Positions 1-45,355 of a stretch of DNA of 45,355 nucleotides are shown here, piece after piece. Below the pieces are notes generated by a model, which saw only the letters and a program-made list of their open reading frames with translations, did not search any database and was not told where the DNA came from. Both the position numbers and the translations under genes were made by a program. The stretch lies in IMG/VR virus record IMGVR_UViG_3300010362_000033, positions 1-45,355 of that record; one strand, given 5' to 3'. How positions within the stretch are numbered: the first letter of the stretch is position 1; every line of letters starts with the position of its first letter. Source of the stretch: a virus (lineage: Duplodnaviria > Caudoviricetes).

Positions 1-1
1 G

Positions 2-334
2 AAGCGCATCGGCTATCTGCGGCACATCACGCAGTACTACCTGCGGCACTCGTTCGGCACGCTGTACTACGAACAAACCCGCGACTCGGCGGCGACCTGT
101 CGCGTCATGGGTCTCGCCGAAGGGTCACCCGTCGTGGCGCGGTATACGCGTGGCGCCCATGCTGCGGTCGATGCCGCCGGCCTGAAAGCCTTCGACGCAG
201 CGGTCGACGACGCCATGCACAACGCGCTCGTGCTGTCGCCGACCCCGAAGCCGACGCGCGGTCAGAAAGCCGCGACCCGCAAAGCCGCTGCACAGCCGGC
301 GACGCCAGCCGCGAAGCTCCGTCGCGTCAAGTAA
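2..334 (+). CDS. int: Tyrosine integrase, C-terminal fragment (5' truncated by window edge)
   Basis: Frame +2 from base 2 reads KRIGYLRHITQYYLRHSFGTLYYEQTRDSAATCRVMGLAEGSPVVARYTRG. This matches box II of tyrosine recombinases (xxLRHS...LG...T.RY, catalytic Tyr). It lies next to a tRNA-derived att site. Confidence 0.85.
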   Translation, partial: KRIGYLRHITQYYLRHSFGTLYYEQTRDSAATCRVMGLAEGSPVVARYTRGAHAAVDAAGLKAFDAAVDDAMHNALVLSPTPKPTRGQKAATRKAAAQPATPAAKLRRVK

Positions 335-361
335 CCCCCACACCAGACCCCCCACACCCCG

Positions 362-395
362 ACGAGCTGTCGCGCCCCCGGCGGCAGCTCGTTTT
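362..395 (+). terminator. Rho-independent terminator after integrase
   Basis: ACGAGCTGTCGC...GCGGCAGCTCGT stem followed by a T run, ~30 nt after the integrase stop. Confidence 0.65.
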
Positions 396-411
396 CGACC
401 CGCAAACCGTG

Positions 412-442
412 CCCCAAAGTTGACCCAAAATTTGACCCAAAA
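412..442. repeat. Putative integrase arm-type binding repeats
   Basis: CCCCAAAG-TTGACCCAAAA-TTTGACCCAAAA tandem. Related copies TGAACCAAAA and GACCCAAAAG occur at ~653-677 on the other side of the att core. Confidence 0.55.
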
Positions 443-557
443 TCGGCACTTTTAGTGACACTTTCTGACATCAAGTGAGACGATCCGCCGACGCGGTCGA
501 GACCCCGAGATCGCGCGAATTCGGCCTGATTTTATTGGTTTTTCTAGCGTTTTTGGA

Positions 558-601
558 TGGCGTCCCCACCGGGATTCGAACCCGGGTTTTGGCCTTGAAA
601 G
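558..601 (-). mobile_element. att core (attP-like) = 3' half of tRNA-Glu(TTC)
   Basis: Minus strand CTTTCAA-GGCCA-AAAC-CCGGG-TTCGAAT-CCCGG-TGGGGAC-G-CCA gives the anticodon loop, T-arm, 3' acceptor strand and CCA. The 5' half (D-arm, 5' acceptor, 5' anticodon stem) is absent. Confidence 0.85.
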
Positions 602-893
602 AGTGACGACCCTGCCAACTAACGTTCATACTTCGCAACGAGTTACAGCATTTGAACCAAAACGGCGACCCAAAAGATGTACCGGTTTTGGTACCGTTGG
701 TGACATCGGCTGGCATCGACTGGCATCGGGTGAGACGACGGGTCGAGCGCCGCGACCGGCGTCACGGCAACAGGTACAAACCGTCCCAGATGCCGCACGC
801 GCGGCTGCAGGCTGGCGCAGGAATGACGAGCCGACGGTCGACCGCACAATCGGTCGCCGCCGGCTCGCGTCGTTTGTAGGGGCTGCTAGCGGG

Positions 894-1100
894 TCACCCG
901 TAGAGCACGCCGCGCGACGTCAGCTCACGGTCAATCAGTTCGAGCCGCAGGACGCAGAACGCGACGCACGCCGAGTCGCCGCGCTGCTGCGCGTCTTCGG
1001 CGTCGATCTGGAAGGCATGCCGCAGCGCGAGCAGTGACTCGGTCGACATGACGGAATAGAGCGCCCTGACTTCAGCTTCGCGACTGACCGGATTCGTCAT
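894..1100 (-). CDS. Small hypothetical protein (MTNPVSREAEV...)
   Basis: ATG directly after the stop of the upstream gene; helical 68-aa ORF. Confidence 0.5.
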   Translation of the reverse strand: MTNPVSREAEVRALYSVMSTESLLALRHAFQIDAEDAQQRGDSACVAFCVLRLELIDRELTSRGVLYG

Positions 1101-1104
1101 GGGG

Positions 1105-2586
1105 TCACAGCGTACCAACCAGCACGTACGACCACAAGCCAGACACCGTGAGCGTGCCGCCGGCCTGCAGCGAAGCGTGCGCGTGTACGGTCCCTTCGGC
1201 GACATTGATGACATCGAACGTGCACGGTCGACGTGCACGCAACGTCAGCGGCCCATCAGCAGCAATCGCAATCTCAGTGAACTGACCGTTGCCAATCGCC
1301 CCATAGAGCTTGTTGACGTTGCCTGCAGGGGTGTCGACGGGATGATTCGTGTTGAACGCTGACCACGTCGGCACATCGGCTGGCAGTCGCGCGCCGGCAT
1401 TTCTGACCGCGCGCATCATCGCTTCCATGTTCGGCACTTCCCACAGGTTCGCGTATCGAAAGCCGCTGCCGTACGGGTACGTGCGCCCGAAGACGCCTGA
1501 TCCGGTATGGAAGCAGAACGCCCCAGCGCCGCAGATGATCGCGCCGGCGCGCAGACACGCGAGCACGAAGGGATCTTTCTGCTCTTGCACGCTCGAAGCC
1601 GGTCCCGGCGGTTCGTTGTCGACTGACGCGAACGGGCTGAAGAGATGAAAATCCCAGCATTGACGCACTTGTCGCGCGTTGTCGCCTGAACGCTCGGTGT
1701 GCAAATAGCGCGCATTCGCGTTCGAGACGTTGCTCGATGCTTGAATCGCGTCGATGCCTTGATCGCCGAGTCCTGTGCCGCACGGCAAGCCGAACGGCGC
1801 GAAGAGCCGCGCGATCTCGGTCGCTTCAGCCGCACTCGCGTTGCCTTCGTTGACGGCTTCGAGCATGACCAGCTTATGCAGACGCGACGCGACGACGTCG
1901 CGCATCTTGCGCGCATCACTGACCGGATCAGGTGAGCCGCCACCGATAGCCGTGAGCTGTACACGTAGCCCGAACTCGTCATAGGCGCAGTCGATGAATG
2001 AGCCGAGCGTGTCGGCGTAGTCAGGCCAGCGCGGATCGATCTCTTCTCCCGGCCATGCGACCTGACCGAGTACGCGCACGTAGTCGTACCCCTGCTGCTT
2101 GATGAACGACAGGTTCTGCTTGACGCGATCTCGGTCATGACGATGCCAGCCGCCGACCGCCCAGAACAACGTCGTACCGAGCGGCAAGCATGCGCCGCTG
2201 TCGTCGTGCCACAGCTTCCCGCTGACGCGCATGACGCCTGCGCGCGCTGGTGGTGCTTCCGGCTGCAGTTCGACATTGATGTCGGCAGCGAGTGTGATCT
2301 CGTCGAGTAGCGGCTCGCAGTCATCGCCTTCGATCTTGATGCTCGCGCGTGACCCGTACTCGACTCCCGGCGGTAGCCAGAATTCGAGCATGTAGTACGA
2401 GATGGGTCGTCCGACGACGGTCCAGTCGTTCGTACCCATCTCGCCGCGAATGTGTTCGGGGATCGTGCCGTCGGTCTTGCGCACGACCATGTGCACATAC
2501 AGCGACGGTGTCTTCGGAATGTCGGTCGGTTCCGTCGGTAACGGTTTCCACGGTGGCCACCAGCGACGAACGTCATCCCAGCGCAT
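1105..2586 (-). CDS. Putative glycoside hydrolase-like TIM-barrel protein
   Basis: GTTLFW...VKQNLSFIKQQGYDYVRVLG, MLEAVNEG (NE acid/base-like) and SVDNEP recall clan GH-A barrels. It is the last large gene of the late operon. Confidence 0.5.
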   Translation of the reverse strand: MRWDDVRRWWPPWKPLPTEPTDIPKTPSLYVHMVVRKTDGTIPEHIRGEMGTNDWTVVGRPISYYMLEFWLPPGVEYGSRASIKIEGDDCEPLLDEITLAADINVELQPEAPPARAGVMRVSGKLWHDDSGACLPLGTTLFWAVGGWHRHDRDRVKQNLSFIKQQGYDYVRVLGQVAWPGEEIDPRWPDYADTLGSFIDCAYDEFGLRVQLTAIGGGSPDPVSDARKMRDVVASRLHKLVMLEAVNEGNASAAEATEIARLFAPFGLPCGTGLGDQGIDAIQASSNVSNANARYLHTERSGDNARQVRQCWDFHLFSPFASVDNEPPGPASSVQEQKDPFVLACLRAGAIICGAGAFCFHTGSGVFGRTYPYGSGFRYANLWEVPNMEAMMRAVRNAGARLPADVPTWSAFNTNHPVDTPAGNVNKLYGAIGNGQFTEIAIAADGPLTLRARRPCTFDVINVAEGTVHAHASLQAGGTLTVSGLWSYVLVGTL

Positions 2587-2709
2587 AGCAGGTTCCCTTC
2601 TGCGTTGCGCTGTGTGCTCATGACAGCAGCTCGATGAAGCAGGTCGTCAACACCGCGAGCCACGGTGCTGTCAGGCGTCCCCTAAGGCGACCTGCAGATG
2701 CGACGTGAT

Positions 2710-3222
2710 TTACGTCGGTGTCGCGTAGGTCATCGTGAAAAACAGCTGCACGGTGCCGCCGGTCGGAATGTCACCGACCCCGATAACCGCCGGCACTTGC
2801 CCCGAGCCGGACCCGTTGACGTACATGGATGTGCCCGACGCTTGCACCATGACCGTCATGTGCGTGTAGTTCGCTTTCGTGATGCCACGCCAGATCGCGC
2901 CGCCCCCGGCGACGTCGTTCGTCGACAGTGCCGGAAACGGCAAGCCGGTGATCCGCAAGCCGCCCGACGCGGTCGTGTGCGTGAAGGTCGATGTCAGAAT
3001 GTTGCCGTGACAGACGACGAGCTTCGAGAACTTTGCATACAGCCCGAAGCGTGTCGTATACGCGACGTTCAAATTGCCAGCGGTGTCGAACGTGAGTGAC
3101 GGCGTCCAATTGCCGTAGTCGCCGCCGTACAGATAGTTGAGGTTATCGCGTAGGTGCGTGTTGAGCATCGTTGCGGTGACGAGTTCCCCAGCGACCCACG
3201 TGCGCGGCGTCGTCCATGCCAT
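2710..3222 (-). CDS. Minor tail/tail-fibre protein
   Basis: N-terminal MAWTTPRTWVAGELVTATMLNTHLRDNLNYL motif typical of siphovirus minor tail proteins; beta-rich C-terminus with ITGLPF. Confidence 0.7.
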   Translation of the reverse strand: MAWTTPRTWVAGELVTATMLNTHLRDNLNYLYGGDYGNWTPSLTFDTAGNLNVAYTTRFGLYAKFSKLVVCHGNILTSTFTHTTASGGLRITGLPFPALSTNDVAGGGAIWRGITKANYTHMTVMVQASGTSMYVNGSGSGQVPAVIGVGDIPTGGTVQLFFTMTYATPT

Positions 3223-3223
3223 G

Positions 3224-3607
3224 TCACACCCCTACGTGATGCGCGACGTTCTCGCGCTGCAGCATCTCGACCGATTCACTCGGCCACCATGACTGGTTTT
3301 CTCGTTTCTGTCGTGCGAGCAGCAGCCGCTCAATCTCGTCGGCGTCGACCGGAAACTGCACCGCGTGATACTGCGCGCCGCACTCGATGCAGCACGCGAG
3401 CGCCCAGCCACGACGCACGAAGAGACCGGCGCCGCACTCGCAATCGACAATCCAGCGCCCATGATCGACACGCGCGACGCGCACGCTGTCGGAGATGTGG
3501 ACCTGCGCGACCTGCTTCGCTGCGAGCGCGCGCACTTGCCAGTCGCACAGCTCGACCGGCGAGCGCACACCGAGCGCCGTCGCATCAAGCAGTCGTGTGA
3601 ACATCAC
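3224..3607 (-). CDS. Cys-rich tail-region protein (putative Zn-binding)
   Basis: VDHGRWIVDCECG...CCIECG...ENQSWWPSE; coupled to both neighbours. Confidence 0.6.
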   Translation of the reverse strand: MMFTRLLDATALGVRSPVELCDWQVRALAAKQVAQVHISDSVRVARVDHGRWIVDCECGAGLFVRRGWALACCIECGAQYHAVQFPVDADEIERLLLARQKRENQSWWPSESVEMLQRENVAHHVGV

Positions 3608-4781
3608 TGCCCCGTCGAAGTTCGATGGACTGCGGCTCGTCGTAGGAATACACGAGCACTTGCCGCGCTGATGCCATGACGCGCGCTTCGAGTGTCGGCA
3701 CTTCGTCGAAGCGTCGCTGCGACACGAGAATGGTGTCGACGAGATCGCCGCCCCAGTCAGACAGCTCGCGCACGACGACCGGCGCCGCGCGATGCTTCGA
3801 GCCGTCGCGCTCGATGCCGGACACCGGCACGTGATACCGCGACGCCACGCGCGCCAGTAACAGCCCGTTGCCGCAGCCTAAGTCGAGCACCGCGCCTTGT
3901 GGCGGCGACGCGTCGAGCGCGCGCAGGATCTGCGCGTGCGCGCTGTGCATGGCGTCACGTGTGCTGAAACCGTTCTCAATCCACTGCCAGTCGCGCGCCG
4001 GCGCCGCTGCATCGACACTCGCGCGAAATGGCGCGAGACTCGTCAGCGGCACGAAGTTCGGTTTCAGGAAGGGAAACGTCAGACCGCTCGGGGCGTCGAC
4101 GGGGTATTGCGTGCCCATCAGCCGCACGTCACGTCGCTTCGCGGTGTAGTCGGTATTCGTGACGACCTTGACGACTGGCCAGATGACTTCCGCGATGCCG
4201 TGGAGCGCGCTGTATTGCACTGGCCACGACAGCAGCTCGCGGGTCCACTCGGCGCAGCTGTCCGGTAAGAGCGTTGCGTACTGCTGCGCGGCATACTCCG
4301 ATGCGACGCAGCCAAACGCGCACGGCAGATGCGGCACGAGCCGCACGCCGAGCCAGCGCCCGAGAATATTCGAGCCGAGCGGCGTCGCGCTGCGATGCAC
4401 CATTGCGAGCGTCGTGTCGCGCAGGCGTCGTTCATTCCAGACGCGGTCGAAAAACTGAATGCAGCATTCAGGAAAGCCGAGCAGCCGCCCGATGTGCGCA
4501 TCGTCGCGCGCGTGAAAGGCGTTCGCGAGATCAAGCCCGACCGCCGGTGTGCGCGTGATAGCGACGCGCGTCTTCGTGACGACGGTCATGCACAGCTGCA
4601 GCGTCTCGACCCGTTCGGCGAGCTGGGGTCTGTCGAAGACGAGCGCCGCGAGCCGCAGGTCAGCGGCGACGCTCGTCAGCTCGACGTCGAGCCATGCGGC
4701 TTGAATCGCATCGACGCGCGGCGCCCAGATCGCTTCGGCACGATCTGACGCCCATGCAATGCGTGTGAACTCAGCCGGCAT
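3585..4781 (-). CDS. DUF483-like Cys domain fused to class I SAM methyltransferase
   Basis: IGRLLGFPECCIQFF and LVPHLPCAFGC motifs; C-terminal VLDLGCGNG SAM-binding motif I. Confidence 0.75.
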   Translation of the reverse strand: MPAEFTRIAWASDRAEAIWAPRVDAIQAAWLDVELTSVAADLRLAALVFDRPQLAERVETLQLCMTVVTKTRVAITRTPAVGLDLANAFHARDDAHIGRLLGFPECCIQFFDRVWNERRLRDTTLAMVHRSATPLGSNILGRWLGVRLVPHLPCAFGCVASEYAAQQYATLLPDSCAEWTRELLSWPVQYSALHGIAEVIWPVVKVVTNTDYTAKRRDVRLMGTQYPVDAPSGLTFPFLKPNFVPLTSLAPFRASVDAAAPARDWQWIENGFSTRDAMHSAHAQILRALDASPPQGAVLDLGCGNGLLLARVASRYHVPVSGIERDGSKHRAAPVVVRELSDWGGDLVDTILVSQRRFDEVPTLEARVMASARQVLVYSYDEPQSIELRRGSDVHTTA

Positions 4782-6006
4782 CGTTGTGATCTCCGTGCAT
4801 GTGCGTCATCCCCTGATCCCCGTGCACGATGTACGCGCCGTCGCTGTGCTGAAAGCCGTCCGGTGCGTCCCAGTGATCCCCGTGCGGCTGCTCGTGCGGC
4901 GCGCTGTCGCGTAAGACGCGCTGTTCGAGTGCGTGCCGGCGCGCCGCGACGAGCGTCAGCGGCGTCTGCCCCAGCTTCACGAGTTCGTCTTCAAGCGTCT
5001 CGAAGAGTCGGTACCAGACGCGGCACTGCTCGCTGCGATTGCGCCAGTCGCCGTCGATGGCGGTACCGGGACACTGCCCCTTGCAGGCATAGAAGAAGCG
5101 ACAGCCCTGACAGCCCCCATCAGCCCACGGGGTTTCGTAGAGCGCGCGATAGCGCTCGACGCCGTGACTGCCGGCTTTGACCCAGTCGACGCCGTCTTTA
5201 TTCGTGCGACCGCAGTTCGCGCGGTTCCCGAGCCCGTTGACGCTGCGCACGGCTGGCGTCGTCAACGGGTCGCAGGCATTCCAGACACACGACCCCGGTG
5301 CGCCCGTCAGCAGCAGCTGCGCGAGATCGGTGAAGACATCGAAGCGCAGTACCTTGAGCTGCTGCTGCAGCTGATAGCACGCGAGAAAGGCGTTGACCTG
5401 CTCGTCGTCGCTGAGCGCCAGCTGCTGCCGTACCTCGTCGTGATCGACTTCGAGCGCATGCAGCCGCACGTGTGCGATACGATTCGCATCGAGTTCGCGC
5501 AGCCACACGAGCAAGCGCGGCAAGCGCTCGGCTGATGCGTTGCCCCGATGGAGCGTCACGATCAGCGACGGCACGTTCTGCGCATCGAGCAGCAGCGCGA
5601 TAGCGCGCATCGTCGCTGCCGTGGCTTCGCGCGTCTTGTCGAGTGTGCCAGCCCAGCGTGCATCGTTGAGTTCATCGGGTCCGTCGACCGAGATACCGAC
5701 GCTCGTGCGACAGCGCGCGAATAGCTCGACATGCGCCGGCGTGATGAGCGCGCCATTCGTTTGCACGCTGGTCGAGCCGTAGCGCGCGAAGCCCCACTGC
5801 AGAATGTCGACGAGATCGTCGAACTTCATCAGCAACGGTTCGCCGCCAAAGAGCGTGAAGGCGCCGCCTTCGCGCATCAGTCCCCGTTTCATCGCGTCAA
5901 GGTCATAGCCAGCGGAGTAATTGCCGGCATCGCGCAAGGGATGCTCGTAGCAGTACGGACACGCCAGCTGACACGCCACGCCGACCGGTGAGAGTTCAAT
6001 CGTCAA
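4771..6006 (-). CDS. Radical SAM/SPASM-domain enzyme
   Basis: CQLACPYC (CxxxCxxC), FGGEPLL, QTNG and ISVDGP; SPASM cysteines CQGCRFFYACKGQCPG...C. The TTG start overlaps the upstream TGA (TTGA). Confidence 0.93.
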   Translation of the reverse strand: MTIELSPVGVACQLACPYCYEHPLRDAGNYSAGYDLDAMKRGLMREGGAFTLFGGEPLLMKFDDLVDILQWGFARYGSTSVQTNGALITPAHVELFARCRTSVGISVDGPDELNDARWAGTLDKTREATAATMRAIALLLDAQNVPSLIVTLHRGNASAERLPRLLVWLRELDANRIAHVRLHALEVDHDEVRQQLALSDDEQVNAFLACYQLQQQLKVLRFDVFTDLAQLLLTGAPGSCVWNACDPLTTPAVRSVNGLGNRANCGRTNKDGVDWVKAGSHGVERYRALYETPWADGGCQGCRFFYACKGQCPGTAIDGDWRNRSEQCRVWYRLFETLEDELVKLGQTPLTLVAARRHALEQRVLRDSAPHEQPHGDHWDAPDGFQHSDGAYIVHGDQGMTHMHGDHNDAG

Positions 6007-6698
6007 TTTGCGTCTCCGTGCGGCGAGTCGCCGTGTTCCGCTGCCGCGACGTCATGGTGCGCGGTGTCGGTGTGTGCGGTGTTCTGCGCCGCCTGATCCC
6101 CGTGCGTGTTGTTGTCGGTGTGCGCGACGTCGGCGTGCGCACTGTCCACGTGTGCGCTGTCACCGTGTGTGTCGACGTGCGCCACGTCGCCGTGTGCCGT
6201 GCTCGTCGTGTCCGCGAAGTCTTCGTGCGTATTGTCGCCGTGCGCGACATTCACGAAGGCGACATTGATAAACGGCGTGTTATTCGAATAGCTGCCGCCG
6301 TCGAAGTGCTCATAGCCGTCGGTATGGTTGGGTACGTCGATGTGCGACGCGCCGTCGGTATGGTTGTAACTGGCGCCGAAGTCGCCATGCGCTTGATCCC
6401 CGTGTGACGTGTCGCCGTGCGCGGTGTCGGTGTGCGTGCGACCGCCCCCGGTGTCGTTGTGACCGCCCATCGAATCGTTGTGATCGTCGTGCCGCGAGCT
6501 ATCGACGTGCGCGGTGTCGGTGTGCGCCGTGTCACTGTGCGCCACGTCGCTATGTGCGGTATCGCCGTGTGCGGTGTCGGTGTGCGCGATGTCGCCGTGT
6601 GACGCGTCGAGATGCAGCGCGTCGCCGTGCGGCACGTCCCCGTGCGCGACGTCGTCGTGCGAGACCGGCGCGCTGTCCTGATGCGCGATGTCAATGTG
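6003..6698 (-). repeat. His-x-Asp coding repeat (~37 copies, mostly 5-residue spacing)
   Basis: HGDVAHVDTHGDSAHVDSAHADVAHTD... counted by eye in the translation. Confidence 0.95.
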
Positions 6699-9275
6699 CC
6701 CGATGATGAGCCCGAAGCCGAGTCGCGTCGTCAGGTCGAGTTCGCTGAAGCCTTGAATTTCGAGCAGCCAGTACGCCGTGCTGTCTGAGATGGCGAGCGC
6801 GTACTCGACGCTCAGCACGTTGTCGACGAGCTGATAGCGCTTGCCTTGAATGTAGTACCCACGGGGAATGGTGCCGCTCGTGTCGATGCCGGTCACGACT
6901 TCCTGAATGCCGATGCGGTCACCGATCTCGCGCAGTACGAGCTGCTGCTTGAGCGTGTCGGTCGACGCGACGAACGCCATACGGTCGATACTCGCGAAGG
7001 CTGCCGTCTGCGTCTGCAGGACATACAGCGCGATCTCCGCGCCGACGTCCAGCCGCGATTGATACGGCATGTCGACGCCGACCGTCACGACGCCGATGTT
7101 CGCTTGTGCAGTCTCGTCGTCTTCTTCGAGAATCACATTCTCGAAGTCGTAGAGACCCCGTCCCCGCACTTGAAACACGCCAGCCGTGCCGCCGATCCAG
7201 CCTTCGACCGTGCCGGTATTCGTCACTTCGAGCCGCGCGCCGTTGCCGCCGAAGTTCGCGACAATCGTGCAGAACGCTGTCAGGTCGGCGCCGCTGCCGT
7301 CTTGCGCCCCATTCATCACGTAGTCGGTCGTTGCGACCGGCGTGACCATGTCGGTACCGCCGACGCGCGCCGCAATCTGCTGCGGGTCACGATACGGACT
7401 GAGCCACGTAAACGTCTGCCCCGGTACGAGCTTCGTCGCACTCTGCAGCGACGCGAGTACCGTCGTCGCGACGGTGTCGGCGCGCTTCGGGTGTACGGTG
7501 ACCTGTACGTCATTCAGCGAGCGGTCACGCTGATAGGTCAGGTCGAGTGCAGTCAGGTCGACGAACGTCGCGAGATTGACGCGGTTCTGTGCACGTCGGC
7601 TGCGCCCTTCAAAGGTCAGCGTGCCGTCGCCCTTTGGGTAGACGAAGCCGTGCTCGCTGGCGGCGAGCTTCGCGGCTTCTTCCATTGCCGTCTGAGACTC
7701 GTCACGTGCGCTGTCGAGTGAGTACGCCATCTGGTCGACGCCCTGATCGACTTCGAGCGCGCGCGGCTGGCGTGGCAAGCTGTTGACGACGGTCGTAAAG
7801 ACGTCGCCGGGGTACTGATTGATCTGCACCGGCAGGCCATGCAGCTTCGCTTGCGCGAGTTCATCCATGTAATCGACAGCGGTGACGAACGTGCGCCGCG
7901 AGCCGTACTGTCCGGCGACCGGTTTGATGATGTCGACGCGACCGGTGAAGAGCGTTTTTGTCGTGACGTCGAAGCTGGCGCGCCAGCGCACGCCGATACC
8001 GATACTGAAACCGGCGCGACAGTTCGTGTGTCCGGGGCTGTAGTAGCCGAGCAGGTGTGCGGAGTTCTGCGCCGAGTTATTGAGCGCGAACGTCATTTCG
8101 CCGGTCGCCGCAATGCGCTCGGTGACGTTGCCGCTGGTCATGCCGCCTGATGCGGTGATGCCTTCATAGCGCAGCACGTCGCCGGTGACATCGGTCCAGC
8201 CGTTGTCACGTCCGCTCAGTTCCATCTCGACGACAAAGCGCAACGTGCGGTCCGTGGCGGCGCCGACCATCGTGCCGACGCTGCCGGTCGACGACACGCC
8301 GGTCAGCGCGGCGACAGGTACGGTGTACGTGATTTCGAGCTTCGGCGGATTCGCGCTCCCGGCCATCGCGACCTGAATGCGCGAGAAGCTGCCAGAGACC
8401 CACGCCGGCGCCACGTTCGCAACGTCGAAGTTCGCGTTGCGTATGCCGAACTTGCTGACGCCGGTTTTGCTGACGTTGCCGATGCCCGTCGCATTGAAGG
8501 TAAAGGCGTTGTACGCACTCGCGGTCATGCTCGCGAAGGTGCGCGGCGACCCCGTCTGCGACGTCGATCCAACCTGACTGTAGTCAGTCGCCGCGAGCGC
8601 GGTGTTACTCGCTGGCGTGGCGGTATAGATGTCGGCGTTTGGCGACGCGACGAGATTGTCGGTGATGATGTTCACGTACAGCGACAGCTGCGCCGCTGAG
8701 ATGTTCGCCGCGCTCGTGAGTGCCGACGTATCGAACAAGAACAGACCGCGAACGTTCGCTTGCCATTGATTCGTGGTACTGCTGGCGTTGATGAAGATCA
8801 GGTCGCTTGCCGTCGCGCTGTCGTTGGCTGAATTACCGGCGCCGGCGCGAATCGTCGACCATGTTTCGTTGACACCGAAGCGCCCGACTTGCCCGTCGAC
8901 CGTCGTCGTCTCCGGGTCCGCATCGGGGTACGCCGTCAGCGTCGCGAAGCCGAGATCGAGCGCCGGCACCAACGGCTGCGCAATCAGCAGATCCCACGCG
9001 TGACACGTCCACCAGACCCACTTGAACGCGTGGTACATGCGCTGCGCAAAGACCCAGTGCGAGCGCACGTCGAGCGTGAACGAGTGATCGGCGTGCTCGA
9101 CGATGTAGGCATGCGGCAGCACGCGCACGATGCGCGCGCGATAGCCGACGTCACACGGACGAATCCGCAGAACCCAGCGCAGCCAGCGCCCGACGAGCGG
9201 TGTGTCGAGCGCCCCGACGAGCAGCCACTGCCAGCGCGCGAAGAATGCCGGCCCAAAGGCGCGCCACGGTTCCAT
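6003..9275 (-). CDS. Tail tip/baseplate hub protein with a carbohydrate-binding-like domain and C-terminal His-x-Asp repeat
   Basis: Immediately after tape measure (TGATG overlap). Contains an RGLFLFDTSAL...AQLSLY...PKLEITY domain, a WTDVTGDV hub start, IGDRIGI, and then the HxD repeats. Confidence 0.8.
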   Translation of the reverse strand: MEPWRAFGPAFFARWQWLLVGALDTPLVGRWLRWVLRIRPCDVGYRARIVRVLPHAYIVEHADHSFTLDVRSHWVFAQRMYHAFKWVWWTCHAWDLLIAQPLVPALDLGFATLTAYPDADPETTTVDGQVGRFGVNETWSTIRAGAGNSANDSATASDLIFINASSTTNQWQANVRGLFLFDTSALTSAANISAAQLSLYVNIITDNLVASPNADIYTATPASNTALAATDYSQVGSTSQTGSPRTFASMTASAYNAFTFNATGIGNVSKTGVSKFGIRNANFDVANVAPAWVSGSFSRIQVAMAGSANPPKLEITYTVPVAALTGVSSTGSVGTMVGAATDRTLRFVVEMELSGRDNGWTDVTGDVLRYEGITASGGMTSGNVTERIAATGEMTFALNNSAQNSAHLLGYYSPGHTNCRAGFSIGIGVRWRASFDVTTKTLFTGRVDIIKPVAGQYGSRRTFVTAVDYMDELAQAKLHGLPVQINQYPGDVFTTVVNSLPRQPRALEVDQGVDQMAYSLDSARDESQTAMEEAAKLAASEHGFVYPKGDGTLTFEGRSRRAQNRVNLATFVDLTALDLTYQRDRSLNDVQVTVHPKRADTVATTVLASLQSATKLVPGQTFTWLSPYRDPQQIAARVGGTDMVTPVATTDYVMNGAQDGSGADLTAFCTIVANFGGNGARLEVTNTGTVEGWIGGTAGVFQVRGRGLYDFENVILEEDDETAQANIGVVTVGVDMPYQSRLDVGAEIALYVLQTQTAAFASIDRMAFVASTDTLKQQLVLREIGDRIGIQEVVTGIDTSGTIPRGYYIQGKRYQLVDNVLSVEYALAISDSTAYWLLEIQGFSELDLTTRLGFGLIIGHIDIAHQDSAPVSHDDVAHGDVPHGDALHLDASHGDIAHTDTAHGDTAHSDVAHSDTAHTDTAHVDSSRHDDHNDSMGGHNDTGGGRTHTDTAHGDTSHGDQAHGDFGASYNHTDGASHIDVPNHTDGYEHFDGGSYSNNTPFINVAFVNVAHGDNTHEDFADTTSTAHGDVAHVDTHGDSAHVDSAHADVAHTDNNTHGDQAAQNTAHTDTAHHDVAAAEHGDSPHGDAN

Positions 9276-12200
9276 CAGACACTGCTCATCTGCGCATCGC
9301 GCAGCACACGACGCAAGCTCGCGATGTGCAGGTCATCGCGCTGCGTCAGTAGCCGTGACAGTTCGGTGAGACTCGGTCCCTCAGTCACGGGGTTTTGCAT
9401 CATCGTCGCGAAGGTCTTGCCTTCGCCGCTGAAGGCGAAGTACTCGTTGCCCTGCGTCGAGAACAGCATCGGCTTATCGGCATAGCCGAAGCCGCCAGCC
9501 GCCATCTTGATCGGCGTCGGCGTCAACGAGACCGGCCCCGGCAGCGGTGGCACATCCCAGACGATGGGGATACTGATGCTGAAGCCGTCGAAGCGTGCGG
9601 CAATCGCGCGCGCGCCGGCGTCGGCTTGCTTCGCGAAGTCTTCGGCCATGCCGTCAGCCGCGACCGCGAAACTCTTCTCGACACTCGTCGCTGAGTCTTG
9701 AAACGTCTTTTCGATCTTCACGCCCATGCCGTTGTAGGTGTCGGTGGCGTGCTTGTCGATGTTCGACGTCGCTTGCTTCATCGCGTCTTCGCTGGCCTGC
9801 GCGGTCGATTCCTGCGCGGCTTTGATCTGCGCATCGAGCGCCGCCATCTGTCCGCGAATCTGGGTCTCAATCACGCCCATGACTTCTTCGGGTGCTTCCT
9901 GCTCGACCTGCTTCGCAAGGTCGTCGCGCTTTTTCTGCAGATCATCGAGTGCGGTCTTGACTTTCTCGGCGCCCTTCTCGGCGTCGTCCTGCGCTTTGAT
10001 CCACGCCGCAGCAGCCGCGTCGCCGGCGTCGGCCATCGCTTGCTGCATCGCTTTGTACGCTTTGTTCAGCTGTTCTTGATTGAACTGGCCAGACGCGAGC
10101 ATCGTGTCGAAGATCTGCCGCGTTTGATCGGCGGCTTGCTGCAGCTGCGCATTCGTCTTGTAGCCAGCGTCTGCAATCGCGTCGGTGATGTTCAGGGACT
10201 GATTGATCTTGTCGATGACGGACTGCACCGCGTCGCCGCCCCGACGCTCCGCGTCCATCAGCGCGGTGACATCGCGTCGCGCTTGTGCTGCCGTGCGACC
10301 GGTCAGTTCGTACGACTCCGCGATCTTTTTCATCATGTCGTCGAACCCTTTGAACTGCTGTTCGAACGACGCTTCGAGCTTGCGCCCTTCTTGTTCGAGC
10401 TTGCTCGGTCCCCCCAGTTTCGAGATCGCTTCAATCGCGCCGGTCACGCCGGCAGTGATGGCGCCGATCCAGTCGCCGCGCTCAAGACTCTTCGTGATGC
10501 CGTCGACGGTGCGCGCCGCAATCGCGCCCATCTCGGTCCATTTGTTATTGACGCTGTCGAGCATGCTGGCGACGTCGTTGAGCGCGCGCGAGAGACGCCG
10601 CGCATCGTCTTCAGAATCTTTCGCTGCGGCTTGCGGGATGATGCCCGACGGCTGCTGGTTCGGTGCGAGACCGACACTCTGTCGCGCGACCGCGTCGGCC
10701 AGCGTCTGCGCGGTTTTGATGTTCCGTTTTTCCTGCTCTTCGAGCGCGCGCGCGTGCGCTTCCGCGAGATCGAACCCGTCGGCCAGTGGAATCAGCCCGT
10801 CTTCGGTCAGCCCCTGCAGCGCGTACTGCAGCTGCTGCTGTTGCGACGTCAGGTTCGGTACGGTGACTTCGCCAAAATTCTTGAAGACTTTGTTCGTCGC
10901 TTCGGTGACACTCTGCTGAAACTTCATGTCATCGGCGACGGCTTCGACCTGATATTTGAAGAGTCCGTAATACTTCGCGAGATCTTCGACGCTCTTGCCG
11001 TGCGCTAAAAAGTAGCGAATCGCTTCGACGGTCGACCCGCTGATCTCGTCGATGGCTTCGGGGATCGACTTCATCGCGCCGGTGACGTTGCTCGCAAACG
11101 CTTTCCAATCGTCAGCGGCTTTCTTGCCGGCGGCAGCATTCTTCGCGACCGCGCGTGTGTGCGTTTCCCAGACTTGCGCGACGGCGTTGACCTGCGCGGC
11201 GGTCACGCCGTATTCATTCGTGATGTAGCGTAGGGACTTCCCGTGTTCGAGTTCGTACTTGATGGCTTCGACGGTCGCATCGCTCATCGTCGCGAACATG
11301 CGCGCCGTCTGACTGGTCTTTTGGTTCGCTTCGTCTTGCGCCGCTGAGAAGTCGACGACGCGACCGCGCGTCTTTTCGAGATCTTCGGCGAGCTTGTCGG
11401 CTTTCGCGGTGATGGTCGAGACCGCGTTGCCAAAGTCGATGGTGCCCTGCACCGTGTCGGCGTTCTTTTTTTGCAGGTCCGCGAGATCTTGATTGACGGT
11501 CTTCAGAAAGATCTTGACTTGTTCGAGCGTCGCGAGTTGCCCCGTCGCGAACGCCGTCGCGCGCGCAGCTTCGAGCGTCGCTTTTGCAATCCACGTCGAG
11601 CCGAGCGCGATGTCGCGCAGCCCAATGACGACGCCGGCGCGAATCAAATTGAAATAGTCAAGGGCTTTCAGCAGCAGTGAGAAGCCCTTCACCGCGCCAA
11701 TGACGGCGTCTGACACCAGATTCGCGGCGGTGGCGTTGTCTTTGAGTTCGCCGGTATTCGTGTCGATGGAGCCGTTCAGCTCGTCGATCAGCGTGAGTAC
11801 GGTCTCGTTCGTCGTGATGGCGCGCCCGATGGATTCTTCAACGTTGTTCCATGTGTTCCCGAGCTGCTGCAGGCGCCCTTCGTACGTGCCGGCGAGCGCT
11901 GCCGCCTGACCGCCGAACTTCGCCGTAATTTGATCGAGCACATAGCCGAACCCTTCGGCTTTGACTTTCGTGTCGTCGATGGTGATGCCGGCTTTTTTCA
12001 GCGCGCCGGTGTTCCCTTCGGCAGCTTTCGCGACGAGCATCGCGGCTTCTGGCAGATCTTTGCCGAGACCGGCAGCGAGTTCGGTCGTCGCTTTGAGCGC
12101 TTTTTCCATGTCACGCGGCATGACGTTGCCGACTGTGACGAGCAGCGCTTCGGCGGATTCGACGGCGTCATCTTGATACGTCGTGACTTTCTGCAGCTCT

Positions 12201-12790
12201 GTCGCGTACCGCTGATACGCCGAGATCACGCTCGGGACTGCCGTCCCCTGCGCGCGCAGCGCGGCAGCGACTTGTGCGTGCGACTTCTCGGCTTCGCCGG
12301 CGGCCTTGATCGAATCGCTGATCGTGCTGGTGAGCAGTCCCCATGCACTCTTCGCGGCGCCGATGATGGCCTGCGCGCCGACGTAACTCGTGATCAGTTT
12401 GCCGATGGAGATGTTCGCGTTATTGACGGTATCGGTGAGTCCCGCGACCCCACTTTGCGCCGTCTTCGCAGCCGTCGCGAGCTGTTGCAGGTTTTCAGGT
12501 ACGCGCAAGCCGAGCGCGCGCATTTTCTCGGCGGCTTCGGCGGCGACGTTGCCGACGCGAATCAGTTCGGCTTCGGTGAGCTTCGAGACGCCGCCGACCT
12601 TCTCGACGGCAGCGGCCATCAGCGTGGCGTCTTGAATGATTTTCTGACCCGACAGACTGTTCGACATCCGGGTCAGCGCGTCTTGCACTTTGCCGGCGCC
12701 GGTCTCGAATGTCTTCAGCTCGACTTCGGCTTTGCGGATCGCATCCGAAAAGTTCGTAAAGTCGAAGATGAATTTCGCAGTCAGTGCCAT
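9275..12790 (-). CDS. Tape measure protein
   Basis: 1171-aa Ala-rich helical protein downstream of the tail chaperone; KMAAGG motif near the C-terminus. Confidence 0.92.
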   Translation of the reverse strand: MALTAKFIFDFTNFSDAIRKAEVELKTFETGAGKVQDALTRMSNSLSGQKIIQDATLMAAAVEKVGGVSKLTEAELIRVGNVAAEAAEKMRALGLRVPENLQQLATAAKTAQSGVAGLTDTVNNANISIGKLITSYVGAQAIIGAAKSAWGLLTSTISDSIKAAGEAEKSHAQVAAALRAQGTAVPSVISAYQRYATELQKVTTYQDDAVESAEALLVTVGNVMPRDMEKALKATTELAAGLGKDLPEAAMLVAKAAEGNTGALKKAGITIDDTKVKAEGFGYVLDQITAKFGGQAAALAGTYEGRLQQLGNTWNNVEESIGRAITTNETVLTLIDELNGSIDTNTGELKDNATAANLVSDAVIGAVKGFSLLLKALDYFNLIRAGVVIGLRDIALGSTWIAKATLEAARATAFATGQLATLEQVKIFLKTVNQDLADLQKKNADTVQGTIDFGNAVSTITAKADKLAEDLEKTRGRVVDFSAAQDEANQKTSQTARMFATMSDATVEAIKYELEHGKSLRYITNEYGVTAAQVNAVAQVWETHTRAVAKNAAAGKKAADDWKAFASNVTGAMKSIPEAIDEISGSTVEAIRYFLAHGKSVEDLAKYYGLFKYQVEAVADDMKFQQSVTEATNKVFKNFGEVTVPNLTSQQQQLQYALQGLTEDGLIPLADGFDLAEAHARALEEQEKRNIKTAQTLADAVARQSVGLAPNQQPSGIIPQAAAKDSEDDARRLSRALNDVASMLDSVNNKWTEMGAIAARTVDGITKSLERGDWIGAITAGVTGAIEAISKLGGPSKLEQEGRKLEASFEQQFKGFDDMMKKIAESYELTGRTAAQARRDVTALMDAERRGGDAVQSVIDKINQSLNITDAIADAGYKTNAQLQQAADQTRQIFDTMLASGQFNQEQLNKAYKAMQQAMADAGDAAAAAWIKAQDDAEKGAEKVKTALDDLQKKRDDLAKQVEQEAPEEVMGVIETQIRGQMAALDAQIKAAQESTAQASEDAMKQATSNIDKHATDTYNGMGVKIEKTFQDSATSVEKSFAVAADGMAEDFAKQADAGARAIAARFDGFSISIPIVWDVPPLPGPVSLTPTPIKMAAGGFGYADKPMLFSTQGNEYFAFSGEGKTFATMMQNPVTEGPSLTELSRLLTQRDDLHIASLRRVLRDAQMSSV

Positions 12791-12791
12791 G

Positions 12792-12949
12792 TCAGGGCTT
12801 CGTATTCGCGCGCGTCATCTCTTCGATCAGGACTTCGTACACGTCTTGCGGCAGCTCCTGTACCCAGTCGTACCGCCAGCCGTTCATGAAGCGACAGACT
12901 GCGAGATCGCTGACGACGTAGTCGCGCCAGCCGTCAGCATTTTTTTTTC
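12792..12949 (-). CDS. -1 frameshift extension of tail chaperone (gpGT-like)
   Basis: GAA AAA AAA ATG (A9 at 12948-12940). The -1 frame reads NADGWRDYVVSDLAVCRFMNGWRYDWVQELPQDVYEVLIEEMTRANTKP* and stops 1 nt before the TMP ATG. Confidence 0.8.
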
Positions 12950-13276
12950 GGATTCGATCCGCGTCTCGTGCGCATCGACCGCGTCGACAATCTCGCGAAA
13001 CGTTTCCATGTCGAGATTCGTCAGCGCGGCTTCGCTGAATGCCACCGGTCCGTTGTCATCGACCAGCGACCACGCGACGATGTAGGCGAGTAACTTCGTG
13101 ATGCCGACGCGCGCAGAATCAATCACCGCGACCGAGCCGGCGTGCTGTTCTTTGATCATCTCGGTGAAGATCGCGCGCGTCTCGCCAGCGTTCAGCTGAC
13201 GCTTGACGTCGATCCAGTCACCGTCGGAGAGATCGAGTCTGACGACTTGCGGCTTGACGAAACGATTCCTTCCCAT
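12884..13276 (-). CDS. Tail assembly chaperone (gpG-like)
   Basis: Sits between tail tube and TMP; IVAWSLVDDNG motif; slippery A9 run near the end. Confidence 0.8.
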   Translation of the reverse strand: MGRNRFVKPQVVRLDLSDGDWIDVKRQLNAGETRAIFTEMIKEQHAGSVAVIDSARVGITKLLAYIVAWSLVDDNGPVAFSEAALTNLDMETFREIVDAVDAHETRIESEKKMLTAGATTSSAISQSVAS

Positions 13277-13285
13277 ACGGGAGCC

Positions 13286-13567
13286 TCATACCTGCGCGCG
13301 CAGCGACGCGGTCAGCGTGCTGTCGGCAATCTGCAGCGTGAGCACATCCCACTGCCAGCGGCGCGCCGGCAGGACAAAGACGAGCGGACGCTGCGATACC
13401 GCGTAGTCGTCTTTGCTCGTGATCGTGGCGGTCAGCGTCCATGTCGCTTCCGCATGGCGTTCGAGTGTGAGACTGCGAAGCTGCGCGACGCGTCGATAGC
13501 CCCAGCGCAGCTCGCCGTCGGTGTCGTGAATCGTCAGGTGATGACCGTCGCTCAGAAGCGACCCCAT
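13286..13567 (-). CDS. Hypothetical tail-region protein
   Basis: Beta-rich ORF (GELRWGYRRVAQL...) filling the gap between tail tube and chaperone. Confidence 0.6.
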   Translation of the reverse strand: MGSLLSDGHHLTIHDTDGELRWGYRRVAQLRSLTLERHAEATWTLTATITSKDDYAVSQRPLVFVLPARRWQWDVLTLQIADSTLTASLRAQV

Positions 13568-14184
13568 GCACCATTCGCGGCGTAGTTGCCGGAGATCTGC
13601 ACGGCGCCAGCGACGCCGGTATTGATGGATGCGTCGAGCCACGCAGGGCCGTACCAGTACTTCGTCGGTGCGTCTGCGCTCGGGTACAGATAGAGCTTTA
13701 CGCCGTCGCTGGAATCAGCGCCGACGAAGGGCTTCGTCTCGGTGTCATCGAAGAAGCCACCGAACGTCCCCTTGATATCCTTGAGACCCTGAACATCCGA
13801 CTGTTAGCAATTTTGACGACTAACCCCAGCGTCAAAACTCCCTGCGTCATTTCTGCGCAGGTCTATCGGTTCTGTGTTCCCGATAGTTCGGACTATCGCA
13901 TCGTCCGTTCTGGACGTCGTCTCGCTTAGTCTCTCAGGCTGCTTGCGCTTGCCCCTTCTTCCCATCGCAGGGTCGAAGTCAATCAGAGACGATTCGCGCA
14001 GCTGCATTCCTGCAGCGCGCCCCATGTGTGTCTAGGTTTTGTTCGCGTCGCCGAACGCCGTCACTTCGATTTTGTCGGTCGACTGATCAAGCGTCCACGC
14101 ATTCAGCTTGATCACGTTCGTGGCGACGCCCGAGCCGGTCGTCGAGAGATAGACGACCCCCTTGCGCCCTGCATAGACACTCAT
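13552..14184 (-). CDS. Major tail tube protein, spliced: join(14034..14184, 13552..13796), 131 aa
   Basis: Exon 1 MSVYAGRKGVVYLSTTGSG...WTLDQSTDKIEVTAFGDANKT, junction codon T|AT (Y), exon 2 VQGLKDIKGTFGGFFD...GAWGRF*. Joining restores the tube motif EVTAFGD.NKTYVQGLKD. Confidence 0.88.
13797..14033 (-). ncRNA. Group I self-splicing intron, 237 nt, no homing endonuclease
   Basis: 5' exon ends in U and the intron ends in G. P7 elements GAGAGACUAAG and GAUAGUCCG; P3 UCGUCUC/GAGACGA. The internal guide ACAU-GGG pairs with 3' exon AUGU (P10) and 5' exon CCU (P1, U-G). Confidence 0.9.
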
Positions 14185-14211
14185 GGCTGCACACAGCTTT
14201 CTGCCGCGCGT

Positions 14212-15300
14212 TTAAGCGGCCTGTACTTTCACGAGCTGTTGCAGATCGCCCAGCACGGTTTTCGCGCGTGCGACCCACGTAGCCTCGGCTATGCAAGCCG
14301 GTAATGCGGCAGCGACACGTGCACGACCGGCTTTGTCAGCCAGCCAGAGACGGATCAGCGCTGCCGCCTCGGTCGGTGTCGTGAAGGTCGGCACCAGATC
14401 GCCGAAGACTTCGCCGACTTCCGCACGGTACTCGCTCAGATGAAATGCCCCGCACGCCGCGAGTTCATACGCACGGGGACTGAGTGATTCGGCGTAGAGT
14501 GGCGCCTGCGCTTTGTAGCCCCAGTTCTTGCGCGAGCGGTACAGATTCAGCCCGATGCGCGCACGCCGATAGAGCGCGCCGGCGGTTTCGTTGTTGATCT
14601 GCTCGTCGCGAACCAGACTGCGCACCTGCTTGTTGAGACCCAGCCCTTTCCATGTGCCATAGAGACCGAGATCGATGCCGCTCCAATCAATCGAGTTAAA
14701 CCATTCGACGCGCTCGGAGAACCCGGAGCCGACGAAGACGACGTCGTGTGTCGGCACCTGTCCATCGATCAAGTGCGCCGAGACGTAGTGACGTTCCGGG
14801 TGATAAGCGTGCGGCAGATACCCCGCGCGCGGATTCACGGCTTTGAACGCGGCGACGCAGCTGCGCTCGTTCGTCCAGCAGCCGTCGACGCGCGCCGCCA
14901 TCGCGAGTTCTTGCTCGCTGTCGTACGGGGATTCTGTGAAGAGCACCGTCACCGTCAGGCCAGCACGCTTCATCATGATCACGACATCGGGATGCATCAG
15001 CATCGCGCTCACAATCAGCACGACGTCGACCTGATGCCGCAGCGCCATTTCAAGCGCGCCGATTCCAGCTTGATACATGATGTCAGCGGTATTCGGCTTC
15101 GCGAGATCGGGCTGCGCTTTCTTCTTCTTTCTCCACATCACGTGCAGCGTCTTGCCGGCGAACTCGATGCGCTGGTCGAGACGAAACGGCACGATCTCGA
15201 CCCCGAGCACGTGCAAGCCGTAGCGCAGACCGGCTTCGACGTCAGCCGTCGACCATGTCGCGCCGGGATGCACGAGCAGCACGCGCAGCGGTCGTGTCAC
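14212..15300 (-). CDS. Glycosyltransferase, CgeB/GT-B-like
   Basis: YLPHAYHPERH, DVVFVGS, LYRRARIGLNLYR and SPRAYELAACGAFHLS motifs. Confidence 0.85.
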   Translation of the reverse strand: MTRPLRVLLVHPGATWSTADVEAGLRYGLHVLGVEIVPFRLDQRIEFAGKTLHVMWRKKKKAQPDLAKPNTADIMYQAGIGALEMALRHQVDVVLIVSAMLMHPDVVIMMKRAGLTVTVLFTESPYDSEQELAMAARVDGCWTNERSCVAAFKAVNPRAGYLPHAYHPERHYVSAHLIDGQVPTHDVVFVGSGFSERVEWFNSIDWSGIDLGLYGTWKGLGLNKQVRSLVRDEQINNETAGALYRRARIGLNLYRSRKNWGYKAQAPLYAESLSPRAYELAACGAFHLSEYRAEVGEVFGDLVPTFTTPTEAAALIRLWLADKAGRARVAAALPACIAEATWVARAKTVLGDLQQLVKVQAA

Positions 15301-16508
15301 CGCGACAGCTCCGGTGTCGGGTCAGGATCGGGGTCCGGTTCGGGATCAGGGTCTGGCGTCGGGGTTTCACGCAACATGGATGCCTCTGCTTTCTTGATGC
15401 CGAAAACCAGCTTCATTCCCGGCGGATCGGTGTTCGGGGTCTCGACGCGCGCGAAGCACTGCCCGTGCCGCTGTTCAAATTCATCCCATGCGCGCTTGAC
15501 GCCGGGATACATCACGTTGTCGTAGTCGTCGCCGGCGACGATGCCGCCGACGCGTACGTGTGGCCACCATGCGTCGAGATCGGCGGCTGTCGACTCGTAG
15601 GAGTGGTCTGCGTCGACGTACAAAAAGTCGATGGGTCCGTCCGTCCATGCGGCAGCGGCTGCGGTCGTGAGCGCTGGCACCAGTCGCACCGACGGCGCGA
15701 CGTGCGCGGCGACGAGATTCGTCGCGCACTCGAAGAGCATCTGCGGCGCCCCGGTGACGGTGCCGCCGTACGCGACGGCGCCCATCCACGTATCGACGCA
15801 GGTCAGCACGCCGCCCCACTGCCGCAGCTCGTGCGCGAAGGCAATCGCCGACGCACCGCGCCACGTGCCCAGCTCGACGCAGCGATGCGGTCGATGCGCA
15901 TGCAGCAGGTCGAGCAGCTGCGGACCGTGATGCAGCCAGCCTTGCGGCAGATGCTGCAGAACTGGCGGCGCCGCCGGCCTGAGATGCGCAATGACATCGG
16001 CGCACCAGACGATCTCGGATGGCGCCCAGCGCATCGACGCGAGAAAGTCGAAGTCGCCTTCGTACCGTGTGCCCCAGCGCCCGAGCTTCGTCTTGTCGTT
16101 CGGGATCAGCATCATTTGCGAGCTGACGTTGCCGACGCGCAGTGCTGGTTCCGACCACAAGACGCGGTCATTCCAGACCATGCGAAACAAGATCGGCTTG
16201 TCGCGGACTGTCGCGCGTGCGTCTTCCATCAGCTGCCGCGCTCCCGGCAGATAGATGTCGTCGTCGTCCATGAACGCGAGATGCTGCCCACGCGCGCGCG
16301 CGATGCCGGCGGTCCGCTCGGCGGCGCCCCAGTTATGACCCCGCGCGCACTCGACGAACGTGCAGCCAGCGACAGCGGCGACCGCTGCCGCCGACGGAGA
16401 CTCACCGACGACCAGCACTTCGTCGTCATCGCCGCGCTGCTGTGTGATCGACTGCAGCGCGCGATACAGCGTCGGTCGACCAATCGTCGGGACGATGAAG
16501 CTAATCAT
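15297..16508 (-). CDS. GT2 glycosyltransferase fused to class I SAM methyltransferase
   Basis: ISFIVPTIGR...FMDDDD (GT-A DxD); then VELGTWRGAS, CVDTW, IDFLYVDADHSY, GGIVAGDDY; C-terminal (PD/PE) repeat. Confidence 0.88.
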   Translation of the reverse strand: MISFIVPTIGRPTLYRALQSITQQRGDDDEVLVVGESPSAAAVAAVAGCTFVECARGHNWGAAERTAGIARARGQHLAFMDDDDIYLPGARQLMEDARATVRDKPILFRMVWNDRVLWSEPALRVGNVSSQMMLIPNDKTKLGRWGTRYEGDFDFLASMRWAPSEIVWCADVIAHLRPAAPPVLQHLPQGWLHHGPQLLDLLHAHRPHRCVELGTWRGASAIAFAHELRQWGGVLTCVDTWMGAVAYGGTVTGAPQMLFECATNLVAAHVAPSVRLVPALTTAAAAAWTDGPIDFLYVDADHSYESTAADLDAWWPHVRVGGIVAGDDYDNVMYPGVKRAWDEFEQRHGQCFARVETPNTDPPGMKLVFGIKKAEASMLRETPTPDPDPEPDPDPDPTPELSR

Positions 16509-16923
16509 TGCGTTCGGTCACTTCGAAGCCGGCGCGCCGCACGAGCGCAATCAACGCCGCGACCATGCGTTGCCGATGACTAATCGCCGCCGGCACTGCT
16601 TGCTGCGGCGGTCGTGCGGCTTTGGCGGCACCGCGTCGCCAGCCCTTCGACGTGCGTCGTTCTTTCGTGCCGTGCTCGTACATCCACACGTGAAAGGCTT
16701 TGCTACGAATGACGGCACGTGCCGAGACGTTCGACCGACTCTGGTCGTCGTACGAAACGTTGCGCTTGAGATTGCCGCTGACTTCGGGATAGTCGGTGAC
16801 GATCTCGCGCATGGCTTCTTTCGCGTGATGCTGCACAATCGCCGTCGCTTCGACCGTCATCTCGTCTGGCAACGCCAGCAGCGCCGCACGTAGCTCGCGC
16901 ATGCCCTGTATTTCGAAGCTCAC
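16501..16923 (-). CDS. HK97 gp10-like neck/tail completion protein
   Basis: IQGMRELRAAL...PEVSGNLKRN...YEHGT motifs and gene position. Confidence 0.8.
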   Translation of the reverse strand: MSFEIQGMRELRAALLALPDEMTVEATAIVQHHAKEAMREIVTDYPEVSGNLKRNVSYDDQSRSNVSARAVIRSKAFHVWMYEHGTKERRTSKGWRRGAAKAARPPQQAVPAAISHRQRMVAALIALVRRAGFEVTERND

Positions 16924-17234
16924 GTGATGATCTCTTCGCAGATGAGCCGTAGCTCGATGTTCGCATCGTTGATGTTCTGCACACCGCGCACGAAGAGTTC
17001 ACGCGTGCGGTCGACGACGATGCGCGTGTCCATCGTGACGCCGGGGTGAAAGCGCATCGTCACCAGATGCTGCACATTGCGCCCGTCGCCGATGGGTCCT
17101 TGCGGCTCGATGTGCGCCCACATTGCCGGCGGCGACAGCGGCTCGAAGAAGCCGTCGCTGTCGTCGGTGTACTTCGGCGAGCGCGACAGCTGCACGAGTT
17201 TGGTCAGCGGACTTACGCGCATTGCTCGTTCCAA
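16920..17234 (-). CDS. Head closure (head-tail adaptor) protein
   Basis: WAHIEP...HLVTMRFHPGVTMDTRIV...LICEE pattern and position. Confidence 0.8.
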   Translation of the reverse strand: MERAMRVSPLTKLVQLSRSPKYTDDSDGFFEPLSPPAMWAHIEPQGPIGDGRNVQHLVTMRFHPGVTMDTRIVVDRTRELFVRGVQNINDANIELRLICEEIIT

Positions 17235-17851
17235 TAGACGCGGTCGATCCAGCAGCGCTCGGCAGCTTGTTCGGCGGCGTGCGCCTGCACGTCGAGCCCG
17301 TCGCGCACCGCGTCGAGATAGGCCACGTACTGCCGTATGCCCTGCTTGATCCGCTCGGGGACCTGCGCCGGCGTCTGCCAGCCGACGACGTACGTGATGC
17401 GCACGGCGTCGTCACGGTCTTGAATGGATGGCCACATTTGCAGCGGCGCGAGTGCGATGCGCGCTGGCCGGCTGAGTGGGTCGACGCGATAGACGCTCGG
17501 GTCGAGCGTCTGCAACACGCCGGTGATGTCGTAGTACTCGACGACTGGCGCCGTCGTGACGTCGGTCTGCAGCGGCGCCGCCATCGGCAGCGACATCAGA
17601 TCCGCGAAGGCTGCGCGCTGCAGCCGCCACGTCTGCGTCAGCAAGCCACGATTCAGCGTGTCTTCGGCGGCTTCGCGTGCGGTCTTGATGTAGCGATTCA
17701 GATTGACGTTGTTGTCGTCGGTCGTGAGCCGCACCTGATCTTTCGCTTCGCTGATCGTGATCGGTTCGACGACCGGCTCGACGATGCGCGCCCACGTCGC
17801 TACGACTGCGCGCCCCGGTGCATACGGTGACAGGTCGAGCTGAAACGCCAT
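17213..17851 (-). CDS. Head-tail connector (gp6-like)
   Basis: EPITISEAKDQVRL...YIKTAREAAE...LLTQTW...VRITYVVGW...VPERIKQGI. Confidence 0.88.
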   Translation of the reverse strand: MAFQLDLSPYAPGRAVVATWARIVEPVVEPITISEAKDQVRLTTDDNNVNLNRYIKTAREAAEDTLNRGLLTQTWRLQRAAFADLMSLPMAAPLQTDVTTAPVVEYYDITGVLQTLDPSVYRVDPLSRPARIALAPLQMWPSIQDRDDAVRITYVVGWQTPAQVPERIKQGIRQYVAYLDAVRDGLDVQAHAAEQAAERCWIDRVYWNEQCA

Positions 17852-18066
17852 CAGTGGCGCCCCTTCTTCGTGACCGCACGCTCGACGTCGGGCGCATCAG
17901 CGACGGCGTCAGCCGGATCGGTGTCTTCGCGAATCAGTTCGGCACTGCCGTCTTTGAGCCATGCGCGCATCTCTGGCGTCAGCGTCTGCACATGGATCTG
18001 CTGCCCCGGCTGGAATGGCGCATCGGGGCTGAGACTGGGTACAAGTGTGAGAAACCGCAGAATCAT
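17851..18066 (-). CDS. Small protein downstream of capsid
   Basis: 71-aa ORF coupled to the connector start. Confidence 0.6.
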   Translation of the reverse strand: MILRFLTLVPSLSPDAPFQPGQQIHVQTLTPEMRAWLKDGSAELIREDTDPADAVADAPDVERAVTKKGRH

Positions 18067-18133
18067 GATGTCGTCTCGCCCGAGTCACCGACGCAGCGCG
18101 CCGGTGACCCGTCGGCAAAATGCGCGCGCGTGT

Positions 18134-19540
18134 TTAGGGCTGCGCTAGGTACTTGATCGGATTCGTGCCGGCATCGAGCAGGTCGCCGTCGGAGCGTGCG
18201 AACGCCAAAAACGCGACCTGTCCGAACTCGGCGAAGCGCTCGTCGAGCCGGCGCAATTCGATCTGCATGACGTCGCGAATGATGTATTTGGAAAAGTCGC
18301 CGAACAGAATCGACTTCGCTGCCGATGCTGGCGCCGCCATCGACTGATTGATGGTGTACGGGTACCCCGCAATCGTGTCGGGCTGGCCCACGACCAGCGA
18401 CGGTTGCCACAGTGGTACGCCCGATGGGTCACCGGAGTACTGCAGCACCTTGATTTTTTTCAGCATCTTGAGTGCCGCGTCATGGAACATGAAGCGCGAC
18501 CCCGCGCGATACGCCGGATCGATGCTGTGAATCAGATCGATCATGTTGTCGTAGCTCACCGTTGTCGCTGTCGCACCGGTGACGCCCGAGTTCGCCGCTG
18601 CATTGACGACGCCCTTCGGCTGGCCAGTGCCGCTGCCGGTCGTGAAGTGATCGTTCTGAATCCGTCCGATGCGATTGGCGAGCGCGGAACCGATGAATTC
18701 CGGCACATTGATCGAGCTGTCCTGCATGAACTCAATCGACGCCAGAATGTATTTGCTGCTGTACTTGAAGGCGTCGAGCACCAGCTGCCCGAACGTCATT
18801 TCGAGTTCGTTGTTGACAAGGTTCTCGCCGATGATCTCGCCTTTGTTGCTGGTGTCGTTCGTCGTCGGAATCGGCAGCGGTCCACCGGTGTCGGTGCGCA
18901 AGACCGTCGAGACGGTACGCATGCCGCCGAACGCGAGCAGCGCGACTTCGAGCGCGCGCATGGCGGCGTCAGCGGTCGTATAACCGCCGGTCGTGGTCGT
19001 CGACTGCGCAGCGGTCAGCGCGGCGCGCTTCTCATCCATGCGGGTCTGCCATGCACGAATGTCGTCGGGCTGCACCGCGAGACCGTCGATTGACGGTCGG
19101 GTCGGGCGCATCGGGGGACCGAAGTGCATGTAAATCTGCCGCGCATCGAGATCGAAGCCGCAGCGCTTCGCCAGATCTTTTTGCCCTTGCGACAGCTCAT
19201 AGCGCGAGCCGGCGAGCGCCCATGCGCGAAAGGCTTCGATCCGGTCGGCTTCGGTGACCCGTGCGGTCGTGCGTTCGCGTTCGCGTCGCTGTTCCTGATT
19301 CGCGGGGTTTGGCGGTTCGGTGCGACGCCCTTCGGATTCGCCGTACGACTCTTGCTGCGCGATGCGTTCGAGATGCTTGTTGATGCGGGTCAGCTCGTCG
19401 TGAATCGTGTTGAACTGCTTCTCTTCATCGCCGAGCAGATCGAAGCGATGCTCGTCAGCGGCTTTCTGCAGAATCGCGTCAGAGTTTTGAATCAGTTCTG
19501 ACTTGCGCTGCATCAGCTCGGTCGTTTGCGGATTCGCCAT
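18134..19540 (-). CDS. Major capsid protein, HK97 fold
   Basis: N-terminal coiled-coil delta domain, GGYT, GSGTGQPKG, ILFGDFSKY, GQVAFLAFARSDG. Confidence 0.95.
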   Translation of the reverse strand: MANPQTTELMQRKSELIQNSDAILQKAADEHRFDLLGDEEKQFNTIHDELTRINKHLERIAQQESYGESEGRRTEPPNPANQEQRRERERTTARVTEADRIEAFRAWALAGSRYELSQGQKDLAKRCGFDLDARQIYMHFGPPMRPTRPSIDGLAVQPDDIRAWQTRMDEKRAALTAAQSTTTTGGYTTADAAMRALEVALLAFGGMRTVSTVLRTDTGGPLPIPTTNDTSNKGEIIGENLVNNELEMTFGQLVLDAFKYSSKYILASIEFMQDSSINVPEFIGSALANRIGRIQNDHFTTGSGTGQPKGVVNAAANSGVTGATATTVSYDNMIDLIHSIDPAYRAGSRFMFHDAALKMLKKIKVLQYSGDPSGVPLWQPSLVVGQPDTIAGYPYTINQSMAAPASAAKSILFGDFSKYIIRDVMQIELRRLDERFAEFGQVAFLAFARSDGDLLDAGTNPIKYLAQP

Positions 19541-19726
19541 GAGACACCACACCTGTTGAAAGGCGTCGCGTCTCTCTATCGCCGCAGAGAGTCACTTCGC
19601 AGAATGGATGCGTGAAGGCGCGACCTGATCGCCGCCAGATCGCAAGATGTTTCGCGCGCGCTCGACTATGCCCGAAACGTTGTGCACGCCATGCGTCAGG
19701 GGTAACGCTTCAGAAATAAATTCGCG

Positions 19727-20302
19727 TCACCGCAAGCTGCGCAGTGTGTGCAGCCGACGCAGCCAGACGAGCCGCGACCCCTTGTGCTGGGAATACGCCG
19801 CGTTCAGCGAGCGCTTTGCGACGTCGACATTCGTCGCTTCGTAGGCGGGAAACGTGACGACGCTGATTTCGCGTACGTCCATATCCCAGATCGTACGCAG
19901 TGGCGGGTCTTCTTCGAAGTTCCACTCGTCGTCGAGCGCGCGAAAGCCGAACGACATGCCCGACACGTCGCCGCGCTCGATGGAGCGCAGAATGTCAGCG
20001 ACGTAACTAATCTGCGGGTCCGGCTCGATGCGTGCGCGCAGCCCTTGCGTCTGCTTGCGGAGCGTGAGCGTGCCGGCTCGCGTGCGCGCAAGAATCTTCG
20101 CGGTGTCATGGTCGACGAGCGCGCGCACATCGGCGTCACTTTTGAGCGTGCGGTCGACGGCTTCGGGCGCAATGATCTCGACGAAGCCGCCCAGATCGAC
20201 CGACCGACTATTAAAGACAATCGGCAGCGCATCGAGATACCGCCCCTTCTCGTCGATGGCGACGCGGCTGTCGAGCAGCGCGCGATATTCGAGATCAGCC
20301 AT
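19727..20302 (-). CDS. Prohead protease, HK97 family
   Basis: FNSRSVDLGGFVEII, DVRALVDHD, GDVSGMSFGF, EISVVTFPAY. Confidence 0.95.
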   Translation of the reverse strand: MADLEYRALLDSRVAIDEKGRYLDALPIVFNSRSVDLGGFVEIIAPEAVDRTLKSDADVRALVDHDTAKILARTRAGTLTLRKQTQGLRARIEPDPQISYVADILRSIERGDVSGMSFGFRALDDEWNFEEDPPLRTIWDMDVREISVVTFPAYEATNVDVAKRSLNAAYSQHKGSRLVWLRRLHTLRSLR

Positions 20303-22712
20303 GATGCAGCCCTTCTCGCAAGATGCGATCTGCGGTGTCGCTGGCGCGGTGTCGTTCCCAGTGCTGCAAGACGCCGTTCAGCTCGGTGATGAAGTCCTGA
20401 TCGGTGCGCGCATCGGCGACGTCGCGTAGCTCGCGCTCGGACGCCTGCACATAGGTCGTGACAAACGCGCTGAGCTGTGTTTCCGAGTGCTCGCGATTCG
20501 CGCTGTCCAGCCATGCCGCGACGACCGGTCGCAGCGCATCGCGACAGACGTCGGCGTGCACCTGATAGAACGAGTCCAGCCAGTGCCGGAACTTCTCACG
20601 CGACATCTGGTGCTTGCGTGCGCGGTCAATCTCGCGTTGCAGCAAGCGCTGAAACGTTTCGACCAGCAAGCCGCGATGCGCGACTTTGACGGCGCGCAGC
20701 TGGTCGTCGCGCGTGATGACCTGCGCACGTGCGGTCTCGAACTCGGCTTCGGCGACGCGACGCGCGGCGATACTGGCGGCCGTGGCTTGCTGCGCTTCGG
20801 CGAGCTGTGCGCGCAGCGTCTCGATCATCGCGTCGGCTTCGCTTTTCGCCGCAGTCACTTGCTGCATGCCGACGACCAATCTGACGACTTGCACTTCTGC
20901 TTCACGCTCAGCAGACTGCGCGGCTGTCGCCGCGTCTGTCGCGAGCTTGCGTGCTTCGTCATGGCGTGCGGCGACCTGCTCGGCTTCGGCTTTCGCGGTG
21001 TCGAGTTCGCGCACGCGTGTCGACAGCAGCGTCGAATCGGCGAGCGCTTTCTCGGCAATCGCTTCAGCTGCGGCGCATTGCACGGCTTCACTGGCGGCAC
21101 GCTCGTCAGCCGCCTTGATTGCGGCCTGCGCATCGTCGAGCGCCTGCGTCAGTGACGACACGGTGCGTTGCTGCTCGACGATCTGCGCGCGCAGCGTCTC
21201 GATCTCGCTGGTCTGCGCGCGCGTCAGCGTGTCGAACGCTTTGATTTCCGCTGCGCTCACGGCTGCTTGCGTGCGTGCGGCTTCGGCGTCGGCCAGCGCG
21301 TCGAGCTGCTGTCTCAGTGTCGCTGTCGCGTCGGTCAGCTGCCGCTGCAGCGCGTCGATCTGTTCGCGCGTCGGCTTTGTCGGCGTTGTCTCAGTATTCG
21401 TCGGCGGCGCCGCCTCTGGCTTCGCCGTCGGGTCCGGGATCTTGTCAGCCGGCCACATATTCGCCGGCACCAGAAAGACTTGCCCCTGACCGTTCGGCAA
21501 CGGTGAGAGATTTTCCCAGTCGCGAATATCGTCGGCACACAGCCAGCCCCACTGACGGCCAATCGCGTACGCCCGGTACCGACTTTCGGTGTCGCCGCGC
21601 AACAGCGCATCCATGACGTGCTCACAGAACTGCTGCTGCTGTTCGAGCGGCGAGATCAGTTTGCGATTAAGTTCTTGTTCCCAGCGCACGAGCCAGCCGC
21701 GCAGACAGCTGATGACGTAGTCGATGGATTGCTGCTCGATGTTCGAGAACGTCGCGCGGTCGAGTGCGCCGATCTTGTGTGGCGGCAAGTTCAGCCAGCG
21801 CGCCTGCTCTTCGATCTGAAACTTGCGTGTTTCGAGAAATTGCGCGTCGTCAGGTGGGATGCCGATCCGCGTATAGCTGGCGCCGTTGTAGAGTGCCAGC
21901 AGCTTGTGTGCGCGCGCGACGCCTTGATGCTTGCCTTCGAGCTGTTCGCGGTAACTCTTCTCTGACAGCTCGGTCGGTCGTGCACCGGGGTAACTGATCA
22001 CGCCGCCGAACGTCGCACCGTTCCCGAAAAACGTCGCGCCGAAGCGCTCTGTCGCGATGCCGAGTCCAATGGAGTCGCGCGCCTTCGCAATCAGCGAATA
22101 GCCGACGAGCCCGTCATAGCCGAGCCCATGAATGTGCAACACGTCTGCTGCCGGCAGCGTGACTGACGGTCCGTCGATGCCGGTGACGCGGTACCGCAGT
22201 GCCCCGCGCGCATCGCGATATGGTGCGACGCGGTCAGGGGTCAGCGGCCAGAGTGCGACCGGTCGATTCGCGCTGTCGCGTTCGATCTCCGCGTACGCGT
22301 TGCCCCACGTCAACACGTGCGCCTGCATGATCTCGCGCGCCGTCATCGACGACATCTCGGGATTGAATTCGTCGTGCAGTAAGCCGTAGATCCATGAGTC
22401 CGTGTACTTTTGCTTGCCGAACGGCTTCAGACGCTTGTAATGAAACAGCGGCAGCGATGCGACGTCGCGACTAATCAGCTGCACGCCAGAAAAGAACGGG
22501 GCATAGGTCAGCGCCGTTTCACTGCTGACCGTCACGCCCGTCGCTGACGGCGTCGTGCCCCAGAACTCATTCCAGCCGTCGTGCGAACTCGACGAGATCG
22601 GACTGCGCCAGTACGACCGCACGGCAGTCACCGCGCCGCGTACGCGCTGCAAGAGTGACGGCTGCTCGCGTGCGAGCGTCAGCGTTTGTATGTGCGCCAT
22701 GTTCAGATCCAC
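20295..22712 (-). CDS. Portal protein, HK97 family, with long C-terminal extension
   Basis: WGNAYAEIER, VLHIHGLGYDGLVGYS, DAQFLETRKFQ, ATFSNIEQQ; ~380 extra residues after the portal core. Confidence 0.93.
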   Translation of the reverse strand: MDLNMAHIQTLTLAREQPSLLQRVRGAVTAVRSYWRSPISSSSHDGWNEFWGTTPSATGVTVSSETALTYAPFFSGVQLISRDVASLPLFHYKRLKPFGKQKYTDSWIYGLLHDEFNPEMSSMTAREIMQAHVLTWGNAYAEIERDSANRPVALWPLTPDRVAPYRDARGALRYRVTGIDGPSVTLPAADVLHIHGLGYDGLVGYSLIAKARDSIGLGIATERFGATFFGNGATFGGVISYPGARPTELSEKSYREQLEGKHQGVARAHKLLALYNGASYTRIGIPPDDAQFLETRKFQIEEQARWLNLPPHKIGALDRATFSNIEQQSIDYVISCLRGWLVRWEQELNRKLISPLEQQQQFCEHVMDALLRGDTESRYRAYAIGRQWGWLCADDIRDWENLSPLPNGQGQVFLVPANMWPADKIPDPTAKPEAAPPTNTETTPTKPTREQIDALQRQLTDATATLRQQLDALADAEAARTQAAVSAAEIKAFDTLTRAQTSEIETLRAQIVEQQRTVSSLTQALDDAQAAIKAADERAASEAVQCAAAEAIAEKALADSTLLSTRVRELDTAKAEAEQVAARHDEARKLATDAATAAQSAEREAEVQVVRLVVGMQQVTAAKSEADAMIETLRAQLAEAQQATAASIAARRVAEAEFETARAQVITRDDQLRAVKVAHRGLLVETFQRLLQREIDRARKHQMSREKFRHWLDSFYQVHADVCRDALRPVVAAWLDSANREHSETQLSAFVTTYVQASERELRDVADARTDQDFITELNGVLQHWERHRASDTADRILREGLHHG

Positions 22713-24391
22713 TCCGCCATCACGCCGTCGTTATGCGTGATTGGCATGCGTAGCCACAGCGACATTGCTATCGTCGGCGCGATGACCGGATCGATCCGGC
22801 CACGCGAGCGCCCCTTCGCGAACATGAGATTGCCCTTACCGTCGTGCTGGTCGACGACGTTCGAGACCGCCCACGCCGTCACCGGACAACCGCCGGCGTC
22901 GACGTTGCCGGCGAGAATTTCGGCTTGCATGCGCAGACACGCACTCGACATGCCCTGATAGGTCTGCGGCACCGGCAGCACTTGTTCAGCGGTGAAGCCG
23001 TCTTCGCGTACGAGCTGGTCGATCAGCGTGTCGGCGTGCCACGGGTCGAAGCCGATCCGCTCGATGTCGTAGCGCGTGCGGCACTCGGCGAGCGCGCCGC
23101 GTATGAGTTGATGATCGATGCGTGTGCCGTCGCACGCCGTCAGCCAGCCCTGCGCCGACCAGATGTCATACGGTGCGCGGTCCCGGTGCGCACGGTCCCG
23201 CAGCGTCTCGGCTGGCGTCCAGATGCGCTGCACGATGCAGAGTTGCGGTCGACCGGTCGTCGGGGGAAACACCAGCGACAGCACGCACAGATCGATCTTC
23301 GACGCGAGATCGATACCGACGAAGCACGGCTCGTGTGCAAGCGCGGCTTCGAACGCCTCGCGCGCGCGCAGCGATTGCCCCTTGCGCCAGCCATCGACCG
23401 ACAAGCACGGCGCCGCTGCATTGACCCACAAGTTCAAGCGTTTCTGTTTGAAGGTCGCTGCGGCTGCAGGAATCCCGCGCGCTTTTGTCGCGAGCGCGCG
23501 CATGTCGTCGGGCTTGATCGAGATGCCCCAATTGGGATTCGCTTTCTGCCACGTGCGCTCGTCGAGCCAGTCGTCAGCATCGTCGGCGTGCGCGATGAAC
23601 GCGAAGTACGTCTCGTCGGTCAAGACGCCGTCGAGAATCTTGCCGGCGTAGTCGTGTTCATCGCCGCCGGGACTGACCGGATTATCGCCAGCGGTCGTGA
23701 TCTTGAAGAATAGCGGCTGGCGTCGCGCGCCGGTCGCTGTCTCCATGACGTCGAGCAGCTGCCGGTCTTTGTAGGCGTGCAGCTCGTCGGCGCTGACCGC
23801 ATGCGGATTCAAGCCGTCGGTCGAATCGTGATCCGCCCCGAGCGGTTCGAGCTTCGACGACGTCTCGTCGCGATGCAGGTTCGCGACTTGTATCGTGATG
23901 CGCGCACGCAAACTCGACGAGCGCACCAGATGCTTGCAGTCGTTGAACACGAGCCGCGCTTGATCACGCTTCGTCGCGATGCAGTACCCTTCGGCCCCCG
24001 GTTCCTTGTCGAAAAACGCGACATACAGCATCACGACGGCAGCTTCGAGTGACTTGCCGTTCTTGCGCGGCAGCTCGTTGTATGCCGTGCGAAAGCGGCG
24101 CAGCTTCGTTTCGTGATGCAGCCAGCCGAAGATCGACCCGAGCCGGAACAGCTGATGCGGCTGCAGCTCGATATGTTGTCCGGCCCATTCCCCTTTGTAG
24201 TGCTTGAGCTGTTCGGCGAATCGGAAAAACCGCGACGCGGCTTTGCCGTCGAAGTACCACGGAAAGTCCGGCGACCGTTCGCGCGCGCGATCTCGCACGT
24301 GTCGCGCGCACGCCAGCTTGTGATACTTGCCAGCTGGGATGCGACCGGCGACGACGTCGCGCGCGTACGTGTCGACAACGTGCTCGGTCAT
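22703..24391 (-). CDS. terL: Terminase large subunit
   Basis: Walker A PRKNGKS, Walker B ADELH, ITTAG, GIDLAS, FDPW and RIDP motifs. Confidence 0.96.
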   Translation of the reverse strand: MTEHVVDTYARDVVAGRIPAGKYHKLACARHVRDRARERSPDFPWYFDGKAASRFFRFAEQLKHYKGEWAGQHIELQPHQLFRLGSIFGWLHHETKLRRFRTAYNELPRKNGKSLEAAVVMLYVAFFDKEPGAEGYCIATKRDQARLVFNDCKHLVRSSSLRARITIQVANLHRDETSSKLEPLGADHDSTDGLNPHAVSADELHAYKDRQLLDVMETATGARRQPLFFKITTAGDNPVSPGGDEHDYAGKILDGVLTDETYFAFIAHADDADDWLDERTWQKANPNWGISIKPDDMRALATKARGIPAAAATFKQKRLNLWVNAAAPCLSVDGWRKGQSLRAREAFEAALAHEPCFVGIDLASKIDLCVLSLVFPPTTGRPQLCIVQRIWTPAETLRDRAHRDRAPYDIWSAQGWLTACDGTRIDHQLIRGALAECRTRYDIERIGFDPWHADTLIDQLVREDGFTAEQVLPVPQTYQGMSSACLRMQAEILAGNVDAGGCPVTAWAVSNVVDQHDGKGNLMFAKGRSRGRIDPVIAPTIAMSLWLRMPITHNDGVMAEWI

Positions 24392-24930
24392 TGCAGCGTG
24401 TCGGGCGGTTCGTCGAATTCGTCGAACGGGTCACGCGGTGGCGCCGGATCGGTGACGAGCGGCTTACCGAAGGGGTTAATCGCGTAGTCTTTCGACCAGC
24501 TGCGAATGTCTTTCTCTAAGACCTGCGACCGCGTGATCAGTGGATGCGCTTTGATCTCGGTCTGCTCTTGCCCAGCGCCGTCAATCGTGACTTTGAGATA
24601 TGTCTCGCCGTCTTTCTCGATCAGCTGCTGCCACCGACGGAGCCGCACGACTGCCGCACACAGCCGCGCGAACGATGCCGCTGTCTGCGCTGTCAACGTG
24701 CCGGCGCGCTGCGCATGCGGCGCAAGGTCGAGCCAGACGGCACGCTGGTCGTCGGTCAGCGATGCCGGTACATCGAGCGCGACGACCGGTCGACTCGCAG
24801 CATTAGGCGACCCCTTCGCGTCGTTTCTAGACCCTTTGGCGCGCCTTGATGCCCGTTTCCCGTGCAAGAACGACTGTTCGGCGCTTTTCGGTTTGGCGCC
24901 GGCGCCGACCCGAAACCCCCCAGACCCCAC
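24388..24930 (-). CDS. terS: Terminase small subunit (P27-like)
   Basis: GGFRVGAGAKPK N-terminus and KAHPLI motif; directly upstream of terL. Confidence 0.85.
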   Translation of the reverse strand: MGSGGFRVGAGAKPKSAEQSFLHGKRASRRAKGSRNDAKGSPNAASRPVVALDVPASLTDDQRAVWLDLAPHAQRAGTLTAQTAASFARLCAAVVRLRRWQQLIEKDGETYLKVTIDGAGQEQTEIKAHPLITRSQVLEKDIRSWSKDYAINPFGKPLVTDPAPPRDPFDEFDEPPDTLQ

Positions 24931-25133
24931 GGTGCCCCCCTGTCGTTTTCCGGTGACAATTTGGTCAAACCCCGAACTCTTGAAACCGCGCGCGCGCGAC
25001 GGAAGCTCCAGCGCGGTTTGAACGCTCGCGCCGGCCAGCGATTACAGGTGCCCTACCCTGTCGTGTCGACCCACGTGTCAACGCGTGCGCGTGTCACGTG
25101 TCGCGCGTGGCGAGTCGGGTCTCGCACGCGCCG

Positions 25134-25457
25134 TCACGCACCGCTGCCGGTCTTGCGCGCATGACATCGCACGCACAGCCCCTGCAGGTTCGCGCGGTCC
25201 CAGAACAACGCCTCATCCCCACGGTGCGGCACGATGTGGTCGACGTCGTGACTGGGTAGACGGTCACACTCCCGGCACACTGGTTCGTCGCTGAGTACCT
25301 GAATGCGCAGCGCACGCCAGCGTGCCGTGTAGTACCAGCGACGCGCTGTCTGGTTCGGTCGTGCGCGCTCACGCTGGCGTGCGTGGTACGCACAGCGGCC
25401 ACGCTCGACCAGCTCGCCGCACGTCGGTTCTGCGCAGTAGCGCAGCGGTGTACGCAT
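25134..25457 (-). CDS. HNH endonuclease (packaging-associated)
   Basis: CRECD...VDHIVPHRGD..LFWDRANLQGLCVRCHARKT. Confidence 0.92.
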   Translation of the reverse strand: MRTPLRYCAEPTCGELVERGRCAYHARQRERARPNQTARRWYYTARWRALRIQVLSDEPVCRECDRLPSHDVDHIVPHRGDEALFWDRANLQGLCVRCHARKTGSGA

Positions 25458-25918
25458 CAGGCAAACCGGATCAGCGCGTTTGATGCATCGTTCGTCGGCA
25501 TCGTGAGTGTGAAGGTGCCAGACGTCACGGACTGCGACCCGAACGTGTGCACACTGACCGCGAGTTTTGTTGTTGATGTGTCGTTGTAGATAAGCACCGC
25601 GTCGAAGGCGCCACTACTCGTCAGGTTTGGCCACGACAGTGATCCGCTCGGCGTCCAGATCGCCGTCGTGCCCGACAATGACGGTGCAGCGGTATTCGGT
25701 ACAGCGATGCCGCCTTGCGTGTAGTTCCCTGTACCGAGTAATTCGCCCGTGTTGTTGTAGACGGTGTCCCCGGCGCCCCGTGATGCGGAAACGAGATAGA
25801 GCGCCGCCTTGAAATTGTCTTTCGTAGTGGCGCCCCGTACGACCGACGATCCGAACGCATGCAGCCCGTTCATGAGATCGACCTTGAACTGACTGCACAT
25901 CGCTTGTGTGTTGGCCAT
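25457..25918 (-). CDS. Putative virion structural protein
   Basis: FKVDLMNG..FKAALY..GNYTQGG..AVLIYNDT..FG..SGTFTL, a common phage beta-rich accessory family. Confidence 0.6.
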   Translation of the reverse strand: MANTQAMCSQFKVDLMNGLHAFGSSVVRGATTKDNFKAALYLVSASRGAGDTVYNNTGELLGTGNYTQGGIAVPNTAAPSLSGTTAIWTPSGSLSWPNLTSSGAFDAVLIYNDTSTTKLAVSVHTFGSQSVTSGTFTLTMPTNDASNALIRFA

Positions 25919-25923
25919 TGCTG

Positions 25924-26232
25924 TTACCCTTCGCTGGGATATTGCGGCGTCGTCGTGGATTCAGATCCGATCAACGGTTCTGCGGTCTCTTCTGGTGGCG
26001 CAGGATCAAGTACGACCTGTGCTTTGCCGCCCCAGTCGAAGCCGGCATCGGTCACGGCTTGCTGAAATGCGGTGAACGCGTCATAGACGGCACCGAGTGA
26101 CGACTGGTCACCGTGCAGCTGCAGCGTCGTGATGTACAAGTGCAGCGTGCCGGTCTGCTTGTCTTTCATCTCGTCGACGGCGGTCTTCACCGGATCGACA
26201 GGGGCTTCGGTCGTCGTGGTGGGATCAGTCAT
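25924..26232 (-). CDS. Hypothetical protein
   Basis: ORF in operon, with SD-like GAAAGGG upstream. Confidence 0.55.
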   Translation of the reverse strand: MTDPTTTTEAPVDPVKTAVDEMKDKQTGTLHLYITTLQLHGDQSSLGAVYDAFTAFQQAVTDAGFDWGGKAQVVLDPAPPEETAEPLIGSESTTTPQYPSEG

Positions 26233-26249
26233 GATTCACGCCCTTTCGT

Positions 26250-26447
26250 TTACGCAAAGTTCGCAGCGGTGAGATCGCTCTGCACGGCTGCACGTTTCAG
26301 AATCACGTGTGCATCGCGGCGTACGAGTTCGTTGTCGAGACGCCACTCGACCCACACGACGAATTCATCGGGTCGATCTTCAAAGCCGACGGTGCGTGCG
26401 AGCTGCGTCTCGTCGACTTCGCCACGGGTCGTCAGAATCAGTGCCAT
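26250..26447 (-). CDS. Hypothetical protein
   Basis: 65-aa ORF in operon (W.EWRLD.ELVRRDAHV). Confidence 0.6.
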   Translation of the reverse strand: MALILTTRGEVDETQLARTVGFEDRPDEFVVWVEWRLDNELVRRDAHVILKRAAVQSDLTAANFA

Positions 26448-26450
26448 AGG

Positions 26451-26780
26451 TCACAAGTCTTCAATCGTCACGGTGAACGAACGGTCTTTGATGCGTGGCG
26501 GCGTCTCCGTTGTCGTAATCGTGTTGCTGACGTCGTACTGCTGACCGATGACGCCGCCGAGCAAGCGCACTTGTGTTGTGCGTGCGCCTGCGGGGATCGA
26601 CTCGCTGTCTTTGGTCATGAGCGGCGACGGCGCGCCGCTGATGCGGGTGATCGTCCAAACGGAGTTCGCAATCGTGACGCCGGCTTGCAGATGCTCGCTG
26701 CTCCAATCCATCACGTAGACTTCGGATTCAGTCGGACCTTTCGCAATGACGCCGCCGGTGTAGATAAACGTCGTACTCAT
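26451..26780 (-). CDS. Putative fibre adaptor/structural protein
   Basis: K.P.E...Y.MDW...VRLLGG..GQQYDVSNTITT...DRSF pattern; follows the repeat protein. Confidence 0.55.
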   Translation of the reverse strand: MSTTFIYTGGVIAKGPTESEVYVMDWSSEHLQAGVTIANSVWTITRISGAPSPLMTKDSESIPAGARTTQVRLLGGVIGQQYDVSNTITTTETPPRIKDRSFTVTIEDL

Positions 26781-28144
26781 GCGAGTACCTCGTCGGGGTC
26801 TTCGGCGACGCGCAGATCGACGTCGACTGAGACACGCTGATCCGCCGGCGTCATGGCGACGAGCAGATCCGCGGTATCGAACGGCACGACAATCGTCGAC
26901 GGTGATGCGGCGACGATGACGACGACCTGCGGCACGGCTTGCGTCAAGCCGAGACTACCGACGGCGCCGACGCTGACGACGCCATGCAGCGCGATGACCC
27001 GTGCGCCGACGCTGACGACGCCAGCCGTGCTGATCGCACTGACGCCGGTCAGCGCGCGCTGTTGTTGCTGTCCTGCGGTGACGCTGCCGACAGCGCTCGA
27101 CGTCGAGACGCCCGTCAGCGCCAGCGTCGCGCCGTTCGATGCGGTGACCGATCCGACGGCGCTCGTCGTCGACACGCCCGTCAGCGCAGCCTGCGCGCCG
27201 GCAGATGCGGTGACGGTACCGACGGCGCCGGTCGCTTGCGCCCCAGTGAGCGCGCGGGTCGTCGACGCCGTGAGGGTGCCGGCGGTGACGGTCGCCGACA
27301 CGCCAGACAGCAGCGCGCCGCCCCCAGCTGTTGCGCTAAGCGTGCCGACAGCGCTCGTCGACGCGACACCCGTCGGAATCGGCACCGATAGGTCTGGTGT
27401 CGGGGTCTTGACGGCGCTCGTGCTGGCGACGCCCGTCAGCGCAGCGGTACTGCCACTGACAGACGCGGTGAGCGTGCCGACGGCGCCGGTTGTCGAGACG
27501 CCGGTCAGCGCGGCCAGACCGTCAGTGGATGCGCTCAGCGACCCGACGGCGCCGGTTGTCGAGACGCCGGTCAGCGCGACGACGACCGGCCCCACGGTTG
27601 GCGTGTTCAGCGCACTCGACGCGGTGACACCGGTCAGCGCGCTCGACCGTGTCGGCGCGCACGTGTTGACGGCGCCCGTGCTCGATACGCCGGTCAATGC
27701 GCGGGTCACGTCGTTCGAGACCGGCGTCAGCGTGCCGACGTCACCGGTCGAACTGACACCCGCGAGACCGACGCTAACGCTGCCGCCGACGGTACCGACG
27801 CTGCCGGTCGACGCGTTGCCGGTCAGCGTGCGGTCGAGCGCATCGGCGATGGTGCCGACACTACCGGTCGCTAGATTCGTCGTGAGTGCGCGGGTCGTGC
27901 TGGCTGTCGGCGCAGTGACGGCGCCGGTGCTCGAGACGCCGGTCAGTGGTCGAGTCCCTTGCACGGTGCCGACACTGCCGGTGCTCAACACGCCGGCAGA
28001 GAGTGCGACGGCAACGGTTGCGGACCCGAGCGCATTGACGACGCTCGACGACGTGACGCCGCTCAGACTGCGCGTGACATCGGCTGATGCGCGCGCAATG
28101 ACGCGCAGCCGCGACTGTAAGAACGGCCCCTTAAAACGGAGCAC
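26777..28144 (-). CDS. Ser/Thr/Gly/Val-rich repeat protein (fibre-like)
   Basis: Roughly 16 copies of (A)LTGVS(S/T)T(G/S)AVG(T/S) at ~22-residue spacing. Confidence 0.8.
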   Translation of the reverse strand: MLRFKGPFLQSRLRVIARASADVTRSLSGVTSSSVVNALGSATVAVALSAGVLSTGSVGTVQGTRPLTGVSSTGAVTAPTASTTRALTTNLATGSVGTIADALDRTLTGNASTGSVGTVGGSVSVGLAGVSSTGDVGTLTPVSNDVTRALTGVSSTGAVNTCAPTRSSALTGVTASSALNTPTVGPVVVALTGVSTTGAVGSLSASTDGLAALTGVSTTGAVGTLTASVSGSTAALTGVASTSAVKTPTPDLSVPIPTGVASTSAVGTLSATAGGGALLSGVSATVTAGTLTASTTRALTGAQATGAVGTVTASAGAQAALTGVSTTSAVGSVTASNGATLALTGVSTSSAVGSVTAGQQQQRALTGVSAISTAGVVSVGARVIALHGVVSVGAVGSLGLTQAVPQVVVIVAASPSTIVVPFDTADLLVAMTPADQRVSVDVDLRVAEDPDEVLA

Positions 28145-29396
28145 GGGTCACCTGTTGCAGCTGCGCCGGCGTCAGCTGGTAGTCGTAGACATAGAAGAAG
28201 CCGTACTTCGCAATCATGCCGTTCGCAAACGAACTCGCGCCGTTGATGCGAAAGACATCGGACTGCGCGGTGAACGATGGCGCCGTCGATGCCGACGTGA
28301 CTTTCGCGCCGTCTTTCCAGACGTCGAGACCGCGCGGCCCCGCAGAAAACGCGACGACGCAGTCGGTCGACAAATTCAGGTTCGTGAATTGGATGTTCTG
28401 ACCGCCGTACAGCCATGACCCGTTCGCGACTGCCGCACCGTTTTCGGGCGCATCCATGCGCACGTAGCAGTCGCCGGCGCTCGTCGAACCGACGACGCCG
28501 AAGAAGCGACCGCCGTTTTTCCAATAGCTCACCTGACAGCCGATAACGACCGTCGCCGCCTTGCGCGGCAAGACGAAGCGCGAATCGGGAATCTCGGCGC
28601 GATCTGAGATCGACAGGAACAGCACACCGTTCGGGATGCTGTCTGGCAGCTCGCGCCCGTCGTTCTGAATCGTGGCGTGTCGACCAGCGGACCCGTGGTC
28701 GATGATGCGCGACCCCGGCAGACATTGCGTGTTGAACACATACGCATGACGCGGCGCGAACGGAAACCCCGCGACCAGACTGGCGTTATGTGCCGGCAGT
28801 GCCCCGAAGCGCGCCAGAATGCCGGACTGTGACGGTTCGTCATCGAAGGTGACCGTTGGCGTGATCGTGATGAACGATTCGCCGTCGCCGCTGGCAATTG
28901 CGCCGTTGTAGTTCAGCGTCGCCGTAAAGCCGCTGGCCATCGTGCCCACGTTCGTGATGAACAAGCGCAGCAGGATTCGATCTCCCGGCTCGAAGACGAC
29001 GTTCGCTGTCGGTGATCCGGTCCAATTCATCACGCCGCTGACCGTGTTGAACTCGACGCCGTCATTCCACGGACCGCCGGTCACTTCGCTGTTGAACTTC
29101 TGGTTATAGAGACGCGCACGCGCACCGACGTTCGCGTTCATGCTGTTTTCGAGTGCCCAGACGTTGAAGGTGATGACGTCGGTCGTCGCGAGCGTGAACG
29201 CGACGCCGACCGGCGCCGAGACCCATTCGAGCGGTTGTCCACCGGCGGTCTGGGTCCATTGCACTTCGGTACCGCTCGCGACCGTGTTGACGACGGCAGT
29301 CGCGACGCCCGAGCCGCGCGTCGATAGCAGGTCGAGTCGCCCCGGCAGACCGGATCGATTGTTCGTCGACGTGCGCAAAAACAGCGTTGTGCTCAC
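28131..29396 (-). CDS. Beta-rich virion/adhesin-like protein with possible LamG/ConA-like C-terminal domain
   Basis: Probable GTG start overlapping the upstream TGA; C-terminus VWKDG...FRING...FYVYDYQLTPAQLQQ. Confidence 0.55.
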   Translation of the reverse strand: MSTTLFLRTSTNNRSGLPGRLDLLSTRGSGVATAVVNTVASGTEVQWTQTAGGQPLEWVSAPVGVAFTLATTDVITFNVWALENSMNANVGARARLYNQKFNSEVTGGPWNDGVEFNTVSGVMNWTGSPTANVVFEPGDRILLRLFITNVGTMASGFTATLNYNGAIASGDGESFITITPTVTFDDEPSQSGILARFGALPAHNASLVAGFPFAPRHAYVFNTQCLPGSRIIDHGSAGRHATIQNDGRELPDSIPNGVLFLSISDRAEIPDSRFVLPRKAATVVIGCQVSYWKNGGRFFGVVGSTSAGDCYVRMDAPENGAAVANGSWLYGGQNIQFTNLNLSTDCVVAFSAGPRGLDVWKDGAKVTSASTAPSFTAQSDVFRINGASSFANGMIAKYGFFYVYDYQLTPAQLQQVTRAPF

Positions 29397-29608
29397 AGAT
29401 CCCCAGCGCCGTACCAGCGCCCGACTTTGCGAAAGTAGAAGCCTTGCGCCCACCAGATGCAGCGCTTCCACAGTGGCGACGAGACGACGTCGACGTACTC
29501 TTCGAGTTCGCGAATGCGCGCCGCAGCGGTCGTGCGATTCGTGTCATGCGAATCGAGTCGCTGCTCGACGGCGTCGAGACGCTTACGCAGGTCGTCGACG
29601 GCGCCCAC
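29393..29608 (-). CDS. Small coiled-coil hypothetical protein
   Basis: 71-aa ORF coupled to neighbours. Confidence 0.5.
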   Translation of the reverse strand: MGAVDDLRKRLDAVEQRLDSHDTNRTTAAARIRELEEYVDVVSSPLWKRCIWWAQGFYFRKVGRWYGAGDL

Positions 29609-29611
29609 GCG

Positions 29612-30073
29612 TTACACCACGGTCTGATACACGCCGCTATAGCTCGCGCTGTTATTCGATGCCGCGAGCGCCGCCCCGCTCTGGTTCTCGATGACGAGAC
29701 CCCACTTGCGCGGCATCACGCCGCCGAAGCACTGCGCCACACTGAAGAGCGCTTCATAGACTTTCGAATTCGATGGCGTCGGGATCACGCGTGCGAGCTT
29801 CATGACCGGCGGGTCTTCGAGCGTCAGCGCCGCGTCGCTGCCGGTCGCAGGGTCTTCGTAGGTCGTGCCGTCTTCGGAGCCGTAGACGTACACGCGCACT
29901 TCTTTCGGCGCCGCGACCGTGCCGACACTGGCGCTCACGCGCACGAGCGCATCGAGAAAAAGATTGCTGGTGTTATCGACCGCAGTCGATTCGCGAGCTG
30001 AGCCGCTGCCCAGTGAATTGAACGTGCACGTTATGGCTGTGCTGCCGCCGAAGGCTTGCTTGATGTCGGACAT
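29612..30073 (-). CDS. Putative virion structural protein
   Basis: MSDIKQAFGG...VYVYGSEDGTTY...KWGLVIENQSG, beta-rich. Confidence 0.6.
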   Translation of the reverse strand: MSDIKQAFGGSTAITCTFNSLGSGSARESTAVDNTSNLFLDALVRVSASVGTVAAPKEVRVYVYGSEDGTTYEDPATGSDAALTLEDPPVMKLARVIPTPSNSKVYEALFSVAQCFGGVMPRKWGLVIENQSGAALAASNNSASYSGVYQTVV

Positions 30074-30137
30074 TGCGCGCGCGTGTGCTGGGTAGCATGC
30101 GCGCGAACGCCGAAACGCCATGCGCTAGGAGTAACGC

Positions 30138-30437
30138 TTAGCCCGTTCCCCTTAAAATTTTGCCGGCACTGTTGCGCACTTCGCGCGTGCTCCATCGTGT
30201 GCCGCAGACCACACATTCACGCCGGCGGTAGACGCCTTCTTCGATGATGAGACTACGCGAGCGGATCACGCGGCTGATCTGACTGCCGCAGTCGGGGTTT
30301 GGACACGTGAACTTTGACGGCGTGTCGCGATAGCGCACGAGCGCGCCGCCACAGTGCGCGCAGTGTCCGCGCTGCTGCGCTTCGCTGCGGGTCGTCAAGA
30401 CCCGACAGCGCACACAGATCCGAAACTGATCGAGCAT
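30138..30437 (-). CDS. Zn-ribbon protein resembling the NrdR N-terminal domain
   Basis: CPNPDCG...SRVIRSR...YRRRECVVCGTRWSTRE, plus an extra CxxC...CxxC; no ATP cone. Confidence 0.7.
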   Translation of the reverse strand: MLDQFRICVRCRVLTTRSEAQQRGHCAHCGGALVRYRDTPSKFTCPNPDCGSQISRVIRSRSLIIEEGVYRRRECVVCGTRWSTREVRNSAGKILRGTG

Positions 30438-30571
30438 CAGCGCGGTAAGACCGCCAGCATCGACAGCAGCACGAGCAGCATGACCGCGACCCACAACGGC
30501 GCACGGCCAATCGCCGCGCCAATCGTGACCGCGAACGCCGCGAGCACCAGCAAGATCGTTAGTGACAGCAT
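30437..30571 (-). CDS. 44-aa two-TM membrane protein (holin-like), not in ORF track
   Basis: MLSLTILLVLAAFAVTIGAAIGRAPLWVAVMLLVLLSMLAVLPR*; SD GAAAGGGG upstream; TGATG coupling to the next gene. Confidence 0.65.
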   Translation of the reverse strand: MLSLTILLVLAAFAVTIGAAIGRAPLWVAVMLLVLLSMLAVLPR

Positions 30572-30595
30572 GAGCGGTTCCCCTTTCGTTCACGA

Positions 30596-31401
30596 CTCGA
30601 CGTCAGCACACCACACAACACAACTCGACGACACGACAAAACGCTTCACGCAACGACACAACAGTGCTCGACGCCCAGCACACCACACTGCACAGCGCTA
30701 CTCGACGACAGCACACTGCAGCACACGCCAGATCGCTACATCCCTCGACGACACGACAACTCAGAACATCCCGCAACACAACACAACTCGACGTCACTTC
30801 AATTCAGATCACGCCGGCTCGCTGGCATCACAACACAGTGCTCGACGGCACGCCACGCCACCATCACTACGCGCCACCGCACAACAATCCACACCTCGAC
30901 GGCAGCTCACGTCACCGCACCACGCATCGCGGCACTACTCGACGACACGACACAACAAACCGGTTCGGGTCACGCCACGCAACTACACTGCGGCTCACCA
31001 CTCGACGCCAGTTCACATCAGACCAGAACAGTGCACCTCTCGACGTCACTGCAAGACACCCGACCACACGACACGAGATGCCACTGCACAGCTCGACGAC
31101 AATCCAGCACACAACAAACGACCGCACACCAAAACTCGGACGACCCACGACAGCGCAGCACAGTTCTCGACGTCAGATCACGTCATCACGGTCGACGACA
31201 GTGCAGCCCACTGCAGCACTCGACGTCATCGCATCACAGCACAGCTCACTACGACTCGGCCCAGACCACGCCACTGCACCTCTCGACGACACCGCATATC
31301 ACGACAACGCACCGGCACGACACGTCAGCGCACTGCACGCCTCGACGTCACAGCACTTCACCACGACACCACGTCGCAACACGGCACGACACAGCTCGAC
31401 G
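30596..31401 (-). repeat. Non-coding array: 17 CTCGACG boundaries separating units of 5-nt [CA-NNN] modules
   Basis: CTCGACG at 30596, 30624, 30667, 30701, 30744, 30787, 30841, 30895, 30938, 31001, 31039, 31092, 31166, 31219, 31282, 31341 and 31395. All 16 periods are 5n+3 or 5n+4. Strand inferred from the operon direction. Confidence 0.92.
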
Positions 31402-31404
31402 ACG

Positions 31405-31788
31405 TCACTTCTCGCCAATGAGCGCGCGCAGCGTCGCACCGTCAGACGGCGCGACTTTGTCGGGATTCAGCCCCGGTATCATCGAGCGCAACAGCGGCGA
31501 GCGCGGTACCGGCACCGTGCGACCGTAATCTTTCAGCATGCGGTGATACGCGATCTCGATCTTCACAAGATTCTGCGGCGTCTTGATGCACTGCCCCATC
31601 TGTTCGCCCATCTTCGGCGTCAAGGTGCCGCGCTCTAGTCCGTCGAGAATCTGCTCGTTCTTTTCGAGAATCGCTTCAACGGTGCGCAGCTGCGGGGCGT
31701 TTTTTCGCAGCAGCGAGTGTGTCGTCGATCCGTTCGAATTCGTAGCTGTATCGGCCTTCTCCGTCGCTGCGTTCTCCCGCGTAGCCAT
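31405..31788 (-). CDS. Hypothetical protein between the RAMP-like gene and the array
   Basis: Helical ORF whose stop abuts the array; overlaps the upstream gene if this ATG is used. Confidence 0.6.
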   Translation of the reverse strand: MATRENAATEKADTATNSNGSTTHSLLRKNAPQLRTVEAILEKNEQILDGLERGTLTPKMGEQMGQCIKTPQNLVKIEIAYHRMLKDYGRTVPVPRSPLLRSMIPGLNPDKVAPSDGATLRALIGEK

Positions 31789-32407
31789 GCACACCCCCAT
31801 ACGTGAACACGTGATGCAGATCGGTTTCCGAGACTGATCGCCCCAGCACTTTGATCGTGAAGTCGAGCACCGATGGCGGCTCGATGTACTCGAAGCGTTT
31901 GATTGCGTTCATCATGCCGCGCGGCCCCTTGACGTGAATCGCTTTGTCGAACGCGCCGTCAGCGTGCGCGATGCGATCTCCGTTCGGTCGCATGATCGGA
32001 AGCCAGTACACGTGCTCGTCGAGATAGACGCCGTTGATGACGCGCGTACTGAAAGCGCGCTCGCCCTGAATGCGACCGACGAATTGATTCGACAGCACAC
32101 GTGCACAATCTTTGATGTGCGCTTTGACGGTCGACGCACGCTGCACGAGCGCGCCATCGTGACGTTGAAAGACCAGCATCGAATACGACTGATCGGCGTC
32201 GCCTTCGCCGCGCTCAATGCTCGCGAGCACTTCTTCGTTGATCTCGTCAATCGACAGCGCGCCGGCTGGCGCGACGCGCGGCGCTCGCGATTCGAGCCAT
32301 TTTTTGACCAGCTCGGGATCGGCGGGGACTGACGCACACAGCCGCGTCAGCAAGGTCCAGCGCACGCGATAGAGCGTCCAGAGTTGCGGCAGTTCAGGTT
32401 TTGTCAT
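31676..32407 (-). CDS. Cas7/Csm3-like RAMP-fold protein (stand-alone)
   Basis: N-terminal beta strand YRVRWTLLTRLCASVP, central ASTVKAHIKD helix, FEYIEPPSVLDFTIKV strands and C-terminal Gly loop YGGVHGYAGERSDGEGRY; SD GGGAG before the ATG. Confidence 0.65.
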   Translation of the reverse strand: MTKPELPQLWTLYRVRWTLLTRLCASVPADPELVKKWLESRAPRVAPAGALSIDEINEEVLASIERGEGDADQSYSMLVFQRHDGALVQRASTVKAHIKDCARVLSNQFVGRIQGERAFSTRVINGVYLDEHVYWLPIMRPNGDRIAHADGAFDKAIHVKGPRGMMNAIKRFEYIEPPSVLDFTIKVLGRSVSETDLHHVFTYGGVHGYAGERSDGEGRYSYEFERIDDTLAAAKKRPAAAHR

Positions 32408-32433
32408 AACGTGTACTCCCTTCTGGTTGTTGT

Positions 32434-32646
32434 TCACTGCAGGTCGAAGAGCGGCAGATCGCCTTCATCGCGAGCTGCCGCTCGCATGCGCCCGATCAGC
32501 CCGTCATAATCTTTCGTGAGTTCTTTTAGGTGTTCTTTGCACGACGCGATCTGCTCGCCTTTCACGACGAGCTGTCGCTCAAGGGATGCCATCTGATGAA
32601 ACCGCCGTGCGGCGCGCTCGTCAGTGATGTTCTCTAGATCAGCCAT
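32434..32646 (-). CDS. Small coiled-coil protein
   Basis: MADLENITDERAARR...GDLPLFDLQ. Confidence 0.6.
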   Translation of the reverse strand: MADLENITDERAARRFHQMASLERQLVVKGEQIASCKEHLKELTKDYDGLIGRMRAAARDEGDLPLFDLQ

Positions 32647-32878
32647 GCATCGTCTCTCGTTTCTGACGCTCAGCGGCGTCACGCATCCACTCACGCCCCG
32701 GCAACTCCACACAGCACGACGCGCACAGCTTCGGGTCGTACGTCACTTCGACCGGCGGCTTGTCGGGGTCGTTGCTCGGCACTTTGCGCACGAACCCGTA
32801 TCGACGTAACGTGTCGGTCGGGATCAAGCGCGTCACGACGCTGCTATGTGTGCACTGACACTTGTCGCAGACGTTCAT
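32639..32878 (-). CDS. Small Cys-rich protein
   Basis: CDKC...CASC; coupled ORF. Confidence 0.5.
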   Translation of the reverse strand: MNVCDKCQCTHSSVVTRLIPTDTLRRYGFVRKVPSNDPDKPPVEVTYDPKLCASCCVELPGREWMRDAAERQKRETMHG

Positions 32879-33206
32879 GGGATTCCCCTTTGAGCGCGCG
32901 CTCGACGAGCCGCAGCGCGAGACCGTTGCGCACGTGATCCGTGGTCACGCGCAGCCCACGCCAGCCGAGAATGCACGCTTCGCAATACTTCAAACAGTCC
33001 AGCTCGAAGCCCTTGCCGCGCGTATGGCGACCGGCCCCGCGCTTGAAGATGCCGCCTTCGACTTCGAGATACAGCAGACGATCTGGCCACGCAAAATCGA
33101 ACGCCCAGCGCCGCGTCGGATGGAACCGGTACTGCGTCACCGGCGCCGGCAATTTCATCGCTTGCATCTGAAACTGCAGATTCCGCTCGAAGCCGCTCTG
33201 CATCAC
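32844..33206 (-). CDS. PD-(D/E)xK-type endonuclease
   Basis: QYRFHPTRRWAFDFAWPDRLLYLEVEGG...RHTRGKGFELDCLKY...GWRGLRVT. Confidence 0.8.
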   Translation of the reverse strand: MMQSGFERNLQFQMQAMKLPAPVTQYRFHPTRRWAFDFAWPDRLLYLEVEGGIFKRGAGRHTRGKGFELDCLKYCEACILGWRGLRVTTDHVRNGLALRLVERALKGESHERLRQVSVHT

Positions 33207-33646
33207 AGCGTCTCGCCGGTCGTCGCAATCTCCGTGAATCGGTCACGTGGAATCTCGATGCAGGGATGCACATCGAATCGGTCACCGCGATCTGTGCGGC
33301 CCCGCACTGCCGTCGGCAGTCCGCACAGTCGCGCGACGTCGACGTAATACAGCCCGTCGGTGAACTGCACGACAAAGACGGCTTTGACGTTGAACGCGAG
33401 CGCGGCATACATCAGGTGCATGGTCTTCAGGACGTCGAGCAAGACCGTTCGGTATTCCGCGATGCGATTGCGATGCGTTTTGATTTCGATCAGTCCGACG
33501 AGTTTGTTCTCGCGCTTCATGTACCAGTCAATCGGCGACAGTGCCGGGAACTCGACGGCTTCGCAGTGCCATGCATCGGCCACGCGCTGCGCGATCTCGC
33601 GTTCGCGCGCTTTGTCTTCAGCTTGCTGGTAGACCTTGCGCGTCAC
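33203..33646 (-). CDS. PD-(D/E)xK nuclease-like protein
   Basis: IDWYMKRENKLVGLIEIKT (D...ExK) and FVVQFTDG. Confidence 0.65.
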   Translation of the reverse strand: MTRKVYQQAEDKAREREIAQRVADAWHCEAVEFPALSPIDWYMKRENKLVGLIEIKTHRNRIAEYRTVLLDVLKTMHLMYAALAFNVKAVFVVQFTDGLYYVDVARLCGLPTAVRGRTDRGDRFDVHPCIEIPRDRFTEIATTGETL

Positions 33647-33834
33647 GCGCGACCGCCGATCTGTCGATTCGATTCGATGAGCCGCAACGCGTCGGTGATG
33701 TCCTGCGGGTCGTAGCGAATGCGATAGCGCGCGCAGCAGCCTTTCACGTCTTCGATCAGATCGACGTATGACTCGTAGCTCTGCTGCTTCAGCAGTTCAC
33801 GTATCAACCGAGCAATGAGTCGCGCTGAATTCAT
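33643..33834 (-). CDS. Small helical protein, in frame with the upstream replication protein
   Basis: 63-aa ORF in the same frame as 33961..34308, with no stop in between other than the TAG. Confidence 0.5.
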   Translation of the reverse strand: MNSARLIARLIRELLKQQSYESYVDLIEDVKGCCARYRIRYDPQDITDALRLIESNRQIGGRA

Positions 33835-33948
33835 CGTCCCAAACCGGAAAATTGCGCGAAGCGCAGGTTCTAATCGTTCGACGATCAGTACTGCTTCGAT
33901 CCGAGACCCGGAGACGGTGATCGGAGACGGAGACGGAGACGGAGACCC

Positions 33949-33996
33949 GTCCGCGTTACCCTAGTCGTTACCGCTCCCGTTACCACTCCCGTTACC
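33949..33996 (-). repeat. Putative replication origin iterons (4 x 12 nt, GGTAAC core)
   Basis: GGTAACGGGAGT GGTAACGGGAGC GGTAACGACTAG GGTAACGCGGAC inside the replication gene, followed by (TCTCCG)4. Confidence 0.55.
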
Positions 33997-34308
33997 GTTC
34001 AATCGGTTCCGATAGTTCCGTTGCTTGATGGCGCGTCGGGTCGATTCGTGTAACACCGCGTCGAGCGTGTCGTTGCGCCAGCCGTCTTTATGCAGCGAGA
34101 AGCGCGCCAGCACGACCGCTCGAATCGCATGCCACCGTGTGGCATCCCCGCACGCTTTCGCGAGAATCCGCTCGTCGTTCGGCAACGGTCCCCCGCGCAG
34201 ACATGCTTCGTCGAGCAGATTGCGGTACGCGCCCTGCTCTTCGAGCGTCATGTCGGTAAACGCGGTACTTTTTCGCCACCGGTCGACCCACCACCACAGC
34301 GCGCGCAT
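33961..34308 (-). CDS. DUF1376/YdaU-like replication initiator N-terminal domain
   Basis: MTLEEQGAYRNLLD...GGPLPNDERILAK...DGWRN motif. Confidence 0.8.
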   Translation of the reverse strand: MRALWWWVDRWRKSTAFTDMTLEEQGAYRNLLDEACLRGGPLPNDERILAKACGDATRWHAIRAVVLARFSLHKDGWRNDTLDAVLHESTRRAIKQRNYRNRLNGNGSGNGSGND

Positions 34309-34325
34309 GTTTCACCCGAGCTGGT

Positions 34326-34589
34326 TTAATTGACTGCATCGCTCGTCGGCGTCAGCGACGTCGCCCACAGCAGCAGCATCTCGTCGTACATCGCGGCGAT
34401 CTCGGCTTCGGTCGGGCGCACCAGACATTCCCACTCACGCTCGTCGCCGAGCGCGGTGACGTGCTGATCGATGAATTGCGCGCGACCCATGCGACGCAAG
34501 TCGTCGAACGTCAAACCGCGTTCTTGCCACAGGTGCCACGCGAACAGTGCGAGCTGCTGCACGGTCAGTCGTACGCGCATGCGTGTCAT
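34326..34589 (-). CDS. Hypothetical protein
   Basis: ORF with SD GAAGGGA upstream. Confidence 0.55.
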   Translation of the reverse strand: MTRMRVRLTVQQLALFAWHLWQERGLTFDDLRRMGRAQFIDQHVTALGDEREWECLVRPTEAEIAAMYDEMLLLWATSLTPTSDAVN

Positions 34590-34605
34590 GTCATCCCTTC
34601 TTCAG

Positions 34606-34770
34606 TCACGAATCACCCCGTAAGCGATGCAGCGTCGGCGTCGTCACGACATCGGCGCGACGCCGCACACGACCCCAGCGCCCGAACTCGCGAATCGGAA
34701 ACGACGGCAGCGCGACCCGCTGCGCCTGCGCGAAGCGCCACCGTGCGACGAGCCATCGGCAGAACGCCAT
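34606..34770 (-). CDS. Small Arg-rich hypothetical protein
   Basis: TGATG coupling to the upstream ORF. Confidence 0.35.
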   Translation of the reverse strand: MAFCRWLVARWRFAQAQRVALPSFPIREFGRWGRVRRRADVVTTPTLHRLRGDS

Positions 34771-34976
34771 CACGACGCCAGCTCGAAGAGCGCCAGCTGC
34801 GGCGCCGGTTCCGCTGCGGTCTCGAAGCGTGGCGGCTCGTGTGCCGTCGACCAGCTGATTGACCCGCGATTCGCGCACGTCGTGCACCGATAAACGAACT
34901 CACGCCGATTGCTCGTCGGCAGAATCACGACCAGCGCGCCGCAGTCATCGCACGGCATCGTCGAGCGTTGCGTCAT
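34770..34976 (-). CDS. Small Zn-ribbon protein
   Basis: CDDCG...CTTC. Confidence 0.5.
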   Translation of the reverse strand: MTQRSTMPCDDCGALVVILPTSNRREFVYRCTTCANRGSISWSTAHEPPRFETAAEPAPQLALFELAS

Positions 34977-35167
34977 AACGACCGGCGCCGGCGTTCACGC
35001 CAGCGGCGCCCCTGCGATGCATCCCAGCGCCGTTCGTGCCCCGGCGCACGCCGATCCGCGAGCACACGTCGATCCGGTCCGGCGTAGCACGAGACGGTCG
35101 CCGGCGGTTCTGGCGTGCCGCTCCAATAGCGGCGATAGTCAGCCGCGCGCACGAGACAGGTGCTCAC
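34973..35167 (-). CDS. Small hypothetical protein
   Basis: YAGPDRR..DRR...ERR motif; coupled ORF. Confidence 0.4.
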   Translation of the reverse strand: MSTCLVRAADYRRYWSGTPEPPATVSCYAGPDRRVLADRRAPGHERRWDASQGRRWRERRRRSL

Positions 35168-36129
35168 TTGATCGGTCCGTGCTTCGCGGCGTCATGAAAC
35201 TCGATGCTTTCGAGCCACGCTTCGCCCTTCACCGGCGGTTCTTTCGGCGACGTTGCGACTTTGATCGGCACGCCGAACGTCTCTGCGCGTTCGAGCTGTG
35301 AGCCGCGCGGCTGCTTCGTCGCGACCTTCAGCGAGCCGCCTTGTGCGTCGTAATTGAGCAGCACGGCTTCGTGCATGCCGTTGCGTGCGGTGTATTTGTA
35401 GTTTTTTACAAAGTGAAACCCCGGCGGCGCGACTTCGTGCCAACTGGTGACGCCGCGCTCGGCGTCATCGCGTGCGGCCACGACTGCGGCTGCGTAGGTG
35501 GCGCGCTCGTCGAGCGTGCGCACCGGTGGCGGCTCGACGACGACGTCGGCTTGCGCCATTTCGTCAGCGGTATAGATGCCGCTCAGCTGTTTCGGAAAGG
35601 CTTTTCGCAGCGCGAGCGCTTCGGCGCACTTCGCGATCTGGTTCGCCGGCATCTTGCGCCACATCTGATTCGGCTTGCCGTCTTTGGTCGTCTGCACGTA
35701 CTCGCGATACTTCGCGACCGCCGGGAAAAAGTGCGCGCAGCCCCGGCGATAGACGCGCACGCGCGCGGCGACCGGCGGCAGCTCGTCGTCGAGCCAGACG
35801 TCGAGCCACTGCCCATCAGCCCCGCACCACTCGACGTCTTGCCCGTCCATCTCGCCGGTGCGATCTGCGACGACCCGAAAGCCGTCAATCGTCGTCTCGG
35901 CGCGCCCGACTTCTTCGTAGTCGTTGAGTTTGCTATTCCACTGCCGACGCTTTGAGAAGTAGATCTGCCGGTCGAATGGGTCGAGTCCGGTGCGCTGGCA
36001 CTGCGCAAGAAAGAGCTTCAGCTCGTCGTCGGTCGCATCGCGCGCAATCGTGCGCTTGATGAGCGCGATCTGCGACTCGGTGAAACTCACCTGCACCGTC
36101 GTCCGTTCGGCGAGCGCGGTCGTTGTCAT
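35164..36129 (-). CDS. bet: Phage single-strand annealing recombinase (Bet/RecT family)
   Basis: ATDDELKLFLAQCQRTGLDPFDRQIY, IDGFRVVA, W.KMP..QIAKCAEALALRKAFP..LSGIYT.DEM. Confidence 0.92.
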   Translation of the reverse strand: MTTTALAERTTVQVSFTESQIALIKRTIARDATDDELKLFLAQCQRTGLDPFDRQIYFSKRRQWNSKLNDYEEVGRAETTIDGFRVVADRTGEMDGQDVEWCGADGQWLDVWLDDELPPVAARVRVYRRGCAHFFPAVAKYREYVQTTKDGKPNQMWRKMPANQIAKCAEALALRKAFPKQLSGIYTADEMAQADVVVEPPPVRTLDERATYAAAVVAARDDAERGVTSWHEVAPPGFHFVKNYKYTARNGMHEAVLLNYDAQGGSLKVATKQPRGSQLERAETFGVPIKVATSPKEPPVKGEAWLESIEFHDAAKHGPIK

Positions 36130-36139
36130 CGGTGCCCCC

Positions 36140-36541
36140 TTACTTGACGCCCACGAAGATCGATGGCGGCGTCGGAATCGCGCGCGCGACCGGTCGCCAC
36201 AAGTGCAAGGTGTATGGATGCTGATTGATGTATTCCGACTCGCGCGGGTGCAGCTGCATGACGACGTCGTCACCGTCCCAAAAGAGACGCTTGACGAAGT
36301 TCATCTCTTTCCACGTCGGCGTACGCTGCCGGTTGTCGGCGTGCTCGCGATAGGCGTGCACGCTCACGTGCTCCCACGGCTCGAACTCACCGTCGGCGTC
36401 GGCGCCGTCGGAAGCGAGAATCGCCAGCCGCCATCCCGGTTCCGGGGAATCGAGATCGAAGGCGCCGTTGTTGCCGTCGTCGGTCGTCGACCCTAGCAAC
36501 GGATGATCGACAATGCGTGATCGTTCAGGGACGTGAAACAT
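36140..36541 (-). CDS. Conserved phage protein (WEHVSV...PTW.EM...LHP...HLW family)
   Basis: WEHVSVH...RTPTWKEMNFVKRLFW...MQLHPRESEYINQHPYTLHLWRP. Confidence 0.75.
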   Translation of the reverse strand: MFHVPERSRIVDHPLLGSTTDDGNNGAFDLDSPEPGWRLAILASDGADADGEFEPWEHVSVHAYREHADNRQRTPTWKEMNFVKRLFWDGDDVVMQLHPRESEYINQHPYTLHLWRPVARAIPTPPSIFVGVK

Positions 36542-36552
36542 ACAGCGCACTC

Positions 36553-36768
36553 CTACAGGTGTCGCGCGACCGTCGACGCGCGGCGCCCCCACTGACCGGC
36601 GAGATACTGATCGACGAGATCGGCGCGATAGCGCCGGTTGTGACCGAGACGCGGCAGAAGCTCGACCAAAAACGGCAGGTCATGCTGTCGCAGCAGTCGT
36701 TCAAAGGTCGTCTTTGGCATCTGCAACAGCACGAGCAGCTGCGCGACGGTGTAGCAGCGCGACGCCAT
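36553..36768 (-). CDS. Excisionase-like winged HTH protein
   Basis: YTVAQLLVLLQMPKTTFERLLR...RRYRADLVDQYL. Confidence 0.65.
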   Translation of the reverse strand: MASRCYTVAQLLVLLQMPKTTFERLLRQHDLPFLVELLPRLGHNRRYRADLVDQYLAGQWGRRASTVARHL

Positions 36769-36769
36769 A

Positions 36770-37057
36770 TCAGCCGCCGACCGTGCAGCGATTGCGCGCG
36801 GCTTCGCGTGCGCGAATGATGTTCAGGAAGCGACGGATCTTGAAGTCGGTACGGTCGAAATGCCGGCGCCCCTCAGGATTCCGTACGCACAGCTCATAGA
36901 GCGTCGAGCGCGAGATCGCACAGCCGACGTTCGTCATCGCCTGCGATAGCTGCTGAAAGCTCCAGTCTTTCTCGATGCGGTACGCGTTGAGCGCTTCGAC
37001 TTCTGGTGTCATGTCAGGCACACCCCTACACCACTGCTGAGATAGATCCGTATTCAT
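36770..37057 (-). CDS. Cro-like HTH regulator
   Basis: YRIEKDWSFQQLSQAM...ISRSTLYEL; divergent from the repressor. Confidence 0.7.
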   Translation of the reverse strand: MNTDLSQQWCRGVPDMTPEVEALNAYRIEKDWSFQQLSQAMTNVGCAISRSTLYELCVRNPEGRRHFDRTDFKIRRFLNIIRAREAARNRCTVGG

Positions 37058-37261
37058 GTGTGTCTGGATTCGCTGCGCTTATGGTAGAGTCGCGCAAAAG
37101 TTCGTTTTGCGCGTTACTCCGTTGAGAACGCTGACTGTATGGCCCAGTTTTTTACGAGTCAATCGGTAAAAGTACTAGTCGAGAAATTAGTGTGCGGTTT
37201 GTCTTTTTTGTACAATGCTGCCGATAAGTGCTGTAGACTCCGCGCCATACAGTGACCTCAC
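37058..37261. promoter_or_regulatory. Divergent cI/cro control region
   Basis: AT-richer intergenic gap between divergent HTH genes; inverted repeat CGCGCAAAA-N5-TTTTGCGCG at 37091-37113. Confidence 0.55.
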
Positions 37262-37708
37262 ATGACGACACCTTTTGCGAAGCTATTGGCTGAGCTGGTT
37301 CGAGACTACGGGTCGACAAAAGCTGAATTCGCTGCGGCAGCAAAACTGAATTCGTCGCAACTCAGTCGGCTGCTACGACCGTCTTTGCAGTCCGCGCAAC
37401 GTCATCACGCACACGCCGATGTCGTGACGTGTCTCCGCATCGCGAAGATCAGCAACTGCTCCGGGTCGAAGGTGCTGCGCGCCGCTGGTCTCAGCGACGT
37501 CGCCGACTTGATCGAAGACTTGTACGGAGAAGCCGCCGAACGTCGCTTGAACAATGCCGTCATTCAGCCGACACAGAATGAAAGTCGGCATCTCGTCGAA
37601 TGGCGACAGCTGACACCGAGTCTGCGTAAAGCCATCGGCACGTTGATTCATGGTGCCGTCACTGCACTTCTCGAAAAATCGTCATCACGCGCCAAAGAAT
37701 TGGCCTAA
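37262..37708 (+). CDS. CI-like XRE HTH repressor (no peptidase domain seen)
   Basis: TKAEFAAAAKLNSSQLSRLL...TCLRIAK HTH. Confidence 0.7.
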   Translation: MTTPFAKLLAELVRDYGSTKAEFAAAAKLNSSQLSRLLRPSLQSAQRHHAHADVVTCLRIAKISNCSGSKVLRAAGLSDVADLIEDLYGEAAERRLNNAVIQPTQNESRHLVEWRQLTPSLRKAIGTLIHGAVTALLEKSSSRAKELA

Positions 37709-37729
37709 ATATGTCTGGGAGTTTGAAGA

Positions 37730-37942
37730 GTGAAACGTGTCACCCGTCGCCAGCTCGCGCAGCTGTGGATGCCGCCATGCGCGCGCAAAGCCGCTGCCGA
37801 GCAACGGCGTCGAGATCGATGGATCAAAGACTTTCTTGCGAAGCTCGAAAAGGTCTCACCCGAAGTCCGTCGCGCCGTCTATGTCTTGCTTCGCGAGTTC
37901 GACCGACTACCTCACACACAGAACCGAAAGGGATCACGATGA
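37730..37942 (+). CDS. Hypothetical protein
   Basis: 70-aa ORF with ATGA coupling to the next gene. Confidence 0.45.
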   Translation: MKRVTRRQLAQLWMPPCARKAAAEQRRRDRWIKDFLAKLEKVSPEVRRAVYVLLREFDRLPHTQNRKGSR

Positions 37943-38460
37943 ATCTGTCCGTCAAGGTGCTAGGTCAGTCGACGGTGTCGCAGCTGCAAGAACGCGCATC
38001 GACACCCGTCCTGCGCATCGGTGCTGATGCGTTCACACGACACGATCTCGCAGCGGTCGACTGTTTCAATTTCACCGCTGCCGCGAACCTGTCGCGCATT
38101 CTCAATGCCGAACTCCGCGTCAAGAATACGCGCGATGTCTTCGACAACATCGACCCGACGGGGCTTGTCTTGCCACGTCTCGGCGCCGTCTCGCTCGCCG
38201 TACTCGGCGCCGCGTTCGAAGCGAAGCAGCTCGGCGGCGAGCGTTCACTCGAAGCATGGGTCGTCAAGCACCGCGCAAAAGATGCGAAGCGCGAGTTCGT
38301 CACCTTCGATTCGATGAAACAGAAATATCACCGCGACGCGCTCGCTGCCGCGAACGAGCGCAAAGATGAGAAGCGACGGAAGTCGACGCGACGGAATCAG
38401 GCGCACCGTCTGCGGGTCGACCGGCATCAATCGCGCCTGCAGCAAAGCAGTGAATCATGA
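37939..38460 (+). CDS. Hypothetical protein
   Basis: ATG after SD GAAAGGGA; basic C-terminus. Confidence 0.65.
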   Translation: MNLSVKVLGQSTVSQLQERASTPVLRIGADAFTRHDLAAVDCFNFTAAANLSRILNAELRVKNTRDVFDNIDPTGLVLPRLGAVSLAVLGAAFEAKQLGGERSLEAWVVKHRAKDAKREFVTFDSMKQKYHRDALAAANERKDEKRRKSTRRNQAHRLRVDRHQSRLQQSSES

Positions 38461-38900
38461 ATAACGGCAACAGCAACGGCAACGGTCACGTGACGGGTAA
38501 TCCGAGTCTCGCAAAACGATTCGACCGCAAGATCGAAGAACTCGAAAGTCAGGTCAATGCACTGCGCATCTCACGCGCGTTGCTGTATGGTGACGCGCTC
38601 ACGACCAAACGCAAGCGCACAACGAGCATGATCGACGAAGCAATCGCACTGAACGAGACGCGGCTCGCTGGACGAAGACGCAAGCACGCACCGGGGTCCG
38701 CTGCTGGCAAGTTCAGCAAGCGCAGTCTGAAAGAACGCCGGCAGGCATCAGCGGACTATTTAGCCGAGTTCAGCACGACGACACCACGACCGGCCCCTGA
38801 CTCGAATCGACGCGGCGTCGGCTCGCTCGTGCGACGTGGGTACCTTGTGCGACGCGGCAACAAAGGCTATCTGCGCACCAGCAAAGAGTACGTCGTTTAA
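38457..38900 (+). CDS. Hypothetical basic protein with possible C-terminal winged helix
   Basis: Coiled coil followed by GVGSLVRRGYLVRRGNKGY. Confidence 0.6.
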   Translation: MNNGNSNGNGHVTGNPSLAKRFDRKIEELESQVNALRISRALLYGDALTTKRKRTTSMIDEAIALNETRLAGRRRKHAPGSAAGKFSKRSLKERRQASADYLAEFSTTTPRPAPDSNRRGVGSLVRRGYLVRRGNKGYLRTSKEYVV

Positions 38901-38995
38901 CCGTGTATACTCACGCGTTCAGTCAGTCGACCCGTGCACCGACTGCCGGCGGCGCGCCATGCGTGCCGGTCGGGACCAATACAAGGAAAGAGACC

Positions 38996-39373
38996 ATGCA
39001 AGTGCAGATCATTCGCACAGACGGCACTGAAGAGACTGTCGAGCTGCCGCTCAACAAAGTCTTTGCGGAGATCGAACGACTGATTCATGCGACCGCGCTC
39101 GACACGGTGAACTTGCGCGACGGTCGTGTGATGCTCGTCGATGATCATGGGTACGACATCACGCTGATTGAGCATGGCCCCGGCGTGGCGTCCATCAGCG
39201 GCATCGAGCAGTACTTTAACTTTCGGACCGAACGACGACCCACGCGCGCGCGTAAACCGGTGAATCCGAAAGCGACCGCGCTCTATCAGCGAGTCTGCGT
39301 CCCCGGCACAACACATCAGATTGTCGGTGACGTTGCGATAGTGGTCGACGCTGAGTTCGACACGTCGAACTAA
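38996..39373 (+). CDS. DUF3846-like hypothetical protein
   Basis: IIRTDG...MLVDDHG...PVNPKATALY...IVGDVAIV; SD AAGGAAAG. Confidence 0.65.
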   Translation: MQVQIIRTDGTEETVELPLNKVFAEIERLIHATALDTVNLRDGRVMLVDDHGYDITLIEHGPGVASISGIEQYFNFRTERRPTRARKPVNPKATALYQRVCVPGTTHQIVGDVAIVVDAEFDTSN

Positions 39374-39438
39374 AACTAGCGTTCTATATCCAGACAGTTT
39401 CGACACAACTGCTTTATGGCCGTTGTGAGAATGGATCT

Positions 39439-39744
39439 ATGCCCAGACCACGACGATTCGCCCATCTCGCCCTTATTGTCTTGATCTTTACCGCCGGTGT
39501 GACTGTCTATGAATTGAAGTTCGAGATCTCGCGCCACCGACCGATTGCGTCGGTCATACTCGCGTTGCTGTTATTTCTGACGGTGTTCTTGATGTGGGCA
39601 ATGCTGGCGCTCGATGAATGGCGGCAGCAGTTCATGCGCCGCGTCGACGCCGAGCAAAACCTAACGCGCGCGTTAACCGAGCGTGTCGAGCATGGCCCCG
39701 GCGAGACCGTGATCATCGACGACGCCGCTGAGACGGAACCGTGA
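39439..39744 (+). CDS. Two-TM membrane protein
   Basis: Two hydrophobic stretches. Confidence 0.55.
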   Translation: MPRPRRFAHLALIVLIFTAGVTVYELKFEISRHRPIASVILALLLFLTVFLMWAMLALDEWRQQFMRRVDAEQNLTRALTERVEHGPGETVIIDDAAETEP

Positions 39745-40010
39745 ACGACGACAAGTCGACGCTCGCGTACGTGCAGTCCCTGATCGACGCGATGTCGGCA
39801 GCTGACGCGGCATTGCTGCGCGCGATTCATAGCGAGCGTGACCCCGCAGTCGGGGTCACGTTATTGATGGCGTACTACGACGATCTTGACCGCGCTGAGC
39901 GCACGCCGCGAGACTTGATCTATTACCATCTCGGCATGCTCGCGTCGCTGGCACAACGGTGTCTGGCGGCACTCCCGCACGTGCGCCGGCCAGACACCAC
40001 GATGCACTGA
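39741..40010 (+). CDS. Hypothetical protein
   Basis: GTGA-coupled ORF. Confidence 0.5.
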   Translation: MNDDKSTLAYVQSLIDAMSAADAALLRAIHSERDPAVGVTLLMAYYDDLDRAERTPRDLIYYHLGMLASLAQRCLAALPHVRRPDTTMH

Positions 40011-40025
40011 GCCAGCGCGTACCGG

Positions 40026-40283
40026 TCAGCCTGACGTGTCTTTGCGCTTCGACGGAAACCGCGCAATAACCCGACTGTCCGCAAGGAAGCGACCTTGCGC
40101 ATTGATCAAGCTCACGATGACGGCTTTCGTGAGCGGCACGAGTACCCACTCTTCGACTTCGACGACTTCGCCGGCTGGCGCATACTCGCGCGCAGCGCGA
40201 CGGCCTTCGCGCAGCGCTTCGCCTTTCGTCGCGTAGCAGGTGTCCGGCTCGCCGTCTTTCGCATCGACCGCATAGACGCGCAT
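40026..40283 (-). CDS. Hypothetical protein
   Basis: ATG with SD GAAGGGAAG. Confidence 0.55.
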   Translation of the reverse strand: MRVYAVDAKDGEPDTCYATKGEALREGRRAAREYAPAGEVVEVEEWVLVPLTKAVIVSLINAQGRFLADSRVIARFPSKRKDTSG

Positions 40284-40287
40284 CGGA

Positions 40288-40473
40288 TCACTTCCCTTCG
40301 GCGCGACTGGTGGCAATTTCGAGCGTGTGCAGCCCGACGCGCGCATACAGATTCACCAGCCGTGCGACGACCCAGCGCATCGAACGCCCTTCACGCTTCG
40401 CCCGTGCGAGCGCATCGGCGAAGTCGCGCGACTCGTCTGGTGTCAGGTCTCGCAAGATGTACGAACTCGGCAT
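40288..40473 (-). CDS. Ribbon-helix-helix (Arc-like) DNA-binding protein
   Basis: MPSSYILRDLTPDESRDFADALARAKREGRSMRWVVARLV. Confidence 0.6.
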   Translation of the reverse strand: MPSSYILRDLTPDESRDFADALARAKREGRSMRWVVARLVNLYARVGLHTLEIATSRAEGK

Positions 40474-40491
40474 GACGTCTTCTCTCCCTTG

Positions 40492-40524
40492 AAAAAAGGG
40501 GCTGGCGCGCTCGGCGCCGGCCCC
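40492..40524 (-). terminator. Rho-independent terminator
   Basis: GGGGCCGGCGC...GCGCCAGCCCC stem followed by T6 on the minus strand. Confidence 0.7.
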
Positions 40525-40532
40525 GTCGTTGA

Positions 40533-41123
40533 CTACGCGTACCAGCTGCAGTAATGCTCGCGACCGGTCTCGACCGATGCGTGATGACCCTTGATGACAA
40601 GGCAATAGCCCTGCTCGCCGTTCATCTGCGCGGTGTGCATCGTCTCTTCGCCGACGAACCGGATCGGCATCGCTGGCCACGTCTTGCCGCTCATGAAGCC
40701 GGTCTGCTCGATGTCAGCGGCGATCTCGCGAACCCAGACGCGCTTGCCCGAGACCTTCGTCACGACGAAGAAGTCGACGTTCGTCTGGTCGTAACCCCAC
40801 GACGTATTGAGAATGTCGCCGACCTTCGCGGTATTGACCCATGCGCGCTTCTCGGCGGCTTTCTTCGCGCGGTAGTCAGCGGACTGCTGCAAGCTCCGGT
40901 GAAATGCTGCGACGTGCTCGGCGCGCTGCTCGGCGTTCTTGTAGGAGTGATGCCATTCCGAGCGCGCTGCGCTGCCGCGAAAGGCGACCGCGTAGCAGGT
41001 GCCCTTCTCGCTTTCGTAGGTGTAAACGGCGCCGCCAGCCGGACCAGCGACGAGCCGCGAATTTTTCGGGATGTAGAGTTGCCGAAGGGTCAGTCGTTCT
41101 GCTTTGTTCGTGGGTCTTCTCAT
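40533..41123 (-). CDS. Hypothetical phage protein
   Basis: KVGDILNTSWGYDQTNVDFFVV motif; SD AGGAG; own promoter. Confidence 0.75.
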   Translation of the reverse strand: MRRPTNKAERLTLRQLYIPKNSRLVAGPAGGAVYTYESEKGTCYAVAFRGSAARSEWHHSYKNAEQRAEHVAAFHRSLQQSADYRAKKAAEKRAWVNTAKVGDILNTSWGYDQTNVDFFVVTKVSGKRVWVREIAADIEQTGFMSGKTWPAMPIRFVGEETMHTAQMNGEQGYCLVIKGHHASVETGREHYCSWYA

Positions 41124-41164
41124 GTGCTCTCAGCTCCTGAATTGAAGCCGGCGTAATTGCCGTG

Positions 41165-41203
41165 ACAAGAACAATGATAAGCCGACGCTTATCGCTTGTC
41201 AAG
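41165..41203 (-). promoter_or_regulatory. Sigma70 promoter/operator repeat type B, copy 1
   Basis: TTGACA-17nt-TATCAT with palindrome GATAAGC-N4-GCTTATC; identical 39-mer at 41508-41546. Confidence 0.85.
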
Positions 41204-41211
41204 CCCCGGCC

Positions 41212-41239
41212 AAAATAAAAAAGCCGGCGGTCAGCCGGC
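41212..41239 (-). terminator. Rho-independent terminator
   Basis: AGCCGGC-loop-GCCGGCT followed by TTTTTATTTT on the minus strand. Confidence 0.6.
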
Positions 41240-41266
41240 TCGGGGTCGACGCGACGAGCGGTGAGC

Positions 41267-41467
41267 CTAGCGGCTCACCGGCTCGCATTTCGCAGGGTCA
41301 GCGACCCACTTGCCGCCCCGCACCTTGCCGTCGTGTCCGACGGCTTTGAGAATCGGCCAGCCCGTCTGATCGCTCGGTCTGCCGTCGGCAGCGGCGAAGA
41401 ATCCGACGACCTTCGCCGTCGTGTTGAAGTTGACGACGACCGACCCGAGCGAAAGAACGTTGGCCAT
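41267..41467 (-). CDS. Small hypothetical protein
   Basis: MANVLSLGS...; SD AAAGGGGG; own promoter. Confidence 0.6.
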   Translation of the reverse strand: MANVLSLGSVVVNFNTTAKVVGFFAAADGRPSDQTGWPILKAVGHDGKVRGGKWVADPAKCEPVSR

Positions 41468-41507
41468 GTGGCCCCCTTTGGAAGTGATGCCGGCGTCATT
41501 GCCGCTC

Positions 41508-41546
41508 ACAAGAACAATGATAAGCCGACGCTTATCGCTTGTCAAG
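41508..41546 (-). promoter_or_regulatory. Sigma70 promoter/operator repeat type B, copy 2
   Basis: Identical to 41165-41203. Confidence 0.85.
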
Positions 41547-41590
41547 GGTCTGCGGCGCCTTCGGCAAAAATAATTCCTGTGGTCAGACTG

Positions 41591-41619
41591 TTGACAAACC
41601 CCAGCGCTGCGTATACCAT
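41591..41619 (+). promoter_or_regulatory. Sigma70 promoter/operator repeat type A, copy 1
   Basis: TTGACA-AACCCCAGCGCTGCGTA-TACCAT. Confidence 0.85.
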
Positions 41620-41666
41620 TCATTCATCGGGCAATGACGCCCACACAAAAGACCGGAGCGGACACA

Positions 41667-41975
41667 ATGGCTTACGAAACAAAAACGGCAATCGTCAACG
41701 GCATCACGATCAACTATCCAGCGTCCCCACTCCCGACCCCCGAGCGCGTCGCCGAACTCGACGCAGCCTTCAAGCGTGTACAGAACCGGGAACACTGGAA
41801 AGGCGCCATCGACTGCGTCGTCGAGATTCTGACGAATGGCGACCTTGCCACGATTCTTGAAGCCATCGAGTTCTACACGGCCACGACTGGCACGGTGACG
41901 CCAATCGGCGAGATCGGCAAGACCACGACGTTTCGCGTGACGGCGCCGGGGTACTGGGCTGGTCCCGCGAACTAA
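41667..41975 (+). CDS. Hypothetical protein
   Basis: MAYETKTAIV...WKGAID...AIEFYT...VTAPGYWAGP; SD GGAG. Confidence 0.7.
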   Translation: MAYETKTAIVNGITINYPASPLPTPERVAELDAAFKRVQNREHWKGAIDCVVEILTNGDLATILEAIEFYTATTGTVTPIGEIGKTTTFRVTAPGYWAGPAN

Positions 41976-42001
41976 ACAGATCACGGACCCAGCGCTAGGA
42001 G

Positions 42002-42030
42002 TTGACAAACCCCAGCGCTGGGTATACAGT
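42002..42030 (+). promoter_or_regulatory. Promoter/operator repeat type A, copy 2
   Basis: TTGACA-AACCCCAGCGCTGGGTA-TACAGT, with an extra operator-like CCCAGCGCTAGG just upstream. Confidence 0.85.
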
Positions 42031-42037
42031 AGTGCTC

Positions 42038-42271
42038 ATGAACAACACAGCCTATCTCGTGACCCCAAAATCTCTTCTCTCTTCATTCATCCTAGAGGCT
42101 GATCGCCTCTACTTCTCTACTCCCGTCGTCGTGGAACTTCTCTACTCGGAGACTTCCACAAAACTTCTCTTCGTGCGCGACCCCCACCGGGGTCACATCT
42201 ACCCCACTAACCCCAAATTCATCAGGGAGACCCCCACAAAAAAATTTCCCCGTCCCAGCGCTGGGGGTTGA
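42038..42271 (+). CDS. Hypothetical protein (probably leaderless)
   Basis: ATG 8 nt after the -10 box. Confidence 0.5.
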   Translation: MNNTAYLVTPKSLLSSFILEADRLYFSTPVVVELLYSETSTKLLFVRDPHRGHIYPTNPKFIRETPTKKFPRPSAGG

Positions 42272-42296
42272 CAAACCCCAGCGCTGGACTTACACT
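42268..42296 (+). promoter_or_regulatory. Promoter/operator repeat type A, copy 3
   Basis: TTGACA-AACCCCAGCGCTGGACT-TACACT, with an extra CCCAGCGCTGGG upstream. Confidence 0.85.
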
Positions 42297-42303
42297 GTCT
42301 TAC

Positions 42304-42468
42304 ATGACACAGCGAATTGACGACGGCACCTTCACCCCCGGCGACGCGGTGACCTACAACGGCAAGCCGGCGGTGTTCGTCTCGCGCACGGTCAAGCACC
42401 GAGAGATTGAAGTCGACGGCAAGAGACTGTTCGTCACGGCATGGCGGGTCAAACCCGCCAGCCGGTAA
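42304..42468 (+). CDS. Small SH3-like hypothetical protein (probably leaderless)
   Basis: MTQRIDDGTFTPGDAVTYNGK...; ATG 8 nt after the -10 box. Confidence 0.55.
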   Translation: MTQRIDDGTFTPGDAVTYNGKPAVFVSRTVKHREIEVDGKRLFVTAWRVKPASR

Positions 42469-42491
42469 CCCCAAAGGGAGAGAGACCAAAA

Positions 42492-42845
42492 ATGACACCG
42501 ACCTTCGAAGTTATCAACGTTGAATTCAGCAAGGGGCTGTACGACTCACAGCAGATCGCGCTCGCCGATGCGTGGCAATTCTTCGAAGACGAGAACTATA
42601 GGTATCACCCCCAGCGCGCATTCTGCCGGAACCTGACGGACGGCTCGACGTTCTGGACGTTCGCCAAAGCGTGGATGGTCTGGGATGCCACGATGCAGCG
42701 GTACCGCCTGACCCGGATCGGTCTCGGCGCCTACAGTGACGGTGGCCCCGAGAATCCTGCGCTCGTCGGCTGGCGCTCGCAGCTGCGCGCACGGCTCGTC
42801 GACGGCGCCGGCTGGGTCAGTGGCATCAATTGGCCCACCGAGTAA
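42492..42845 (+). CDS. Hypothetical protein
   Basis: SD GGGAG; followed by hairpin GGGCTGTCA-TCTTCGGG-TGACAGCCC. Confidence 0.65.
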   Translation: MTPTFEVINVEFSKGLYDSQQIALADAWQFFEDENYRYHPQRAFCRNLTDGSTFWTFAKAWMVWDATMQRYRLTRIGLGAYSDGGPENPALVGWRSQLRARLVDGAGWVSGINWPTE

Positions 42846-42919
42846 GCGCCGGCGAAAGGGCTGTCATCTTCGGGTGACAGCCCCCCACCAAAAATATTTA
42901 GCCACCCCTTGCCAGACTG

Positions 42920-42948
42920 TTGACAAACCCCAGCGCTGGGCCTATACT
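42920..42948 (+). promoter_or_regulatory. Promoter/operator repeat type A, copy 4
   Basis: TTGACA-AACCCCAGCGCTGGGCC-TATACT. Confidence 0.88.
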
Positions 42949-42954
42949 GTTCTC

Positions 42955-43584
42955 ATGATGACAAAGACACAACGCCGCGCGACTTGCCCCGCATGCTTCG
43001 CCGCACAAGCCGTCACCGCTGGTGGCGCACTCGTCGCGCATGGATACACCAGACCGCAGCACTGGCACCAGAACGTCGGCAATTGCGCCGGCGTCGGCAA
43101 GCCGCACTTCGGCACCGAAGCCGGTCGAGACTACACCGCGTCGATTGCGGCGAACCTGCGCACGCAAGCCGACAACGCCGAAAAGACCGCCGACAGCGTC
43201 GAAGCCGGCACGTCGCCGGTCAGGAAGCAAGAGCGCATCAAGAACACGCGCGTGTATCAGTGGGTCGTCGACGAGAACGCCGGCGACTACGAGCGCAGCC
43301 GGTACGCGGCAAACCTGCGCGCGCACGCGACGCAGATGCGCGCGTCAGCCGCCGAGTACGACCGGCTCGTCGCGAGCTGGACGCCGGCAGAACCGGTGAC
43401 CGTCAACGTCGCCGTCAAGGTCTCGCTCGTGCACTGGCGCGACCAGCGCCCCCGGAACTATGGCGGCAAGGCGTGCGCCGGCTCGCGCATGGCTGCGGTC
43501 AAAGGGGTCATGACGACCGACATCGCGCACGTGACCTGCGAGAAGTGCCGCGAACGTCACGCGCAGTGGATGGCCACGAAATAA
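42955..43584 (+). CDS. Hypothetical Zn-binding protein (probably leaderless)
   Basis: CPAC...HGY...C and H...C...VTCEKC motifs; ATG 7 nt after the -10 box. Confidence 0.7.
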   Translation: MMTKTQRRATCPACFAAQAVTAGGALVAHGYTRPQHWHQNVGNCAGVGKPHFGTEAGRDYTASIAANLRTQADNAEKTADSVEAGTSPVRKQERIKNTRVYQWVVDENAGDYERSRYAANLRAHATQMRASAAEYDRLVASWTPAEPVTVNVAVKVSLVHWRDQRPRNYGGKACAGSRMAAVKGVMTTDIAHVTCEKCRERHAQWMATK

Positions 43585-43609
43585 ATCTGCAGACCCCCAG
43601 CGCTGGCGG

Positions 43610-43638
43610 TTGATAAACCCCAGCGCTGGGTATACACT
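43610..43638 (+). promoter_or_regulatory. Promoter/operator repeat type A, copy 5
   Basis: TTGATA-AACCCCAGCGCTGGGTA-TACACT, with an extra CCCAGCGCTGG upstream. Confidence 0.8.
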
Positions 43639-43662
43639 GCTTTGTATATGGAGAGAACAGAC

Positions 43663-44178
43663 ATGACTCTGAACCTGACCGAAAACGAGATCGACGTGCT
43701 TGACCATATCGCGATGAACAGCTATCAGCCGACGAACTACAGCCGCCCCGAGACCTTCAAAGAGACGTCGTCCATCTGGGCACGCTTCATCACGGATTCT
43801 GGCAGCGAGCGCGCGAAGCCGGCATCGAAGAGTCTGCCGGGAATCGTCGCGTCGCTCGTGAAGAAGGGGCTTGTCGTGTCCAGCAGCATCGGACCGGCGC
43901 GCACTGACGACACCGTCGAGTTGACCGAAGCCGGCTTCAATGCATGGCAGGCTGCAGTGCCGGCGCCGGCGCCCGTCGCCGCTGCCCCGGCGCCGCAGTA
44001 CCGCGTCGTCGTGCATGTCGAAGAAGTCGCCGCCGACGGCACCTGTCAGAACATCGTCGGTGAATGGGAAGTCGGCAAGGTGCGCTTCGGGTCTGCCGCT
44101 GACGCCGTCAATCACGGTCAAAAGGTCCGGCGCGCTGGCGACAAGATTCGCCAGACCGTCAGCAAGGGGCGCAAGTAA
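43663..44178 (+). CDS. Winged-helix-like hypothetical protein
   Basis: LTENEIDVL...GIVASLVKKGLV...VELTEAG; SD GGAG. Confidence 0.7.
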   Translation: MTLNLTENEIDVLDHIAMNSYQPTNYSRPETFKETSSIWARFITDSGSERAKPASKSLPGIVASLVKKGLVVSSSIGPARTDDTVELTEAGFNAWQAAVPAPAPVAAAPAPQYRVVVHVEEVAADGTCQNIVGEWEVGKVRFGSAADAVNHGQKVRRAGDKIRQTVSKGRK

Positions 44179-44438
44179 TGGCGAAACGTATTCGACTCGT
44201 GCACGAAGCCGCCAGCGCGACGCTGGCGGCAGACGTCCACAAGAACGCCTCACGCTACAAGCTGCGGCACACCGATGTGCTCGTCGAAGCTGCGCGCAAG
44301 CTCGAACGGCTGCTGACGAAGCGTCGCAAGGCGCGCCGCGAGCTGCGCACGCTCGACGCGCAGATCAAAGTCGCACGGCGTGAACTCAACGCCGTCACCG
44401 ATGAACTCACGACCAGAAACGGAGCAGATGACCTGTGA
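44178..44438 (+). CDS. Coiled-coil hypothetical protein
   Basis: TAATG coupling. Confidence 0.6.
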   Translation: MAKRIRLVHEAASATLAADVHKNASRYKLRHTDVLVEAARKLERLLTKRRKARRELRTLDAQIKVARRELNAVTDELTTRNGADDL

Positions 44439-44947
44439 AGCGCAAGCGACCGAGCATCCACGTGAAACCGTGGACGCCCTTTGTCCAGATCGCGCAGCCG
44501 CAATCAGACTATTTGCCGGCTGGCCACGAACCCGAGATGACGGTCACGAACAGTCGGTACCACGTCGCGATGTGGCGCGGTGATGATCCGCAGCTCGGCG
44601 AGTACGTGCACCTGTCGATCAAAGACCACGACCGCAGCGCGCGGCACGACTGGCGCGACCTGCAGCGCATCAAGAACGAACTCGTCGGACCCGAGTACGA
44701 AGCCGTCGAGATCTACCCTGCTGAGTCCCGACTCGTCGACACGTGCAATCAATATCACTTGTATGTCTTCGCGACGTGGAAGCCGGCGTTTGGCTTCGCG
44801 TCGCGTCTCGTCGCCGACGGCAAGTCGGCAGTCATGCCGAACGTTGCGCAGCGACCCTTCGAGCAGCGCCCGACCGACTGTCTCGACGGCGCCGCGTTCG
44901 ATCAGGTTTTGCGCGACACCCTACAGAAGAATGGAGAACACGAATGA
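44435..44947 (+). CDS. Conserved phage protein (HLSI...W..LQ.IKNE...YP...N.YHL family)
   Basis: VHLSIKDHD...HDWRDLQRIKNELVGPEYEAVEIYPAESRLVDTCNQYHLYV. Confidence 0.75.
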   Translation: MKRKRPSIHVKPWTPFVQIAQPQSDYLPAGHEPEMTVTNSRYHVAMWRGDDPQLGEYVHLSIKDHDRSARHDWRDLQRIKNELVGPEYEAVEIYPAESRLVDTCNQYHLYVFATWKPAFGFASRLVADGKSAVMPNVAQRPFEQRPTDCLDGAAFDQVLRDTLQKNGEHE

Positions 44948-45355
44948 CCAGACAACGTTATGCCGTCGTCGCTGATCGCGCCGACGGGTCGACCATTGGC
45001 GCCGAAGACCTGCACGCTGATGAAGTCGTCACACTCGTACGCGACGCGCTCGGTGTCGCCGCGAAGCTGACCATCTTGACCGAACGCGCCGGCGTTAAGT
45101 ACGCGCTCGTGCAGTCGCCAGTGCTACCGCTCGACGACGCCATTGCATGGCGACAGCCCGACGATCAGCTCACACGGATCTTTCGCGGCACCGCGACCGA
45201 CAACGATGTCGAGCCGAAGATCACACCGACGCGCATGCGGATCGGTCTGACGCTCGACGAGTACAACACACGCCTCGACGCCATCATCGAGCACTTTCGC
45301 AGCGGCCAGCTGACGCGTAGCGACGCGAGTGCCGCCATGCGCGAGCTGACGTCGC
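44944..45355 (+). CDS. Hypothetical protein, 3' truncated
   Basis: ATGA-coupled start MTRQRYAVVADRADG..., open to the window end. Confidence 0.6.
   Translation, partial: MTRQRYAVVADRADGSTIGAEDLHADEVVTLVRDALGVAAKLTILTERAGVKYALVQSPVLPLDDAIAWRQPDDQLTRIFRGTATDNDVEPKITPTRMRIGLTLDEYNTRLDAIIEHFRSGQLTRSDASAAMRELTS

Follow-up and report, generated by a model that had tools for sequence, protein, structure and literature searches.

A radical SAM/SPASM and DUF483 module linked to aromatic-x-Asp arrays on phage tail proteins, with a possible role in cross-linking the virion

The window (the whole stretch of 45,355 nucleotides analyzed here) encodes a large tail protein that ends in a dense array of His-x-Asp (HxD) motifs, followed by a radical SAM (rSAM)/SPASM gene and by a gene that joins a DUF483-like domain to a methyltransferase domain. 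The features are as follows.

9275..12790, minus strand: likely tape measure protein, from size and position; no family match
6003..9275, minus strand: 1090-aa tail protein; its gene immediately follows that of the tape measure protein
Residues 1-341 of the 1090-aa protein, minus strand: N-terminal add-on
6696..8252, minus strand (residues 342-859): common siphovirus tail core, which exists stand-alone
6006..6698, minus strand (residues 860-1090): array of 41 aromatic-x-Asp/Asn motifs (37 HxD), the putative substrate
4771..6006, minus strand: 411-aa radical SAM/SPASM enzyme, the putative maturase (Pfam match, SPASM Cys, own clade)
4774..4884, minus strand: C-terminal tail of the rSAM with 6 HxD, low confidence
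4062..4781, minus strand: DUF483-like domain with conserved LLGxPxCC and HxPCxxxC, the constant partner
3585..3998, minus strand: class I methyltransferase domain (fold match), in one protein with DUF483
3224..3607, minus strand: Cys-rich gene for 127 aa; among relatives, seen in the nearest siphoviruses only
2710..3222, minus strand: 170-aa protein whose N-terminal motif is a likely fibre anchor

The 1090-aa protein has no Pfam or PHROG match, and its gene position together with weak look-alikes suggests that it is likely a tail-tip protein. Homologues of its core are found as stand-alone, array-free proteins of 500-590 aa with 0-1 HxD each (120 among the matches listed). Within the 231 C-terminal residues, 37 of the 38 His sit in an H-x-D, in agreement with the ∼37 motifs in ∼230 aa described by the initial annotation, and the four non-His triplets that it saw as holding the register (YSN, FIN, FVN, and FAD) were all found, which gives 41 motifs, most of them spaced with a 5-residue period. 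When the array is shuffled 10,000 times, H-x-D occurs 6.5 times on average (sd 2.1, maximum 16); these shuffles and the conservation of the array in dozens of loci rule out an origin by chance or frameshift. In other phages, HxD arrays occur joined to the N-terminal motif of the 170-aa protein. No tRNA genes were called.

The three genes overlap as had been described, with the TGA stop of the tail gene and the TTG start of the rSAM gene sharing TTGA (6003-6006) and the rSAM stop overlapping the following ATG by 11 nt. The enzyme matches the Pfam Radical_SAM model (E 4.6e-12), carries Cx3Cx2C at residues 12-19, has no N-terminal RRE, and combines an rSAM core with a SPASM domain, as do the triceptide synthases; its eight SPASM-type Cys residues are invariant in 75/75 aligned relatives. 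The product of the next gene (3585-4781) matches DUF483 weakly (E 4.5e-4), with 37 of 50 relatives also matching, and its residues 262-393 match the class I methyltransferase fold (Z 12.3, rmsd 3.3, 128 aligned); this is the Cys-domain/methyltransferase gene of the initial annotation. The place given to the methyltransferase within the module holds at this locus but not across the family, where the domain is optional and DUF483 is the constant partner; it is likely an optional tailoring step. Foldseek and a wide VIA search with this protein, as well as a sequence search of solved structures, returned matches to the methyltransferase domain only, and the N-domain was barely probed by the former. 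Longer fusions of DUF483 are represented by one weak match among 1889 candidates, which is weak evidence. The 127-aa Cys-rich gene probably lies outside the module core.

The array, the enzyme, and DUF483 travel together. The proposal that HxD tails should accompany this rSAM in other phages was borne out: of the 53 viral enzyme clusters, 52 have an array in the flanking DNA that was fetched (83/93 loci) vs 1 of 39 unrelated rSAMs, and DUF483 lies beside 51 of the 53 vs none of the 39. In the reverse direction, the rSAM is present at 28 of 31 fibre-domain loci with an array and at none of the six without one, three of which are complete genomes. Among contigs found independently of the enzyme, six of nine carry the rSAM, and two of the misses end at a contig edge. 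The one tail-core relative without an array that we compared (L180) lacks the whole cassette. Exceptions are L201, a 46-kb record (25% complete) with an array but no enzyme, and two enzymes without a nearby array (L225 and L269). In phiLo, three arrays are on the opposite strand. The linkage, seen in gene neighborhoods in both directions, strongly supports a functional connection among array, rSAM, and DUF483 partner. As the rSAM and DUF483 keep company with such triplets in numerous phages and microbes, this virus probably applies chemistry of the peptide-antibiotic type to cross-link a protein of its own particle.

Variation in the arrays indicates what is being recognized. Across 53 arrays, 1786 of 1849 His residues are followed by Asp at +2, whereas His-x-His doublets account for 4 of the 1849. 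One array (L035) uses Phe-x-Asn in 33 of its 40 motifs, and another (L064) also uses Phe-x-Gln/Ser; position 1 is always aromatic, position 3 is constrained, and position 2 is free. Since Phe can take the place of His on a large scale, the motif is aromatic-x-Asx and not a metal ligand pair. The arrays are carried by tail cores, fibre anchors, collagen-like fibres, short peptides, and Tat-like precursors. Cellular enzyme copies adjoin short all-motif peptides and Tat-like precursors, so the module would also serve non-virion peptides in cells. Mirror spacing of the motifs beats direct spacing in 42/51 arrays, with p≤0.05 in 17/51, and the strict test gives p 0.59 for the array of the window itself; a looser version (35/53 arrays, window p 0.04) was too loose and was superseded by the strict one.

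What is new here is a Lys-motif variant with matching changes in the enzyme. At three loci (L100, L107, and L272), which form one lineage, the motif has become His/Tyr-x-Lys, and their enzymes have lost Arg267, gained Asp269, and changed Thr151 to Gln. In the other 204 aligned enzymes, for about half of which the neighbors are known, residue 267 is Arg in 201 and Lys in 3, and Asp269 occurs in 1. The published HtkB D214/HaaB H204 site was also mapped onto the rSAM; Glu186, which aligns to HaaB His204, is the same in the Lys-type loci, and this site was set aside. Two Lys-type DUF483 partners could be aligned, and in this shaky alignment both the Cys/His motif and Arg142/Arg147 are lost. The residue changes accompanying the switch to Lys point to direct recognition of the motif. 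Together with the Phe-x-Asn arrays, they strengthen the aromatic-x-residue logic from which the annotation had started.

We note that the enzyme is not nested in any known family of cyclophane synthases. Its best NCBIfam score is 64 bits, against cut-offs of 300-650; the XyeB, GrrM/OscB, FxsB, YhhB, and AmcB models give 30-57 bits (cut-offs 310-450). Every cut-off being missed, membership in a named rSAM family was rejected. The anaerobic sulfatase maturase (anSME) model gives 58 bits against a cut-off of 349, and no sulfatase gene is present among the 35 window proteins scanned, so this identity was rejected as well. In a fold search, the triceptide synthase ChlB is the top match (E 3.7e-14), with anSME level (E 3.9e-14) and at a higher TM, while anSME leads in sequence comparison. 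The relatives of the rSAM form their own long-stem clade (support 100/100), which falls just outside the anSME/cyclophane group in a quick tree and inside it in a careful one; AU tests rejected none of the candidate sister groups (p 0.33, 0.38, and 0.40). The tree references are few and partly family-like only: true AmcB and DynA sequences were absent from the 201 and 251 genomes searched, and family-like proteins stood in for them. As a separate clade below every NCBIfam cut-off, the enzyme is not an established triceptide synthase.

The triceptide synthases HaaB, YhhB, HtkB, ChlB, GrrM/OscB, XyeB, and FxsB are among the nearest known counterparts. On the motifs HAA, HNR, and HTK such enzymes form bonds from His-C2 to C-beta, and they select residue 3 by charge (PMC11499958). 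The shared traits are an RRE-less rSAM/SPASM architecture, aromatic-x-residue motifs that include His and are encoded beside the enzyme, interchange of His and Phe, and a residue 3 chosen by charge. In contrast, the window enzyme belongs to a separate clade at ∼25% identity, far below the family cut-offs, has a constant DUF483 partner, and faces dozens of motifs on a 1090-aa structural protein with no evident leader, whereas triceptide precursors are short leader-core peptides, of which only the cellular relatives here have a counterpart.

By analogy with HaaB, HtkB, and ChlB, from which the bond type is taken, we propose that the rSAM and DUF483 likely recognize each of the 41 motifs and likely bond the aromatic ring at residue 1 with C-beta of residue 3, with a loss of 2 Da per motif. 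We give this cross-linking of a virion protein a probability of roughly 55%; that the array is modified in some way is quite probable. Cross-linking would precede assembly of the tail domain, and the product would be a stiff, protease-resistant filament, probably retained on the virion, with a fold-back needle shape suggested by the family-level mirror spacing. More speculatively, linking His-C2 to Asp-C-beta would place a carboxylate and an imidazole N on the same carbon and might thereby create an N,O chelator for metals, restricted to His/Asp arrays.

The same enzyme pair could modify the motifs by other chemistry, such as HXS-like carbon addition with desaturation, epimerization, oxidation of residue 3, or a two-step change with DUF483 or the methyltransferase acting on Asp. 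The long-stem clade is consistent with this, as are the near-obligate DUF483, which is fused to the rSAM in 3/27 cellular clusters, unlike simple triceptide pairs, and the DUF483 residues lost in the two Lys-type partners; TvgB, moreover, forms cyclopropanes on a repeat. In the anti-phage system HxsABCD (PMC13128918), too, rSAM chemistry at His-x-residue repeats matures an entire protein, together with a small accessory protein, and HxsA carries +8 Da. That system uses two rSAMs, HxsB and HxsC, plus HxsD, whereas the window module has one rSAM; no Hxs model is among the best 25 NCBIfam matches of the rSAM, and none was found for the partner. Its effector has five HxS repeats with +8 Da on one motif, a signal peptide, and a peptidoglycan-binding domain, and acts in host periplasmic defence, whereas −2 Da on all motifs is proposed here for an HxD array on a tail-type core without a Pfam domain in a phage tail gene. 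Constrained positions 1 and 3 around a free position 2 are the pattern of a three-residue ring, and we regard other chemistry as unlikely.

An unmodified array could instead be a metal-pinned fold-back needle, with the rSAM and DUF483 merely loading metal or chaperoning folding. The T4 gp37 needle (PMC6957217) has seven His-bound irons in a thin fibre tip with His-x-X doublets and an out-and-back geometry, which the mirror spacing across our family, not significant in the window, also suggests; the variable aromatic middle would suit a tip as well. As described there, gp37 has seven His-x-His sites with iron and no modifying enzyme, whereas the arrays here have 20-95 His-x-Asp motifs, in which Phe can replace His. 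Arrays of Phe-x-Asn, Tyr-x-Lys, and His-x-Lys retain the enzyme without His/Asp ligand pairs, so metal binding, one of the filament properties suggested earlier, is not general to the family. Single-motif and short peptides could not form a needle, and the SAM-binding and SPASM motifs of the enzyme are intact, so this account is improbable.

We are more doubtful still that the tail protein is only a carrier, from which the array, once modified, would be cleaved to act as a released peptide (e.g., for metal scavenging or counter-defence). Cellular versions do resemble classic precursors, some with export signals, and HxsA is cleaved during maturation, but the recurrent fusion partners of phage arrays are tail cores, fibre anchors, and collagen-like fibres encoded within the block of tail genes, the module in the window contains no peptidase or transporter gene, and the mirror spacing suggests a folded structure.

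The module is already in print as the "rSAM module" of the Thermus phages Cumys and phiMa, with DNA modification as a guess (PMC11437467, section 3.4) and no mention of the His motifs ("histidine" gives 0 matches). It consists of the rSAM, DUF483, and a conserved third gene: Cumys_12 is an rSAM 47% identical to ours, Cumys_11 is DUF483, and Cumys_13, which closes the tail block, has 54 HxD; Cumys differs in lacking the methyltransferase domain and in its small fibre-type carrier. DNA modification with the array as a bystander is highly improbable: cyanobacterial homologues near deazapurine genes (same section) and the array-free L269 among nuclease/PLD-like genes would fit it, but the two-way array linkage, the tail-block position, the HxD tail on the enzyme itself in 42/53 viral clusters, the co-variation of enzyme and motif, and the lack of deazapurine DNA-modification genes in a chosen subset of 61 neighbor proteins all oppose it.

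If aromatic-to-residue-3 cross-linking is correct, natural-product-type radical chemistry acts on a virion structural protein, of which we found no example in the literature, and DUF483 gains a function. Two cultured T. thermophilus HB8 phages carry the module, which makes it directly testable; bacterial precursors with a single motif would serve as minimal substrates, and the Lys variant lends itself readily to a specificity swap. For protein stapling, an enzyme that needs no leader and makes up to ∼95 cross-links in a fusable tag would be useful. More tentatively, and at somewhat less than even odds, the adsorption apparatus of bacterial and archaeal tailed viruses may be in part an enzyme-made poly-cyclophane, in which a dedicated rSAM-DUF483 maturase introduces dozens of cross-links into a portable, leader-free aromatic-x-Asx tag, whichever tail or fibre protein carries it, to give a rigid fold-back needle that, if His/Asp, would also be a metal chelator, while cells would use the same writer and tag on exported and large proteins, including retuned Lys-specific versions.

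The window, a complete virus record of 45,355 bases that has HK97-type head genes, carries a three-gene module encoding an array of aromatic-x-Asp/Asn motifs (mostly His-x-Asp, HxD), a radical SAM (rSAM)/SPASM enzyme and a DUF483 partner. The features discussed are as follows.

1-334 (+), ORF open at its 5′ side, possibly the end of a tyrosine integrase, which it resembles in a motif
about 575-625, partial tRNA-Glu-like stretch seen by eye, adjoining that ORF
1105-2586 (-), 493-aa protein without a family match
3585-9275 (-), the module
4774-4884 (-), C-terminal tail of the rSAM, with six HxD motifs of its own
6003-9275 (-), 1090-aa protein, its gene directly after a likely tape measure gene
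8253-9275 (-), 340-aa N-terminal add-on of this protein
14212-16508 (-), two glycosyltransferase genes, one methyltransferase-fused, between neck and tail genes

The last 231 aa of the 1090-aa protein contain 37 HxD motifs, mostly with a period of five residues, against 6.5 ± 2.1 (maximum 16) in 10,000 shuffles, and four Phe/Tyr-x-Asn/Asp motifs, which bears out the dense array with in-register aromatic substitutes described in the initial annotation. The overlapping gene order it gave also stands: the stop of the tail gene overlaps the TTG start of the 411-aa rSAM gene, which in turn overlaps the 398-aa Cys-domain/methyltransferase gene by 11 nt. Gene position and weak Atlas neighbours (e.g., DUF5047, Sipho_Gp37) point to a tail-tip protein. 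Its core (residues 342-860) also occurs without an array, in the 120 listed of 242 shorter homologues, whose length filter leaves out array-bearing proteins by design. Among the fetched loci, only L016 shares the N-terminal add-on with the window, and the closest relative, L001, is without it. A 30% relative of the 493-aa protein lies directly downstream of the module in L043, an otherwise unrelated-looking phage. The glycosyltransferase pair possibly glycosylates the virion, as a second system modifying the coat. Taken together, the integrase-like ORF and the tRNA-Glu-like stretch suggest a temperate phage; ARAGORN called no tRNA in the window.

Enzyme relatives (2423 of 8000 scored candidates) were followed into cultured phages, into 13 plus the best 80 of 127 loci from viral contigs and into the best 80 of 406 loci from genomes, of which the scan covered 9 of 64 parts. 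Clusters were drawn at 90% enzyme identity, and an array was called wherever 50 aa, read from either strand, contained seven or more aromatic-x-Asp/Asn motifs. Arrays flank 52 of the 53 viral enzyme clusters (83/93 loci) versus 1/39 unrelated rSAMs of the same scan (a putative match), and the proposed co-occurrence holds in other phages; the single exception, L011, is an 8-kb fragment. DUF483 lies beside the enzyme in 51/53 viral and 28/30 cellular clusters and beside none of the 39 unrelated rSAMs. Half of the cellular clusters (15/30, one of them, L117, doubtful) have an array; of the 15 below threshold, 13 show shorter motif runs or terminal motifs by eye and two are cut ≤0.5 kb upstream. 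True misses beyond the cluster tally are a plasmid locus (L225) and a cyanobacterial one (L269), each having the enzyme and no array nearby.

The reverse search used a 100-aa three-repeat domain, a common array carrier, found in 37 viral loci. An array was present in 31, and the enzyme in 28 of these 31, of which 22 had previously been found via the enzyme. Among the nine new array loci, six have the enzyme, two stop at a contig edge and one, with an array on a fibre-type gene (L201:8001-9311) in a 46-kb, 25%-complete record, is the sole unexplained exception. The six array-less loci gave no enzyme match, three of them being complete genomes. Nine loci were found by tail core, eight already known; the new one (L180) has neither array nor enzyme, and a fibre-anchor gene is directly next.

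Arrays are carried by siphovirus tail cores, by likely fibre anchors that they follow, by collagen-like fibres and, at the end of baseplate/fibre blocks in the Thermus phages Cumys and phiMa and a haloarchaeal plasmid, by the small three-repeat domain. Cellular arrays form short all-motif peptides, precursors labelled Tat-like for their twin-arginine-type pattern, or the ends of 900-1850-aa proteins. Because it is fused to so many carrier types, the array behaves as a portable C-terminal tag. In Thermus phage phiLo, the genes for three large HxD proteins (L173:15807-21414, phiLo_137-135) run in the opposite direction to the rSAM gene. In two loci (L092:4957-11028, L109:9178-11828), a Tat-like precursor and the module stand together with an NTP_transf_5 gene; inspection by eye adds PqqD-like and kinase-like genes nearby. 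Three others (L106:9162-12631, L121:9676-12977, L108:3080-6500), with small related peptides each bearing one terminal HxD and further rSAMs, some B12-binding, apparently represent an undescribed RiPP cluster type.

The 398-aa third protein is DUF483-like (37/50 relatives match, and Atlas concurs), this part being fused to a class I methyltransferase in the window. DUF483 is the constant element, rSAM-fused in 3/27 cellular clusters; a simple pattern search, which undercounts, found a methyltransferase motif in 37/50 viral and 7/27 cellular partners, and the 312-aa Cumys partner has no methyltransferase domain. In the rSAM, eight SPASM-type Cys are invariant in 75/75 aligned rows, and the enzyme has no room for an RRE. 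The predicted model is confident (pLDDT 87.5), but its tail is low-confidence. Such an enzyme-borne HxD tail occurs in 42/53 viral versus 3/30 cellular clusters and may be a self-substrate, a decoy or a means of virion incorporation.

Across 53 arrays and 2022 motifs (HxD 1765, YxD 83, FxD 58, FxN 53, HxN 30), Asp stands at +2 of 1786/1849 His. The enzyme is kept in L035, where 33/40 motifs are FxN; L058 has 15/18 HxN, and L064 additionally Phe-x-Gln/Ser. In three loci (L100:3841-6975, L107:4506-7004, L272:3-3497), the large protein by the enzyme ends in His-x-Lys or Tyr-x-Lys repeats, and the enzymes have Leu, Asn and Leu, respectively, in place of Arg267, together with Asp269 and Gln151. In the remaining 204 rows, residue 267 is Arg 201 times and Lys three times, and Asp269 recurs once. 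Direct motif recognition would predict such a change, in which the enzyme exchanges a basic residue for an acidic one nearby as the motif turns from Asp to Lys. The switch is one event in one lineage, since L100 and L107 form a sister pair and L272 came up as a near relative of L100. An extra gene separates rSAM from DUF483 in L100 and L272. The D214/H204 switch between the triceptide synthases HtkB and HaaB is a published parallel (PMC11499958); that site aligns away from 267/269 and is unchanged in the Lys-type enzymes.

Placement in a phylogeny with cyclophane synthases, as initially proposed, gave an outcome that varied with the tree. All NCBIfam rSAM family scores were far under cut-off (best: DynA 64, anSME 58, AmcB 57, YhhB 54, GrrM 48 bits), and Foldseek tied the triceptide synthase ChlB with anSME. 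Against annotated references (XyeB, YhhB, a Haa-cluster enzyme, GrrM, FxsB, anSME, QhpD), the relatives form their own long-stemmed clade (100/100). A quick 73-row tree places this clade just beyond the anSME/cyclophane group, a careful 46-row tree within it but in no fixed position; AU tests rejected none of three candidate sisters. The enzyme appears to work like a motif-directed peptide maturase, with triceptide synthase as a candidate identity.

In a strict test of outer-arm spacing (51 related arrays, two others being too short), mirror order was better than direct in 42, worse in 5 and tied in 4, with p ≤ 0.05 in 17. The window array fell short (p 0.59), its mirroring being confined to the outermost gaps (5, 8, 5, 10). 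A fold-back needle resembling the T4 gp37 tip (PMC6957217) would therefore apply at family level. Cys pairs flank the variable array middle in L012, L043, L002 and L081, as if to pin a tip loop.

Three papers describe the three-gene module, with DNA modification as a guess on which the loci of its Fig. 3B may bear (PMC11437467), a 214-aa protein that carries five HxS repeats and is matured by rSAM chemistry, +8 Da (PMC13128918), and cyclopropanes formed repeatedly on a TVGG repeat (PMC9062424). The literature listings also contain ideas on iron in fibres. Our literature search, which covered few subscription papers, found nothing on an HxD/rSAM phage system beyond the papers cited here. The three-gene system is real, widespread and uncharacterised. 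Summed over the first three readings with modification, it is likely that the enzyme modifies the motifs, and the best single mechanism (probability roughly 0.55) would be a cross-link from residue 1 to residue 3 on a protein that remains on the virion.

Follow-up and report, generated by a model that had tools for sequence, protein, structure and literature searches.

The soil phage analysed here very probably carries a VIPR system of a divergent clade, in which a Cas7-fold Vipr protein is likely to polymerise on guides from an adjoining array, while the first two bases of each guide pentamer (N1N2) are likely to pair with double-stranded DNA and to silence genes of other phages. The window, by which we mean the whole stretch of 45,355 nucleotides that was analysed, is a virus record (IMGVR_UViG_3300010362_000033), 100% complete by CheckV, with terminase, portal, protease and capsid genes, and within it the gene for the Cas7-fold protein adjoins 16 short repeat units. 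VIPR guide-RNA systems were published in 2026 (10.64898/2026.04.26.720920), and an earlier note on this DNA, which had referred to reports of such Cas7-like phage systems, was right that they exist; its RNA-guided reading of the locus is furthermore supported by our analysis. New here are the observations that the third base of the pentamers (N3) keeps the amino acid of the target, is invariant in a guide shared between phages, and under-matches the copies present in the phage's own genome.

The vipr gene (31676..32407, minus strand), assigned from its open reading frame, a structural model and profile homology, encodes a protein of 243 residues with a single-RRM RAMP/Cas7 fold and a C-terminal glycine loop. 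RAMP hallmarks had been noted in this protein before, and the fold is in agreement with them: the AlphaFold model (mean pLDDT 82.6) displays an RRM core, a thumb and the glycine loop, the last conserved in our alignment A1, and matches Csm3 with a Z of 12.5 (rmsd 3.3, 158 aligned) and type VII Cas7 with a Z of 12.0, and each of the best 26 structure matches is a RAMP complex of CRISPR systems or a subunit of one. Searching Pfam, PHROGs, PADLOC and the PDB sequences with the protein gave nothing informative, and its sole match to a cas model was a sub-threshold one to Csm4 (E 0.04). The RAMP fold is shared with the Csm3/Cas7 backbones of CRISPR types III, VII and IV (Z 10-12.5), but the identity to Csm3/Cas7 is about 11%, there is neither a cas operon nor CRISPR repeats here, and the contiguous six-base segments of Csm3/Cas7 contrast with the five-base guide steps of the present array. 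The relation to the Vipr protein of Escherichia phage SUSP1, named as such in the available text of 10.64898/2026.10.15.759431, is weak when single sequences are compared by hhalign (Prob 1% and 13%), but the profile of the clade (A2) aligns with that of the SUSP1 Vipr family (A4) with a Prob of 93% and an E of 3.3e-7 over 124 columns. Homologues of vipr number at least 463, and a profile search returned 1441 clusters; in one of the homologues (L006/L125, G007:C1:25853-26617) some 20 residues are inserted in frame ahead of the last helix.

The guide array (30596..31402, minus strand) is 806 nt long, and 17 copies of CGTCGAG, located from 30596 to 31401, delimit its 16 units, each of which is different. 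A non-coding array of about 810 nt on the strand of the gene, with YG at every fifth base, had been described in the earlier note, and indeed YG occurs 136 times at five-base spacing against 68.8 +/- 7.0 in 1000 dinucleotide shuffles (maximum 95), the array being the sole peak of five-base periodicity in the whole window. Of the proposal that 16 units are bounded by CGUCGAG, the number of units stands, but the boundary is really 8 nt long (NNN-N-CGAG); CGTCGAG is the version of the window phage, and across the clade only CGAG recurs, which was also part of the unit definition used. Between boundaries the units consist of 4-13 pentamers of the form N1N2N3-YG and carry no tail, 10 of them being exactly in phase and 6 having one extra base. 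The fourth position of the 127 pentamers in the window array is T in 111 and C in 16, and the fifth is G in 121. Over 447 in-phase units of the clade the five positions hold 0.01, 0.00, 0.22, 1.13 and 1.87 bits, since N1 and N2 are uniform and N3 is G in 49%, C in 22%, T in 17% and A in 12%, followed by U in 82% and G in 98.5%. A fixed G-U-G scaffold, which was the first idea, was dropped because N3 holds those 0.22 bits and tracks the targets. An Rfam search of the array gave zero matches, its folding was not better than that of shuffles (z +1.67), no CRISPR-like repeat was present among the 20 largest of the 32 direct-repeat families in the window, and no sigma-70 promoter-like site was found in 30000-33500.

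The array and the gene belong together, a point that the earlier note had raised in asking whether homologues always neighbour 5-periodic arrays. From 109 distinct fetched loci the 79 with at least 600 nt downstream were considered, and 75 of these have the same pentamer runs with CGAG boundaries, down to a protein identity of 27%, whereas 21 of 518 control windows passed the pentamer-run test. The array might otherwise be a degenerate microsatellite or a low-complexity coding region with no relation to the RAMP gene, and long His/Thr-rich open reading frames do span it on the plus strand, but its period is five rather than three, most unit lengths are not multiples of three, the coupling of gene and array recurs in the 75 loci, and the targets described below are specific to one decoding rule; refuted already by the target excess, the array coupling and the rule test, this explanation retains next to no probability. 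Where identity falls below about 50%, the array in many loci comes immediately after vipr, and in L054, L066, L068, L074, L075, L077 and L080 several separate arrays flank vipr and neighbour genes. In Microcystis phage Mae-JY09 (L092, PP395641.1) a C-rich repetitive tract follows after position 3232 on the gene strand, past the 25%-identical homologue WWT39994.1, and it is perhaps another VIPR grammar.

The small open reading frame that had been seen between the RAMP gene and the array is a conserved gene of about 90 codons, represented in a 34-sequence alignment (A3). This accessory, vap-like gene (31405..31785, minus strand, with the conserved part at about 31408-31692) lies in the +1 frame and overlaps the 3' end of vipr, its start being uncertain; an alternative start or a frameshift fusion in the 31405-31800 region is possible. 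In 27 of the 33 related loci that were aligned, 2 nt separate its stop codon from the first boundary of the array, and in many distant loci the gene is absent from the spot just before the array. The accessory open reading frame of the closest clade has no conserved start, and in several distant relatives an ATG is found at or just after the vipr stop. The protein belongs to no Pfam family, and its ESM Atlas leads were all below 0.9. That there is no other cas gene, as likewise claimed before, holds for the scans of the window with PHROGs (45 open reading frames), Pfam (26) and PADLOC (7), which found none, so that the locus is a minimal viral one of vipr and the accessory gene; the cas operon and repeat-spacer array of class 1 CRISPR-Cas are absent in the window scans.

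The function of the variable bases was addressed by searching guides against 2.03 Mb of fetched phage DNA with arrays masked, later-fetched loci being de-duplicated without masking of the array. With 220 in-phase guides, reading N1N2 and then skipping one nucleotide gave 8 stringent matches against 1.0 for shuffled guides, and seven other registers or skip lengths gave 0-4 against 0.7-6.0, in agreement with the earlier suggestion that the variable bases read a target discontinuously. With units of one extra base included, the concatenated variable bases at fixed gaps matched for 13 of 267 guides at p<=0.05, against 7 of 1068 shuffles (1.75 expected). A first pass over 0.55 Mb had shown no overall excess over shuffles and two perfect long matches (20/20 and 16/16), and a contiguous three-base search yielded few additional matches and no perfect contiguous target. 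The sites of all 13 matched guides lie within phage genes, 12 antisense and 1 sense, and in each the skipped base is the wobble base; the matches are not fully independent, since some guides cover one capsid site; several of the targets recur in 2-6 phages, where the differences are mainly at the skipped bases. Targets confirmed by Pfam are the terminase small subunit, a DNA methylase and a capsid protein, to which vipr itself is to be added. Others we take, from their motifs, to be an HK97-type capsid protein, a tyrosine integrase, a prohead protease and ParB-like, exonuclease-like and RecT-like proteins. At the level of amino acids 15 matches were obtained against 2.5 expected; being circular for the purpose, these were left out of the unbiased N3 counts given below, and some of them entered the curated self/non-self set.

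A guide carried by another phage (L080/L123) matches the glycine-loop codons of the window vipr (31760..31789, minus strand) with 20/20 at N1N2, and guides directed against vipr or accessory genes within the clade, the window vipr included, occur at L058:1713, L077:1419 and L080:10684. The role is likely to be competition of phage against phage, since the targets are essential conserved motifs of related phages. Silencing of rival phages or of host defence had been suggested; the targets do lie in rival phages, but none in host defence was seen in a set that is almost all phage DNA. A complex that binds messenger RNA rather than DNA, as Csm3/Cas7 of types III and VII do, might seem an attractive reading given that 12 of the 13 top matches are antisense, that 224 guides look antisense against 127 sense, that the nearest solved folds are RNA-targeting Cas7s and that the SUSP1 VIPR, according to the available text on it, can pair with single-stranded RNA in vitro. 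However, 6 of the 23 curated guides are sense, among them the 20/20 and a 14/14 match to vipr, and these are unable to pair with the messenger, which makes RNA targeting quite improbable compared with the targeting of double-stranded DNA that we favour.

Among the window's 16 units only unit 11 (30795..30848, minus strand) has a DNA target above chance. It matches, in antisense, the terminase small subunit gene (PF05119) of phage G003 (locus L188, 271-297) at 17 of 18 N1N2 bases; the skip falls on the wobble position, and the match requires that one extra base be omitted. N3 is identical in 6 of 9 modules, and 0/30 and 0/40 module shuffles were as good. Read as triplets, 22 of its first 24 bases match the site. 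No site for unit 11 is present at >=65% in the phage's own genome, the window's own terminase gene being without one. Unit 10 (30849..30902, minus strand) decodes in antisense to a Y-x-R-x-S motif like that of what we take to be the catalytic strand of serine recombinases, and 6 of its 8 residues are shared with the N-terminal end of a PF00239 member in L196; it has no DNA-level target above chance, and a serine recombinase is found in only 1 of 38 related virus records. Unit 15 (30632..30674, minus strand) is common to five other phages, and its target was not found in the 2.03 Mb set; an apparent match of the shared guide on L117 lies outside any open reading frame and was taken as chance, as was an 18/22 match of unit 3 (p 0.08-0.1). 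Besides units 10 and 11, the other 14 have no target in the set. Peptide-motif look-ups for units 1, 2, 9, 13 and 15 gave no convincing target, their decodes presumably resembling HNH or glycosyltransferase motifs.

The third base deserves separate consideration, since it follows the target's wobble base above chance and defaults to G. In 12 of the 13 matches, which passed an ORF filter and had been picked on N1N2 alone, N3 preserves the amino acid of the target at 32 of the 39 sites that are not fourfold (19.1 expected) and is the same as the target base at 41 of 81, against 7 of 12 (6.8 expected) and 10 of 31, respectively, in shuffled controls. An earlier, partly overlapping set gave 52 synonymous of 67 (34.6 expected), and in 140 strongly antisense-like guides the implied TAA/TAG stops amount to 1 in 30 TA-initial codons. 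In the window array alone the tracking is non-significant (z 1.5, p 0.058; antisense stops 2 against 2.4 expected). At fourfold sites N3 is G in 50-59%, in both orientations.

This tracking may reflect true pairing of N3 or something left over from the acquisition of the guides, and both can coexist. If N3 is paired, the target would be contiguous with three bases read per subunit and U-G looped out, and synonymous wobble differences would spare the phage's own copy of a gene while alleles of its rivals are silenced. Such pairing is a serious possibility, although we hold it at somewhat below even chances. In its favour, 9 of the 23 curated guides have sites in their own genome that match at >=80% of N1N2, where the available text of the discovery paper reports none for the P. 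fulva, type III or type V systems (10.64898/2026.04.26.720920). N3 furthermore matches at 15 of 55 own-genome positions, where gene codon usage predicts 23.2 (P 0.010), and at 73 of 132 positions of the best non-self sites against 60.7 (P 0.009), in a test that was post hoc, used hand-picked guides and dropped 2 of 25 that were anchored on wrong sites. In unit 15, the guide common to six phages, departures from the column majority number 0 for N1, 2 for N2, 0 for N3, 7 for the scaffold U and 2 for the G, of 42 each, so that N3 is invariant while the scaffold U varies. Identity between guide and target extends over contiguous runs of 17-18 bases, with the 22/24 of unit 11 to be added, and the aspartate that reads the first scaffold base in SUSP1 is missing. 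However, the excess shrinks to 66.8 against 60.1 of 126 when all non-self homologues are averaged, the codon-phase lock and the default to G suggest that N3 is at least tolerant, the SUSP1 thumb flips the skipped base into a pocket according to the available text on that complex, and neither a perfect contiguous target nor a clear favouring of wobble-compatible mismatches (7 against 4) was found.

It is likewise conceivable, though we consider it somewhat doubtful, that N3 is an unread relic, target DNA having been copied triplet-wise with U-G inserted and N3 having then drifted to a mildly preferred G. Subsequent drift of the wobble bases in the target would produce an N3 that is synonymous yet frequently not identical, G is in excess at fourfold sites, and the related guides of L077/L080 and of L074/L075 differ at N3 in 3-4 modules. 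A relic does not, however, predict that N3 matches self sites less than expected, nor that in the shared guide it varies less than the scaffold U, and we judge weak pairing at N3 to be slightly likelier than a pure relic of acquisition. We propose, tentatively and with less than even confidence, that the clade gave up the skip, such that all three variable bases would pair contiguously, wobble bases would separate own from rival alleles, and guides would be copied triplet-wise with U-G inserted. Giving up the skip would be linked to the loss of the aspartate that holds the first scaffold base.

That aspartate is known from the SUSP1 cryo-EM paper, where, in the text available, D177 and W178 read G1 and G2 of GGY while E71 and M72 bar purines at Y3. 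In the profile alignment D177/W178 correspond to G211/E212 of the window Vipr, R179 is kept, and E71/M72 correspond to S92/T93, which means that the D-W-R of the type II glycine loop is G-E-R in the present clade. The G-E pair is found in 165 of 200 motif-bearing clade proteins and D followed by W, Y or F in 93 of 101 SUSP1-family proteins; judged from the aligned sequences, the G-E and S-T changes may account for the altered scaffold. They also bear on which strand is the guide. Were the guide RNA the opposite, AC-rich strand (CA-N/NN), target sites would be unchanged and the published order kept, namely two fixed bases, a flipped base opposite the skip, and then NN, a register that mirrors GG-Y-NN, and CAC/NN is among the published non-canonical motifs. 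All 1113 units found nevertheless share one orientation relative to vipr, the vap stop is fused to the first boundary in the 27 of 33 loci mentioned above, the G-rich guides of SUSP1 are co-oriented with its vipr, and the glycine-loop changes fit the register of the GU strand, and for these reasons an AC-rich guide is unlikely.

With the GU-rich strand as the guide strand, the array would be transcribed and processed into guide RNAs, the CGAG boundary, which breaks the five-base phase, likely separating one guide from the next. By homology with SUSP1, Vipr would coat each unit as a filament with one subunit per pentamer and present N1N2 to double-stranded DNA, three target bases being spanned per subunit. 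The bound gene would be repressed. The N1N2 of successive pentamers correspond to codon positions 1-2 of conserved genes in other phages, N3, right after the NN pair, is aligned with the wobble base of the target, and the fixed scaffold consists of U-G alone.

Every VIPR feature that was examined computationally is present, including NN dinucleotides that are read with a single base skipped at the wobble position, and two features of type II, the GGY consensus and the structured tail, are absent. The published types I-VII are told apart by the phylogeny of Vipr and the kind of vap. Type II VIPR is represented, in the available text of the reports (10.64898/2026.04.26.720920; 10.64898/2026.04.26.720927; 10.64898/2026.10.15.759431), by Escherichia phage SUSP1 and a Pseudomonas fulva prophage, and the window locus resembles these in its lone phage RAMP, small accessory gene and downstream pentamer array, in its homologous protein, in its NN code, which skips 1 nt at the wobble base, and in being directed against other mobile elements, with vipr genes and recombinases among the targets. 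It differs in that the type II scaffold is G-G-Y and that of the clade N3-U-G, in that type II guides end in a pseudoknot tail whereas the units here are tail-less, with 4-13 pentamers and the 8-nt CGAG boundary, in that the third base varies and tracks the target and NN-level self matches occur, and in that the accessory protein, unlike that of type II, is of no recognised family.

The motif had been thought to differ from the GGY/NN of VIPR, and N3-U-G does differ, but equal or near motifs are already in print, and the surface grammar has probably been catalogued. The available text of the discovery paper mentions non-canonical arrays (NNNGG, YNNNG, NNNNG and staggered ones) in its Methods and figs S17-S18 (10.64898/2026.04.26.720920), and the head-to-tail units of the window resemble its staggered arrays. 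Section 4.22 of a later preprint, as far as its text is available, gives CAC/NN and TGH/NN (10.64898/2026.10.21.760802), of which the former equals the commonest pentamer of the window grammar on the other strand and the latter is close to that grammar in another register. For none of these non-canonical motifs do the available portions of the sources decode targets, test the register, describe a boundary motif or analyse the third base. The clade may itself be in the published set, since a 66%-identical homologue (HAM40694.1) is present in NCBI nr. Neither tracking of the third base nor decoding of the N3-U-G grammar was found in the literature, where VIPR supplements and figures could hold it.

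VIPR has been proposed as a viral forerunner of class 1 CRISPR, and its published code skips the wobble base; the available text of the VIPR papers contains no statement on how the guides are made. As the clade is widespread and its guides carry the third base of the target, guide copying from target DNA and the shift of a gapped code to CRISPR-like contiguous pairing both become directly testable. Such a shift would, if true, also provide PAM-free discrimination of self from non-self, and short tail-less units with a two-base scaffold would make a compact programmable repressor.

Elsewhere in the window no PF00589 or PF00239 recombinase was found over the CheckV-complete 1-45355; an HTH_17 gene is present at 36556-36768 of this recombinase-free genome, one guide of which decodes to a serine-recombinase-like motif. 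Five copies of an element of about 26 nt, in which TTGACA or TTGATA precedes a conserved GC-rich box, with a TATACT-like hexamer downstream in several copies, lie within 41584-43640 and are probably repeated early promoters or operators. A perfect 39-nt direct repeat with internal dyad symmetry is found at 41165-41203 and 41508-41546, 343 nt apart. Radical SAM, glycosyltransferase and methyltransferase genes are located inside the virion gene block (4774-6006 and 14215-16508), and two DUF7694 paralogues occur at 36143-36592 and 44435-44944.

Follow-up and report, generated by a model that had tools for sequence, protein, structure and literature searches.

A UG-scaffold pentanucleotide array beside a predicted RAMP gene in a phage, a probable guide array of divergent VIPR type

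Results

An array on the minus strand of a phage and its RAMP gene probably form a VIPR-like system

A 45,355-nt stretch of the Caudoviricetes virus record IMGVR_UViG_3300010362_000033, here called the window, was analyzed. It harbors a minus-strand array of about 800 bases next to a gene for a predicted RAMP protein. As judged from sequence, structural modelling and analogy, array and RAMP locus very probably work like a VIPR system, with the array encoding short guide RNAs of a divergent VIPR type. The layout of the locus, the grammar of the repeats, the linkage of gene and array and the matches of guides to genes of other phages were observed directly.

30596..31402, minus strand: guide array of 16 parsed N-N-x-Y-G units, with the 8-nt NCGNCGAG linker at both ends
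31395..31402, minus strand: first linker of the array, an example of the 8-nt repeat

On the minus strand, the array reads as runs of N-N-x-Y-G pentamers set between 8-nt linkers, and it takes up the space between two genes of that strand. The CTCGACG boundaries are found at 30596, 30624, 30667, 30701, 30744, 30787, 30841, 30895 and 30938 in the first half and at 31001, 31039, 31092, 31166, 31219, 31282, 31341 and 31395 in the second. An earlier note had listed 16 boundary-to-boundary periods, which were reproduced exactly (ten 5n+3, six 5n+4); a 5n+3 period equals the 8-nt linker plus k pentamers, and a 5n+4 period has one extra base. At the degenerate boundary that the note placed at 31135, the 74-nt period splits into 43 + 31. 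Its further remarks held as well: CA is sometimes CG (18 of 133 pentamers), the base beside CA is biased to G or C (111/133, minus strand), and the unit listing contains no identical pair.

Autocorrelation, the check proposed in that note, gave a count of 80 for CA at lag 5; 2000 mononucleotide shuffles averaged 11.5 and never exceeded 23. No part of the window is more strongly 5-nt-periodic than the array. The peak at 4100-4400, second-highest in 5-nt autocorrelation and outside the array, proved on inspection to be ordinary coding sequence. A 15-nt-period repeat at 6501-6662, within a 1090-aa ORF (6003-9275), is probably a coding pentapeptide repeat.

Per-phase entropies on the minus strand (133 pentamers) were 1.93, 1.98, 1.53, 0.63 and 0.31 bits, where the last two look more constrained than they are, as the parser retains phase-consistent units only. 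Phase is kept while content diversifies, as had been proposed. The 'NNN' variable triplet of the note applies to two fully variable bases, whereas the third is semi-constrained, and its plus-strand example gave the grammar correctly, although the strand carrying the information is the minus strand. The array folds less stably than 20 of 20 shuffles (z +1.76). The array had no Rfam match; no sigma-70 promoter was found, and terminators were not in excess.

The neighbouring genes encode a predicted RAMP protein and a predicted helical protein

31676..32407, minus strand: Vipr-like RAMP gene, 243 aa, predicted Cas7/Csm3-type fold (AF2 model, structure matches)
31405..31800, minus strand: accessory (vap-like) gene, 127-131 aa, predicted all-helical; overlaps the end of the RAMP gene, its stop abutting the first linker

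The 243-aa protein was modelled with AlphaFold (AF2) at a pLDDT of 82. When the model was compared with known structures by VIA-align, the top 16 matches were all CRISPR RAMP complexes, with Z values of 10.9-8.7 in a tool whose own note calls middling Z values common. The predicted features include a helical insertion, a thumb hairpin and a C-terminal glycine-rich loop, in which G208 is invariant and R213 and G218 are near-invariant. The uniform family of matches and this loop support the prediction of a RAMP fold. Searches returned 463 close homologs and 582 clusters at 50% identity. Neither this protein nor the accessory protein had a match in Pfam or PHROGs; sequence searches of the PDB with the RAMP protein gave nothing relevant, a GTDB scan gave no homolog, and the ESM Atlas gave nothing but unnamed viral clusters for the RAMP protein and sub-threshold matches for the accessory protein. 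Among named phages the single match, a weak one (25% identity), was in Microcystis phage Mae-JY09, near the end of the record. PADLOC gave only a weak Csm4 match for 5 of 65 RAMP homologs (E 0.019).

The accessory protein, whose model has a pLDDT of 80, was considered as a Cas11-like small subunit and had no Foldseek match in the PDB at E ≤ 0.001. By tblastn, homologs of its gene were detected at 53 of 129 loci, mostly the closer ones. In most close homologs the TGA stop of this gene overlaps the first linker. The minus strand of the window also carries terminase, portal, capsid and RecT genes, and a Pfam scan of 26 window ORFs revealed no cas genes. At 3585-6006 and 14212-16508 the structural genes are interspersed with genes of radical SAM, methyltransferase-like and glycosyltransferase type.

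The array is linked to the RAMP gene across a family of loci

In 70 of 76 distinct RAMP-homolog loci with at least 700 nt of downstream sequence, a same-strand UG-periodic array follows the gene, compared with 2 of 1000 background stretches. In the converse search by linker motif, 23 of the 30 viral loci recovered contained a RAMP homolog. L256, L265 and L272 may carry orphan arrays: their UG arrays are delimited by linkers, but no RAMP homolog could be detected in the DNA fetched around them, nor, for L256, anywhere in the record.

The phase entropies of the family (2616 pentamers) were 1.99, 2.00, 1.73, 0.74 and 0.11 bits, with G preferred in phase 3 (53%), T in phase 4 (85%) and G in phase 5 (99%). 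Units are again separated by an 8-nt linker with the consensus NCGNCGAG. The 519 unique unit bodies from 84 loci comprise 384 of length 5k, 72 of 5k+1 and 63 of other lengths. Guides span 4-10 steps in 530 of 549 parsed units and 11 steps in 15 more. Of the 57 parsed arrays, 39 have no more than two pentamers before the first linker and 30 no more than two after the last. One-base bulges, positioned mid-guide, are commoner in longer guides (9/115 at six steps, 14/31 at ten). Reverse-complement guide pairs were searched for and none was found. At L065:4631-7960 a UG array of more than 3 kb has a variant linker ending in CAAG.

Decoded guides match genes of other phages

30849..30894, minus strand: guide of 9 steps plus one extra base; 18/18 antisense match to a large serine recombinase gene of phage L446
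30795..30840, minus strand: guide of 9 steps plus one extra base; 17/18 antisense match to P27-type terminase small-subunit genes
30632..30666, minus strand: guide of 7 steps; near-identical guides in two other phages, L016 and L100

Guides were decoded by the VIPR reading rule, in which two bases (phases 1-2, NN) are read and one target base is skipped. Those of at least 8 steps (n = 235) were searched against fetched phage DNA with arrays masked, while units that were neither 5k nor 5k+1 (63 of 519) were left undecoded. With the cut-off for a 'strong' match fixed after early search rounds, a skip of one gave 14 strong matches and its shuffled control none. For the same guides, skips of 0 and 2 gave 1 and 2 matches, each against 0 shuffled; with 361 guides, a skip of 3 gave 2 against 0, and the alternative register on phases 2-3 gave 10 against 6. 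Skips of 0, 2 and 3 and the phase 2-3 register were rejected as at or only marginally above shuffles.

The searched DNA was small and was enlarged partly with homologs of genes already matched; in the final 5.5 Mb, skip 1 gave 18/235 strong matches compared with 1/235 shuffled. Skips 0 and 2, for which this search included no shuffles, gave 1 and 3 matches. The last DNA batch brought five new skip-1 matches; at most three alternative parses were allowed in the final search, and an earlier match (L266:10128) was not recovered. Identified target genes encode major capsid protein, terminase small subunit, ParB-like methylase, prohead protease and serine recombinase, and some capsid and terminase motifs are matched by more than one independent guide.

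For the window itself, 2 of 9 long guides had a strong match. The target site of 30849..30894 is the catalytic-serine strand of the L446 recombinase (PF00239 + PF07508). The targets of 30795..30840 lie in three other phages (L130, L410 and L430; the L130 gene is PF05119), and a guide from L038 matches the same terminase small-subunit gene region. The best of 150 shuffles reached 16/18 for each of the two matched guides. The best target match of the 7-step guide 30632..30666 was 13/14, which is inside the shuffle range. Both matched window guides and 8 of the 14 strong matches of the first set are 5k+1 units; because such guides still match, the extra base would be a bulge that leaves the target register unshifted.

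No window guide matched the window above 16/20 or 10/12, and no PAM-like flanking motif was seen in 14 matches. The RAMP gene was found in 0 of 20 and 0 of 28 phages in two sets fetched by terminase or capsid, many of which are fragments, and two targeted capsid genes sit in RAMP-carrying phages (G001, G012). By sequence, the targets appear to be competing mobile elements and not self. Relatives of one targeted capsid are present in Acidobacteriota MAGs, from which an Acidobacteriota host group may be deduced.

The view in the earlier note that the array is unlike a CRISPR repeat-spacer array did not survive: in its probable function the array does resemble a repeat-spacer array of guides. Nor did substitutions concentrate at NNN as the note expected. 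Seven pairs of homologous guides, 55 pentamers in all, differed 4, 6, 9, 11 and 2 times at phases 1 to 5; choosing the pairs on phases 1-3 lowers the counts at those phases. NN is kept between related guides, as selection on the target would predict.

In a contrast set of 24 guides from GGY arrays in the fetched DNA, 1 strong match was obtained with real and 1 with shuffled guides, and the strands were split 12 to 12. One GGY/NN guide, at L207:5315, matches the prohead protease gene of the window (19727-20302, minus strand) at 20/22 in the sense frame, and L207 itself is matched by UG-type guides; this suggests mutual targeting of the window phage and L207, at a rate of 1 match versus 1 control among the 24 guides. 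L170, a phage matched 20/20 by one UG-type guide, has at 2694-4400 what resembles a canonical VIPR locus, as labelled by context: a gene with a G-loop, one further gene and a GGY/NN array.

Targets are mostly antisense

Antisense matches with the skip at codon position 3 made up 16 of 18 strong matches compared with 79 of 217 weak best matches, as called by a simple codon model trained partly on target genes. In 549 guides, NN frequencies correlate with those of codon positions 1-2 read antisense (rho 0.79, p 3e-4) but not read sense (rho -0.24). Antisense guides outnumbered sense guides 105:39 in the closest homologs, and in homologs below 45% identity the bias was gone (17:29).

The third base carries target information

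Matches were selected on NN alone, and the third base of each pentamer, x, was then compared with the skipped target base under a null model conditioned on both neighbouring NN. x was identical to the skipped base in 72.4 of 153 steps, where the null gave 52.6, and 0 of 10,000 simulations reached this value. In five held-out later matches, identity was 21/38 against 14.4 expected (p 0.012; p 0.08 when G-U was counted). For phase 4, no such link with the skipped base was obvious. We read x as G by default with partial complementarity, arising perhaps from loose pairing or from the making of guides; from the sequences, either x would be partly read, or guides would be copied from targets triplet by triplet.

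In the former case the code may be contiguous: only UG would be scaffold, N-N-x would pair with an unbroken target, G-U pairs being tolerated, and the guide would act as an antisense silencer of mRNA. We consider this unlikely, even though much of the x data fits it. Beyond the identity counts, x agreement (identity or G-U) is 0.63 in register and drops to 0.40-0.46 when shifted by one or two steps, contiguous matches reach 29/30 bases for one guide and 23/24 for another, x composition follows the antisense codon context family-wide (rho 0.52, p 2e-5; sense 0.31), and the targets are antisense and mid-gene. However, the base opposite x = G does not match in about 41 of 99 steps, a perfect NN match has 0/7 x matches, a three-base search with 6-7-step guides gave no clear excess over control (5 vs 2 and 13 vs 20), and the held-out agreement is weaker once G-U is included. 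Wobble bases are moreover noisy in both directions, as the matched phages are relatives of the true targets. As to mRNA, type III RAMPs bind RNA. Asp30 of the RAMP protein stands at a position that we take to be like that of the Csm3 catalytic acid, yet it is kept in only 44 of 107 deep homologs. The antisense bias would also be explained by a strand-specific roadblock on DNA. On the side of RNA binding, SUSP1 Vipr is described as able to pair with ssRNA (10.64898/2026.04.26.720927).

The same concordance would be expected if x never paired and were a relic of acquisition, with target triplets copied, UG inserted and x then drifting to a G preferred by the protein. This reading, which we consider rather unlikely, is also in line with the G default (53%) at the position equivalent to G1 of GGY and with near-identical guides, in which x differs where NN is unchanged. 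The locus yielded no candidate polymerase or integrase, which speaks against this reading, as does an asymmetry at x in the first 14 matches (G opposite T, U opposite G) that resembles pairing, although the five later matches did not show it again. Two long plus-strand ORFs (30354-31421 and 30664-31638) cross the array, and protein coding might be considered, or a decayed microsatellite; we give either next to no credence. Unit lengths are not multiples of three, the neighbouring genes are on the minus strand, and the opposite strand is stop-poor in 12 of 12 homolog arrays checked, which a CA-rich composition would explain. That decoded units match genes of other phages already refutes both, in agreement with the earlier note.

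Discussion

Relation to VIPR and class 1 CRISPR-Cas

VIPR has been described with a GGY/NN pentanucleotide consensus in which NN is read and one target nucleotide, at the wobble position, is skipped, and NNNNG-type repeats and staggered arrays are also admitted (Yoon et al., bioRxiv 10.64898/2026.04.26.720920); structures are the subject of a companion preprint (10.64898/2026.04.26.720927). The present locus shares with VIPR a phage-encoded stand-alone RAMP protein (predicted, with thumb and G-loop), a single accessory gene and 5-nt repeats, together forming a minimal viral locus of vipr-like gene, accessory gene and intergenic array. By computation, targets here are likewise specified by NN with the wobble base skipped, and other phages are targeted with no flanking motif seen. 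The serine recombinase active site is a target in both, being that of SUSP1 vrRNA4 in VIPR (10.64898/2026.10.15.759431).

Several features differ. The scaffold is xYG here and GGY in VIPR, targets are mostly antisense whereas VIPR targets both strands, and the skipped-base position carries target information. Compared with SUSP1-like type II VIPR, guides are mostly 5-10 steps long instead of 9-16 repeats, and units are separated by 8-nt linkers with no structured 3' tail. The RAMP protein aligns to Vipr-like proteins beside GGY arrays, themselves labelled by context, only at the G-loop (hhalign, 14% and 0.5%). As the locus lacks several features of characterised type II VIPR, it is best filed as a variant.

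Noncanonical cores (GAC/NN, CAC/NN, WGT/NN, TGH/NN) beside Vipr-like folds are reported in a later preprint, where the third position is treated as fixed and runs comprise about 10 repeats (10.64898/2026.10.21.760802). CAC is the reverse complement of the GTG consensus found here, so the UG-scaffold clade may be among the arrays catalogued there, and the 'related consensus' of the VIPR authors (NNNNG, later CAC/NN) fits the array. Its passages on these cores, Fig. S10 aside, report no targets, strand bias or linkers. In the passages of the VIPR literature covered here, whose figures and data files may differ, we found no targets for a UG-type motif, antisense bias, 8-nt linkers or informative third base, and no account of guide acquisition.

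VIPR is the proposed ancestor of class 1 CRISPR effectors. With the Cas7, Csm3, Cmr4 and Csf2 backbones of these systems the RAMP protein shares the predicted fold, and in both a short repeat separates guides. The 8-nt length of the linker is that of the repeat-derived 5' tag of type I and III crRNAs. In contrast to class 1 systems, the array has a 5-nt period with an internal scaffold, no long direct repeats or contiguous spacers, and no multi-gene cas operon among the 26 window ORFs scanned in Pfam.

Proposed mechanism and implications

If the locus works as the SUSP1 VIPR does, the array would be transcribed together with the RAMP and accessory genes, and the transcript would be cleaved at the 8-nt linkers. 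One RAMP protomer would bind each pentamer, spanning five guide bases per three target bases, with YG sequestered and NN pairing with two bases of every target triplet; the third base of the triplet would be the wobble position. x, which is G by default and otherwise tends to complement that base, would be loosely paired or a trace of copying. The coding strand would be the main partner of the guides, at motifs conserved in capsid, protease, terminase, methylase and recombinase genes. Coated by the predicted RAMP protein, the guides may silence genes of competing phages at the positions that determine amino acids. A roadblock to transcription on DNA seems the likely outcome, with binding of mRNA as the main alternative.

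Natural guide-target pairs, two of them from the window, are now available for a divergent clade, and they give access to two questions: whether a VIPR code can do without the skip, and whether targets serve as templates for guides. A 243-aa effector with units of 38-63 nt would be a very compact programmable binder. It is conceivable, though in our view improbable, that the code of this VIPR lineage has moved towards CRISPR, with a UG scaffold, three bases pairing with an unbroken antisense target and possibly mRNA as the target. Were this true, a lineage whose array is cut at 8-nt repeats would be a living intermediate between skip-coded VIPR and the contiguous crRNAs of class 1 systems, and its retained third base would be a record of guide copying from targets.
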